From the NCBI GenBank assembly GCA_001179505.1, contig CDMY01000275.1, positions 434,001 through 498,000 on the forward strand: DNA of 64,000 bases, written 5' to 3'. Both the position numbers and the translations under genes were made by a program. The stretch comes from Vitrella brassicaformis CCMP3155 (Eukaryota > Protista > Chromerida). The notes beneath the pieces were generated by a model that had not been told where the DNA came from, ran no database searches, and saw nothing but the letters and a program-made list of their open reading frames with translations. This document shows, in pieces, positions 1 through 64,000 of this stretch; position 1 is the stretch's first letter, and each line of letters begins with the position of its first letter.

Positions 1-973
1 TGTCCACCAGCCTCCTTTTGACAGCAGCAAGCTCATCTGCGGGAGCGAAGAAGCCGATGCCGACGAAGCCTGCCTCATTGGCCAAGTCGGGAAACGTTAT
101 AGACGCCATGGACGGGACGTGCTGAAGCTCCAGCTGGGTGTACGGCCTCTTCCTGCAGACACGCCAGCACACCCGCAGAGGATGGAGGATGACACTGGCC
201 TGAAGTCTCCCGCCCACTTTCCTCCCTTCCTTGATCCCTGCCTACCAGAGCCATTCACGGTTTGCAACGGCATTTATGTCACTGTCGGGCGGCGACTCGC
301 TAGTGGTTCCGAGGAAGTGCAGCACGAAGCCGTACTCATCCACCGGCTGTCTCGAGAGGTACGCCATACCCAGTACGTCACGATAGAACCGCAGCGTCTC
401 GTCCAGCTTGGTTACACGAAGAGTGATCTGCCCCACACCGACTGACTGGCCCAGAGGATGGTCACCCTTCACATCGTTGGGCCCGATTCTCCTGACGTGT
501 TGGTCGAAGTCGTGCTGGAGCAGCTCAATGGTGTAGCGGGCGGGGTCGGAGATGTGTGTCAGATATCCGATATCGAAGAACTGGCTGGCCTTCGACACAG
601 AAACGCCCGCATTCCGAAGACACTCGGTGGCGAAGTCAACATCTGCACGGCACACAACGGGGGAGTGTGGATTCACGACAATCCATGCATCGTCGTTCAT
701 CTCACCTCGCAGTGCAAGCCCTATCTTCCAATATGCGTCGCTTCGCTTGTGCTTGTATGGCCCAATGCTCGTCTGACGGCCGAGCTGCAGCTCCAGCCAA
801 GCCGACTGCGGCTGACCCTCGAAGCCCAGAAACACCGACTCGCTCACATGTGCTGCAGATGAGGTCCTCTCCGCCATAATGGACATGCCGATGCGTTGTC
901 GATAGAAGACAACCACAGCATCCTTCTCAGCGGCACTGATGCGGAGGCTGACAAAGCCCAGACGGACTGCCAT
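1..973 (-). CDS. Glyoxalase/VOC-superfamily protein with two VOC domains; spliced; 3' end runs off the window
   Basis: ORF 242-973: YWKIGLAL, QFFDIGYLTHISDPARYTIELLQH, GQITLRVTKLDETLRFYRDVLGM, REWLW. An in-frame GT-AG intron joins ALR to DVDF. A second intron joins WLW to KRPYTQLELQH. Confidence 0.85.
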
Positions 974-1117
974 GAGAGATCTGACAGAGAAGTCGATGTA
1001 ATGCTATCTGCTGAGCCTCAAGAAGCCCTGGACGCGAAGGCGGGCTTTCCCATGGCTTGCAAGCTCGCACCAGAGGGCTGGAGATCTGCCTCGTCTTCCA
1101 TCTGCGCCAATTCCCCG

Positions 1118-2651
1118 ATGCTGGCGCTCGTGGCGTCTCTTTTCACACTCAGCGGCATCTCTGCTGCCCTCTCTGCTGATATCAGCTCAGCAGCAGCCTC
1201 TCTCGGCAGGCCCATCCAGGCGCACCAGAGCGCACCCCCGCCTTCCACTGAGTCATGGCGGCCCTGGGTAGACATCGGTGATCCCAACTCGAGCCCGTGC
1301 CCGCAGCTGAGGGGGGATGCATCGCAGCGGTGCGGCTCACCTGCACTGCCCTCAAACATCGGGGTGGACGAGGATGCTGCTCTCAGGTCAGTCAGACCTG
1401 AACATGCAGTCGCGTATCGTATTGTGACGGCAGCTTCTGATCTTCTGTGCAGGGCGTCGAAGTTCCCCATCCCGCCCGACGAGCTGATCAACCTGGCGAA
1501 GTTCTTTCTCGTTAAGAACCTCTGGAACATCACAGTACCAGGTAAGTGTGTGGCATGCGACGAGTCAGCTGCAAATGCACACGTGGGGAGGGATACTTGC
1601 ACGGCCGCGTGTCGCAAATTCGCTCAGATTTGATAGCGGATGACTTCGTGTTCACCGGCCCGTTTGTGGGTCCGTTGACCAAGTGGGAGTTGGCGGCCGC
1701 CCTCGACGGCTTCCAGCTGATGGCCGCATTCCCAGACCTCCGAACCAACGTGTACAACTTCAGGTCAGGCGGGGCGGCCACCGAGACAGACAGACAGACA
1801 GACAGGCAGACGGATCACTTGATGCGAGCGACTGGCTGGCTGGCTGGTTGGCTGGCTTGCTGGGTGGCCTGGCTTGTGTGTGGCTGTAGGGTTGACCCCC
1901 TGGAGCCGAACAAAGTGTGGTATTTTAGCCGTGCAGTCGGTAAGTAAGGAGGGGCGAGTCCGCCTGACTGGCCAAATGGGCTGACTGAGTGCGGTTGAAT
2001 GCAATGCATGGGTATGGGATGGGTCCTTTGCCCATGCAGGCACCCACATCGGCACCCTCCGGCTGTCGCAGCTTTCATTCAGTAAGACCAAACGAATCAG
2101 ACATCATTCGGGTGCCCACCACCACATAGCTGCTGTCCTTGTGTGTGTGTGTGTGTTGTGTGTGTTGTGTAGTTGGGAACGCCCGGCCGACGGGCAAGAC
2201 AGTTCGTGTGTCCCCCCAGTGCTGCAGCCTCACCTTCAACGAAGACGGCAAAGTCACCAAATGGACCATCGGGTACCAGTGCAGTGCAGTGCAGTGCAGT
2301 GCACTGATTGGGCACTCAACTCACTTACACGGTTATGTGCAGTGCAACTGAAGTGCATTCACTGGTTTGCTGAACAGGTATGTGATTGACAAAACTGCGG
2401 GGGACACCGGCACCTTGGGCGGCATCTTGGCCTTCTTGTACGGCATCGGCAAGCCATTCCCGGGCCCGGAAGGCAAACCCTGGAAGCCATCCTTCAAATA
2501 CAAGTCAGACACCTGAAGGAAGCAAGGCGTCGTGTGTGATGTGAAGAGAAGGTCCTTTGGTGTGTGTGTGTGTGTGTGTGGTTTCTGCAGGCTGCTCATG
2601 CGGCTGGCTGCAATGCAGAAGCAGAAGCAGCAGCAGCAGAAGAACAAGTGA
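1118..2651 (+). CDS. NTF2/SnoaL-like fold protein with a hydrophobic N-terminal leader; multi-exon
   Basis: MLALVASLFTLSGISAAL leader. Exons encode ADDFVFTGPFVGPLTKWEL, FPDLRTNVYNFR|VDPLEPNKVWY, PQCCSLTFNEDGKVTKWTIGY, GDTGTLGGILAFLYGIGKPFPGPEG. Stop TGA at 2649-2651. Family call comes from recalled motif pattern. Confidence 0.65.
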
Positions 2652-3087
2652 CGACACCATGTGCTTGCTGGTGTGAGAGGCGATGCTGCTCGAGCCAGGA
2701 AGGTTTTTCTGTCTATCTGTGTTGATTTATGTCCTCTGTCTGTCTGAGTGATGAGATAGATAGATGAGTGTGAGGGGGCCTACACGGCCATGGATGCGGT
2801 TCTCCCTTTTGCCCAAATGCAGTCAGTCAGTCTTTGTCGCTCATCGGCTATCGGCCAGCATTGGTGTAGACCGCTCCGAACTCGGAGGCGCTGCCTTCAG
2901 TCGAATGGCGTCTCCCGGGTTGGAGCGGTGTTGCAATCCAATCCATGCAGTCGATAGCTAGCTGACGACAGTAACGGCAGAAGACTTGTATTATCGTGGT
3001 TTGGATGAGGTGGCAGACTGGTCACGGCCTGTGCGACATGGAAGTGATCGATGACCTGCGTGTTCGTCGGTGGAACTACTCGTGACT

Positions 3088-3121
<34 letters not shown>

Positions 3122-3496
3122 GAGACGCTCCATTCTGTAAGTGACGCGAGACAGACAGCTATTAGTGACTCTCATGAAGGCAGGCGGGCAGGCCTCTGAT
3201 GATGGAATGGATGGATGGAGTTACATACGTAAACGTCATGCACTCACGATTGTCAACGAGCACAATCCTTGAATGGGCACTCACTGATCCACTCACTCCA
3301 TGACAAAAACTCACGGACGCAGCCGTGTCAAGTCAGTCAACGGTCCACGCATACATAAGAGTGCCAATCCGATACATACACAGCTGTAAGGTCTGTCTGT
3401 CTATCTATCTGAGTTTGACTCGTGCCTCATACATTGTATATATCAACAAGGAGGGAGGCCATGTGATCGAGGGAGGGAGCTAAGTAGTATCGTGTG

Positions 3497-4199
3497 TCAC
3501 TGGTGGAGGTAGTTCGCCACCAGCAGCAGGTCCAACACTATCTCGTCGTCAATCTCAAAGTCAGGGATGGCCTCCCTGACACACAACACCACACCACATC
3601 ACACCGCCCAGCACCAACAGCATGCGCCACACACACGTGTGTCCGTCGCGTGTGTGAGGTGCGCTCGTCTCGCACCGCACCTGCTGTCGGTGTGTTTGTG
3701 TTTGTAGTAGAGGTACTGGATGACCTTTTCGAGCAAGCGGGAGTTGATCGTCTGGAAGTTGATCGCACCCGTCTGGCCCTCGGTGAAACTGTGACTCTTC
3801 TCACCTGTACAGGTGGGGACAGGGAGGGACAGAGCCACACACACGCACGCACGCACGCACGCACAGACAGACAGACAGACAGACATCGCGTCAAGCCGAC
3901 GACCGGCATGGATCAGGTCTGTCGTGGCGTGGCGCCCACCGTCGAACATGGTCCGGATCATTTCGCACCCGAAGGCTATCTTCTTGTCCAGAAAGAACTC
4001 ATGACCCTCAGCACTGCACCAGACAATGCAACACAACACACGACATGCACAGGCAAGCAGCAACAGTGGAGATCTCGTCTTTTCCCTTCGATGTCTGTCT
4101 GGTTCATGTTGCCATCCATCGATTGTGCACACCTGACCTGATGAGCTTGAGGTAGTCAAACTCCTCCTCTGGCGGAGAGGCGGACGACGAAGACGCCAT
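3497..4199 (-). CDS. ELOC: Elongin C (SKP1/BTB fold)
   Basis: Spliced MASS..YLKLI|SAEGHEFFLDKKIA..EMIRTMFDG..FTEGQTGAINFQTINSRLLEKVIQYLYYK..LDLLLVANYLHQ* follows the Elongin C pattern. GT-AG introns. Confidence 0.9.
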
Positions 4200-4459
4200 G
4201 TTGCGCACTCTGCTCACCGCAAAGTCGAATTCGCTTCTCTGCTGCACAGACGAAGTGCTCGATGGCCTCAGCTTTGCTGCAAGGCGCCGATTTGAGGTGG
4301 CCTCCCCGAGAGAGAGCGGTTTCACGGAACTTGGATGCATATATGCGAGCTTGGCTTGCAAAGGAGGAAAGTGTGGCTTCATCACCCGAGGCCTTCTGAT
4401 CCATTGATTCATCTCGCTCTGCGGCGAGTGTTCTGTGGGATCTTTACTGAGGGCTGTGC

Positions 4460-6023
4460 ATGAGCCCCGTGCTGCCCCTGTTGCTGTCGGCGTTCGTATC
4501 CATCCCAGGCTGTCAGCATCGCCACTTCAACCCTGCCAGATCCCAACTGGCATCATCTCTGCCTTGGCGTGTGTCGGATCTAGTGAGGATGGGCCGCAAG
4601 GAGGAGCTGGATTCCATCATCAAGTTCCTGCAGATATGCGGCAAACTCAAGGTAGGTGAGCGGACCAAGCTTGAACGATGAGACAACAGCAGGCAAGACA
4701 AGACATTCGCTTGGGATGTGACGATTGCTGTTGTCGTGCACTGCAGCGGGTGAAGCGGACTGGGTGGGTCAGAGCTGGCGTCGAGCAACGTGACCAGACA
4801 CACAAAGACACATGAATGAAGGGTCGTCTTGATCGTTGGTTGCTTCCTGTGTGTGTGTGTGTTTGGTCTTCTCTCAGCTGAGTCGGTGGCCGAGCACATG
4901 TACCGGATGGCGATGGCGTGTTTCCTGTTGCCGACAGCCACAGCAGACAGAAACAAGTAAGGTGCAGACATGTCTGCAGTATGGTGGTACCGTACCTCGC
5001 TTGCACCTGACGTAGGTACCGCCATGCACACACGACACGTCTGTGTTGTGCGTGTGCTACGGCCTGTCGGTCAGGTGTGTCAAGATGGCATTGGTCCACG
5101 ACCTGGCAGAGTGGAGCGTCGGTGAGAATTACACACATTGCATCACCTCCATGCACACACACATGTGCCCGCCCACACAGGCGCTGCTGTGACCTTGCTT
5201 GCTGTGGTGTGCAGGTGACATCACGCCCTTCTGCGGCGTACCGAAGGAAGAGAAGAGCCGACGGGAGAAGGTGGGTACGATGGGTGGGCATTCAACCAGA
5301 CCAGACAGAAAGGCTGCACACATATATAATGCTGCACTCACTGCATGTTGGTTGTATGGTGTTTGCCATCCCATCCGTGTGTGCAGGCTGCGATGGCTGA
5401 GGTGCGTGACCTGGTCGGGGGCGATGCGGGTGAGTGAGCCACCCACCACAGCACAAGGAAGGAAGCACACATAGTGGTGGGGTGCCCGCCGCTTTTCGTG
5501 TCGCGTCTGTCAGGGCAGGAAATCTTCGACCTGTGGCTAGAATATGAAATGGGTGGGCAGGCGAGAGACTCAGCCAAAACACGCGTAATTCGTGTGTCTT
5601 TATGTGGGCCGTGTGTGTAACATCCATCCGTCGTGTGTCAGGTACGAGTGAGGAGGCCCGCTTCGTGCGGGACATCGACAAGTTCGAAATGGTGCTACAG
5701 GCATTCGAATACGAAACAGGTGCGGTGTACGCAGACAGACAGAGAGGGAGGGAGTGGGAGCGGGGAGCGAGTGCCGCATCGACACATACCAACCTGTGTG
5801 CCGACATACCTGTGCTCACGAACAGAGCAAAAGCTCGAGCTGCCATCTTTCTACGATACCACCAGGTGACAGCATGCATGTCGGCAAGAGAGAATTTCCA
5901 CCTCACCTTCCTTGCCGCATGTGGCGCGTGTGTGTGCGCAGAGGTGTGTTCAAGACAGATCTCTTCAGATCCCTCGACCAGCACGTCCGCGACATGCGTG
6001 ACACGGCACCACGGACATCCTGA
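4460..6023 (+). CDS. HDDC2: HD-domain 5'-deoxynucleotidase (HDDC2/YGK1 type)
   Basis: Exons: FLQICGKLK|RVKRTGWV, ESVAEHMYRMA, KMALVHDLAE, GDITPFCGVPKEEK, EIFDLWLEYE, SEEARFVRDIDKFEMVLQAFEYE. Stop at 6021-6023. A second in-frame ATG lies at 4589. Confidence 0.9.
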
Positions 6024-6868
6024 GCGCCACGGTGGTCTGAGCCGATAGGCGGAGGGAGGGCGGGGAAGATGATGTTGGTGTGGTGTGGTGTGAGGGGCCG
6101 GTCCTGCGCGGCTGAATGAATTGGATGGCGTGGGTCGTCTTCGGAGAGGGGGGACGGGCGAGAGTGGAGTGAGTGGATGTGTAGATACGCGCGCTGCAGC
6201 CCATTTTGCCGGTGGGGACGGGGCGTGCATCATGATGACATTGCCGAGACTGCCAACTAGGTTTTTCGTGTGACTGAGTGTAGTGGGTTCTTTTGAATCA
6301 TCCTTCCGTGGTGCACTGGCTGGCGCTCTTCGTTGATTGATCGGTCCGTTGGTCCTCCCATCCACTCATTCACTCGTCCACTCACCCACCCCCATACAGG
6401 CAGTCGTCCAGTCACTGCCTATCCAGTCCACTGGTGCGACAGGTCACTTGCAGCCAGACAGCCACACACCCATCCATCCAGGCAGGCAGACCTCACACAC
6501 ACACACGGAAAGAAAACTCGTATTCTACACGGGGCAGCGAACGAGTCAGTCAGGCCATCCAGTCAGTCAGTCAGTCATCCGCCACCCACCCACTCTGTAT
6601 GTTAACCACACGCAGAGCGGCGGGCGACGGGCGGGCGGGCACTCACACACACCGGCCGACAGACAGACGGGCGAAAAACAGAAAGAGGACGGGGCTGCGC
6701 TGCGCTCTCTCTCACTCACTCGGCCGTCCATCCATCCATCCATCCGTGCATCGATCCGATCGTGTGTATGTGTGTGTGTATCTTATCAGCCGTGCCAGTG
6801 CGTGTCGGTCGGTGTGTGTATCATTCATGCCATGCCATGTATGCATGTGTGTATGTCTATCTAGTTAT

Positions 6869-7824
6869 CTACGCGGATTTGGATGCCTTGCGCGCCTTGC
6901 TCTTGCTCTTGGCCTTAGACTTGGTCTTGGGCTTGGACTTGGAGATGGTCTTCTTGGCCTTGGCCTTGGCCGACTTCTTGGCGCTCGCCCTCTTGGCCTT
7001 GGCTTTGCTCTTGGGCTTCTTCTCGGGCTCCGCTGCGCCAAGCCATCCATCGTACATAAATACATACAAGGAGACAGACAGACAGACAGACAGACAGACA
7101 CAGAGAGAGGGATTGGGGTGATTGGGGAGGGGTTCTGACCTTCAACGAACACATAGGTACCTTCACCCAACAAATCGAAAACGGCCTGCATCTCCTCCTC
7201 CTCCTAAATGTGTCCACACACACACAAACACACGATGCAGCCAACATGAGAGAGACGATTGGTGTGTGGTTTACCGCAGCCTGGGCGGCAGCGACGGCGG
7301 CCTTCGACGCGCGCTTCGACGGGGTCTTCTTGGGCGTTGCCTTCTTCGGGCTGCAAATACAGCACTCCACATATGCATGGGGCCGTATTGTGTCTTGCGC
7401 TGGAATTTGTTGATCTCACGTGGCGGCCTTCTTGCGCGGGGTCACGGTCTTCTTGGGCGCGGCCTTCTTCGATATCCTGACACGGCACACACACGCAGAC
7501 GCCACAAAAGGCTCAAAAATGCAAAGGAAACGCATCGGAAATCCTCTCTAAAAGACCCCCATGCATGCGAGAAGGAGACACGGCCTGGAAGGCCTCACTT
7601 TTCTGCCCTTTTCTCTCTCAGACTGTCCTTCCTGTCGACCTACGTCTTCTTGGGCGCGGCCCTCTTGGGCTTGGCACCTGCAGCACACACAGCAACGACC
7701 GAAATGACGTCCCGCCAACATGGGGGCTCACGAGAATGCACGAATACGGCACGAAACGACCTCCTTTCTTCGCATTTTTGTCATTCTCACCGGCAGTCCT
7801 CGTGGCAACAGCTCTGGCGACCAT
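6869..7824 (-). CDS. Small Lys/Ala-rich histone H1-like protein without a winged-helix domain; 6 exons, about 135 aa
   Basis: Splice phases are consistent throughout: MVARAVATRTA|GAKPKRAAPKKT|ISKKAAPKKTVTPRKKAAT|PKKATPKKTPSKRASKAAVAAAQAA|EEEEMQAVFDLLGE|AEPEKKPKSKAKAKRASAKKSAKAKAKKTISKSKPKTKSKAKSKSKARKASKSA*. Confidence 0.75.
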
Positions 7825-8382
7825 TTTGATACGATGGGAGAGGCCTCAGCGATACGACAACGTCAACACTCAGCTCAGACAGGGGGAGCGACGGTCAGGG
7901 CGGTAGCCGGGGGACCGGGGATGCACAACAAGCGGTACGAACGGCGAACAGACGCGGAACAAGCTTCACACAAAGGCTTCAAAAGCAGGGAGGGCCCCCA
8001 CGGTCTGGTTTCACGGAAAAAGCGATCTTCAAGTTGTCCGCTCCCCCTCCGGTCCACCGTCGGGCAGCGTACTGTACTGTCTGCACGGCGCATAGATGGC
8101 ACCGAAATTGCGGTTTGGTTCGAACCCACTTTTCTTTTTGCTCCCTGGCCGAGCGCTGCTTCTTTCTGCGTCGCTCAAGGACGAGCAGATCCCGGCTATC
8201 CACGTGCACGGGCGGCATGATGGCGCACTGTCGACACCCATCCAAAGGTGTTCTCTGGTAGTGTGCAGCTTCCAACGACCTTTTTTGATGGATGGATTGA
8301 TGGATGGATGATGCTGGGGCTCATCTTCCCAACAAAATCGGCCCGGCGGCGCAAAGAAGCAACCCCCTCAGCCCCTTCAGTC

Positions 8383-9035
8383 ATGTGGCGTCATGCTGAA
8401 GGCACGCCTGCTCTTGTCTGGTAAGGATAAGGACACGCTGCATCCACTCAATGTGGTCTGTTCTGTGTGTTTGCAGCGTTTTGGCGCGCTCGGGTCGGGT
8501 GAGGCTGCACTGCCGTCGGGAGGTGCCTTTGATTCGTAAGATGGCATTGCAATGCCGCACCTCGCTGCGCTGTCTTGTGCGCCCATCTCGACCCACTCTC
8601 TTCCTGAGGCCACCAAGCCGTCCAGCTGATTCTGCACCGAGGCCGTGGGGATTCTGTCAGGCTCTGTGCGACATGAGCGGCAGCTGCTTCGCCAACACCA
8701 ACACCACCCTGCAGTCTGTCAATGTTGCCATCCTCCTCTGCAGGCTGGGTGTGCACACGGGCACAGCTCATGATGGGCACCTGCGGACACGACACTGCTG
8801 CTGGTTGTCTGCTGTATGTGTCTCCTGGGCTCTCATAGCATATGGATGTGCTGTGGACTCGGTGTGGAGGCTTCGTGAGGACACGGTCGAAGAAAGGTGA
8901 GATGGTGCGATGACGAACAGACCGCACTGTGCTGATCTTCGTGCGTGTGTCCTTCGTTTCTCTTCTGCAGGCCATCGAGCTCCGTCCTTATCGGTCGGAT
9001 ACGACATGGTGCTGCACGTCTGCAGAACATCTGAG
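8383..9035 (+). other. Possible spliced transcript or hypothetical protein of about 190 aa with no recognisable domain
   Basis: Good splice signals (tctg|gtaagg..ttgcag, gaaag|gtgaga..ctgcag) join an open frame from an ATG near 8383. The protein looks compositionally unremarkable. Confidence 0.25.
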
Positions 9036-10168
9036 GTATGCTACCTCTGCCAAGACACCGTCAGACGGTGAGATGGCACCGCACATCACATCATCTCCTG
9101 CCATGAATGTCCTTCATTTCCCTTCTTCAGCTGCTGTTGACCACATTGACTTGACTGGGCGACGTAATAGGCGTGCATGGGACGCCTTCGGCGGAAGTGT
9201 GCAGAAAGATGAGGCAGAAACGTCTGTCTGCCCCTGTTGTGGTTGATGACTGTCGACATGATGTCCATCTTTCCTATGATGCCCTGAGGCTCCACTTTGT
9301 GGACAGGCGATTGATGGGGCACAGGGGCCGAGTAGTATGCATATGAGGTGTCTATGTCTTGGCCTCCCTCCCTGCCTTGATGCTGTGGTTCTATCGGTGT
9401 GCCTGCTCTGTCTGCGTGGCCTGCGTGTTTCCTTAAGTTGTACCCTGCATGTATCGACACGTGATTGACGGAAGGACTCAGGAAAGGACGGACGGGGGGG
9501 GAACCCCTGCGTGCGGCTTTTTTCAGCCAAATTTCGCCGGACGTAGCCAGCGGAGTAGACACGTGAAACATCCAGTGTGGCATGGCTCGGTGGCTCTTTA
9601 ACGCTTGTTGCTGTTCTTCCTGGCTGCACTCGCAGATCTGTATGACACCTCTGGGCATTCGGCCTCCAGCAGGGGGGGGAAGGCCCAGCAAAGGACCTAT
9701 GTGCGGCACCATTTTCCCCTTCGTTTTGTGCTGCAAGGCGGTCCCTGCGCGATTTTCTTTCTGAATACGGATCTGTACACACCTGGCAGGCCGGCCACGC
9801 TGGCAGGAGCCGCAAACAATGAAACGAAAAAAATAAGCTCGCACCGATCGCTAAGGAAAATCCGCTGCGAGTAGACACCTCAGGGGTGAGAAAGGCTTCT
9901 TTGGGCTTCTCGTGTTTTTCGGCGTCTGCACGGCCGACGTCGTTTCTGCCACTTCTAGTCGGTTCCGAGGATCCCTCCCGACCTCTCTAGCGTCGCAAGG
10001 CGTCCAGCCTCCCTGGTACACCACCCCACGACACCTCACTCGCACCCTTACCCTACAGTGGGATTCTGACCCATCCGATGACTTGCGTCGCTGCACCTGC
10101 CCCTCCCCGCCTTCCCACACCCCTCACGCGCCTCTCTGTGGTGTCTCTCGTGTCCTTCAGTGTTGACG

Positions 10169-10821
10169 ATGGCCAAGGGTGCTGCCAAGGGGAAGGCCAA
10201 GTCCAAGGCCAAGTCTGACGAGCCCAAGGAGAAGAAAGTCAAGGTATACGGCGCACAGGGGGCGGGGGATGACGCCCGCGGCGGCATCTTCCATCCGCCG
10301 GCCTGCTTGGCGCGATTTGATTTGTACTGAGCGAACCCATTGTGTTGTGTGTGTGGTGTGTTGTGGTGTGTGTTGGTGCGTTCAGGACAAGGATGCGCCC
10401 AAGAAGGGCAGGTCGGCATACATCTTCTTCACGATGGACCGGCGCGAGGAGCTCGTCGCTGAGAACCCAGACCTCAAGGGCAGCGTCACGGTACGAGCAC
10501 TTCTCACCTCACGCACTCACACAGTGCTGTGATGCTCCGTCTGCCCATCGTATCGTGTGTGCGTGTGGTTGTTGCGTTGTGTGTATCTCAGGAGGTGTCC
10601 AAGATTCTGGGCGCCGAGTGGAAGAAGATGACGGATAAGCAGAAGAAGCCCTACGAGGACCAGGCCAAGAAGGACAAGGTCACACCATTAGATAGGGGGA
10701 GCGGAAGGCATTCACTAACACATTCTCTGCCTGCCTGCCTGTGTGTGCGTGCGTGTGTGTGTGTGTGGTGTGTCAGGAGCGTTACGAGAAAGAGAAGGAG
10801 AAGTACGAGAAGAAGAAGTAA
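10169..10821 (+). CDS. Single HMG-box protein (NHP6/HMGB type) with a basic N-tail
   Basis: MAKGAAKGKAKSKAK..|DKDAPKKGRSAYIFFTMDRREELVAENPD..|EVSKILGAEWKKMTDKQKKPYEDQAKKDK|ERYEKEKEKYEKKK*. A splice acceptor just before the ATG implies a 5'UTR intron. Confidence 0.93.
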
Positions 10822-11765
10822 ACCTCCACACCTCATCCGCTAGCACGCATACGTATGACTGGCTGGCCGGCTGGCTGCATGGATCACTGACTGACTGGAT
10901 GGGTGGATGGATGGACATAGGCAGATAGATAGCTACCTGGAGCGATGTGCTGCGCGCCACACACATGGACACACACCACACACACACATCGTCTCCTCTC
11001 CTTCTCTATACTATCATACCTACCGAGCTCCTGGCTTCCCCTCTCTGCCTGCCCGGCCGGCTGTAGAGGGGGTGGGTGGGTGGGTGCATCGCTGGATGGG
11101 TGGCTGGTGCCTGGTTCCGTGTGTATGTGTGTCTTGTTTGTTTCGCGTGTTCGGGGTGCGGTGGTGCGGGGTGGTCGGCTGCCTTGCTCTTCTCGACTCG
11201 CCTCGCCCTGTAGAGAAAGCACATTCCTGCTTGCCTGCCTGAGTGATAGTGAAGGGTACGATGCGCATGGACTGCATACATGGATGGCGGATGGATGGAT
11301 GGGTGGGTGGCCTGGCTGACGGGGGAGGGGATAGCTAGACAGCGGCGGATGGCAGAGAGGAAGGAGAAGAAAAGACTGTGCTTACGCAATGACTGATAGT
11401 CTGTCTGCCTTGCCAACTCATTCGCGCTCTTTCTCTCTTGGCTGCTACTAACACCGCACACACACACACACACACACGCACACACATACCCACACGCTGG
11501 TTGCACAAAGACAGACAGACAGACAGACCGAATGCATGTGACCGGCAGACAATTAGGAGCGGCCTAAAGCTCGCTCATGACCTGCCTGCCTGCCTTGCCT
11601 GTCTGTCTGCCCCTCCGTCACGCCACGCCACGCCACACCAACCGGACTAGCCTGCCTGCCTGCCTCCGTGGCTCGTGCCTTGTATATTGACTGACTGACT
11701 GGCCGACTCGTTTACTTACTAGAGTGTGGTGGTGCCGTGCTTGCCCGTTTGGATGGGATCAATGG

Positions 11766-12665
11766 AATGGATGGATGGATGGACCAACGAGACCGTGTGT
11801 GTACGTATGTGTGGTTTTAACTAACGCGGCTGTGGAAGTTTGTATGGCGTGTGCAAGAGAAAACTCACTCACTGGATTTGTTGCAATTGCATTGCACGCG
11901 CCATGCAGACAGACACGCAAGCCGTCACAGTCATTCACTCACCCACCCGCCATTCATACACTCACTCCCACACGCGCCAGTTACAAGACACGCCATACTC
12001 ACACGCACACCCGCCATGCTCTCATTCAGTGCGGCCAAGCACCCGCCACACGCTGAGTCCGCCCGCCTTTCAGACTGCACGACCAACTGCCACCCAGTCA
12101 CCTAGTCGCATACATATCCCCCCGACTACGAACCATGGTGGACCTGAGGGAAAGAGACCTGAGGGAAAGAGACACACACACACACAAGAACACAAGAACA
12201 CACCCGACCGTGCGTTCAGCGGACTGCTCAACTGTTTGATAGCGTGTACGTACGTACGTACCTACTGAACAATGAATGATGAATGAGCACGTGAAGGTGG
12301 GTGTTTGCGGTGGATGGATGCACGGAGCCAGACGGATGGGATGAGTGGACCAACAAGACAAGACCCTGTGTGTCTGATTTTAACGCGCCTCTGGAGGTTT
12401 CTTTGTGACCAAAACACGCGAGCCATCACCGTCAGTCACTCCCACAGACGCCAGTTATACTATACACACACGCCATGCTCACTCATTCAGTCCGCCCGAC
12501 CACCAACACGCGCAGTCCACCCGCGCCCCAGCCCTATCAGACCAATCAGACGAATCTCGCTCAGGGCATCCTATGCATCTCATTTGGTATCCCACATCCG
12601 ACACTGCCATCGGTGGGCTCGTGGCCCTACACACACACGTGTTCAGGCTGAGGGAAAGAGACACG
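11766..12665. repeat. Degenerate non-coding tandem duplication, roughly 500-570 bp per unit
   Basis: Co-linear blocks GGACCAAC(G/A)AGAC..TTAAC..GCG..TGGA(A/G)GTTT, CACTCCCACA..GCCAGTTA..GCCATGCTC..CATTCAGT and CTGAGGGAAAGAGAC occur at about 11780-12175 and again at about 12345-12662. Confidence 0.6.
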
Positions 12666-14700
12666 ACCCATCCCCATGTGTGTACTGCTTGCCTGTGTCA
12701 CGTATTTGGTAGTTATGGTCGTTCGGTAGTGGCCTGACCATGCATACACACATTCAAGGGAAGACACGTGCAATGCGGTGCAGTGGGTGAGGCGACTGAC
12801 GGTGCTGAGCACCGAATCGTCTTGGGGAGTGGTGCCCATTGCTGTGGCCTCCAGGTGATCGTCCTGTTCGACGTAGGCCGCCGCCACCTCCTGTGCCCTC
12901 GCGATCGCCTCGTCCAGCTGCCGTGCCTCCCCCTCCGCCTCTCCTTGTGCAAGGAGGTCCTCGAGCGTCTCCTCCAGCCCGGCCACATCGACTGCCTCCT
13001 CGACCTCGAGAGGCAGCCACGGCGCGAAGCGACCTGGCCCCAGTGCTATGTCAGCTGGGGGAGTCTTGATCGTCTGATGGATGATGGCGCTGCACCTGAG
13101 GTCGATCTTCCAGTCCAGCCGCTCCTCGTAGCCCCTCCACTGCGTGTGCACACACGGATGGACAGACAGAATGGAGAGAGGCACGTATCGTATACAGGTG
13201 GGGGTGGGGTGAAGGGTGGGAGGATGCGTGGCGGGGATGGTGCTCACCTCCGTCTGCTCGGCCTCGTTCTGACACAAACACACACAGGTGCACAGCACAC
13301 AGAAACACAGAAGATCGACAGATACTGTAATGGCGGCACGATGGAGCATCTGGGTGCCCCAACCCCTTTACTCTACCACGCGTCTCGACACAGTGGCCCA
13401 CTGCTGGCGCTCCGCGAAGTCGTCGACCTGGTCGTCCTAGGCCGCAGTGATACGCTGCCACTGCGGAGAGCCGCCCTTGTCGGGTGGCACACCTGCAAGC
13501 CCACACAAAACAGCACACGACGTGCAAGCCACCATGTGGCACTGATGTGTTCATCTTACGATCGACAGGTGCTTGAATCGGCGCCGCACGAGGGCCAGAG
13601 ATGCGTCTGGCTTCAGCCCCAACGCCTCGTGCATGTCTGCCTGCATCCTGGTGCGCCGCATGCGCCTCATGAGGCGGAGTTGCGGGAACACCTCATACAG
13701 CAGGGGTGTCGGCAGAGAGAGGGTGAGGTCAACGGGCAGCAGAAAGAGGACGTGTCCGAGAAGATGGACCCGCTGCATCGGCGACAGACCCACACACACA
13801 CACGTGTGGACTCCCTCAGTCCCTCTCTCTCTCTCTCTCTCTGTCTGTGTGTGTGTGTGTGTGTGTCGTGTCTCTTTGCCTCTTTGAAGAATTTGGCGTC
13901 TTTCTTGAACAGTCCGGAGTTGTCCTTCATGGCTGATACGGCGAGAATGCCGCTGCTGCACACACCAGATCGGACCTGAAAAACACCGGCCGATGGACAC
14001 AGACACACACACACACACTCCCTCTGTGGTATCCATGCGCACCTTGCCGATATCAGGGCGGTCGAGGGCGCGTCCATCCTCACTGTCCGACTGCTCAGCC
14101 CTCGAGCCAGTCCCCCTACACCAAGGGAAGCTAAGGAAGCATCGCTGACACACAGAAGTGACAGAACAACATGCATACACTTGTATCAATATTGGTTTTG
14201 GTCTGTTTCATCGAGTCGTACGCGTATCGACGGCAGGCACCCGCCCCGTGAGACACCATACTCTTCCTCCGCCTGATCCTCCCTGCACACCTCATCCATC
14301 GCACCACGAATGCTCGGCTGCTCGCCAATCGAGAGGGACAGAGAAACCACACAGACGCCGCATGAGCCGACACAAACACATACACACACACACACACACA
14401 GGGTGGTCACTCACCTGTGTGTGTAGTGATTTGGCTCCTGCGATGAGTGGGCCGGCTACAGCTACGTGACCATCAGAGGCACCCTCGCGAAAGCCCGACA
14501 ACTCCACGGCCATGGTCTTGCGTGTCATGGGAGAGAGAGCGCCGCTCAGAGCGGGTGAGCTGGTGCTGGTGTCTGGGTGTGGATGAGGCTGCTGGGGTGG
14601 GTCGAGAGGGGGACAGTAGGACGTGACCAGCCCTTTTGGCAGCGGGGGCCGTCCTCTCAACAGCATCTGTGTGCATGTCTTCTCCACTCCACCCATTCCT
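12627..14700 (-). pseudogene. J-domain (DnaJ-type) protein pseudogene; multi-exon; 5' end uncertain
   Basis: DMHEALGLKPDASLALVRRRFKHLSI|VCHP, then a 1-nt deletion at 13482-13483, then DKGGSPQWQRITAA*DDQ (TAG at 13437-13439). Downstream exons stay open in the shifted frame. Confidence 0.7.
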
Positions 14701-15558
14701 AAACACAAGGAGCCCTGAGTGAGCCCATGGAAAACAAGAACACACGTGGCAGATTCTGGGAGGTATTGGTTACTCTTACTATGCTCTTATCACGGCGTTG
14801 TTTGGGCGTTGCGAAGGCCTTGCTAAACTCCAGAGGGTCACCCTGTGCAAAGACGACAGACAGCAGAGTCCACTGATGTGCGCGAGCACTGCAGCTTAGC
14901 CATCACATGAAGTGCATACCAGCCAGTCACATGCGACTCTGGTGGCGGTGAGCTGGAGAAGGGAAGTGATGTTGAGGTAGTCCGCCGCCTGCAATACGTG
15001 CAGGACACCAAACATGTATGATCTTTGTGCTCTCTCCGTCGGCGTGCGTCCATATTTGTGTGGCCTCCCGCACGTAAGTACCTCCATCATGTCCAAGAGT
15101 GTCTGCCGGTCCATGAGCGTGATGAAGATGCCATCCCATCTGTCCGACACAGCCTTACAAACAACACCACACAACGAATGAGCCAGGCCACTCCATAGGC
15201 TCATCCTCATCCCTCTGACTTTCTGGACTCGGTGCGACTGGACAGCTTTGGGCATTGCACTGGAAGGCTCCCGCGTGTCGTTGCTGTGGTGCTCACAATA
15301 CGCAAACACCCACGACAGAACATCCTTGCTAAAGATCTTCAACGGCACCGCTTCATGGGAGTCTGCGAGGGCCACATACACGATCTACCATTGGCAAGGG
15401 TGGGATCTTTGTCCACTTGGCGGACCTCCTTCCGACATGTCTGCGATAACGTCCGACATCTGACGAGCTGCATCGCGATGCACGCACAGCAGGCCATCTT
15501 TCGCTACAATCGTAAGGAGGCGCCTTTCCTCAACACCGTCCACCACTGAACCATCCAT
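14699..15558 (-). CDS. Divergent SKP1-like protein
   Basis: LTIVAKDG..DAARQMSDVIADM, VPLKIFSKDVLSWVFAYCEHH, DRWDGIFITLMDRQTLLDMME|AADYLNITSLLQLTATRVA follow SKP1 POZ and dimerisation motifs. The C-terminal exon is uncertain. Confidence 0.75.
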
Positions 15559-15921
15559 CACGCACGGGACCAAACCTCCTCACCAACCAGGTAAATTTAA
15601 TCGGCCGCGAGGCTGCCTGCCCAATCCAGAATGGTCCATCTGAGAATATCTTTCATCGGTCCGCTCTTTCACAGAGGGGTGCTTCATCGTCTTGCGGTCA
15701 TTTTGTGCCATGAATGGTCTTTGGGAGGTGACGCGGTTATCCGACCCGTTTTTGACTGCGTACAGAACTCAGCTGGCTCACATACACAACTGACCCGTTT
15801 ATGCGGTGACCCACTTACGCGGACTGGACTGTAGGCCTCCCGCGGGACTTTGATTCTTTGATTCTCGGCATGGAGAGAACAGCGTGACATTAACATACTT
15901 GCAGTCCACGCCCGATCCGGC

Positions 15922-18018
15922 TCACTGTCTACTACTACCGGCACTGCTAGTTCTAGACGCCCTCTCCTCCCCCTCCCCCTCCCCCTCCCTCTCCCCGTCC
16001 CCGTCCCCTTCCCCCTCCTCTGCTCGCTTCTCCTCCCGCCTCTCTACCGTCAGCAAGTGCTGCCGCCCATCCACAATCGCACGAAACGCATCATACGACA
16101 TGCCATGAAGTGAGGCCGACCCTTTCCGACCCTCGCTGCTCCGCCTGCGAGACGCCGATATGGCGGATGACGATGAGCTGAGGTGCATGGGGGGCTTGAG
16201 AGACGTGCCTCTCGACTGCATCAAACAAGCACGCACAGCACTGCTTCAGAGAGACATGGGATCTCAAGTGCAGACTTCACCTGTAGTACGAGTCTGTTGG
16301 CAAAGGTGATGACACTGATTGCCGTGGCCATTGAGAGGGTGTGTGGGTGGTCGAGGGAGCCGTTCGCAAACTTGGTCAAGTGGCTGAAGTATGTGCGGAA
16401 GTCGATATCGTTGGCTGGGGGACGGGAATCTTCAGCAGCCGATTGTATGCCATCGGTTGCTGGTGCAGGGGTGGCAGGGGCGGGGGATGAGAGTACGGTG
16501 AAGAGCTCATGCATGAACTTGTCCTCCAAATCGTTCACTTCCTGCAGACAGACAAAGAGGCAGGTTGAAAAGTGTCGACCGCGAGCCACCATGTCCTTGT
16601 TCACCTTGTATCGCTTCTGCTCATAGTTGTGGAGCTTCCTGTTGATGACTTCCCTGGCGTGAGCTGACAAAGGCGGCTGTGGTGGCGGCTTCGGAGGCTC
16701 CTCAAATGCCTCGGGCGGCAGAGACAGCTGGGGGCCAGCCAACGGGCCGTGACCTGCATCGATCGACGGAGACACACATTGAAAAAACTGCGAGACATGT
16801 CGGTGTGTCGTCCTACCTACCTACCAGATGAGGCGTCCGATCGTACGCTGTCTTTTCGGATGGCAGGCTGCCGCTCGGACCTCAGAGGCGACTGGTACTG
16901 CATGACTGATCCCCTCCGGCTTTTGCCGGATGAGTGGCTCGTGTGTCTTGAGTAGGTGGGCATCCCCAGGTCAGGAGCTGCGGCGAGCACACTGCCGCGC
17001 CTCCTCTGGCCATTGCCAACCGGATTCTCGCCGCTGAAGGACAATTGCACGCATGGATGACTTACAAGGGCTTGTGAAGACAGACAAGTGTGTGTGTGGT
17101 TTGGTGTGTGGTAGACGGACGTACACGCCTTTGATGAAGGCATCGATCCTATAGAAGAGGTCATCAAGCGATTGCTGCAGTCAGCAAGGCCACACATGCC
17201 AACACCAAATGTACGTCACATTCCCATGATAATCAGTAATCCGCTTCTATTAGCGCTCACTCACTGCCGCGAGCAACTCGATGTTTGCGCCCTCGTCTGC
17301 AGCAGGAGGGCGACACGACAAGTCACGCATACATGAGTACCACCAGTTTTTGAGCCTGCGAATGCCTCTCACCTTTGTCGGCCTCCCCCGCCTCGGCCTG
17401 TTTGAGGTGTCTCTGCCTCCATAGCAGCTCACCAGGTGTGTGGGAACCAACTAATCCACTGCCCTGACGCCAACACAGAAACGGAAGCGAGACACAACCA
17501 TCCAACACTGTCAGTCTGTATGGAGGTCTTTCTTTCCCTTTCCCTACCACGAACTTGTGGACGTCGTCTATGGTGAGCGTCCCATCGCCGTCCCAATCCA
17601 TCTGCAGGTGGAGGCACAACAGGGACAGGCAGCAGAATGAACCCCACCGAATCCCCGTGCCTGGCTGGCGTCGTCTCCCTCTTCCTTTTACATAGTGCAG
17701 GAGGTCCTTGAGCTGCGTGAGGGATATGTTCTTGGTGTTGCAGAGGTCGCGCAACCACCGTTTGAGGTTCCGAGGGCTCAGTCGCCCCAGGTGATCTGTG
17801 CAAACGGAGAACATGCAGGAGATATAATGCATGAGTTGTGGGTGCCTGGGTCTGTCTGTGCCCTTTTTTCTGGGTTGCCGACCCAGAAGGAATGAGACGC
17901 CGAGCTCACACTCGGCAGGGGTCAGCTTGACGAAGGCAAGAGGCACCGCATCCGGCCCTCCATCCTCACCAGCGGCAGCGGGCTGAGCCCCTTTCTCGGT
18001 TGGACTCTCACTTCCCAT
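15922..18018 (-). CDS. Hypothetical multi-exon protein with one EF-hand and an acidic Glu/Gly tail
   Basis: Canonical EF loop DWDGDGTLTIDD near 17565-17600, further helical exons (REVINRKLHNYEQKRYK, FRTYFSHLTKF), and tail EEGEGDGDGEREGEGEGEE..RQ*. Start codon uncertain. Confidence 0.6.
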
Positions 18019-18335
18019 CCGACGCACCTGTCCTGTTTTCGGGTAGCAAGCAGCAAGCAGAGCGAAAAGGTTCCGAAAGGAAGGTGCGCGAGCTTGAGAG
18101 TGGCGAGCTGAGGAGAGAAGGAAGGGTGTTTTGAGGTCTTTTTTGATGAGTTTTAATCACTTTTGCATAGGCAAGACAAGCGTAGGCGGCCGAAGCCATG
18201 ATCTGGGTCGAACAAGCATCGATCTGTAACGGCTGCGAGAGATTCTCGCCAGCGACGTCTGGCTTCGTCCAGCAGCTTGGGGAAGGCAGAGAGGATGAGG
18301 GATGAGGAGGGCACGCTGGCCGCTGCTGACCCCGA

Positions 18336-19884
18336 ATGACATCTCGTCACCCCAAAGCAGAAGCGCCAATTTCTCCTGCGCCTCCCAGCCCTGTCCTCAC
18401 GCCCAGAATCGACAGAGAGGATGAATTCTCGAGGTCAGCGAGGGAAGAGAGAGGGCACATACTCTTGGGGCAGCTGTGAGTGTTGTGGGGACGAAGAATG
18501 CTCACATCGTCCCCTTGTGTGTTGTGCGTGTATGTGCTCTGTGCAGGGCAGCGGTGGTGGAGGCTGGAGGCGAGCGCACGTTAGCATTCCCCAAATCTCC
18601 CTCCCCTCCTGGTGAGAGAAAGAGAGAAAGAGGCACTGCACCCACCTTTGCGAAGCCCTGCCTGGATGACACCACACAACACGACAATCACCCACGTATT
18701 GGAGATTGTCTGCCTGTATGTGGTTCTTGGTGCGTATAGATCCGTTGCCGTCGCCTCCGGCCCCCCCGCAGATCAAGTATCGTGTGCGGGCGTCGGGCGC
18801 ACCCCCTATGCTCGGGCTGAGAGAGAGTGGTGCTGGTGCAGCCGACACGATCCCGCCCCCCCGCGCCCGACACCCCTCTCCCGGCCCCAGCCCTTCCCCA
18901 CCTCGCTCCCTCAGGCCCTCCTCTGCCGTAGCGAAATCCGTACGATGGAGGGACCAGGTCGGCGGGGACGCTGCGACGCCCTATAACATGTCGGCCGACT
19001 TGATAGCCATCCAGTCAGACACCGGCTCCGACAGGGCCACCGAGCACTGCCCCTGCTGCCAGTCGTGTGCTGATGTGGTCCTGCCCAAGACGGCCGACAA
19101 GGCGGTGCAGTCGCCCTTGCCCAAGCAGGTGCTGCCGCCGCCGCCGCCCCGGGCCGGCCGCTATATGGCCTACCAGCATCGGTCGAGGGACGGGGGAGTG
19201 TTCGACTTCGATATTGACGACATATGCGACATTGTCGAGGGCGACGCGGCCACGCCACACCAGCCCTTTCTCGACGTCCCCGCTCGCTTCGTGGAGCTTG
19301 AGTCAGACGCGAGCAACTTCGCCCCCATCCCACCCCACCTGCCGCCCGGCGACTCCCCCCGCCCACCGGAGTCCGTCATCGCCACGACCAACGTCTTCAC
19401 CCTCACCGTCGACGACATTCTCAACATCACGGCCGTCACACCACCGCAGTCACGGCCGGGATCCGACCGGTCCTCGCCCCCGCCATCCGAGGGCGGGGCG
19501 GTCTCGCCCGACGAGTATGACGACAAGATCGACCCTGAGGATGACGAGATGACCACCGCCCCCGCCCGCACACCCGTCACGCCTGAGGGCCAGCTGCAAC
19601 CCACGCCAGCGTCCCATCGTCGGCTGGGCACTGACACGTCCGGGGTGCGGTTCCCCGGGTCGCCAGGGTCGCATTACGCGCCGGTGGAGAGCGAGAGCCC
19701 TCTTACGCAGGGCAGGTCGGCGGTGATGCTGCGGGTGGGCAATTTTTGTTTCGGGCTGGAGGATGTGATTGACATGGTGGAGGGGCAGGGCGGGGAGCCG
19801 CTGAGGGAGACGGTCAGGCGCGATACGGGCGAGTCGATGGTGCAGTACCTGCCGGATGACCTGTTCAGGCAGCTGTGGCCGTGA
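18336..19884 (+). CDS. Pro/Ser-rich, mostly disordered hypothetical protein with three copies of an acidic-hydrophobic motif
   Basis: Two short exons splice in phase into ORF 18706-19884. C/G-ending codons dominate, as in neighbouring genes. Confidence 0.6.
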
Positions 19885-21868
19885 CGTGATGCTGTGTGTG
19901 CGCGTGCGTGTGTGTGCGTGACAGAGAGAGAGAGAGATCAGATGGTATGATTTAAGCCTCGTGTGTGTGAGGTTTTGCTTCGGTCTGTGTCGGCTTATGC
20001 TAGCATGTGTTGTGATGTGGAGTAGTGGGTCGTGGTTTTGGGCGGAGTAGTACAGAGCTAGGCTAGGCTTGCGCCTCCACGCATACCTACCACCGACCCC
20101 TCCCTCATGGGATGAATGACAGCGAGCGGTGAAGAGGAGAGGAGAGGAGAGAGAGGGCAGAGAGAATTCAATCACATCAATCGATCACGCGCATATACAT
20201 GCATTCGTTTATTGGTCGTGGCACGTTGCGTTGCGTGTCTGCGTGTCCGTGTGGAGTGGATGCACTGCACGAATCCGATCCACATTATATATACGTGTCT
20301 GTGTCTTGTCTGAGTGCTGCATTGCAATGCATTGATTGATTGCACGGTGATAATACTCTGTTATCACCCAATTATGTATACATATTTATCTATCTGGCTA
20401 CTCACTCACCTCACCCCCTCCCTGACTCCCTGACTGACTGACTGACTGACTTTCTTGTCTGCGGTGTGAGAATGCAATGCGTTGAGCAAGGCATTCATTC
20501 ATTCGGCGATCGATCCGTACAGTACACACAAAGTGCAAAGGCATGTATGCGTACGTACGTATGTTATGGGGACACCCACGCCACGCCACCCAGCCCAGCC
20601 GACCACCCCCACTCCAGCTCCCTCCCCCGACCCCCCACACCACCCCAACCCGTCCATCAATCACAGCCGTCACGTCACATCACATCCATCCCACTCACTG
20701 CTTTGTGTCTGTTTGTCTGTCTGTCTGACGTGTGTGGGTTTTGCGTCTTGATGATGGTGATGCTGTGACGTGTTCCTTGCACACTCACACACACATATAC
20801 ACACACACCATGATGCGATGCAATGCGTGTAGTGTGTGTATGTGTGCCTGTGTTGCCTGCTTGGTTGGGTTGGTTGTGTCATTGGTTGCGTGCTGAATGC
20901 GGCGCGCTGGGTTGGGTTGGGTGAGAGAAAGGCCTTGAGGCGTGCCGTGCGATGCGTGTCACTCACTCACTTGCATGTGATGTGCATTGCTTGGCTTGTA
21001 TGGCATGGAAATGTAATGTGCCTGTCGGTTGCCATCTCAGTCAGCATGGATGGACACCACGCGCAGCCAGCCCCTAATTTTGGGTGGGCGCTCCGCGGCT
21101 TTCCATCCATCCATCCATCCATCCATCCACACCCACCCACTTACTTATTCAGTCCATGCCATGCACACACACATCATAGCATTATAGAGACAGACAACCC
21201 TGACTGACATGTATGCCTCGCCGCCGTCACATCTCTCATTTACTTACTGACTTGCTCTCTCTTTCTCTCTCTCTCTCCCCCTCGTCACTCACTCGTTCGG
21301 CGCGTTTTGTCCATGTCTGTCACTCATGTGCACACAGAACAGAACACATCAGCTGTACACACACACACACACACGTGTCGTGTACGGTACGCATTTATAC
21401 GACAATTAAGATGACTTCAGTCAGCGCGCCGGATGGGATGGGATGGGACAAACAGACAGACAGGCAGACAGACAGACAGACTGTGGGGTTGGACAGACAG
21501 GTCAGGTATGGATGGCCCCAAAGCGGGGCAGTCAGTGCATTCATTCATGTGTGTGACGCTGATCGACTGCCTGGTAAGATAAGGTCTCTCTGATGTATGT
21601 AAGTAAGGCTTTTGTAAGCAAAGCAGGCCATGCAGAGAGAGACAGACAGACAGACAGACCGACAGAAATGTGCGTGGATGGATGGATGGACGGACAGATG
21701 GATGAGTGCGTGTCTCAATCAACGGATGCTTGGCCGCCGCATGATTTGCTGACGCATCCATCCCTGCATTGACCGATTGTCTCAGATGGACGGACACCGC
21801 AAGCCACCTGCCGCCGCCTTTGGCAGCTCCGCACACGACTCGGCAACCACCTGCACACCCCCACCCAC

Positions 21869-22168
21869 NNNNNNNNNNNNNNNNNNNNNNNNNNNNNNNN
21901 NNNNNNNNNNNNNNNNNNNNNNNNNNNNNNNNNNNNNNNNNNNNNNNNNNNNNNNNNNNNNNNNNNNNNNNNNNNNNNNNNNNNNNNNNNNNNNNNNNNN
22001 NNNNNNNNNNNNNNNNNNNNNNNNNNNNNNNNNNNNNNNNNNNNNNNNNNNNNNNNNNNNNNNNNNNNNNNNNNNNNNNNNNNNNNNNNNNNNNNNNNNN
22101 NNNNNNNNNNNNNNNNNNNNNNNNNNNNNNNNNNNNNNNNNNNNNNNNNNNNNNNNNNNNNNNNNNNN
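21869..22168. other. Assembly gap (300 N)
   Basis: Run of N flanked by CA/CCCA simple repeats. Confidence 0.99.
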
Positions 22169-22503
22169 ACCCCACCCCGCCACACACACATCCACAAACA
22201 TCGATCTCTTTCCATCGGACGATGGATGGGGAGGGGTCGCGTGCAGCCCACCTTCTTTTCCATGATGGGTGAGGTATGGCAGCAAAGGGGTCGGCTTATG
22301 GAGGAACGATTGATAGAGGCCGGCGGCTTGAGGGAACACGGCCCAGCCCGTTGAGCTTGCACTTTCGAACCCTACACCCTGTTCGAAACCCTTCACCCAT
22401 GCCAACTGCCCGTGGTGCACGAGTGCATCTGCCGTCGTATCTAATCTCGCTCTTGCTGCTTGAGATGCGTCTTTCTTAGTTTCCCGTGCTTTCCCCAGGG
22501 ACG

Positions 22504-25500
22504 ATGTTTGCGCGTAAGGTGGTCCCACCGAATCGGCAGGAGCCCAACAACTTCATCAACTGCGAGAACCTCAGCCCTCTCGAGAAGGCCAAGCGGTTTT
22601 CGTCCAGCAAGTTGCCGCTCCAGCGGCTGGTGCTGGTTCGGGAGCTCGTGGACATCGCACATGAGGTCGGCTACGACAACACGATGCAGCACTTGGTGCC
22701 CATACTCAAAACTCTCGCCACCGACGCGGAGAACGTGGTGCGGCAGACACTCGTGGGACAGATCGGCGATATGGCGGGCTTTCTCATCCAGTCGGACCCC
22801 GAATCAGGGTGAGCTGAGGTGGTCCGAACGAACAGCTGCGTGACGTGAGCGACACGCGCTCAACCGCGAATATCGGTGTGTTTGTGTGCAGGTATGACCG
22901 TGTAGTTGATGTGCTGTTGCCCCTGGTCCGCGACCTCTTGAGTGACCGCGCCAGTGAGGTTCGGCAGAGTGCGTGTGACACGCTGTTCATCCTCTCAAGC
23001 CACCTCAGACCAAAGGTCAGCTGACGGGGGGACCGATGGTCGGGTCGCGAAGAGAAATTGAAAGTCACCTGCGTCTCCTCTCTGCCGTCGGGCTGGGCTG
23101 CAGGAGCGCGGCACTGTGATATTGACGACAGTGTTGACTTTGGCGCACGACCCTGACGATGAGGAGGCGAGAGGCCTGGCGGTTTTTCTCCTCAACGGAC
23201 TGGCAGAGACCCTCGGCCGCGAGCTGTGTCGGCAGTTCGTGTCGATGGAGCTGCTCTGCCTCAGTGAGGACCCCGCCTGGAAAGTCAGGAAGGCCACGGC
23301 ATCCAATTTCATCGAGGTGGGTGGGTCGGGGGTGGGTCAGGAGGGCGGCGAATGAGAGGCCTCCAATAAAGAGAGGTCTTTTGTTGTCGTCCGTGTTGTT
23401 TGTTTGTGTCGCGACAGGTGTGTAAGGTGGTTGGTCGCGAGTTTGCCGCCAGTCGGCTGATCCCTGCTTTCAACCAGCTGGCACAGGACTCTGTGTGGGG
23501 CGTCCGGAAGGCATGTGCCGAGTCGTTGCTCGGCGTGGCGCAGGTATTGAAGACATACAGGATGGGATATATGCGAATACGGGCTCCCTCCAGCACAGCC
23601 GGGCGGAGACGGATGGATTGATGCGATCGATGCGTGTGTTGTGTTGTGTTGTGTTGTGTCAGGCCGTTCCTCTGGAGGTCCGCCGTGGGCCTCTCGTCCA
23701 CATAGTGCAGGCGCTGCTCCACGACGAAGCGAGGTAGACACCACACCACACCACACCAACACACCATCAACCCAACCAGCATTCAAGGTATGACGCTGCT
23801 GCATCCTGTCCTCATCCTACCATCTTGGTAGGATGGTCAAGACGGCGACCCTGCAGCAGCTGGGTCCCTTCTTGACGACTCTGGCGGCCAACCCCGTCCC
23901 CACCGACGCCACCGACCTGCAGGCCCACCTCAAGGCCACCTACCCCCGCGCACTCCTGCCGCCCCTCACACCGCCCACTGCCACCGTCTCACCCGCGCTC
24001 ACGGGATCTCCAGCCGCACCACAGCCGGGTGGTGACCATGACCACCCACAGGTGGTAGCAGAACAGCTGCTCAAGAAGGAAGGCGATGCCAGCGGCAGCA
24101 GCAGCAGTATCAGCAAGCCACCAGAGGAAGACCAGGGGACCACCACTGATGAGTGCGCGGTGCCGCTGCCCTTGCTGGAGGCGTACCTGTCTCTACCCTT
24201 TGTGCGTCTTGGTTCGGGGTCGTCCATGTCCAGCGACGGTAGTCCTGCTGGCGGCAGTGGTGGGGGCATCGGGTCGGATAGCCCCCCTGCCGCACCAACG
24301 CGGCGGGGCGGCGGGGTCGGCGCACGCAAGACGATCGGCAAGGCGGGAGGCAGCCCAGGAGGGGAGGCGACCGGCGGAGGGAACACAGCTGCCAATGGTA
24401 CCAACCAACGACAAGACAGCAACGCGCCTCGAGGTCGATCCATTCATTACATCTGTCTGTTTGTCTGTTGTGTTGTCTGTCGTTCTGTCTTTCTCAGTTG
24501 AGGCCGCGTCATGGTGCGCGTATTCGTTTGCGGGTGTATTGCTGACTGCGGGTGCGGCCCACTGGCCCATGATGGGCCACGCATTCCGCCGGTTGGCACG
24601 GCACACCAGCCCCCGGGTCCGCAAGCCCCTCGCCGCATCTCTCCATACCATCGCACACATACTCGCCAGCCACTACAAGGTCGACATGGCCAACAGCAAG
24701 AACACCCAAGATACGGACGAGGCGACAGAGGAGCAGCAGCCGGCCAGCGATGATGTGCCAGAGAAGGAGGGTCAGGAGAGTGCTCTCGAGCCGCCTGAGG
24801 TGACCACACAGACCACCGAGAATCCGCCAGCAGAGGCGGGGGAGAAGGAGGGCCCGTTGAATGAGGATGACGACGATCGGTGGAGCGTGGACCGGTTCCA
24901 GATGGACAGCGACTCGGCAGACGAGGGCGACAACGGCGATGAGGACGAGAGTGGACTGACTGAGGACGAGCGGAGGCAGCGGGGGTGGCGCAGGAGCCTG
25001 GCCCTGCTGACCGAGACGCTCGACGGGCTCCTCCACGACCCATCCCCCGACGTCAAGGTGAGTGAGAGGGGAGACGAGACGTGTGGATACATACGTACCA
25101 CACGCCGCCATGCCATGTGTGTGGTCGTGCTGTGCTGCTGGTGCACTCACTGCAGTTGGCGGCCTTGTCGGGTTTGAGTGACATCCTCAAGGTCATGCCC
25201 AGTGGCCCACAGAGACTCAAATACATTGGGGTAGCTACGAATAAGCGGAAGCACCGCATCAGACCAGATGGCACCAATGCAGCTCGGTCTGGCCATCCAT
25301 CTCAGGTTTTGGGTGAGTTGTTGCTGCGGGCTCGGCACAACTGGCGGATTCGGGAAAGTGTCGCACAGCAGATGGCCGTAAGAAGTCTTGCAGCACGAGA
25401 CGAGACTCACATGTGACAGTGTCCGTGTCAGTCAGTCATTACATGTTTGTTGCTGTATGTGTGTGTGTATAGGGCATGTGTGAGCTGGTGGCTGACACGA

Positions 25501-28500
25501 CCATCGTTCGACACGAAATACTGCCGCTCGTCATCAAGTAAGTAATTCAAAAGAGACACACATCGCATCGCATCGCATCGCATCTATCATCATATCCTGG
25601 TGCTTATGGTGCTGTGTGTGTGTGTCGCCTCCCTCCCATCCAGGTTGTGTCAGGACTCGGTCGCCGCCGTCCGCAAAGCCGCTGTTGCCTGCATCCCGCT
25701 CGTCCTCAAACATGCCTGCCCCGACCTGTGGCAGTATTTTTCCACTCGCGGACAAGTGCCACTGTCAGAGCTGCTCATGAACGCCAGACCCCCACCCGCC
25801 CCACCCTCAGAACCATCAGACACCCGCAGTGGGCCCTCGTCCACAGCGACAGGAGCATCATCCGAGCAGCAGGCGGTGGCCAGGCCGAGCAAGCCATCGC
25901 GGCCGCCCCCACCTTCCCGGCACCGTCCACCGCCGAGGGAGCCGCCCCCTCGGCCGCCTGTGCCGAGACGGATCGACGAAAGGCCCAAGCGTGATGACAG
26001 ACGGCCGCCAGCGCCCCCGCGTGAGGCGGATAGGGACAGGAGAAGCAGGGGCGACGGTGATGTCGTGGCAAGGGGCGAGGAGAGGCGTGGCAGCGGGTTT
26101 GTGGGGTCGTGCCCTCCGCCGCTGACCACAGGGCCCGAGGTGGCGGTCATTTGGATACTCCTCAAGACATTCGCAAGGTCAGATAGTCAACAAGAGAATG
26201 AATGTCTCGATCCCATTGATTGCACTCACTGCACATGATGGTTTGCCTGCCTGCCTGCCATTTGTTTGTTCAGGAGCACGACGTTCCACCAGCGTCAGAC
26301 GTTCATCCACATGTGCGACCTGATCATCCGCGAGGCGCCCCGTGGCATCTTCCAGCTCTACTTCCTGCGGCCCCTGGCGCGCCTCTCGGGCGACCCCGTG
26401 CCCAACGTGCGGGGCGTGTGGGCGACAACCATGGCACTGCATGTCAGGGAAACCGGCAGACTCGGCAGAAACGCACTGGTCAGTATAGTGAGCCTTGCAG
26501 GGAGGAAGGATGGATTGAACACAATTATGACTCCTTTCTTTCTCTGTGTGTGTCGGGGTCAGATGGTGTGTGCTGCCTTGAGCATGGCTGGTGTGGACGG
26601 CGACCGTGAGGTCAAGCGGGTGTTTTCTGGCGTGCCGTTCGTCAAGGAGAGGGAGTTGGAGGCGGCTGACGGCTTCGACATCGAAGACCTCACTCCACGG
26701 CAAATCAGCCCACTCCCATCAGGTACCTACAAGACGGACACAGCACAGCACAGCACAGCACAGCCACCAACACATGGATCACTCTCCCTGCCGTCTATAA
26801 TGCAATCGCAGTGTCTGATCGGGGGGCCCCTGGCACAGGCGAGAGCGAGGACTCGGACGCCGGCAACGCAGACTGGGAAGGAGACGAAGACCACGGAGGA
26901 TTCGGCGGCCCCGGCGCCACAGGAGGACCCACGGCCCTCCAGAATGCTGCTGTGCCCGCCGGACCATCGCAAGGACCCCCTCCGCAACCTGACGGAGCTC
27001 CCGGCTCGCCGCCACCACCCCCTCCCTCACCGCCACTCGTGGACTTCCTGGAGGCCCACCCACTATCGAATCGCATGGAGGACAAGGACGGCTCCCCATC
27101 CACAGCGGGGTCAGCATCGTGCTCGTCGACGGAGGGCAACAGCCCTGGCCTGACTCCACCGCCCAAGCCGCCCGGCCCCTCGCCCACTCTGCCGCTGGAT
27201 GGAGTGGCGGGGCCAGGGCGGGTCGCCAGCGACGTCAAGCTGCCGCCATCCGTTGATGACAGCCCGACAGAGGACGACAGCAAGGCGGCCGCGTCACACG
27301 CCCATTCCCCTTCCGAGCCAGCACAGTCCAGCACCAGTCTGGACGACTTGGATTTTGTGCCCCGTCCGTCAGAGAGGTTGTCGATTGGCAACGGCGATGC
27401 ACCCGAGTTGTCCATGACACGATCGGCCAGGTGTACATCGCCCCCACTGGGCCAGGGGGGCGAGGGCGATGGGCCGATGCCCCTCGGCCTCGACAGCCTG
27501 CGGGACGGCAGCGACAGGCCGCTGGACAGGACACCGCGGCCATCTGTCGACGGCTCGTCATCCCCCCCCTTCGGTGCGGGGGAGCCTGAGAGCGAGGAAG
27601 CGCCCGAGCTGATCCGCGAGATGAACGAGGTGCCCAAGCTGTCGCTCTCGCGGCGATCGGTGGGCGGCCTGGGCGGCGACGGTAGCAGCCCCAACATGAG
27701 GGGCAGGAGCAGCCCCACTGACAGGGAGGGCAGGGGCGGGTCATCACGCGGCGACAGCCCTGGCAGTGGGTCGGGCACCTCCCCGTTCTTTCCAATGCTG
27801 ATGCCTGACGAGCCATTGCGGGATCGGGATTTCTCACTCATGGCCAGGGGCGGTGGGCCATCGTCAAGCAGCCCCACCAGAAGACGAGGCAGCACGAGCG
27901 ACGCCTCTCCTCGCAAGGGGTCGTCCCCGCCGTCCAGCAATCGCAAAGGCTCAGGTACCCCCCGGCCCGCTCCACCCGCAACAGCACCACTGCATCAGCA
28001 GGACAAACAGCTGAGTACCTCTCCGCCTTATCTGAACTCGTCAGCTCTCGCACTCACGCCGCCGTCCCTTGCCCTGCCAGACCTGGCCGCATCGCAGCTG
28101 CAGCGAGCCACACAAGCCGCCAAGGCAGCTGAGGCCTCTCTCCCAAGGTACCCGCCATCGCCCACCAACGCCCTCTCACAACAACAGCAACAGCCCGACC
28201 GGCTGTCGCCCACGAGACGCGTTCCGGCGCCCCCGCCGGCCGTCTTGTCGTCTGATGCACCACCGTCTCCTGCTGCCCCAGGTCGGCACAGCCACCCCGC
28301 CATCACCCCTGATGGCAGACAAGAGCGGCCGCAAGCATCATCATTATCGACATTACCGTCGATGAGTGCCGATGCAGTAGAGGGAGCCGAGGGGCAGCGG
28401 GGCAGTGTGGTGAGCACCGATGAAAGTAGTGGGCCGAGTAGCGGGAAGCGGAGTGTCGACGGGGTGGAGCGAGGGGCGGGGGAGGACGATAAACAGGGCG

Positions 28501-28508
28501 ATGAGTGA
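22504..28508 (+). CDS. PPP4R1: HEAT-repeat protein phosphatase 4 regulatory subunit 1-like, with long low-complexity insertions and tail
   Basis: ENLSPLEKAKRF..LQRLVLVREL, EVRQSACDTL, LLCLSEDPAWKVRKATASNF, LAQDSVWGVRKACAESL, WRIRESVAQQ, FHQRQTFIHMC, DPVPNVR. The last exon is ORF 26811-28508. Confidence 0.8.
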
Positions 28509-29455
28509 GTGAGTTGAGTGGGTAATAGATCGCGTCGATCGACTTATGGCCTGCCTATTTGTCAAGGAAATATTGGAAGCGTGTTGTGCATGTGATGTGG
28601 CTGTCTTTTCTTCCCTTCTGACCACTCCCGTGACGACGTCGCTCGCGCATCGAGTCAGGGAGCGTGTGATATCGTTGCCTGGAGTGGCTTGAAGAGAAGA
28701 AGGGAAAGGCACCGCTGTTCGGTTGACCCATTGGATGGATGGATGGATGGAACCGGCAGTTTTGTTCATGGTTAGACAGACACACATGTTTGGCGATCGA
28801 TGCTCAAGAGTACATCAGTAAGGGGTTTGCATGAGCCAGCCACACGAGCTCTCTTGTCCTGCCGGCAGGACCTCACGCACTCGTCCAGTCCATCGGCGAG
28901 TGCCACATGTCACGACTCTCGAGGTCATTCGGCACGCCCTCCCACCCGCGGACAGGACAAACGTCACAAATATATCCAGCAGGTAGGCAGACGCACGCAG
29001 GCAGGCAGACAGGCAGGCAGGCCAATGCATTCAATGCAGGGCAGCTCAGGCAGTCAGTGTAGGTAGAGATTAAGATTACACAGACAGACAGCAAACATCT
29101 CGGCCTGTCCTCGGAATGCCTCGCTCTCTCCAGATTCGCGCGAGCATTTGAGTTTCATAGCATCGCCAAGAATGGCATGCGACAAAACTCAAGTCACCCA
29201 GACGAATCGGCAAAGAGCCAAGCACGCAAAAGAAGCCACTGGGTCGTCACGGGCGCTGGATGGTACAACACACCACACCACACCACAGCACCGATTTGTC
29301 TGTCTGCTTCAACACCCCCAAACAAACCCATTTCTTCCCATCCCCTAAACCCCACCCATACAATCCCAGCCCAGCCCAGCCCACAGATAACACATACATC
29401 AGCTCGTGTGGCCGGCGGTCGGGTCGGGTCAGTCACTAGTGAGTGCATCCATAAG

Positions 29456-32400
29456 TTAGTTAGCGTCCTTGAGCTGTTTGAGCTCGAAACGGCGCGGCAG
29501 AATCTCCTGCTCGATGCCCTGGATGGATGGTATGTGCCCAGAACACACACACACACATTGGATTGGCATAGTCGCATCATGACAGTGTCTCGTCTGTCTC
29601 TTGCTTGTGACCTGGACGACGAATGACTTGAGCATGTCTGGCGCATCCGGCACGTCGAGCTTCAACTGACGAACGAACCACCAGTGCAGTGCACGCACAC
29701 ACAGACAGAGAGAGAGAGGTAAGGAAGGTCACACCCGACCCGACCCGACCCGACCCCTGTATGTCTCTGTGTATGTGTACGGTAGGTACCTCATGCAGTC
29801 GGTCGGCGGTGTCGTTGAATCCCCGAATGATGTCGTCGGCATGCAGCTCCTTGGCGTCCTTCAAATGAGATATCAAACCCAGCGCAGCTGTGTGCATCAA
29901 TCACAACAGGAGAGGACACACGCCAGACAACATAACCCAACCCCACCCCGTGGCTTGGCTTGCATGATCCATGGGATGGAGGGGCACTACATACACTTGC
30001 CTTCGCACTCTCTGCCGCTGCGTTCCATGGCGAGTGAGATGGTTTTGCGGACGAGTTCGGCAGCCTGTGGGGGCGCCAGGTCCATCTCCTTGACGCACCG
30101 GAGGGCCTCATCCTTCTCGAGCGAATCGAAATACTCCAGGATCGTCGTGTGCAACTGACCACACCACGCGACACAGAAACAGGTGTACTGTACCCATGTG
30201 TGTGTGTGTATGATGTGGTTGCCTTGCCCTCACCTCTTCCTTGAATCGCATGGCCTCGTCAGACGTGGGGTCAACACCTGTCCAGATCTGCACACAAGGG
30301 ACGGACAACACAAGGGAGGGGATGGGCCCACCCAGTTCAGTTGTCTGTCTGTCTGTCTACCTTTCTGAATCGTGCGGTGAGGCACTTCTCTCCCTCGGAC
30401 AGCAACGCCATGGCCTTGCGCGCCACATCCATACCCGACGTGCCACCCACACGCAGACGCAACGCATTCTGTCCATCCACAATGTGACACATTGCATTGC
30501 ATCGCAACATCAATCACATTTGAATGGACTGGATGGACATGAGCCTCTCCCGTCTCGTGTCGTCCCCCTCCCTCCCCTCCCCTCCCTCCATCTGGCCGGA
30601 CCGACCTGCAGGAATATGGGCGGCAGGATCTCGTCAACCACCGCCCTCAACTGCACACAGCAAACCAAACCAACCAACAGCACAAACAAAAAGCCAGCTG
30701 GCCGTTGTGTTTGCCATGCCATCCACTCCACTGGCTCCCCTGGCTTCACCCAGGCTGGGCTGACCATGAAGTTAAGTAGGTATTCGGGGGCTCTGGGGCA
30801 GTCGAGTGTCCAGTCGTCCATGGCAGCCATCAGCCGCGAGAAGGCCAGCTGGATGTCGTCACCCTTGACCTCCTTGCCGTAGATCGACGACAGCAAACTT
30901 GACACTATCTCGCGGTGGCTGCACAGCACACAACACACATTCATACATCCATCCCCAGCCAACGGGGAGAGGGCTGGGCCATTTACTTTATAGGATGTGA
31001 TGTGTGTGATCCATGTCATGACTGACATGCACCTTACTCACCGGTCGCTTCTGTCGCATGAGGCGGTGATGAGTTTCTTGACGAACTCGTGCTGGAACGA
31101 CACCGGCGACGAAGCGGACGACTCGGACAGCGTCTGCAATGCATTGCAATGCACCCAAACATGATGTACATACAGGCGATCCATTGAATTGATGCCTGTG
31201 AAGGGTGGGTTTGTTGTGCGGCTCACTGACTCGTTTGACTTCATCTTCGCCGCCTCCCTCAAGGAACTCGTCCACACACTCAGCCATCTTGCCCCTGTAC
31301 GCCACCAACCTGCACACACACACATACAGTGAGTGTGTGAGATGGATCGTGTGTGGCGTGGGGTGCGTCTCCGTGTTGGTTCAGTTCACGTACTGGTCGA
31401 GTTGTTCCTTGAGTTGTGGGTATTCCCTCTGGTTGTCCTCTGTCTCCATCAGGGCTCTCAGGAACTGCTGCGGGTACCGGTGGGCGAACGAGGCGTCCAG
31501 GCACCCGTCAGCTATGGCGCAGTCGATGAACGACACCAACTGCTCGCGGAAACCGGGGTCGTCCTGACACACGTGAAACAAACAAACGCATGTGTGACAT
31601 TTAAGACAACCACACGCAATGCACCCTTGGCTTGGTAGGTGGGCCTGCCTCGTGTGTGAGTGTACCAGTACGATATCGTCGGCCCTCTGGATGAGTTTCT
31701 CGAACCCCCTGGTGAGGTGCTGCTTCGTCAACACGTGGCTGTCGTACATGACCGTCAACAACGCAGCTGATGGCACAATACAATCACATCACACATTCAC
31801 ACACACATTCTGTCAGCAAGTCTGACGTATCACCACTTCAGTGCAGTGCAGTCAGTGCGTTTGTGTAGACGAGATGAGTGGCTGCGGTGCGGTGGGCTGA
31901 CCGTACATGTGAGTTGCTGTGCCTTGGTGTCCCTGTCGCAGGCCCGCAGGACGACCCTGGCGACGAGGTCGTCGTAAAAAGACGGGCAGTTGAGTGCCTT
32001 CAGGGCCTCAGTCGCCTCGGCGCTGTCCTCGTTGGTCAGGTACTCATCCAATATCAACGGCCAGCGGCTCGAAAACTCCTCGTAGTTGATCACCTGCAGC
32101 ACAGGCAATGGATGGATGGATGAAAGGGCATATGATGGCATGCATGGTCAAGTGAGTGCTGGCTGTGGCTGTCTTGTTGGTTGGTTGGTTGGTGGCTAAG
32201 CTCCCCCACCGACCGGTTTGTCGTGTGCGGATTTCTCCCCGTGGTAGCTGGACGAGTGCCGCCCCTTGTCCTGGAAGGTGCGCGACAGGTCCATCTCAAC
32301 CAACACATAGTCGTCCTGACATATTGGTGCAATCAATGCAGACAACACACACACATACACACACACATTGAGTGCTTACCAACACACACCGTGTGTTGTG

Positions 32401-32669
32401 TGTCTGCCCACCCCACGCGCCTCGCCTGTCTCCGCGGTGGATGACGTACGATTGTGCATTCATTTCATGTGTACCTACCTCTCCTTCGCTGTCATAGTTG
32501 GGGTCGTGTGAGTCGATGGGCTTGGCGACGGCCTCCAGCTGGTCACGCACCTGGTTGGTCTTCTTGCCTGGGTCATCGAGTGAGGCAGACAGACAGATCT
32601 CAATCATATGAGCGCTTCGGCCATCTGGATGGCCACCCCACCATCCTTACCGATGATCTTCTCGTACAT
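29456..32669 (-). CDS. MA3-domain translation regulator (PDCD4/MRF-like), apparently four MA3 domains
   Basis: IDSHDPNYDSEGE; ILDEYLTNEDSAEA; RGFEKLIQRADDIVLDDP; FQHEFVKKLI; AFSRLMAAMDDWTLDCPRAPEYL; ILEYFDSLEKDEA; LKLDVPDAPDML. Confidence 0.85.
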
Positions 32670-32931
32670 CGTGGGTGGGCGTTGGATGAGATGAGAGGGA
32701 GGGCCTCGAGGAGGGCGCACACCCGCCTCCTCACTCACGAGTGGGCCGGCTGCAACGGTGGTCTTCGAATGTGAGGAGCTGCCACGTGGTCGTGCGCCAG
32801 TCAGCTTGGCGGTGTGGCTAACTGCCGCCTGCACTGGGCAGTGCCTGGCGATGCGCAGAGGCCGCCAAGGCTCAGATTTTGAAGAGCCAACGATCGCCCA
32901 CCTGCGAGCTAAGCTGAGGAGGTGGTCCGAG

Positions 32932-35842
32932 ATGCTGAGTCAGCTGGTGGCAGCGCTTTTCACGTTCGGCCGTTCAGCGGTGTGTGAGGATCTTTCGTCC
33001 TATCCGCCGCCGAGGAGGAAGTCGGGTGTGGATCTCACTGCATCTTTCGTCGCTGCGAGAGCAGGAGTGCCGCTGCACTCATGGACAAAGCTTACCCATC
33101 TCAAGCATGCTCGTCGGCATGTGCGTGTTTTCAACACGCGGAGGAAGCGCAAGAGCAGGGAGGCTGCGGGGTTTGAGGAGGCTCTCGGCCTCAACAACGC
33201 CGCTGAGAACAAGGCGCCGGTGCCCCACAGCCGCGTCATCGATGGACTTTATGAGTTCGAAGGCACAGAGCCATCCGAAGGTGACTGACAAGCACTCTCA
33301 CACTCACACTCACACGTGGTGACTCTCCCTAACATACATGGCATTCCGACTCTTTGTATCAGGCTTCGGCGACGTGCCACGCACCACCATCCCCCTGACG
33401 CCCCCAGAAGACCCTCCGCGGCCGGCTCGTCAGTCCACCGTGCCCGCCACCAAGAAGCGAGCGCAGCTGCTAGAGCACAAAACGTGGAACTTCAACCAGC
33501 AGGACAGAGATGAGGAGGGCACCCTGCAGTCCCACCCAGACAGCCGGAGGGGCTTGAAGAACGACCCCGAGTGGCAGTTCTTCGACACGGCCAAGATCAA
33601 CGTCAAGGCGGGCGACGGCGGCAACGGCTGCTGCTCCTTCAGACGCGAGAAGTATGTTCCCCTGGGCGGCCCTGATGGCGGGACTGGTGGGAGGGGCGGG
33701 TCGGTGGTGCTGGAGGCCGACCCCAACATCAATACGCTCTACCGCTTCAGGCGCCAGGTGCACTGGAAGGCCCAGAGCGGAGGACACGGCGGCAGCAAAA
33801 ACAAAATGGGGGTGAGGGAGGGGAGCCACACTGACCTGAACCGCGTCACGCCGCCGACATGTCATATGTGCCGTGTCTGGTGGTGCGTGTGTGGGTGCCG
33901 TGGCGTGCCCTGCCCTTCAGGAGTCAGGGTCTGATTTGGTGGTGATTGTGCCGCCGGGCACTGTGGTCCGGGACGAGGAGGGGCGGCTGGCAGGCGAACT
34001 GCGCAGACAGGGAGACCGACTCACGGTAGGTACGGTAAGATGCACAGACATAAAGACACAAGATCAATGAATGCCTCACCGCTCCTTGATCTGATCTGAT
34101 CTATCAGGTTGCCCGAGGCGGGCGTGGGGGTCGCGGCAACGCCTCCTTCAAGACGCAGGCCAACAACGCCCCGAAGCTGGCCGAGAAGGGCGAGAGGGGC
34201 ACCTGCCGCTGGATCAACCTGGAGCTCAAGATCGTGGCCGACGTGGGGCTGGTGGGGTGCCCCAACGCCGGCAAGAGCACACTGCTGTCGGTGGTCAGCA
34301 ACGCCAAACCAAAGATAGCCGACTACCCCTTCACCACAGTGGTGCCCAACCTGGGTGTGTGCGACATGCCTGAGGTGCTCTCTGCCGGTGATGGGAGGGG
34401 CATGGTGCTGGCCGACATCCCAGGGCTGCTGGAGGGGGCGCATCGGGGAGTGGGCCTCGGGATGGCCTTCCTCCGTCACGTCGAGCGGTGCAAAATCATC
34501 CTGCACATCATCAATGGAGACAGCCCGGTGAGGGAGGGAATGAGGGCACCACAGCACAGCCAATGGCACAAGTGGCGAGGCGCGGGATCGTGTCTCTGTG
34601 CGCCTTGCAGGACCCCGTGGGCGATTTCCATGCCATCAATCAGGAGCTGCTGTTCTTCAACCCACAACTCGCGAAGAAACCACAGGTAGATAGATCCGCA
34701 TGGCAGCCATCGATAGATCGTGTTGATTGACGTTTTGTGCGTATGTGTGTGTATGTGTGTGTGTGTGTGTGTGTGTAGGTGGTGGTGCTGAACAAGATCG
34801 ACCTGCCTCATGTGCGGGAGCGGCTTCCGGCACTGCAGGAGGAGATTCAGGCCACCCTCAACCACACGCGATTCCTCGCCATATCAGCACTGACTCGCGA
34901 GCGTGTGCCTGAGCTAATGATGCGGCTCAGAAAACTCGCAAACCACATCGCCGAGACCGAAAAAGGTGGCTAGCCGTGGCATGGCAACACACAGCGCAAG
35001 ACGGCCGGTCCCCACTGTCTCGGTGTGCGTTGTGTTGTGTGGCGTCAGATGTCGACTTTGGTTGGGTGGCCGACGGTGGTGGTGCTGGTGGAGAGGACCG
35101 TGTGGACTTCGAGCGTCTTGACCAGGGGTCGGTGCTCGACGGGGAGTTCGTCATTGAGGCCGACCCCGTCAACTTCCCTGGTATGTATGTATGTGATGTG
35201 TGGTGTGCATCCCATGCACCATCTCGTGCGTGGAGTGGCGTGCATTCAGCCCAGCCGTACACGAACGAAACGAATGGTTGATTTGATTGGTCGCTAAAAT
35301 AGGTCAGTATCGTGTGGTGGGTCGGACCATCGAGCGTGTGGTGGACATGACCAACTGGGACTACTACGAGTCCACACTCAGATTCAAACGAATACTCGAT
35401 GCCACCGGCATCACCAAGGTCAGACACACACTGCACGTGCGCGGGCTGGATGGATGGATGTTGTGTGTTTGTGCAGGCGCTGCACGCTGCTGGTGCCGAG
35501 GCGGGTGACTTGGTCATGATAGGTGACCTCGACTTCGAGTTCGCACCCGAAGACGACACAGAATGCAACCGCACGCCGAAAAGGTAACAGAGGTGGTCAG
35601 ACCGTAGTATCCTGCTCGACGATGGCATGGGTGACTCTGATGGATGCTGGGGTGCTTTGTCTGTGTGTTCTGGCGGGCCAGGAGTGCTGGCTCATTGGCG
35701 AAGGAGATCGAGAGGCACGACAATGAGCCTGGACAAGGTAGGTACACAGGAAGCCGACGCGTCCAGGATCGGCCCCGCATGGTGTGCTATGTTGTGTTGT
35801 GTTGTGTCAGTGCCTCCGCCCCCATGGACCGTCAAGAAGTGA
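32932..35842 (+). CDS. obgE: Obg/CgtA GTPase with a C-terminal OCT domain and an N-terminal organellar (probably plastid) leader
   Basis: [113 protein letters not shown]. Confidence 0.93.
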
Positions 35843-36546
35843 ATGAAGTCCAGTGCATGCCATGTGGTGCGTGTGCCTGTCGATACCTCTATCTAGTCTG
35901 AGTGTGTGTCAAGCTTTAGTAAGATGTGGCATTGGTTGGTGTGAGGACATTTATGTGTACGTGACTGACGAGAAAACATTCACATAATAAAGTAGTAGGT
36001 ATGTATGCGGTCCGGTCCACACACGCCAGCGACACCTGACCACGTGGTGATGTCGTTCATCTCACCATCGACCCCATCCGACCCAAACGGAGGGATGCGT
36101 GTGCACACGCATCTGACCGCATCGGACTGATGGAGCGGACGCAGAGACTAACGAGAAGCCACCGCCACGATAGCACCCCACGGCACCGCATGCCGTCCAT
36201 CCATATCAAGTCTCTCTCGACGGCGACCAGCACACACGCGACGACGGTACACAGACGCTCTTGCCTACCAGATACCGTACCGTACAGCGCTATCGCTCAA
36301 TCTGGAACACAACCATCCCATCCCACCCACCCGGCGTGACACAATGAGCCATACGAACAACCTAGTGCCGACCGACCGACCACCGCACAAACAAACACAC
36401 TGACTGACTGACACACAAATACATACAGACACACACACACAGACAGCATGTGTCCCCCTTCCGCTTTGTTTGCCCTCCATTGTCTGTCTGTCTGTCTGTC
36501 TGCAGTGTCTGTCATTCATTCCCCCATCGGTCCCTCCCTCAAGGCC

Positions 36547-39500
36547 TCATGTCCATTCCCTCCCCTGCACGTGCTCCTCAGCCCCATTGGACGACAGATG
36601 CGGGTACAAACCACCACCACCACCCACACCCACACCCCTGCCGTCATACTCCTGCCCACTCCCGCTCAGTGTCCCACCACCACCAGCCGGCCGCCGCCGC
36701 CTGTCGGGCTCGTCGCTGTTTGCCGCCGGCGGTGCTGTTTGTGGGAATGGGTTTGTGATGACCGGCCTGGCGATGTGCCACGTCAGGGATGCGGCCGGGT
36801 ATCGATGGCCGCCGGGGGTGGTGGCCTCGGACACGTGGTAGGGTGGCGGCGGCTCGGCAAAGGAGTTGTGCTCCAGTGAATCCCGGGGGGTCGACCTGCA
36901 CGTAGGGATCGGATCGCATACATCACATCGGTGGATTGGATGGGATGAACGAACGGGTGGGTGGATTGATGGGCTGGCTGGGCGTAAAGGCCAGACGTGA
37001 CGTACGTGTGGTTTTGTGTTGTGTGTTGGTTGGTATGTATGTGTGTCCTGACTGTACCCTAGGTACCTGGCGGCAGAGCTGAGTTCGGAGGATGGTGTGA
37101 GTGGGGTGAGCTCAGAGAGGAGGGCGACCACAGCGGCGAGGGAGCCCATGCGATGATACGCATACTGGATGCGAAGCACCACAACACAAACACACCCACA
37201 CCACACCACACCACAGCACAGCACAGCACAGGGACACGCATCACATCAGTCCCGCTGCAGTGGGACCACCACGGCTGGCTGGGACTTCTTGGCATGCCTA
37301 CCAGTTTGCGTATCGCCCGTTCGGTGTCGCCGAGTGCGTCCATGTGGGCGTAGGTGTACTGCTTCCACGGCGGACACCGACCAGGATGCTCTCTGAATGA
37401 AACCATCACATCCACACACACACACACAGACAGACAGATACACACGTGGGTTGTGAGTGATTGATCGCGACCGTCATTGGCTGGCTGCTCACTCACCCGA
37501 AGGGGTCAGGTCTGTTGGCCGACAGTGACGCCCTGAGCGGCGTCGAGACGCCGTCCTCTGATATGCTGCCGGCGTCATAGTTGCGCTTGTAGTCGGTGTA
37601 CTCGCACACCAACATGCCACACCTGCATCCCATCCACGCGAACCATAATCCCCCCCCCACACATCCATGGATTGGATTGCGTGTGCTCATGCCATGCCCC
37701 TGTCTCTCGTCCAATTTCCTCACTCACCAGACGTTCATCATGACGGGCCGCACCACCGCCGGCAGCGGCTTGTGCCGCGGCAGGGGCGACGCGAAGTAAA
37801 ACATCGAACGAGCATCGTCGGGGAAACTCTGTCCATTGCAATAATTGACGGAAACAAACAAACAAACCACACGCCATGCCATGCCATGCCATGCACCCGA
37901 TTCTTTCGCATGCCCGTCCAGCCCAGGTGAGGTGCGGTGCCTCCCTCACCCGCACAGTGGCTGTCCTGTCCCTGACGAGGTGAGCGATGTCCGACGAGTG
38001 GCTTGGTCTAACTGCCGCTGGGTCGGGGTACGCTGGCGCGCCGTTGTTGACGGCCAGGCCCATGGGGGCACTCATGGGCTTGGGGGGATGGGACGGCACC
38101 AGCGGGGCATAGTAAGACGCTAGCGTGCTGACAGACAGAGGGCAGACACACACACACCAGACAGATAAACCAGAGAGGGAGGGATGCCGATGGCCATCCT
38201 GTGCGGACCATTCTGTCTGTGTGTGTGTGTGTGTGTGTGTAACGTGAGGATTCGCGCACCCATGCTCTTCGAAGTACGAGTCGGGGGGAAACACTAAAGA
38301 CAGACAGACAGAAGCGCCGCCACGATCCTTCCATCCAGCCACAGCTTGATCGGTGTGTTGCATTTCTCTCTCACCGTATTCAGCAGCGAGGCCGTTGGCC
38401 GGGTCGAGCCGGTAGAAGCCAGCACCAACCAACACTGATGGATCCACAGGCGCAATGCACAAACAACGGAACACGGGCATGGCATGATCCGATCCCCACC
38501 CAACACAACCCACACCTCGCTCGCCAGTATCTATCAGTCATGCGATGCGTTTGGTGTTTGCTCACCGATGGTGTAGCACAAGCCCTGCACCCACTGCGGC
38601 AGCTCGCCAGGGTTGCCCTCAAGCAGCACTGCACACACACACACACACATACACACATAGGTGTGCATGGCCATCACTCAACACAGGGATCACTTCGTCG
38701 TGCGTGTACTGTCCTGTGCAGTGTGGGTGAGCCGACCCGCAAAGTAGGTCCCGAACATGGCTTGGAATGGTTTGAGTGCAAAGAGGGTGAACACGGCGGT
38801 GGGGATACTCAACACACCCACCATGGCCACCGGATACGTGCTCTGCACCACAGACACGCACACACACAGGCAGAGAAATAAACGGATGGACACCCACCCA
38901 TCCCACCGCAAGTGAGTGGTCTGATCCCATCCCCCATGCAGTGTGGCGTGATGGATGTACCTTACCCACCTGTCTGACCATACAGATCTGTGCCATCTGT
39001 GCCCCAATGGTGAACACCGCCAGCAAACCCAAATACAACGCTGGCACGGCACGTGGGGTGGGTGCGGTGAGCACACAGTGAGCCGAAGGAAGGTCGTGCT
39101 TCGTGTTGTGGGTGTATGTGAGGTCCTCACTCTATCTACCTGCTGTTGAGCAGTAATTGGCGTCGGTGGTGATGCCTGTGGCTGCCGGCTCGCGGAAGCT
39201 CCCCAGCGGCTGCAGATTCAACCCGCCTGAACACACACACACACGCGCACACACGCACTGCAGTGAGTACAAACAAATGGTGACGTGTATCTGGCTGACG
39301 TACATATGACGAATTCCACGAGTGCCCTCCAGAGTTGACTCGGGGCGATGTTGTTGACACCTGAAGACACACACAGCACGGCGTCAATCATATCATGGAT
39401 ATGATCGGCCCATCTATCTACTCATGTGCTGTGTGTGTTTGTTGTAGCGGTCGGTCCTCTGCCTGCCCCCGTGTGTTGTGTGTGTTGTGTACCTACCTCT

Positions 39501-40606
39501 GATGCAGTTTAGAGGAACGAAGAGTAGTGACCAGAGGCACTGGTACATGGTGCAGTAGAACAGCATGTAGAACACATTCAGACGCCGGATGATGTAACAC
39601 TGTTGCTGAATGTTCGCAATGAATGCAATACACACACCACACAATACCAACACATACGCACGTCAGTCACGTCACACGACGCGCAGTGAGTGTAACAGAC
39701 ACCACACCAGAGCTCTGCCCAGTGCAGTCAGTGCATTCGTGTGTCTGTCTGTGTGTGTGGAGTGAGTGGCCAGCTGTGTGCACTGACTGCATTGCATGCC
39801 ATGGCTGACCTACCTGAATGATGGCGGAGAGGGCGAGTGGGATCTGTGCCAGCAGGAAGGTCGTGTACCACCAGATCTGGGTCACGGTCGCGTCACTGGA
39901 GTACAGGAAATACGCCGACATGTGAAACAGGGAACCCTGCAACCGCACCGCAACACCACACACACACAAGGACATTGATTGCGTCTCACGGCACAAGTAC
40001 AAGTGGGCGTCTGTCTGTCTGCCCACGTACGTACCACGATGATCATGGCGGTGCCGCCGAGGGCCTTCTTGGAAAAGACACGGCCCACCGACAGGTCAGC
40101 CGAGATGGTGAATGCCACCACGAACGGGATGATGGTGTGCGAGAGGGACGCCTGCAGCGTCAGCGGCGTCGCATTGAACGCAAAAAACTCTATCTGAATG
40201 CAGGACAGACACATCACATGCACAACATACATAACGGCAAACACACACATCTCCATGGATCGATGCCATCACGCGTGTGTGTGGGCCGGGTGGTGGTTGT
40301 CTGTTCTGCCTGCCTGACCACTCTGCTGGTAGCATTGCAGAATCCGATGACGACGAAGCTCCGCTGCAACGTCCTGCTGCGGACCTCAGGGAGGAAGCCC
40401 TGGTGGAACAGACGGCCGGTGAGGAGAAAGATCCCATAGAAGGGCAGACTGATGAACGACAGCACCAGCACCAAGAAGTTGGTCTGCGTCCCGAACACAC
40501 GCGCCGACGCCTTAAGGAAGATGACTTGCCCCATGGACAGCACCACTGTGGCGAGGACCCATAAGGCCGTCACGGTGCCCTGCTTGATCTCCGTCACCAA
40601 CACCAT
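36547..40606 (-). CDS. Multi-pass DMT-superfamily transporter, CRT-like, with a long hydrophilic C-terminal tail
   Basis: About 10 hydrophobic segments over many exons (ALWVLATVVLSMGQVIFLK; LQASLSHTIIPFVVAF; WWYTTFLLAQIPLALSAIIQ; LNVFYMLFYCTMYQ; LCYTIG|SVLVGAGFY), then Pro/Ser-rich exons. CRT-like call is by recalled pattern only. Confidence 0.6.
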
Positions 40607-40713
40607 GGTTGTCAAAGCTGTGTTTCTACAGATCTAGGCCCAAGCTCGACACGCTGGTTCCTTGGAGCCACGCGGACCGCACGCGCATGAAAAGGAGAGG
40701 AGAGAGGGATGCC

Positions 40714-40754
40714 GCGAGCTAAGCTCGAGGAGGGAGGGTGCTCCGTGAAACCGC
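40714..40754. promoter_or_regulatory. Candidate bidirectional promoter core carrying both recurrent 12-mers
   Basis: GCGAGCTAAGCT (40714-40725) and CCGTGAAACCGC (40743-40754) sit in the 201-bp gap between the CRT-like and HIS7 start codons. Both recur upstream of other genes. Confidence 0.55.
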
Positions 40755-40807
40755 TGCCACCGGAGTCCGGGAAGGAGCGCTGCGTCCGTTCAAAAGGCCT
40801 GCCTGCA

Positions 40808-42810
40808 ATGGGCTTGTACGTCCTCGATTACGGCGCCGGCAACGTGCGCAGCGTGTTCAATGCTCTCGGCAAGTTCGGTTTTGAGTACCGCATCGTCGAG
40901 AAGCCTGATGACATCCTGGAGGCCACGCAGCTCATCTTCCCTGGCGTGGGAGCCTTCGGCAAGGCGATGGAGGTGCTGCAAAAGAAGGGCTATGCGGCGC
41001 CGCTGAAGCAGTACATCGACAGCGGCAGGCCCTTCCTGGGCATCTGCATCGGCCTGCAGTGCCTCTGTGAGGGCAGCGAAGAGTCACCCGGTAGGTACCT
41101 ATGTGCACGGACGGCTCATGGCACTAGCTGCACTGGCTGCGAGAGAGAAAGAGATCAGATCTGTGTGTCATCTGTGCCGGCTGGCTGCAGGTGTGGAGGG
41201 TCTCGGCATCATCAAGACCACTGTGAGGAAGTTCAAGACAAACGCATCGGTTCCCCAAATAGGCTGGAACACTCTCACATTCCACCGGCAGGGCGGCCTC
41301 ATACCCGCACCCCCTCCCTCTTCGGCCTCGGTGAAGGACCCCCGCTACTACTTCGTCCACTCATTCCACCTGGACGTCAACGAGGCCACCGAGCCCTGGC
41401 TGCTGGCCTCGTCCACATATGGAGGGGTGCCCTTCGTCAGTGCGGTGCAGCGGGGAGCGGTCATCGCCACACAGTTCCATCCAGAGAAGTCGGGCTCGCT
41501 GGGGCTGGAGATCTTCAGGGCATTCGTCGAGGGCACGGCACCGGCCAAGATAGACAGCCTGACGACTCTCGTCGACTGCCCGGTGACATCTAGTGGTGGC
41601 CACGCGATGAACAATGGTGCGGGGGCTGGGTGTGGTGGCGAGTTGGCGAAGCGTATCATCGCATGTTTGGATGTGCGGACCAATGACGAGGGTGATCTGG
41701 TGGTCACCAAGGGCGACCAGTATGACGTCAGGGAGGAGGGCAGCGTCAGAAATCTCGGTGAGTGAGTGAGTGAGTGTGATACGCAATGAATGAGCGAAAC
41801 AGAACCATTGATATCAATGACCATTCTGTATCTGTTTGTGTCCGTCCAATGAATGTGTACGAGTGCACTGCAGGCAAGCCGGTGGCATTGGCTCAGCGTT
41901 ACTATGAGGAGGGCGCCGACGAGGTGACCTTCCTCAACATCACCTCATTCCGCAACTCGCCACTCGCCGACCTGCCCATGCTGCAAGTGCTCAAGAGGAC
42001 ATCCAAAGAGGTCGGTCAGCATCCAGAAGAATCCAAGACGACATGACATCGCGTCGCACCACACGGCGTGTTTTGCGTCTAATGTCTTGCTTGCTTCAGG
42101 TGTTTGTGCCGCTGACGATAGGTGGCGGCATCCGTGACTTCACGGACCCAGACGGCACCTATCACTCGGCCCTTGAGGTGGCCGGCGAGTACTTCCGGTC
42201 AGGTGCCGACAAGGTGTCAATCGGCAGCGACGCCGTATACGCCGCTGAGGAGTACATCCAGCACCAGCACCACCAGGGCAAGCCACCACCATCCAAGGCC
42301 AGCCAGCCGTCATCCATTGCGCAGATAGCCGAGGTGTACGGCAGCCAGGCGGTCGTCATATCCGTCGACCCCCGACGCGTCTACGTCTCGTCTCCAGGCA
42401 GCACCACACACAAGACCATCGAGACCAAGTTCCCCGGCCCAGCTGGCGACAGACACGTGTGGTACCAGTGCACCGTCAAGGGCGGCCGGGAGGGACGAGA
42501 CCTCGGCGTCTATGAGCTGGTGCGGGCGTGCGAGGCGATGGGTGCCGGCGAGATCCTGCTCAACTGCATCGACAAGGACGGCACCAACTCTGGTTTCGAC
42601 CTCGAGCTCATAGCGATGGTGCGCGAGGCCGTGTCGATCCCGGTCATCGCGTCGTCGGGCGCAGGGAGGGCGGAGCACTTCGCTGAGGTGTTTGAGGCGA
42701 CTGGTGCCGAGGCGGCGTTGGCAGCGGGTATCTTTCACAGGGGGGAGGTGGGCATAGGGGAGGTCAAACGGCACCTCAGGGACAGGGGATTCGGTGTCAG
42801 GAATGCCTGA
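40808..42810 (+). CDS. HIS7: Bifunctional imidazole glycerol phosphate synthase (HisH-HisF fusion)
   Basis: [24 protein letters not shown] (catalytic Cys), QFHPEKSG (His-Glu), [61 protein letters not shown]. Confidence 0.96.
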
Positions 42811-43300
42811 CGGACCTTATAATCTGCATGGTCCGCGTCCCGTTCGTGTGATGGATTGATTCAGTGTGCTGTGTGGGTCTGGCTGTTTTGTTTGATGAAT
42901 GCGCGAATAGGTGGAATAGGTGACTGACAAGACATGAATGAATGTGTCCAGTTTTGGCGACAGACAGACAGTGTTTGTGCCTGCTGAAATGGCCCTTCGT
43001 TCCTTCAACAACGTCGACATTGACCCATCGCTGCCTGCCGACATTCTATATCCTGCGAGCGCCTCATGTTTGACAATGATGACTTTCATGACATCCACAT
43101 GCCATGAATGAATGGGGATGCCCACTCCATCACGAGCAGAGGCCTCACATCAATCGACCAATCAAGCACAGAGTCTCCTGAGGCAAAAATCCAGGCCATT
43201 GCGCACGTGAACAAAATCCGCCGATGCTGCCTTCCCCTTGAGGTCTGTCTCCCTGGCTGCGATATCCCCTGCCCCCCGCCCCCCGCCCCTCTGTCGCCGT

Positions 43301-44908
43301 CTATGTTTCCCCCAGATTATGGTCACTCCACGTGGTATTCATGATGATCGGAAGCGCCTCTTCGTCGTCAAATTGCGCCTCCACGACCACCTTGCCATCC
43401 TGCTGTAGTGGCGACTCCTCGGCCGCCTGTGCCGTCACCGTCGATAGAATGGCCAGAAAGTGCTGTTTGGGTTTCGCCGCTGCCTCAGCAGCCGCTCTGC
43501 CCTTCCCCCCTTTCAGCAGCCGGCCTCTTGGCCCCGCTGATGGAGCGGCCAGACTCTTGCGAAGGCTCGATGGCCGCATGCTGCTGCTAGGCCCTCTTGC
43601 TGAGGTGGAAAGGACTTTGCCGACATGAAGACTGGTGTTGAGGTGCTTGAAGCGCTGGGAGATGGTCTCCAGTGGCATGTCGAGATGGACGGCGAGGTAG
43701 CGGATGCTGCGGGTGAAGTGCCTGAACTCCATGCCTTTAGTGAGTCTTTCAGCATGCTGGTTGAAGATATTTTGAAGGTCCTGCCGATTCAGATGATATC
43801 GATCCATCAAGCCTACATCCTTCACCATCCTACGTACATGCCGAGACACGCGTCGCATGTATGGAATGTCCAACAATCTCTCTGTCTGTCTGTCTGTCTG
43901 TCCGTCTGTCTCGTTGTTCTGTCTCTCTGTCTTGTCCTTACCGTGTCCACCCTGCCAAGTGTAAGAGGGCGTCTGCTGCCGAGTAGTAGATGAAGAGCTG
44001 CTTCTGCTCCTTCTCCGCAAAGGGCCCCATGGCCCTCTGACCCTCGCTGTCGCCCTCACCGCTGACGTCTCCGGCCTCTGGGAGCTCTGTATACGATCTG
44101 CTGCGGCGCCTCACGTCAAGGAGGGCCTGTCTTTTCCTCTCTTCCTCCTCTGCATCGAGGTCGTCTCGCCACTGGGCATGGTGCTGCTTCACCATCTGGA
44201 AATCCTTGTAGCAGTAATCGAGCTCCTCCTGTAGACAGCCATACAGAAAGGGCGAGCTCGAGTGGGTGGGCCATGAATGCACGCACCTGGATGCGGCCCG
44301 ACAGTTTGTTGATCTCGTCTGCGTGTCCCGGGATGAAGGACGCTGCCGCATCCAGGCTCTCAACCAAGCGCTGGATGGCTTTTGGGGCCTTGAGCAGCTT
44401 CGATATCTGCTCCTTCGCCTCCTCCGTGTCTTCCTCTTGACTAAGCCTTTTCTCCTCCTCGCCGACTGCTGCCTGCAAAGAACGCATAGACAAAAGAAAA
44501 TGCATTGATGCGCCGACCGACACACGAGAGAGACTGCACTGCCGTCCTTCCGCCACCCATCCACCCACCCACACCCCTCTACGGACCTTTGTGGGTTCCG
44601 CGTCCTCAAGTTCGTCTTCATCGTCTTCATCGGGCACGGGTGTGGGGGCGAGCATCTTGCTCTTGGCCTTCTTGAGGAGGGTCTGGCTCTTCGCCAGCAG
44701 CTGGGCCATCATGCGTTCATGTCTTTCCTGCACGGTGTGAAGTGACAAACCCGCACATCCATGTGGATCAGCAGAGAGCAATGGAGAAAGGAAGACGATG
44801 CATTCATTCACGTGAGTTCACCTGGTCCCTCTCCAGAGTCTGCAGACTGGCCTGGAGCTCAGCTTGTAGCTCTGCCCCGAGGCGAACACCCACTGCGGGC
44901 GACTCCAT
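43301..44908 (-). CDS. Coiled-coil protein with a C-terminal TPPP/p25alpha-like domain
   Basis: Spliced LHLAGWTR|MVKDVGLMDRYHLNRQDLQNIFNQH..MEFRHFTRSIRYLA aligns by eye with the TPPP core (NWSKLCKDC.VID...TDVDIVF..I.FEQF..AL..LA). The N-terminal exons are Glu/Lys/Leu-rich helices. Confidence 0.6.
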
Positions 44909-45497
44909 GGAGAAGGGCAGCAGAGGGGAGCAGAGCTACCACAGGGGGCCGCCGCCTCACCTGACTGAGGAGCTGAGGTACCAGGTGCGGTTCAATGAGC
45001 TGGCAGGAAGGTCGCGGTTTCCTCTGAGCATGCTCGATGCCGCAGGCATGCCACCAAGGTGCTCAGCGAGGTGACCGGCAAGGTCATCTATCAACGGCAA
45101 CACATCTTGAATCGGGTTTTACGCTTGCCCTATTCCAGCGCGTAACAAAGAAAGGTCCGGACGGAATTTGAGGGAAATAACAGCGAGTGTGTGTGATTAT
45201 AGTCTATAGCGTCGAAACAGCCTACACTTAGCGTCTTGAGGGTGCTCCCGCAGCAGCTGTCGAACGTCTCCCTCGGTTTTGTGGTCGTCGGAGAGGGTAG
45301 GTGTCCTTGCTGTGTTGCTGCGTGTGATGGACACGAGCGGGCCGGGTGCGTTGTATGGAGAGGGTGCTGCTGCGTTTGCGGGCCTCCAAGAGCAGGTGAG
45401 ACACGACTGAGATGTGTCATCAAGGAATGCACACTTGTCGTGTTCTGTGTTGCCCTTTCAGGCTGGCGGGCTGCGCCTCAGCCACGCCAACCTCTTC

Positions 45498-47202
45498 ATG
45501 GACGCCGGGAAGCTCCTGCAGTCCTCTGCGAGCGCCTCCGCGGGCGTGGACGGCGCGCAGGACGGCACGCCGACGGACTCCTGGGTAGGTCGCATGAATC
45601 GAGAGCTGTGGTCGATAGAGGGCACCATGTGGGAGATACGGCGGTCCATGCTTAACGTGGCGCTTGGGGGAGAGCAGGGGAACGAGCTGGACTCGCAGAG
45701 GCTGGCGTCGCTCGAGAACCTGAGGCGCAACATGCAGGATGCACTCGCTGCCTTCAAGAATGTAAGTCGAAACAGTGAGATGGATGGATGGCCTGGAGGA
45801 AGGCAGGCAGGCAGGCAGAGAGACGGATCGGCAGTGCTGCTCTCATACATGGTGCTGTCTGGCTGTGTGCTGCCTGTTGTGTGTGTGGCAGGAGCTTCCT
45901 TTGTTGCCCCAGCAGGAGTCCACGCCCGTCACCGAGCCCAACGGCAGCTCCCCTGCCCAGCTCGGCGCCATCGACGGCAAGCGCGGCCGCCACCCCATCC
46001 TCAAGCAGGAGGAACTCTCGCCAGGCGCCGCAGACACGGCCGCAGCGGCAGCAGCCTTAGGCATGCACCCCATACCCATGGCCTTGGACGCATCGCACCA
46101 CCAGCAGCAGCAGGAGGGCGAGGAGGGGGCGGACGGGCAGGCGACGGGCAAGGCGGCGGGTGGCACCAGGCGCAGCAAGCGCCGCAGGAAGGCGTCGGTG
46201 ACCCCCATGGTCGCTGAGGAGCAGCCTGAGGAGCAGCATGACGAGCAGCAGCACAACCCCCCTGCCCTCCCCGAGCACCCCCAGGTGACAGATTTCCCCT
46301 TCCCCCACTTCCCCCTCCCCATCGACACGGGCGTCAGTCCGATGAACGTCAACGGCTTCCCCTACGCCCCCTTCCCGGCCATCCCCGGCGGCACTTCATC
46401 GGCCGACGACACCGTCAGTGAGCGGAGCAAGAAGGCCGCCACCAATGCATCCGGCAAAGGTGGCAAGGGGGGCACTGGGACCCGCCGCCCCCGGCGCGAG
46501 ATCTCAGTGGGTGACAAGCTCAAGGCGCTGGAGCAGCTGGAGAAGGGCACCCCGGCCACGCAGGTGTGCAAGGACTTCGGCATGTCGTCGCGCACCCTGT
46601 GGAAGTGGTGGGAGAAGCGGGAGCTGCTGGCGTCCACCTATGCCCTCGGCCGCACTGAGAAGAAGCGGCTGTCGGGCGGCGGGCGGAAGCGTCGCTTCCC
46701 CGAGCTGGAGGAGGAGGTGCGTCGTGAGGTCTGGAAGCGGCAGCAGAGTGGTATGTATGCCTTCACGAAAGAAGCACCATCTCTCACACAGCCGCACACC
46801 CCCCTCTTTCTCTGTCTGTCTGTCTGTCTGTCTGCAGGCGAGAAGGTGACATTTCCCGAGGCCCAGAAGATCGCATCGGCCGTCCGCCGGGAGCGCTTCC
46901 CCAACCTGGACTTCGAGCCCAACCAGCGGTGGCTGCGCATCATCTTCAACCGGCAGCACGAGAACTGGGAGCAGATATGCGCACGGGCCTACAGCAGCGC
47001 ACAGGTCGACCAGCCACAGCTCGATGACGGCGACGACCCAGCCAAGGCCGCGGCTGCAGCTGCTGCGGCCGCCATGGCCTACACCATGTCGGCCGATCTG
47101 GCTGTACCCATCAAATTCGAGGAGGATGCGGGTGAAGTGGCGGTGGCCGGTGGTGGTGGTGGGGAGGGGCAGGAGGAGGACAAGGCCCTCGAGGCAGAGT
47201 AG
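45498..47202 (+). CDS. Protein with tandem psq-type and CENP-B-type HTH motifs (pogo/Tigger DNA-binding module), no DDE domain; an upstream exon is possible
   Basis: ISVGDKLKALEQLEKGTPATQVCKDFGMSSRTLWKW..RKRRFPELEEEV..|GEKVTF..IAS..F..NQRWL..F at about 46490-46960. Three exons, with a low-complexity N-terminal part. Confidence 0.75.
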
Positions 47203-47580
47203 GGGACAGACGTTGGAGGGACGGAGGGAGGGAGGGAGGGGAGGGGATGCAATGTAATGCAATGCATGGGTATATGCAGCGATTGTGGAAGGGCTTTGCT
47301 GCAGTGGGTGGGGTGGGGTGGTATGGGGGAGTGAGTGATTGGGGGAGTGGGTTGGGTGAGTGATATATGCAGGGACGGACGGGAGGGGCTGGGCAAGGTC
47401 CACATGTGGGTGGATGTGAAATGAGCCAAGGTTGTGTGTTGCCCCGCTGTCCCACTGCCCGCCCCCTTTTTTCTTCTATATATGGCAGCGGTGAGGTGAG
47501 AGGGTCTTCATGCCCTCAACGAGAGCGTTTTTCTCCCTTCCTTGCCGGCACACTACACTGGTGGTGGGGTGGGTCGTTTC

Positions 47581-47676
47581 ACACCGCAAACCATTCTCGT
47601 TCCTCGAGCAGGCTGAGCCCGTTCCTCGAGCAGGCTGAGCCTCAGCCTGCTCGGGGAACTTTGAATGGTGCGGTGT
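47581..47676. repeat. Long inverted repeat (hairpin) with an internally duplicated arm
   Basis: GTTCCTCGAGCAGGCTGAG occurs twice (47599-47617, 47621-47639), followed by the inverted CTCAGCCTGCTCGGGGAAC (47641-47659). Outer stem ACACCGC..ACCATTC / GAATGGT GCGGTGT. Confidence 0.85.
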
Positions 47677-48659
47677 CAAGATAGCTCCCCGGCAGTGCAG
47701 TCATCGATTTGGATGGGAGGGCGTGCTGCTTTTGCCAGCCACGACAGGTGCGTGCCTCTCTGCCTCTCTGCCTGCCTGCCTGCAGCTGTCGATCATCTCA
47801 TCCTTGTACGTAAGAGTAAGTTTATATGGTGGCTTTCCGTCATACACGCCTGCCTGCACAGCCTCATGGTGGCCGGCTCTCGCTCATGCCCCGTGAGTCG
47901 CGTGCACCCCACGGCACCGGTGTGGCGGCGAATTCATAATCCCCTCCCTCTGTGTGTATGTGTGGCATGTGTGTGCTGCATCCATCCATCCATCCGTGCC
48001 ATGCCATGCATTAACGAGGAGGTTTTCCCGACTCCCTGCCGAGGTTTCCTCGGCGGGGCCGCCTGCCTTTCGTCATCCGTCTTAATTAGCTGACACCGTG
48101 CGTGAATGTCGATGGGGTGACGAGTGGATGAATGGCTGCAACAGCTCATGGACACGCTGGGTGGGGGAAGACAATAGAATATATGGCGTCAAGACAATGT
48201 TGATGTGGGCGGCATGGCGGCATGGCATCGTTGAGGTTGAGCATTTCACCAAACAGCGCAAATGCACACATGCACATCAAGTCATTCCGTCCGCACAGCA
48301 CCATTGTGCCGAAACAGACAGATCGACACACAGAGAAAGACTCAACACCACACACACACACTGAATTATCCACCAGCCCACCGACCCCCAGCAGGTTGCT
48401 TGCAAGAAAGTTACTGTCGAAGATAGCGCTACATGATGTATGCGGGAAACATACATACCGAGAGAGGAGGATGAAGGAAAAAAGGTGGTGAAAACCTGCA
48501 CAGCACACGACATGACATGACATGGCGTGACAGACCTACACCACACCCTCGGTTCAATCGATCGGCGACAGACAGACACTGACATACATATCACATCAAT
48601 CAATCGATCGGGGAGGACGAAAAAAGAAACTCAGCGACGCAAAATGAGTAGGTCTACAC

Positions 48660-49698
48660 TTACCCACCTGCCCACGCCCCCTCCTTCCACCCTTCCCACA
48701 CAAATGCCCCCAACACGATGCACAGCAGGGCGGCGAATGCCGCTCTTAGTGTTGGGGGCGACTGCCTCCATGCGCCGCTTTCTAGTTGATCGACCTGCTG
48801 TGGCTCATTTGCCAACGCGGATACGTTCCGCGATGCAGCCTCTGTGCGGTTGCCGTTTCTCGCCATCTGCTTCTCATCCTCCCTCCTCTTGAGCTCGTCC
48901 GTGATGTATGTGGTGCATGACTTGGCGATGGGGACCTTGAACAGTGCCGACACGAGCTTCAGCTGCGACGGAACCGCCTTGGATGAGTAATTCACGTACC
49001 TGACGACACACAACACAGACACACACACACACACACACGCGTCAATCCAATCCCATCCCCGTCTGGATGTTGGTGTGATTCGTGTCGGCTCACCTCTGCG
49101 CGACGGGGTTCCAGTACTGATCAGTCGACGTGCACTCGTCCCCCACTAGGTCGGTTACCGAGCGGCAGAGAACAGGGCAGCCCTTGGCAGCGGCGGAAGG
49201 CGCCGGTGTGGGAGCCGACGTCTCACGAGGCTGGATCAGGTCAGACGCATTCTCGGCGCACCCATGTGCCCATGCCGCACCGGCAAAAGCAGCCATGGCG
49301 CTGGTGCAGACGCCGTCCTTGTGCGTGGCCTGCCAGTCGAGGTTGCAGGTGATGAAGGAGTCCCTCTCATTGATGTTGCCAGCTGGGCTGTAGCCGCAGA
49401 TCAAGTTGAAGTAGGCCGAGGCGTCGACGGTGAAGCTGTTGATGGCCGGGAAGCACGTGGGAGACCTGACTCTCTTGCCCAGGCAGGTCGATGTGAACTC
49501 GTCCCACGCCTCGCGGCACTCGGGGTTGCATTCGCCCGCATCATCGAAGCAGACGCCGCCTTCTCCAGGCCTTCCCAGGCCGGCGTAGAGGCTCGTGCAC
49601 TCCAGATCTGTGTCCGAGTCCGTGTTGCCGTTGATGTCCTGTGCCAGCACCAGAGTGTGGAGGAAATATCCACATAGGCTCAGAGCGAGTAACGACAT
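48660..49698 (-). CDS. Secreted or GPI-type Cys-rich surface protein with two internal repeats; 2 exons
   Basis: Signal peptide MSLLALSLCGYFLHTLVLA, 14 Cys in the ectodomain, and C-terminal hydrophobic LRAAFAALLCIVLGAFVW. Intron at AQR|YVN. Confidence 0.7.
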
Positions 49699-49879
49699 GT
49701 TTCTTCCACAGCTGGCTGGGCCGGGGTGACGTGCGTTTCCCCGTGCGTCTCTTCTCATCCGGATAGCCTTCTTGGGGAGAACGGCTTCACTGCGAGCTCC
49801 TATTCGGGACCCCCGAACCCTTTGAACCCTTGAACCGTGAAACCGCTCCTCCTTGAACCCCCGAGGAGCCTGCGACAAA

Positions 49880-52100
49880 AGGTATCCCGCCTCCCTCGTA
49901 AAAACCCGACAGGCCTCGTAAAGGTAAGAAGCCCAAAACTCCGCTCAATTCACTCACAGGCAGGAAACTACCTGCAGGTGTGTCTGCCTGACTGTCCTCC
50001 CTCCCTGTCTCTCTGTATGTCTCGCTCCTTCTCCATATTTGTCCCGTTTTGACAGGTACGCCGCACCATCAGTGGTTGGTTTGCTCGCCCAAGACTACGC
50101 GCATCAAATGCAGCATTGAGCTGACCACAAAGGTGCGAAGAGAGAGGGGCAGCAGCACGTACACAGGCAGAGCACCGACGCTGGCACGATTTTCACTTTT
50201 CTGACTGTAGGGTGACCCTTGCCGCCCACCCACAGACCGACAGAGACCTGATCGATGAGAAACAAGACCACTCTGGGGTCACGCACAGAGTGTCGCCGCC
50301 TTGGCCTGCTTGTTTCCTCTCCCCCTCCTCCACCAGGCCCTTCGAGGTTGTAGAGGTATCGGTTGCGTGATGTCGGTTGCGTGGTGTCGGTTCGGCCGCC
50401 GAAGGCGGCCCAAACGGGGGTGCGGGGGCGGAGCCGCCCCCGACAGACTGTCGTTGCTACTTTGATCCATACATGAGGTCGACCGAGAATCTCATCGGCC
50501 TGTTGAGTGCCTACAAGTGGCATACACAGCAAGGGCAGCCGTCTCCATCGCACACAACCTGCCTTGCCTTCTGCCACGTCATCGATTGGCGCCGCACACA
50601 GAGTAACGCCGCTTATCTGTCGCTCTGCCCGTCCTCAAGGATGCACTTTCATGATGCAGCCCCCGGCCCACCCATTCCCTCCGCCCCAGAGACTGCAGCG
50701 GGCGCCCACCCCACAGACGGACGCTGTCTCCCATCGACACACGAGGACTCATTACTTGAGCGCCAGCCGTCGCTTCCCGAGACGCTGAGGCGTAATAGCA
50801 GTGGTAGTGGTGGTTTCTCATGCAGAGATGACTCTGACGGCAGGGCTGCTAAGGTTGACGAAGGTCCGTGGGGAGTCATTGTTTGGCACGGAGCAGAAGA
50901 GGAGCGTCGCCGAAGACGTGTGAGAGATTCACTCCATGTGGACGAGACGTGGATGGCATGGAGGGGATTCAGGCCTCATGGGGCAATCGTCTGAGGAGCG
51001 GGTGGGAATCCAAGTCTCATTTCAGTCACGTCTCAATGAGCTGGACACCATCTTGGGTCATCGATTGGCGCGTTGTCCACTTTGCCGACGAGCCGACTGC
51101 CGCCGAGCCTTCAGAGGCAGAAGACAGGAAGAGATAGGCCTGTGTCGATTGTGGAGCGTGTCGGTTGACGGACCTCTTGCATCGCCAGTATTGATTCCTG
51201 AAAAGCTTCTCTCTTCCGCTGCCTGTCAACCTGCACCCACAGCCCGTCACACCACAACTATTGATGGATCCGTTCTCTCTATTCTCAGCGCACCTTCCTG
51301 GCCTCAATTGCCCGCCTGTGGGCATGCTGCTCATCCTCACTGCGCCTTCTGGCCTTGGCAACCATCTAAGATGCAAGCAAGATTGTATAGCGGTGTTTTC
51401 CCCATGGTCTTCTTCCCCCTGCGCACCGTCTTGTGTCGTGTGTGTTGTGTCTGTCGTCGGCGCATCGCTCGTGCGGCTTCAATGGCCTTCAAAAGAACGC
51501 TCTCCTGATGATGGAAGTGGTCCAGACCCAACACACGGCCGCTGCGAAACAAACACCGACAGTAGATTTCACCACTGACGGGCGGGGCCGTACTGCGCGT
51601 CAATCTGTGGGAATGAGGGGGGAAAGAAGACAAGGTGAAAGATTCGGACGCCGTGTGTGTCGATGATCTCCTGCACTTACGAAGCCTAGACCATCCAGGT
51701 TCTTCAGCAGAATGGAACTCTGCCAGAAAGGACCTGACGTATCGGGGTATGCAGATAGGTGACTCAGAGGGAGGCACAGCAGCAGATCAATGCCAGAAGG
51801 AAGTCCTCACCGAGGTGGGGATCTGCAATGAAGTCATAGGGCATGAGGGGTGCAGGGCCAGACGGCACGTCGAAGGAACGCCTCCCCTCCAGCCTACACA
51901 CACAAACGAAAGCCGCACAACGTGAGGGGCTCTGGGGGGAGGAGGTTTGTCCTGGATTGTCCATCCCCTCTCACCTCCTGGTTGTGCTTGCAGCCCCTGC
52001 AGTTGATTGGAGCCTTCTCATCTCGTCGGGCCCGGACGGTGAGCGAGAATGGAGGAATTCGAAGACTGGCTGTGATTCACACCGCCTCATGGACCAACCA
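49880..52100. other. Unresolved region with splice-like signals but no coherent ORF (lncRNA, UTRs or decayed gene)
   Basis: Plus-strand aag|gtaag..ctgcag and ttttgacag at 49920-50055. Minus-strand exon-like pieces at 51300-51950 hit stops in every join I tried. Confidence 0.2.
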
Positions 52101-52306
52101 AAGATCTCGTTGTGTCGGGTCGTCAGTGGGGAAACAGAGAAGGGGGTCTCTGAGGGGGAGTGAGGGGGAGGAAAGAAAAAGAAGGGGAGGAAGGGATCGC
52201 CTCCGCGAGCTAAGCTTGCAGGTACAGACGTTGGCTTTCTCCACGCGCTCGACAGAGGGGCTGGGCTCTATCGTTCGGCTAGGCTCTATCGTTCGCCAGT
52301 GCCGAA

Positions 52307-54565
52307 ATGGGCTGGCATGTGCTGCTGTCGGCCCTGGCGGCGAGATCAGGCCTCCTGGAGGGATGGCCACATGCCCTGTCATCTTTCCCATCTGCCCAGG
52401 CTGGCGACCCGCCGTGGCGCAGATGCAGCAAGTGGCGCCGCAAAGCAGCCGGCGACGACACAGGTGCGTCAGAGGCCTTCCTCTATCCCGTTTCAACGCG
52501 CATTCAGCGGTCACGCGCAGCCAGGAGGCCTTCGCAAGTCCGCCAGCAGCCACAGAGCGGCGAGCGTCAGCGCCCACGGCCGAGATCCCGGCTGTCAGCG
52601 GCCAGCGTGAGTCCGCCGGTTATCGATGATGCTTTCCTGCCAGCGTCGCCGCCCGAGGAGAAGCGGGCTGATGAGAGTCACGAGAGACAGAAGGGATGGC
52701 GGCCATGGCGCGCTTTGAAGCGTCTCGGCCTCCCCATATATCGGCAGAAGCAGATACTGTTGGGTCTGATGTTCTTTTTGGCGCTTTTCAACAGCACCAT
52801 AATTCGGGACACCAAAGACGTCCTTGTTATCAGCTGCCCGGGTGGCCCGGAGATCATTCCGTTCTTGTCGACGTACGTCAACCTGCCCCTGTCGGCGGTG
52901 TTCATGCAGCTCTACTGGAAGATATCCACCTTCCTCGGCGCGGAGACCCTCTTCTACTCGGTCTTCTTCCCCTTCTTGGCCTTCTTTGTGGGCTTCGCCT
53001 ACTTTGTGTTCCCCAACCTCAACAAGATCCACCCAACGTGGCTTATCCCTTTCATCGAGGAGAAGCTGCCGTGGGCATATAGGTAGGTGGGTGAGCCACA
53101 GCAAACCACAGACAGGCCTGACACGCACGGTGAGGGCTCATGGGCGGATAGGCACGTATGTGTGTGTGTATCTGCGGCTTTGTTCAGGTATGAGTCGCTG
53201 CTGCAGGTGATCCAGAATTGGTCGGTGTCGCTTTATTACCTCATCGCTGAGCTTTGGGGGTCGGTGACGATAAGTCTGTTGTTTTGGGGCTTCTGCAACG
53301 AGGTCAGCAGCGTCAAGGAATCTCAGGACATTTATCCTCTCTATGGCGTCGGGGGGCAAATCGCGCTCATCATCTCAGGTGCGTACGTGCGTGACACACC
53401 CACACGCTGTTCGTTCATCCACATGGATGCATGGATGTGTCCGTCAGGCATCATCATCAGCCGCATGGCGACCATGCCGGCGAGCTGTCCTCCGGGAGTG
53501 GACTGCTTCTCCCTCTCCCTCCGGCGGCTCATGAACACCCTTGGCGGCTGTGGGCTCGCATTCGCCGGCATCTTCTGGTTCATGAACCGGTTCTTCATCA
53601 ACAATCCCAAGATATACCCGCCCGGCGACATCGTCACCCCGAGCAACGCCAAAGGGCCCACACCCACACCGACAGGGGAGGCAGACAAGACCGCGCCAGT
53701 CAAGGAGGAGAAGAGGAACAACCGCAAGACCAAACTGGGTGTGCGGGCCACTTTCCGGCTGCTGGCGAGCTCCTCGTACATCCAGAACCTGGCCATGATG
53801 CTGGTGTGCTTCGGGGCGTCGCTCAACATAGTGGAGGTGGTGTGGAAGATTCTGCTTCGGGAGTACTACACGGACCGCAATGCCCTCACCAACTTCTATG
53901 GCGTCTACTCCACCCTGTCAGGTGGGTGCGATGCCGCAACACCCACGGATCGTTGACCATTCATCCTCCTTCTGGCTGTGGACGACCTGCCTGCAGGTGT
54001 GGCCACGATGGGTCTAATGCTGCTGAACCGGTGGATCGTGAAGAAGCGGGGCTTCCGCACGTCGGCCCTCATCACTCCGGTGGTGCTGTCGTCGACGGGC
54101 CTGCTGTTCTTCCTCTGCCTGTTGGGCCGTGGCGGGTGGGGCGGCCCCCTCACCCCGTTGCTGTCCACCATCCCCCTTGACTTCCTCGTGTGGGTGGGGG
54201 CCATCCAGAACATCTTCTCCAAGTCGGCCAGATACGCCCTCCTGGACCAGTGCAAGGAGTGGGCGTACCTGCCGCTCGGGCAGGAGCTCAAGAGCAAGGG
54301 CAAGGCGGCCATCGATCTGGTCGGCATCCCCTTCGGCGAGTCAGTGGCCTCACTGGTGCAGCAGTTCATCATTGTGCAGATGGGCCATTTGCTGCCGGCC
54401 ACCCCATGGCTGGCCCTCACGCTGACGATAACGACTGCGGTGTGGCTCAAGAGCACGGTGCAGCTGTCGAGGCAGTATCACAACATGCTTGAGTGCGGAG
54501 AAGAGGAGTGTGATGGCCAGGATGGGGCCAAGGGAGTGACGCCCCTCATTGCCGCAACCGGATGA
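52307..54565 (+). CDS. NTT: TLC/NTT-family nucleotide transporter (non-mitochondrial ATP/ADP translocase homologue) with an N-terminal leader; 4 exons
   Basis: FNSTIIRDTKDVLV, AELWGSV..LFWGFCNEV..YPLYG, LNIVEVVWK, VGAIQNIFSKSARYALLD..KEWAYLPL..KGKAAIDLV. Confidence 0.93.
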
Positions 54566-55222
54566 GACCGATAGGGCGAGGGAAGGGGGAAGGGGTGTCT
54601 CGTCGATGCACGACTGTGCACGGGGGCCTGCTCAGCGAGTGCGAAGTGAGGTGGGGGTCTTTGTCTGTTGATCGATCATGGTGCCTGTCGGCTGGTAGCG
54701 AGCGAGTGCTTCATGGTCGTGCATGTGGACCATTTTGTCTTTTGCTGACTGACTGCATATCCCCCTGAGATCAACCATTTCATCGTAGTGTGGCGGGACG
54801 GATAGAGACCAAAGACCGCACCCTCAGCCCGTGAGCCTGCTCTCTGGCGCCATCCTCCATGGTATGGCCGGTCGCAAACAAGCTATGCGCCCGATCATGC
54901 CGTGAAAGACGACCTCACAGAGTAGGATGCTGAGAGGCGTGGCAATGCAGACACACGTGAGTCAGCCCAATCCTGAACTATACACGTCGCCCACTTCATT
55001 CACATCAGGACATCCTGCCTGCCTCCGCTATCCAAGAAGCGACAACCAGGCCTGCCTGGCCAGATAGAGCCTTACTTACATGCACACCGAAAAACCCATC
55101 AATGCTGTTTGTTCTGGTCCCATCCAGTACGCTAGCTCCGTACTGTACACGTCGTAGGCAGGCCATCCACCACCACATGTTGACTTGACCTTTTCGTTCG
55201 GCGGTCCATTGGCTGCAGGCAG

Positions 55223-55800
55223 CTACAGGTCTGATGTGTCCCGCCTCTTGGATGGAGGGACCTGAGGGAGGGAACAGGAGCAGGACCAAGGTGACAGACA
55301 TTCTTCTCGGTGTGTGGTGCGTGTGGCATGATCTTACATAGAAGAGGCGCTTGGCTTCGTCGACCACGCACTTGAAGCTCACGGGCTCCGTCTCGGCGAG
55401 GGTGCACAGCGTCTTCCTGCACCCATCCCATCACACAGCACAACGGCCGACCGTGCTCACGCACATGATCTGCCTGCCCCTGTCTGCCTTTCGTGCACCC
55501 CTCCCTGTTGACGTACCTGTCCAGATGTATGTTGCCCCTCTGCAGGGCGCACTGCAGCCAGGCGTAGGGCATGTTGTACTCCCTGCTGGCAGAGTTGATG
55601 CGGGAGATCCAGTGCCGCCTGAACAGCCTCGAACGGTCGTGACGCGCAAGGTAGCTCTTGAACAAGGCGTGCTCCACCTTACGCGCCGCCAGCTTGAGGC
55701 ACCCTTTGCTGCGGCCATAGAAGCCGCGTGCTATCTGAAAGATGACCTCGCGAGGGATGCGCCCACCGCTCCCGAGGCAGACTGGCGATAACGAGATCAT
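55223..55800 (-). CDS. MRPL20: Organellar (probably mitochondrial) ribosomal protein bL20
   Basis: IFQIARGFYGRSKGCLKLA..ARHDRSRLFRRHWISRINSASREYNMPY..LQRGNIHLDR|KTLCTLAETEPVSFKCVV; 3 exons. Confidence 0.88.
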
Positions 55801-56010
55801 CTGAGGGGCTGCGTGGCCGGCTTGATTGGTCTTGCGGTCGTTCGACGAATTGCATTTTCGAGCTCGCAAGTCGATCGCCCCCTTCCGCCGTTTTGGCTGT
55901 TCTGAGCTTCGCCGCGGCACAGACGTTCATTCCGATGTCGTGTGGTAGGAATTGTCGCAACTGGCGTCCTGTGAACCACTGAGTTGACGTCAGAGTAGCG
56001 GCCCCAGTCA

Positions 56011-59000
56011 ATGTCTTTTCCGTCAATGTTCTTCGCTCCGCCGCCCACGTTCCCCTTCAGAGGCCGCTCATCGTCTCCCTTCGCCGCCCCCCGAGGCCTC
56101 ACCGGCCGGCCGCGGTCACCGCTGCCGCCGCCGAGCCCCTACGAGGAGCATGCAGCCGGGGAGAGGCCCTTCTGGCCCAACACAGCCGTCAACACCTACT
56201 ACCGGGCGCCTCTGGGGAAGCGACACGGCAAGATCAACTGGAGGATGATATATGCCATTGATCTGGAGCGGGTTATCCATGAGGGCGACGTGGAGACGCT
56301 CGTCGCTCAGTTAGAGAACCTCATGTAAGCGGACAAACAAGGGCCCTGGGGGGATGAGGGTCCGTCTTGCAAGATGGCGCCCCGTCTCTGTGGTGCGTGT
56401 GTCTGTCTTTGTGTGTCTGTCCCCCCTGCCCCTCTCTCTTATCAATCAGGTACGCCAACTTCGACGTTGACGACCTGCAGGCGTGCAGCGATGTGCAGTA
56501 CGTCAAGCTGTTCCAGCTGGCCCAGCTGGCGCTCGAGTACCTGTACGGCACTGTGCGTCAGCTGGAGGACCACACCATGCAGCTCACCGACGGCTACCAC
56601 GCCCTCAAGGCGCACCACGACGAGACGTACGCCACACTACAGGACGAGCAGGAGAGGATCCGCGAACTCAAGAAGGACCTCAAGCAGCGCAAGAAGGCCC
56701 TCGCCGTGTACGAGATGCTGGCCCAGAACCAGCAGGAAACCATGGGCACATGCGACGTGGCGGACGACGGGGAGGCGACTGAGGCCAAGACAGGGGCTGG
56801 TGTGCGGACGGCGGTGCTGGTCAAGTGCGGCCGGTGCGCCAAGAAGTTCCTCAACTCGATGTACCTCGACAGCCACATCCAGAAGAGGCACGCGGGCGAG
56901 ACCATGCCGACTGGTGCGGGGGAGGATTTCGCTACCCTTAAGGAGGAGATACAGAGGGGCCTCAGGGTAGGGTGAGAGAGACACTGACAGACGCAAACTT
57001 GACGGACAGAATAGGCAGATGTCTCTCTCTCTCATCAATGCGCGGATACAGGACACGCACAGGATGCTGCAGTCTGACCTCACCAACCTCCGCCATGAGA
57101 TGCAGGTAGGTACGGTACCTAAGGACACACAATGATAGGTACCTAGGTATATGTATACGACATGAAGATCATGATGCGTGTCTCCCTCCCGCCTCCGTTG
57201 ATCAGGATTTGCATGACCGCACCACCACGGCTGGCGGGGGCCGTACGGTGCAGAGCCAGCCGGATAGGGACATGGAGGCCAAACTGCAGAGCCTCATCGC
57301 CAAACACGAACAGCAAAGCAAAGACGTAATGAGAGAGAGACACCACAGCTGGAGGGTCTCACGGTGGGCTATGTGGTGTCTGTCTGCAGCTGCTGGCTAA
57401 GATGCAGACGATTGAGTCGCAGGTCGTCCACCAGACCGCAAAGGTGGACGGACACGCACTTGGCCTGACCGCACATAATGCTCTTACCTTCATGTCTGTG
57501 TGTGTCTTTCTTCTACGTGTGTGTTCAGACCGCTGAGCGTGTAAAGGCCGACATCAGTCAGCCTGTGGGTCAGCTGGAGAGCCGGCTGCAGCAGGTTGAG
57601 GGGCTGCTGCAGACCATGCAGACCATGCGCAAGACACAGGGCGGATGGCTCAACGACACACGTACCAACGACGACTCAAAGGTGACCTCTCTAAGACGGG
57701 AAGGTCTCTCGGATTTCATGTCGTTGTGCGTCTATTGACTGATTCGTGTGCGCAGTATGACGTTGAGGCGGTGCTGAATGAGGTGCGGCAGCTGCGTGAG
57801 GACGTCAAGGTCGGCGCCGCATTCGGCAGCCCGGCCAGCAGGGTGGGCGGAGAGAGACACCTGACTGACATACATGTCACTCACCTTGCTGCACGGATTA
57901 CTCTCTGTCCACTCACTTTGTGTGTGTCAGGAGATGGATCGTGATAAAGAGTTAGACAAGACCCTCGACGCCAACGCCAAACTCAAGGAGACGCTCAAGA
58001 AACTCAACAGAGACAAAGACGAGGTGTCTATATCATGTCACTCATGCCTATACCTACGAGACACGACACACTCATGTATATATACCTGTCTGGCACGGTG
58101 TGCAATCCAGGAGGGTCGTCGTCGCGAGGCGCTCGAGCGTCAGGTCAAGGACCTCAACAGCGCTAACGCCACACTCAGGAATCAGCTCAACGGTACCGCA
58201 CCACACCACACACACGTTGTCGACCGACCGACCGGCCGACATCTTTTATTCCATTGTACTTTGGCGGGCTGGTAGAGTGCCAGCGTCTCCACCCTGGCCA
58301 ACGCCCCCGAGAGTACACACATTAACAGACAGACAGACAGACAGACAGACAGAACGAGGGACAGACGCCAGACAAAGTTACGTACGTATGTGTCGTTGTT
58401 TGTGTATTAGATCGACGCCGCCCACGGTAGGTCAGCCCGATATAGGTGTGGCGAGCGACGTGTCGGCGCCGGCCCCATCGCCCCAGTCGAATCGCATACA
58501 GGCCGCCATTCACACCATCACCGCATCCGCACACCGGTACTACCCCACACACGTCACACGTACACACCCAAACAGCCACGCCAGCACACGACCATCCTTC
58601 GCCTGTTGTCATATATCCGCCATGTCTCGTCCATCCAGTGACTTCCTGCGTCGGTCTGAGGGTTTCATTTCGCACCCGAAGCCCTCCCCCGAGCAGGCAG
58701 AGGCCCACCTCAACCTGGCACCAGGATCGCTCTCCAACCAGCTGGCCAACCTCATGACCCTACGCGCCTCGGCCAAGGAACGCGCCCCGCCGGCCACCAT
58801 AGTACTGCCGACTGTGCAGGAGGAGCCGCCACACCCCAAGACCCAGGAGCAGCAGCAGCTCACCAGGCCTCTGCTCGAGTCTCTCCCGCCCTCACCGCCC
58901 ATGGTTCCCGCACCACCGCCGACCTGCCCCCTCCCTACCAAGGAGATCGAGAAACCGGCCTTTGTCGAGCCTGCACCCACCCCCACACCTGCTCCCCCAC

Positions 59001-60535
59001 CCCCGGCACCGCTCCCGGAGCGGTCTCGGTCGATGCAGAACGTGCGCGAGCCGGTGCATGCCGTGAAACAGCCGTCTACGCCCCCTCCCGAGCCACGGAG
59101 GCAGATGGTCAAGGAAGCTCCCCCTCCTGCCCGAAGGGGCACCGGCACATGGATCACATTGAGGAACAGCAGTGACTCTCTCGACCCATACCATGGCGGT
59201 GGGGGGGATCAGAAGGTGTCTGTGGTGCAGCGGGGGGCGCAGCTGCATCGGGAGGCGCATCACTTGTCGGACGGTGGCTATCACGTGATGCACAAGATGA
59301 GCTCGGGCAGCGGCAGCCAGGCGGACGGGGCGGGCTTGACGACGCAGAGCGGTAGTGCCACGGCTAGCGATGACGCTGATAGCACCGGGAGGAGGGGCAA
59401 GTCCGCTCCACCTGCTGCAGGTAGGTAGACCTGTTGGTCTGCCTGTATGTATCCATGGAATAGATCTTCCTTCAGTGATTCTTCACAAATCTCTGTCTGT
59501 CTGTGTGTGTGTCAGATGGGTCGTCTCGTCGCAACAGCTTCCAGAAGCTCCGCGAAGGCGTCAAGTCGGTCATCCGCTTCGCCACCCCCAAGAAACGCCA
59601 GAGCACCACCAACACATCCAGCAAGCAGCCCCAGCCTTCCGTCCAGCACCACTCATCCTTCAACCACCACCACCACCACCAGCACCACCAGCAGCACCAC
59701 CCACCCCCGCCCGTCTCCCATTCGGTGGTCAACTCGCCTGAGCGTCCGCAGGAGCCGCTGTACACGCAGCTGTCTGCCATGACGGGGCGGCACAGCATGT
59801 CGGGCCCTGTGGCGCAGTGCATTGAGAAGGAGGTGCGGGCGGCACTCTATCGGGACCAGCCCACAACGGAGGAAGACGTCAGTGGCCAGCCGGTGCCCGA
59901 GCCACAGGTACAGAGGACAGTGGGGGGATCTGCGTGTGGGTGTCGATGGATAAATGCGGTGCAGGTGGGTTCGAGTGTGGGTGTGGGGGGCCGTGGCGGT
60001 CCTGTTGGTGTGGACGAGGACCCATCGGAGGGCCGGGACACGGAGCGATCTCGCGGCACCGCAGACTTCGGCAAATGCAGCGAGGCCCCGTCACGCTCGC
60101 CCGTAAGAACCGACATCACATCATGGCATGTAGCTAGCCTGCATTCCGATCAACTGCACTGCGACCCTCTATGTATTTGTTCAGGACAAGGCCAGTGTGG
60201 AGAGCCCCCCTCTGCGTGGCGGCATGATGGATGAGGTGGAGGCCTTCTCGCTCGGCGACGGCCAGCAGTCCAACGCACCCTCATCCCCACGCAAGGCAGC
60301 CCACCCGCCCTCGTTCGGCCGCTCGACATCTGACGATGGCATGCGCCGCATTGTGGTGGGCGGAGCGAGTAGCAGGAACGACACACAGCCAAAGGGGTAG
60401 GTATGGGTGGGGGAGACACAGAGCGAGAAATGGCATGACCTGGTGTGTGTGTGTGTCTCTGTGTGTTGCAGGGGCGCATCAGGACGATCTGGCAAGGCGG
60501 ATGACGTGCGTGTTGGCGAGTTTGACGACCACTGA
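56011..60535 (+). CDS. DZIP1: DZIP1/DZIP1L-like ciliary protein (Dzip-like N domain, C2H2 finger, coiled coils, disordered tail)
   Basis: KINWRMIYAIDLERVIHEGDVETL..L..L|YANF..YVKLFQLAQLALEYL; CGRCAKKFLNSMYLDSHIQKRH. Later exons are coiled-coil and Pro-rich. Final exon ..GEFDDH*. Confidence 0.8.
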
Positions 60536-60836
60536 CTACGATTCTTTTTGCAAGGTGTGTGTGGGGTGGGTGCATACATAAGCCATTGATATGTTGTTCC
60601 TTTGAAGCGACAGAGAGACAGACAGACAGACAGGTGGACGGACGGACGGACGGACGGACACAATGATTTGGTTGAGCTCCGAGGGAGGAAGGGACCACAG
60701 ACCGACAGACGGGCAGCATGCACATCAATGCATTGCATTCAATCATCACACAGACAGACAGACAATCGAAACGCACACCCATGCAAGAGTTCCATCCATC
60801 CATCCATCCATGTACCACCATTCAGGTGTCTGTCGA

Positions 60837-62804
60837 TCACGCGTACGTTTTGAGCAGCCACAGGTATGTGATGACGCACAGTGCGATGATGGTCCCCGCT
60901 ACCGCACCCACCACCTGCAACGTCTTGTCGCTCGTCGCCTGCGTCACTGCACACACACACAACACAACACAACACACCACGACATAACGACACAGACCGT
61001 ATGAACATGTCTGTGTCTCTGATATCCCTCAACCCATTCATTCGTACGCACCGACGTCCCAGTTTTTCTGGACGACCATGCCGGCGTACGCCACTGAGTA
61101 GTTCCGGTAGGACCTCGCCACAACGTTGAACATGTACCTGCAGGAAGAAGGTCAGACGCCCAATGCGACACCGAAAGAATCTCACTAGTTACTTCTTCCG
61201 TGGGCTGATGCCCTCGACGGTGGCGTTGCAAAAACCTGAATTGAGCGAGACATGAATGGATGGATGGATGGATGGGTGCCACACAAACGATTATGCTGTG
61301 AAGTGCGTTGCCTTACTTACCGCCTGCGCACGCTGAGCCGGGGACGGTTGTGTACGGCCTGAAGGTGTTGAGCTCCAAGCCACACACAGTGTTGTAGATG
61401 CGATCTGACACCACACCCCGCAGCACAGACAGCACAGCACAGCACACATAGATGCGTGTCATGTGCACACACACACAGGGGGGCTCACTCACCAGCTTTG
61501 AGGAATACAGCAGGGACGGTCCTGTTGTCGGTGTCGAGCAGCAGAGCTGAATACACACTGTAGTCCTCCGTCTCGCTGATACCTGCAGTGCAGGCACACC
61601 ACACAGCACGGCACAGCACAGCCACACGCGACGCGTGGCATTCGCTGTATGTTGCCATTTATCATATATGTGGGGGGGGCGGGGCGCACATACCGACGGG
61701 CACATAGCTGGCAGGGGTCCACTGCAGCTCCACACTCAGCTCTGCAGACAGCCAAAGACAAGTGGGGACGGGGTTGGTCTCCTTCCTTTACGCACCTGAG
61801 AGTTGTTTGATGTTCAGTCTCCCCTGCACTCCCGGCCTCGGGAATGCACCTGCACCCACCCATCCATCCATCCATCCATCCATTGGGAGTGGAAGAGCTT
61901 GGGCATCCGTGCGCATTTTCCACCCAGCCATCCACCCACCTATGTCGGCGAGGACTGTGAATGTGTAGCTGGCCATCGTCCTCGCATACACGGCAAAATA
62001 GTACTACACACATTCGGAAGGGACGCCAACTGAGAAAGGCCTGAACGTGCAGTCTGCTGCCTGGCTACCAACCTCTGTGGACACGAGTGGCACCTCAAAG
62101 AACGACGGAGCTCCATCTCGCGACCCATCCGTCACGCTCTTGAAATGAGTCCTGACACACACACACACAACGCCACACAAAAGTCTGTGCATGTGGCATC
62201 TGTTCCTTCGCCCGGCCCTCCCTCCCTCCACCCACGCACCCACCCGCCCACCCACCCACCCACCAGGTGCCCGAGTAAGGGTCAGGGTAGCATTGTCTTG
62301 TCTTTCTGACGTACAGGTAGACGACCCCCCTGCAGGGCTCGAGGTGTATGATGAGTTTCCTATAGGCGTCGGGCTGGTTGATGGTGGTGACATTGACGTT
62401 TCTGTAGAAGTAGAGGTGGCTGTGGTTGGCCACGATGTCGCGCCTGATGACCTCACCCTCGCTGATCACCGTTATGTTGCTCACCGTGTCGTAGAACTCG
62501 TGTGGACATCTGAACCCATCCATCCATCCATCCAAGTGGTAGCCATTGCAAATGACGTTTGTTTGCTGTCTGGCGCTTACGCAGTGGACTTGCCGACGGC
62601 AGGTGCGTCCGGGTTGAGGATTTGAGCGTCCGCCGGCGCCAAGATGCACACGAAGACCAGAGTCCATAACAGCGCAGCGGCCGCTGCCGCTGCCCCAGAT
62701 CTCACTTCAGATGTCGTTGTCGTGAAGGATGCCTGCAATATTCGCGCAGGTACTCGTTTGCTGAGCCTTTCCATCCGTCGGCGCAGGAATTTACGTCGGT
62801 GCAT
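60837..62804 (-). CDS. Single-pass type I membrane glycoprotein with a beta-rich ectodomain and a 4-residue tail; about 10 exons
   Basis: Hydrophobic leader (LLWTLVFVCILAPADA). Exons HSHLYFYRNVNV..KLIIHLEPCRGVVYLYVRKTRQCYPDPYS, YYFAVYAR, LSVELQW, RYMFNVVARS. TM LQVVGAVAGTIIALCVITYLWLL followed by KTYA*. At least six N-X-S/T sequons. Confidence 0.7.
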
Positions 62805-63204
62805 AGGAGGTGGATGTGACGCATTCTCACTAACCTTTGGAACATCATCGATAAAAGACATGCTATCTATCAGCATCGATGGATCCGCTCGCTATGTGCC
62901 AAGCAGGAGATAGATACTAATTGGAAGCGGCACGGCACAGAGGCGTGGGCAAACCCACGGAAAAGAAACACACACACATACACACACACACACACACTCA
63001 CAAGCAGCTAGCTGTCCACTGACCTGACTGACGTCCACACACGGCACAGACGCACGCACGCATAGGGACAGACACAGAGAGAGAGAGGGTGGGGTGAGTG
63101 GAATGTGTACGTGTGTGTGTTCGTGTAAGCAAGTGCCACACATCACACCACCAGGAGGAAACAAGTGCAAAACTGGTTTTCCAGCTCCATAACCGTTTTC
63201 CGCC

Positions 63205-63269
63205 CGGAAAACCAGACACCCCCAACGGAAAACCAGACACGCTGTACAGAAAACCAGCAGTGCTGTACA
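63205..63269 (+). repeat. 21-bp tandem repeat running into the gap, with inverted copies of its core upstream
   Basis: Units start at 63205, 63226 and 63247 (C[G/A]GAAAACCAG..). CTGGTTTTCC and CCGTTTTCCG lie at about 63174-63202. Confidence 0.7.
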
Positions 63270-63569
63270 NNNNNNNNNNNNNNNNNNNNNNNNNNNNNNN
63301 NNNNNNNNNNNNNNNNNNNNNNNNNNNNNNNNNNNNNNNNNNNNNNNNNNNNNNNNNNNNNNNNNNNNNNNNNNNNNNNNNNNNNNNNNNNNNNNNNNNN
63401 NNNNNNNNNNNNNNNNNNNNNNNNNNNNNNNNNNNNNNNNNNNNNNNNNNNNNNNNNNNNNNNNNNNNNNNNNNNNNNNNNNNNNNNNNNNNNNNNNNNN
63501 NNNNNNNNNNNNNNNNNNNNNNNNNNNNNNNNNNNNNNNNNNNNNNNNNNNNNNNNNNNNNNNNNNNNN
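63270..63569. other. Assembly gap (300 N)
   Basis: Run of N. Confidence 0.99.
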
Positions 63570-63635
63570 ACCACATACATAACGGGCCGGCTGGGTGGGT
63601 GGGTGGGTGGTTGCCTGCGCACAGGTTATTTTAAG

Positions 63636-63843
63636 CAACCCTCGGCCTGCCTGAGGACGCGTCGAAGGCGGAAATCACCAGAAAGTATCGCCAGCTCTCG
63701 AAGGTAGGCACTATCTCTGACGAAGAGGCTCATGCCATCCGTCTGCTGTGTGCATGATGCAGGTGAACCATCCCGATAAAGAGGGTGACCCTGAAGTGCA
63801 AAAGCGCTTCGACATCGCGTACGGGGCGCTCACCAAGACCAAG
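63636..63843 (+). CDS. Internal exons of an intact J-domain (DnaJ-type) gene; partial
   Basis: TLGLPEDASKAEITRKYRQLSK|VNHPDKEGDPEVQKRFDIAY. HPD intact; intron 63704-63762. Confidence 0.85.
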
Positions 63844-64000
63844 GTGCGTGCTGATGTGGGCGTGCACTGCAACTGCCGGCCGGTCGCCATGCATCCTCCT
63901 TGTTTTCCCCTTCTCTCCATTGTTGCATGCAGGCGGTGAACGAGTTTGAGTTTGAGGAGGGGGATGAGCTGGTGAGCTGAAGGCACCTGCACCCACCCCT

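What the first reader, a model, noticed from the sequence alone, without database searches (positions are those of the whole stretch)
54301..54365. NTT transporter has Glu at the conserved GKSGG lysine: possibly not an energy exchanger
Seen: KAAIDLVGIPFGESVASLVQQ (GAG at 54338-54340). The other charged landmarks are intact (RDTKD Lys, AELWG Glu, VEV Glu). Established: plant and chlamydial ATP/ADP exchangers read ..PLGKSGG.., and this Lys (K527 in Arabidopsis NTT1) is needed for efficient ATP transport and the phosphate co-substrate. Inference: this gene is a natural K-to-E variant that may be a net nucleotide importer or have shifted specificity. NTTs are not part of the usual apicomplexan transporter set, so a variant in a free-living relative matters for plastid nucleotide supply.
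Basis: partly seen in the sequence, partly recalled or inferred. Interest (0 to 1): 0.72.

Follow-up and report, generated by a model that had tools for sequence, protein, structure and literature searches.

The report
Divergent algal nucleotide transporter lacking key lysines
The alga Vitrella brassicaformis expresses a second, fast-evolving copy of the plastid-type ATP/ADP transporter in which both lysines known to hold the nucleotide phosphates are replaced (Ser and Glu), so it probably no longer swaps ATP for ADP and phosphate, though what it carries is untested.

Summary
GAG at 54338-54340 encodes Glu in the column of AtNTT1 K527 (GKSGG reads GESVA), and one DNA-type and three spliced transcript assemblies show the same letters. 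The gene has four exons and encodes 669 aa. It equals a database protein of Vitrella brassicaformis annotated only as "ADP,ATP carrier".

Numbering against PDB chain 9j3j shows that K155 is the Lys of IPFLK, not of RDTKD. That column is Ser here, so two of the four classic charged residues are lost.

Both lysines are present in 119 of 119 nearest plastid-type relatives, including the alga's own canonical paralog, and in nearly all of about 240 other sampled sequences. No ortholog exists: the next hit is 43% identical.

The protein sits inside the eukaryotic plastid-type clade on the longest branch of the tree (2.37 against a median of 0.5). It departs from 68 of 213 near-invariant columns, yet it models confidently as an NTT.

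Published K-to-E mutants lose ATP affinity and all Pi transport. The most likely reading is a neofunctionalised carrier that is not an ATP/ADP+Pi exchanger. The "net importer" idea has no specific support, because proton symporters keep this Lys. Substrate and location are untested. NTTs in Vitrella were already reported in 2017.

The parts
52307..53082 (+). Exon 1 (ATG at 52307). It holds a 146-aa basic presequence with no Pfam match, then TM1-TM3 of the TLC domain.
   Evidence: It is the first ATG of the transcript. Pfam PF03219 matches at 8.5e-25. The exon end comes from the spliced contigs. The codons equal database protein P0275.
53083..53187 (+). Intron 1, 105 nt, GT..AG
   Evidence: The joint is present in spliced contigs of runs X6, X7 and X8.
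53188..53378 (+). Exon 2 (AELWG helix; E280 = AtNTT1 E245 at 53249-53251)
53379..53447 (+). Intron 2, 69 nt, GT..AG, open in frame
53448..53921 (+). Exon 3 (central loop, TM7; E452 = AtNTT1 E385 at 53834-53836)
53922..53996 (+). Intron 3, 75 nt, GT..AG
53997..54565 (+). Exon 4 to the stop codon (TM8-TM12, holds the finding)
   Evidence: Pfam PF03219 matches at 1.2e-41, profile positions 330-491
54338..54340 (+). GAG = Glu595, in the column of AtNTT1 K527 / PamNTT1 K446. It is one base from AAG (Lys).
   Evidence: It lies in model helix 437-470.
54344..54349 (+). Val597-Ala598 replace the Gly-Gly of GKSGG
   Evidence: Gly at both columns in 119 of 119 nearest relatives
52868..52870 (+). Ser188, in the column of AtNTT1 K155 (IPFLK)
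   Evidence: Numbering against 9j3j_A. Lys in 119 of 119 relatives and basic in 63 of 63 representatives. It lies in model helix 41-70.
54230..54232 (+). Arg559 replaces the Lys of SKSAKY
   Evidence: Lys in 118 of 118 relatives
52814..52816 (+). Lys170 of RDTKD, conserved.

Best explanation
This is an expressed, intact paralog of the plastid-type nucleotide transporter (TLC/NTT family) of Vitrella brassicaformis. It has evolved about five times faster than its relatives and has remodelled its substrate site. Shown: it keeps the 12-helix NTT fold and both intramembrane glutamates. It has replaced both intramembrane lysines (K155 to Ser188, K527 to Glu595), turned the GKSGG motif into GESVA, and lost five further conserved basic residues. 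[quoted passage not shown] The protein therefore most likely does not carry out ATP/ADP+Pi exchange. It probably moves a substrate with fewer phosphate charges, such as a nucleoside di- or monophosphate or a dinucleotide-type cofactor, and probably still by an alternating-access exchange or uniport cycle. The canonical exchanger role is left to the second Vitrella gene (P0278), which keeps every landmark and a clear signal-peptide-like leader. Substrate, transport mode and membrane are not shown.
For: Identity and expression: Pfam PF03219 matches on all coding pieces. Spliced contigs occur in three runs from three studies, and there are no letter differences. The database protein P0275 (669 aa, Vitrella brassicaformis) equals the exon codons. 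Fold: the AF2 model has pLDDT 89.9 and pTM 0.89, and its best structural match is ADP/Pi-bound AtNTT1 9j3m at TM 0.84/0.91. Lost lysines: column mapping against 9j3j. K155 and K527 are Lys in 119 of 119 nearest relatives and in the paralog. K527 is Lys in 141 of 147 representatives and in 94 of 96 bacterial ORFs. Divergence: the variant differs at 68 of 213 columns that are at least 95% conserved, including K149Q, K188S, K305Q, R333P, K414N, R435Q and K595E. Its end branch is 2.37 against a median of 0.5 and 0.44 for the paralog, and it lies inside the eukaryotic plastid-type clade with SH-aLRT 99 and 97. There is no ortholog: the next hit is 43% identical at 302 bits against 850 for self, and at most 53% identical over exon 4 among 1.84 billion representatives. 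Mechanistic precedent: PamNTT1 K446E blocks Pi uptake, raises the ATP Km from 8.6 to 552 uM, and gives the highest Vmax for ADP homo-exchange (PMC2606016). AtNTT1 K527E binds ADP but not ATP, and K155E binds neither (PMC3306366).
Against: No transport data exist for this protein. Mutant phenotypes in AtNTT1 and PamNTT1 need not transfer to a protein that differs at 68 conserved columns, and compensation elsewhere is possible. Microsporidian ThNTT1 and ThNTT3 lack K155, E245 and E385 (PMC4256464) and are nonetheless listed as ATP/GTP against ADP/GDP antiporters (PMC6995639 table 2), so loss of K155 alone does not stop nucleotide transport. The diatom review states that NTT transport properties cannot be predicted from sequence similarity (PMC6995639). 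I could not read residue contacts in 9j3l or 9j3m, because no coordinates or paper were available. With no ortholog, selection on Ser188 and Glu595 themselves cannot be measured.
Confidence: 0.55

Rival explanations
1. It is still an adenine (or other) nucleoside-triphosphate transporter. The loss of the two lysines is compensated by other changes in the cavity, and the gene is simply a fast-evolving second isoform, for example for another membrane of the complex plastid.
For: ThNTT1 and ThNTT3 lack K155, E245 and E385, and the diatom review lists them as ATP/GTP against ADP/GDP antiporters. E245, E385, the RDTKD Lys and GKAAID are kept. The fold is kept. New arginines appear at G501R and P466R. 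Diatoms use several NTT isoforms in different membranes (PMC6995639).
Against: Every characterised NTT mentioned in the papers read keeps K527. No basic residue is gained within several residues of Ser188 or Glu595. Glu is not merely neutral: it puts a negative charge where the gamma-phosphate or Pi is thought to sit.
Confidence: 0.2
2. One reading: it is a net (proton-coupled) nucleotide importer rather than an exchanger.
For: Net importers exist within the plastid-type clade (diatom NTT1; PMC6995639). The K446E mutant loses Pi co-transport, which is part of the balanced exchange cycle.
Against: The Lys is not a marker of exchange against symport. ThNTT4, a symporter, keeps all four residues. 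Both paralogs of a Chlamydia genome and all well-scoring chlamydial paralogs keep it. The K-to-E mutants became poor ATP importers, not uncoupled importers.
Confidence: 0.1
3. It is a decaying or non-transporting copy under relaxed selection. It is transcribed but has no carrier function.
For: It has the longest branch in the tree. It differs at 32% of near-invariant columns. No ortholog is known in any other organism.
Against: The 669-codon frame is intact across three correctly spliced introns. 145 of 213 near-invariant columns are kept, including both glutamates. The model is confident. Spliced transcript contigs were assembled in three studies. A frame drifting freely over 2.4 changes per site would not stay open.
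Confidence: 0.1

Closest known systems
Plastidic ATP/ADP+Pi antiporter AtNTT1 (AATP1, UniProt Q39002; PDB 9j3j, 9j3l, 9j3m)
   Same: Same Pfam family (PF03219). About 41% identity. The model matches at TM 0.84/0.91. E245, E385, the RDTKD Lys and GKAAID are conserved. The gene lies in the same eukaryotic plastid-type clade.
   Different: K155 is Ser, K527 is Glu, GKSGG is GESVA, and SAKY is SARY. 68 of 213 near-invariant columns differ. AtNTT1 mutants K155E and K527E lose nucleotide or ATP binding.
Vitrella brassicaformis canonical NTT paralog (P0278, genome contig C781)
   Same: Same genome, same family, same red-lineage subclade, similar length (671 against 669 aa), and also interrupted by introns.
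   Different: Only 44% identical. It keeps K155, K527, GG and SAK. Its end branch is 0.44 against 2.37. It has a strong signal-peptide-like N-terminus, with 9-mer hydropathy 3.23 against 1.89.
Engineered mutants PamNTT1 K446E/Q/R and AtNTT1 K527E/R
   Same: The same column carries the same residue (Glu).
   Different: These are single substitutions in an otherwise canonical exchanger, made in the laboratory. Here the change is natural and accompanied by many others. The mutant phenotype is no Pi uptake, ATP Km 8.6 to 552 uM, and favoured ADP homo-exchange.
Bacterial and microsporidian NTT paralogs with substituted key residues (TM6/Dependentiae paralogs; ThNTT1/3; EhNTT3/4; chlamydial L106; P0072)
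   Same: These are natural paralogs that departed from the four-residue pattern. Their authors read this as neofunctionalisation (PMC4776705).
   Different: The microsporidian cases keep K527. L106 has Arg at K527 and Glu at K155. P0072 has Asp at K527 but keeps K155. None combines Ser at K155 with Glu at K527, and none is of the plastid type.

Membership tests
TLC/NTT nucleotide transporter family (Pfam PF03219) | Significant match to the family profile over its whole length | tested here: met
   The three coding pieces score 88, 147 and 143 bits against a cut-off of 21 and cover profile positions 24-491. P0275 carries PF03219.
TLC/NTT nucleotide transporter family (Pfam PF03219) | 12-helix MFS-like fold of the solved NTTs | tested here: met
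   The model has pLDDT 89.9. The top five PDB matches are all NTT structures, with TM up to 0.84/0.91.
TLC/NTT nucleotide transporter family (Pfam PF03219) | Four conserved intramembrane charged residues (K155, E245, E385, K527 of AtNTT1) | tested here: not met
   E245 and E385 are kept. K155 is Ser188 and K527 is Glu595.
ATP/ADP+Pi antiporter class (AtNTT1, PamNTT1, Npt1, Tlc1) | Lys in GKSGG, needed for ATP import and Pi co-transport | tested here: not met
   GESVA. [quoted passage not shown]
ATP/ADP+Pi antiporter class (AtNTT1, PamNTT1, Npt1, Tlc1) | Measured ATP/ADP counter-exchange with Pi | not testable with these tools
   This needs uptake assays with the recombinant protein.
Plastid-type (photosynthetic eukaryote) NTT clade | Branches within the clade of plant and algal NTTs | tested here: met
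   The full-length tree gives SH-aLRT 99 and 97 for the enclosing eukaryotic clades. On exon 4 alone the constrained clade is not rejected, p-AU 0.89. The long branch makes the exact position unsure.
Plastid-targeted protein of a complex red plastid | Bipartite leader: signal peptide followed by a transit peptide | tested here: inconclusive
   There is a 146-aa basic N-terminal extension (26 K+R in the first 140 residues), but only a weak hydrophobic start (9-mer hydropathy 1.89 against 3.23 in the paralog). No targeting predictor was available.

The most novel reading that the evidence does not exclude
A plastid-type NTT has left nucleoside-triphosphate transport altogether. With both phosphate-binding lysines gone and seven conserved positive charges lost, it may carry a new substrate class for the TLC family, such as a nucleoside monophosphate, a dinucleotide or another weakly anionic metabolite. 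It may also sit in a membrane other than the inner plastid envelope of this apicomplexan relative.
Probability: 0.25. Interest if true: 0.75.

Novelty: new variant of a known kind. Interest (0 to 1): 0.55.

Why it matters
The Lys of GKSGG is, according to a 2019 review, the only sequence feature of NTTs that can be tied to a substrate interaction. It is described as the most conserved of the four classic residues. A natural, expressed protein that carries Glu there and Ser at K155 is a ready-made test of what these residues do. It would show whether NTT substrate range can be read from sequence. It also raises the question of what a second, remodelled NTT does in a free-living relative of the apicomplexans, the only alveolate lineage reported with NTTs. 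The scope is limited: it is one gene in one species, and its function and location are unknown.

Tried and rejected
Sequencing error, strain polymorphism and RNA editing are rejected: four assemblies from four studies are identical over 51800-55100.

A pseudogene is unlikely: the spliced 669-codon frame is intact, the model is confident, and 68% of near-invariant columns are kept.

A shifted alignment that puts another Lys in the column is rejected. The flanks are identical and ungapped in the PDB alignment, and there is no Lys or Arg between GKAAID and the end of the helix.

Searches that led nowhere:
- The profile word search with alignment A1 listed only canonical chlamydial Npt1-like proteins, so it said nothing about rare variants.
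- The single-protein scan returned only chlamydia-type loci and not the characterised Protochlamydia genome. I therefore could not name PamNTT2-5 or read the column in the NAD+/ADP carrier PamNTT4.
- Five literature searches for the paper behind 9j3j-9j3o found nothing, so residue contacts with ATP, ADP and Pi are not cited.
- The exon-4-only tree was unresolved.
- A check for apicomplexan NTTs (Cryptosporidium) was inconclusive.
- The bacterial promoter/terminator scan is irrelevant to this eukaryotic gene.
- The scan's earlier notes hold nothing on this gene.

Full report
**What is there.** Window 54301-54365 reads KAAIDLVGIPFGESVASLVQQ on the + strand, and 54338-54340 is GAG. The surrounding open frames match Pfam PF03219 (TLC ATP/ADP transporter) in three pieces that cover profile positions 24-491. 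The genome has 72.7 Mb in 1064 contigs. I confirmed this when the word search returned the gene's own product, P0275, labelled "unnamed protein product [Vitrella brassicaformis CCMP3155]" and "ADP,ATP carrier protein" in UniRef.

**Gene model and expression.**
- I laid 3,301 letters (51800-55100) against four public runs.
- Contigs of X6, X7 and X8, from three studies, skip three GT..AG introns: 53083-53187 (105 nt), 53379-53447 (69 nt) and 53922-53996 (75 nt). These contigs therefore come from mRNA. X3 holds the unspliced DNA form.
- No run shows a different letter anywhere in the stretch. The GAG codon, and the Ser codon discussed below, are thus confirmed in DNA and in transcripts, and editing is excluded.
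- The exons are 52307-53082, 53188-53378, 53448-53921 and 53997-54565. The first ATG of the transcript is at 52307.
- A JGI transcript contig (L109) shows the same splicing but has an N gap.

**How the spliced model was handled.** Full-length work used the database protein P0275 and the clean part of L109, both by reference. In one search a script only checked, codon by codon, that P0275 equals the four exons. It does, at 669 aa, and nothing joined was printed, saved or sent.

**The column.**
- HMMER alignment of exon 4 to the solved AtNTT1 chain 9j3j_A is ungapped around the site. GKAAIDLVGIPFGESVASLVQQF lies under GKAAIDVVCNPLGKSGGALIQQF, so the Glu sits under chain K443.
- Chain E161 (AELWG), E301 (LVEV) and K443 all fit an offset of 84 to the published E245, E385 and K527. 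The Glu is therefore in the K527 column.
- The same offset places K155 at chain residue 71, the Lys of IPFLKTW, not at the Lys of RDTKD, which is chain 52.
- In this gene the true K155 column is Ser188 (IPFLSTY, window 52868-52870). Two of the four classic charged residues are therefore lost, not one.

**How unusual this is.**
- A full scan of 1.84 billion cluster representatives with exon 4 gave 1382 hits. Among the best 150, 147 cover the column: 141 have Lys; Asp, Gln, Ser, Arg and Ile occur once each; and the only Glu is a fragment of this very gene.
- Among about 90 bacterial ORFs, all have Lys at both columns except one divergent paralog (L106: Glu at K155, Arg at K527) and one distant acidobacterial sequence with Asp. 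These ORFs come from 79 chlamydia-type loci and the paralogs of five chlamydial genomes.
- Among the 119 nearest full-length relatives (plants, green and red algae, MMETSP and EukProt entries, and the second Vitrella gene), K155 is Lys in 119 of 119 and K527 is Lys in 119 of 119. The two glycines after K527 are Gly in 119 of 119, and the Lys of SAKY is Lys in 118 of 118.
- The second Vitrella gene (P0278, contig C781) keeps every landmark.

**No ortholog, long branch.**
- The next best hit to P0275 has 43% identity and 302 bits, against 850 bits for self. No representative exceeds 53% identity over exon 4.
- A full-length maximum-likelihood tree (52 rows, 552 columns, quick search) places the protein inside the eukaryotic plastid-type clade, with SH-aLRT 99 and 97. 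Within it, the protein falls in the subclade (SH-aLRT 82) that holds red algae and the Vitrella paralog.
- Its end branch of 2.37 is the longest in the tree, against a median of 0.5 and 0.44 for the paralog.
- On exon 4 alone the free tree was unresolved. Holding the protein with the eukaryotic group gave a better likelihood, with p-AU 0.89.
- Of 213 columns at least 95% conserved among the 119 relatives, the protein differs at 68. Seven of these are lost basic residues: K149Q, K188S, K305Q, R333P, K414N, R435Q and K595E. Two are gained arginines: P466R and G501R.
- Against the broader family it departs from 14 of 70 conserved columns, against a median of 7%.

**Still a transporter fold.** AlphaFold2 with a 75-row alignment gives pLDDT 89.9 and pTM 0.89. 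Ser188, Glu280, Glu452 and Glu595 all lie in long helices, at model residues 49, 141, 313 and 456. The best structural matches are ADP/Pi-bound AtNTT1 (9j3m, TM 0.84/0.91), ATP-bound AtNTT1 (9j3l) and Chlamydia pneumoniae NTT1. The fold, the intact spliced frame and the 145 retained near-invariant columns argue against a decaying gene.

**What the lost residues do, from papers.**
- In PamNTT1, K446 is the K527 equivalent. K446E completely blocks ADP-dependent Pi uptake. It raises the Km for ATP import against ADP+Pi from 8.6 to 552 uM and drops Vmax from 31.3 to 2.4, while ADP homo-exchange has the highest Vmax. [quoted passage not shown]
- In purified AtNTT1, K527E binds ADP (about 19 uM) but not ATP. 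K155E binds neither, and K155R binds no ADP and binds ATP only weakly (PMC3306366).
- K527 is described as the most conserved of the four residues (PMC10654386). The phosphate site is described as the only sequence feature tied to a substrate interaction (PMC6995639).

**Mechanism proposed.**
- Shown: an expressed plastid-type NTT paralog with the fold kept and both lysines replaced.
- Inferred: the site for the third phosphate or for Pi is abolished and turned negative, and the overall positive charge of the protein's conserved core is reduced.
- The protein therefore most likely does not run the ATP/ADP+Pi cycle. It more likely handles a substrate with fewer phosphate charges. I put this at about 0.55.

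**Limits and rivals.**
- Microsporidian ThNTT1 and ThNTT3 lack K155, E245 and E385 and are still listed as purine nucleotide antiporters. Compensation is therefore possible, and I put that rival at 0.2.
The symporter ThNTT4 keeps all four residues, and the chlamydial paralogs keep the Lys. I put this at 0.1.
- A non-functional copy is unlikely, at 0.1.

**Location.** This is open. The canonical paralog starts with a strongly hydrophobic, signal-peptide-like segment followed by a transit-like region. This protein has only a weak hydrophobic start and a very basic 146-aa extension with no Pfam match. The link to plastid nucleotide supply is therefore an assumption.

**Novelty.** NTTs in Vitrella were reported in 2017 as the first in an alveolate (PMC5381601). 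That paper does not mention these residues, and my searches found no paper that does. Bacterial paralogs with substituted key residues have been read as neofunctionalised (PMC4776705). This is a new variant of a known kind: the only plastid-type NTT seen without either lysine.

**Not done.** I had no residue contacts from the solved complexes, because no paper or coordinates were available. There is no dN/dS, because there is no ortholog and no variation among the runs. I had no targeting predictor and no named PamNTT4 sequence.

Noticed in passing
window 53083-53187, 53379-53447, 53922-53996: All three introns have lengths divisible by three (105, 69, 75 nt), so all exons share one frame. Intron 2 has no in-frame stop, so its retention would add 23 residues without breaking the frame.
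   Followed up: partly
window 55132-55920 (- strand); L109:2728-3129 (-): A convergent gene for ribosomal protein L20 (PF00453, 5.7e-19; spliced form 7.9e-25) lies just downstream. Transcript contigs of the NTT gene run on into it, so the 3' ends overlap or the assemblers merged the two transcripts.
   Followed up: partly
window 51809-52195 (- strand): Spliced contigs in X6 and X8 skip 81 nt with CT..AC ends (GT..AG on the minus strand). This marks an unrelated upstream gene on the opposite strand.
   Followed up: no
G000:C781:25453-27355 (L002-L011; protein P0278): The second Vitrella NTT gene is canonical at every landmark and has a strong signal-peptide-like N-terminus. It is probably the real plastid energy exchanger.
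   Followed up: partly
L106 (G001:C1:1750507-1751826, Parachlamydiaceae bacterium SSA5): A divergent chlamydial NTT paralog (E-value 4.6e-62) has Arg at the RDTK Lys, Glu at K155 and Arg at K527. It is another natural departure from the pattern, and its function is unknown.
   Followed up: no
P0072 (491 aa, metagenomic; sister to P0118): A bacterial NTT cluster has Asp in the K527 column (GTDIGDTG) but keeps K155. It is the only other acidic residue seen in that column among the close representatives.
   Followed up: no
runs X12, X14-X19: Marine sediment metagenomes hold 8-45% of the sampled words of this gene. This suggests that Vitrella or a near relative occurs there.
   Followed up: no
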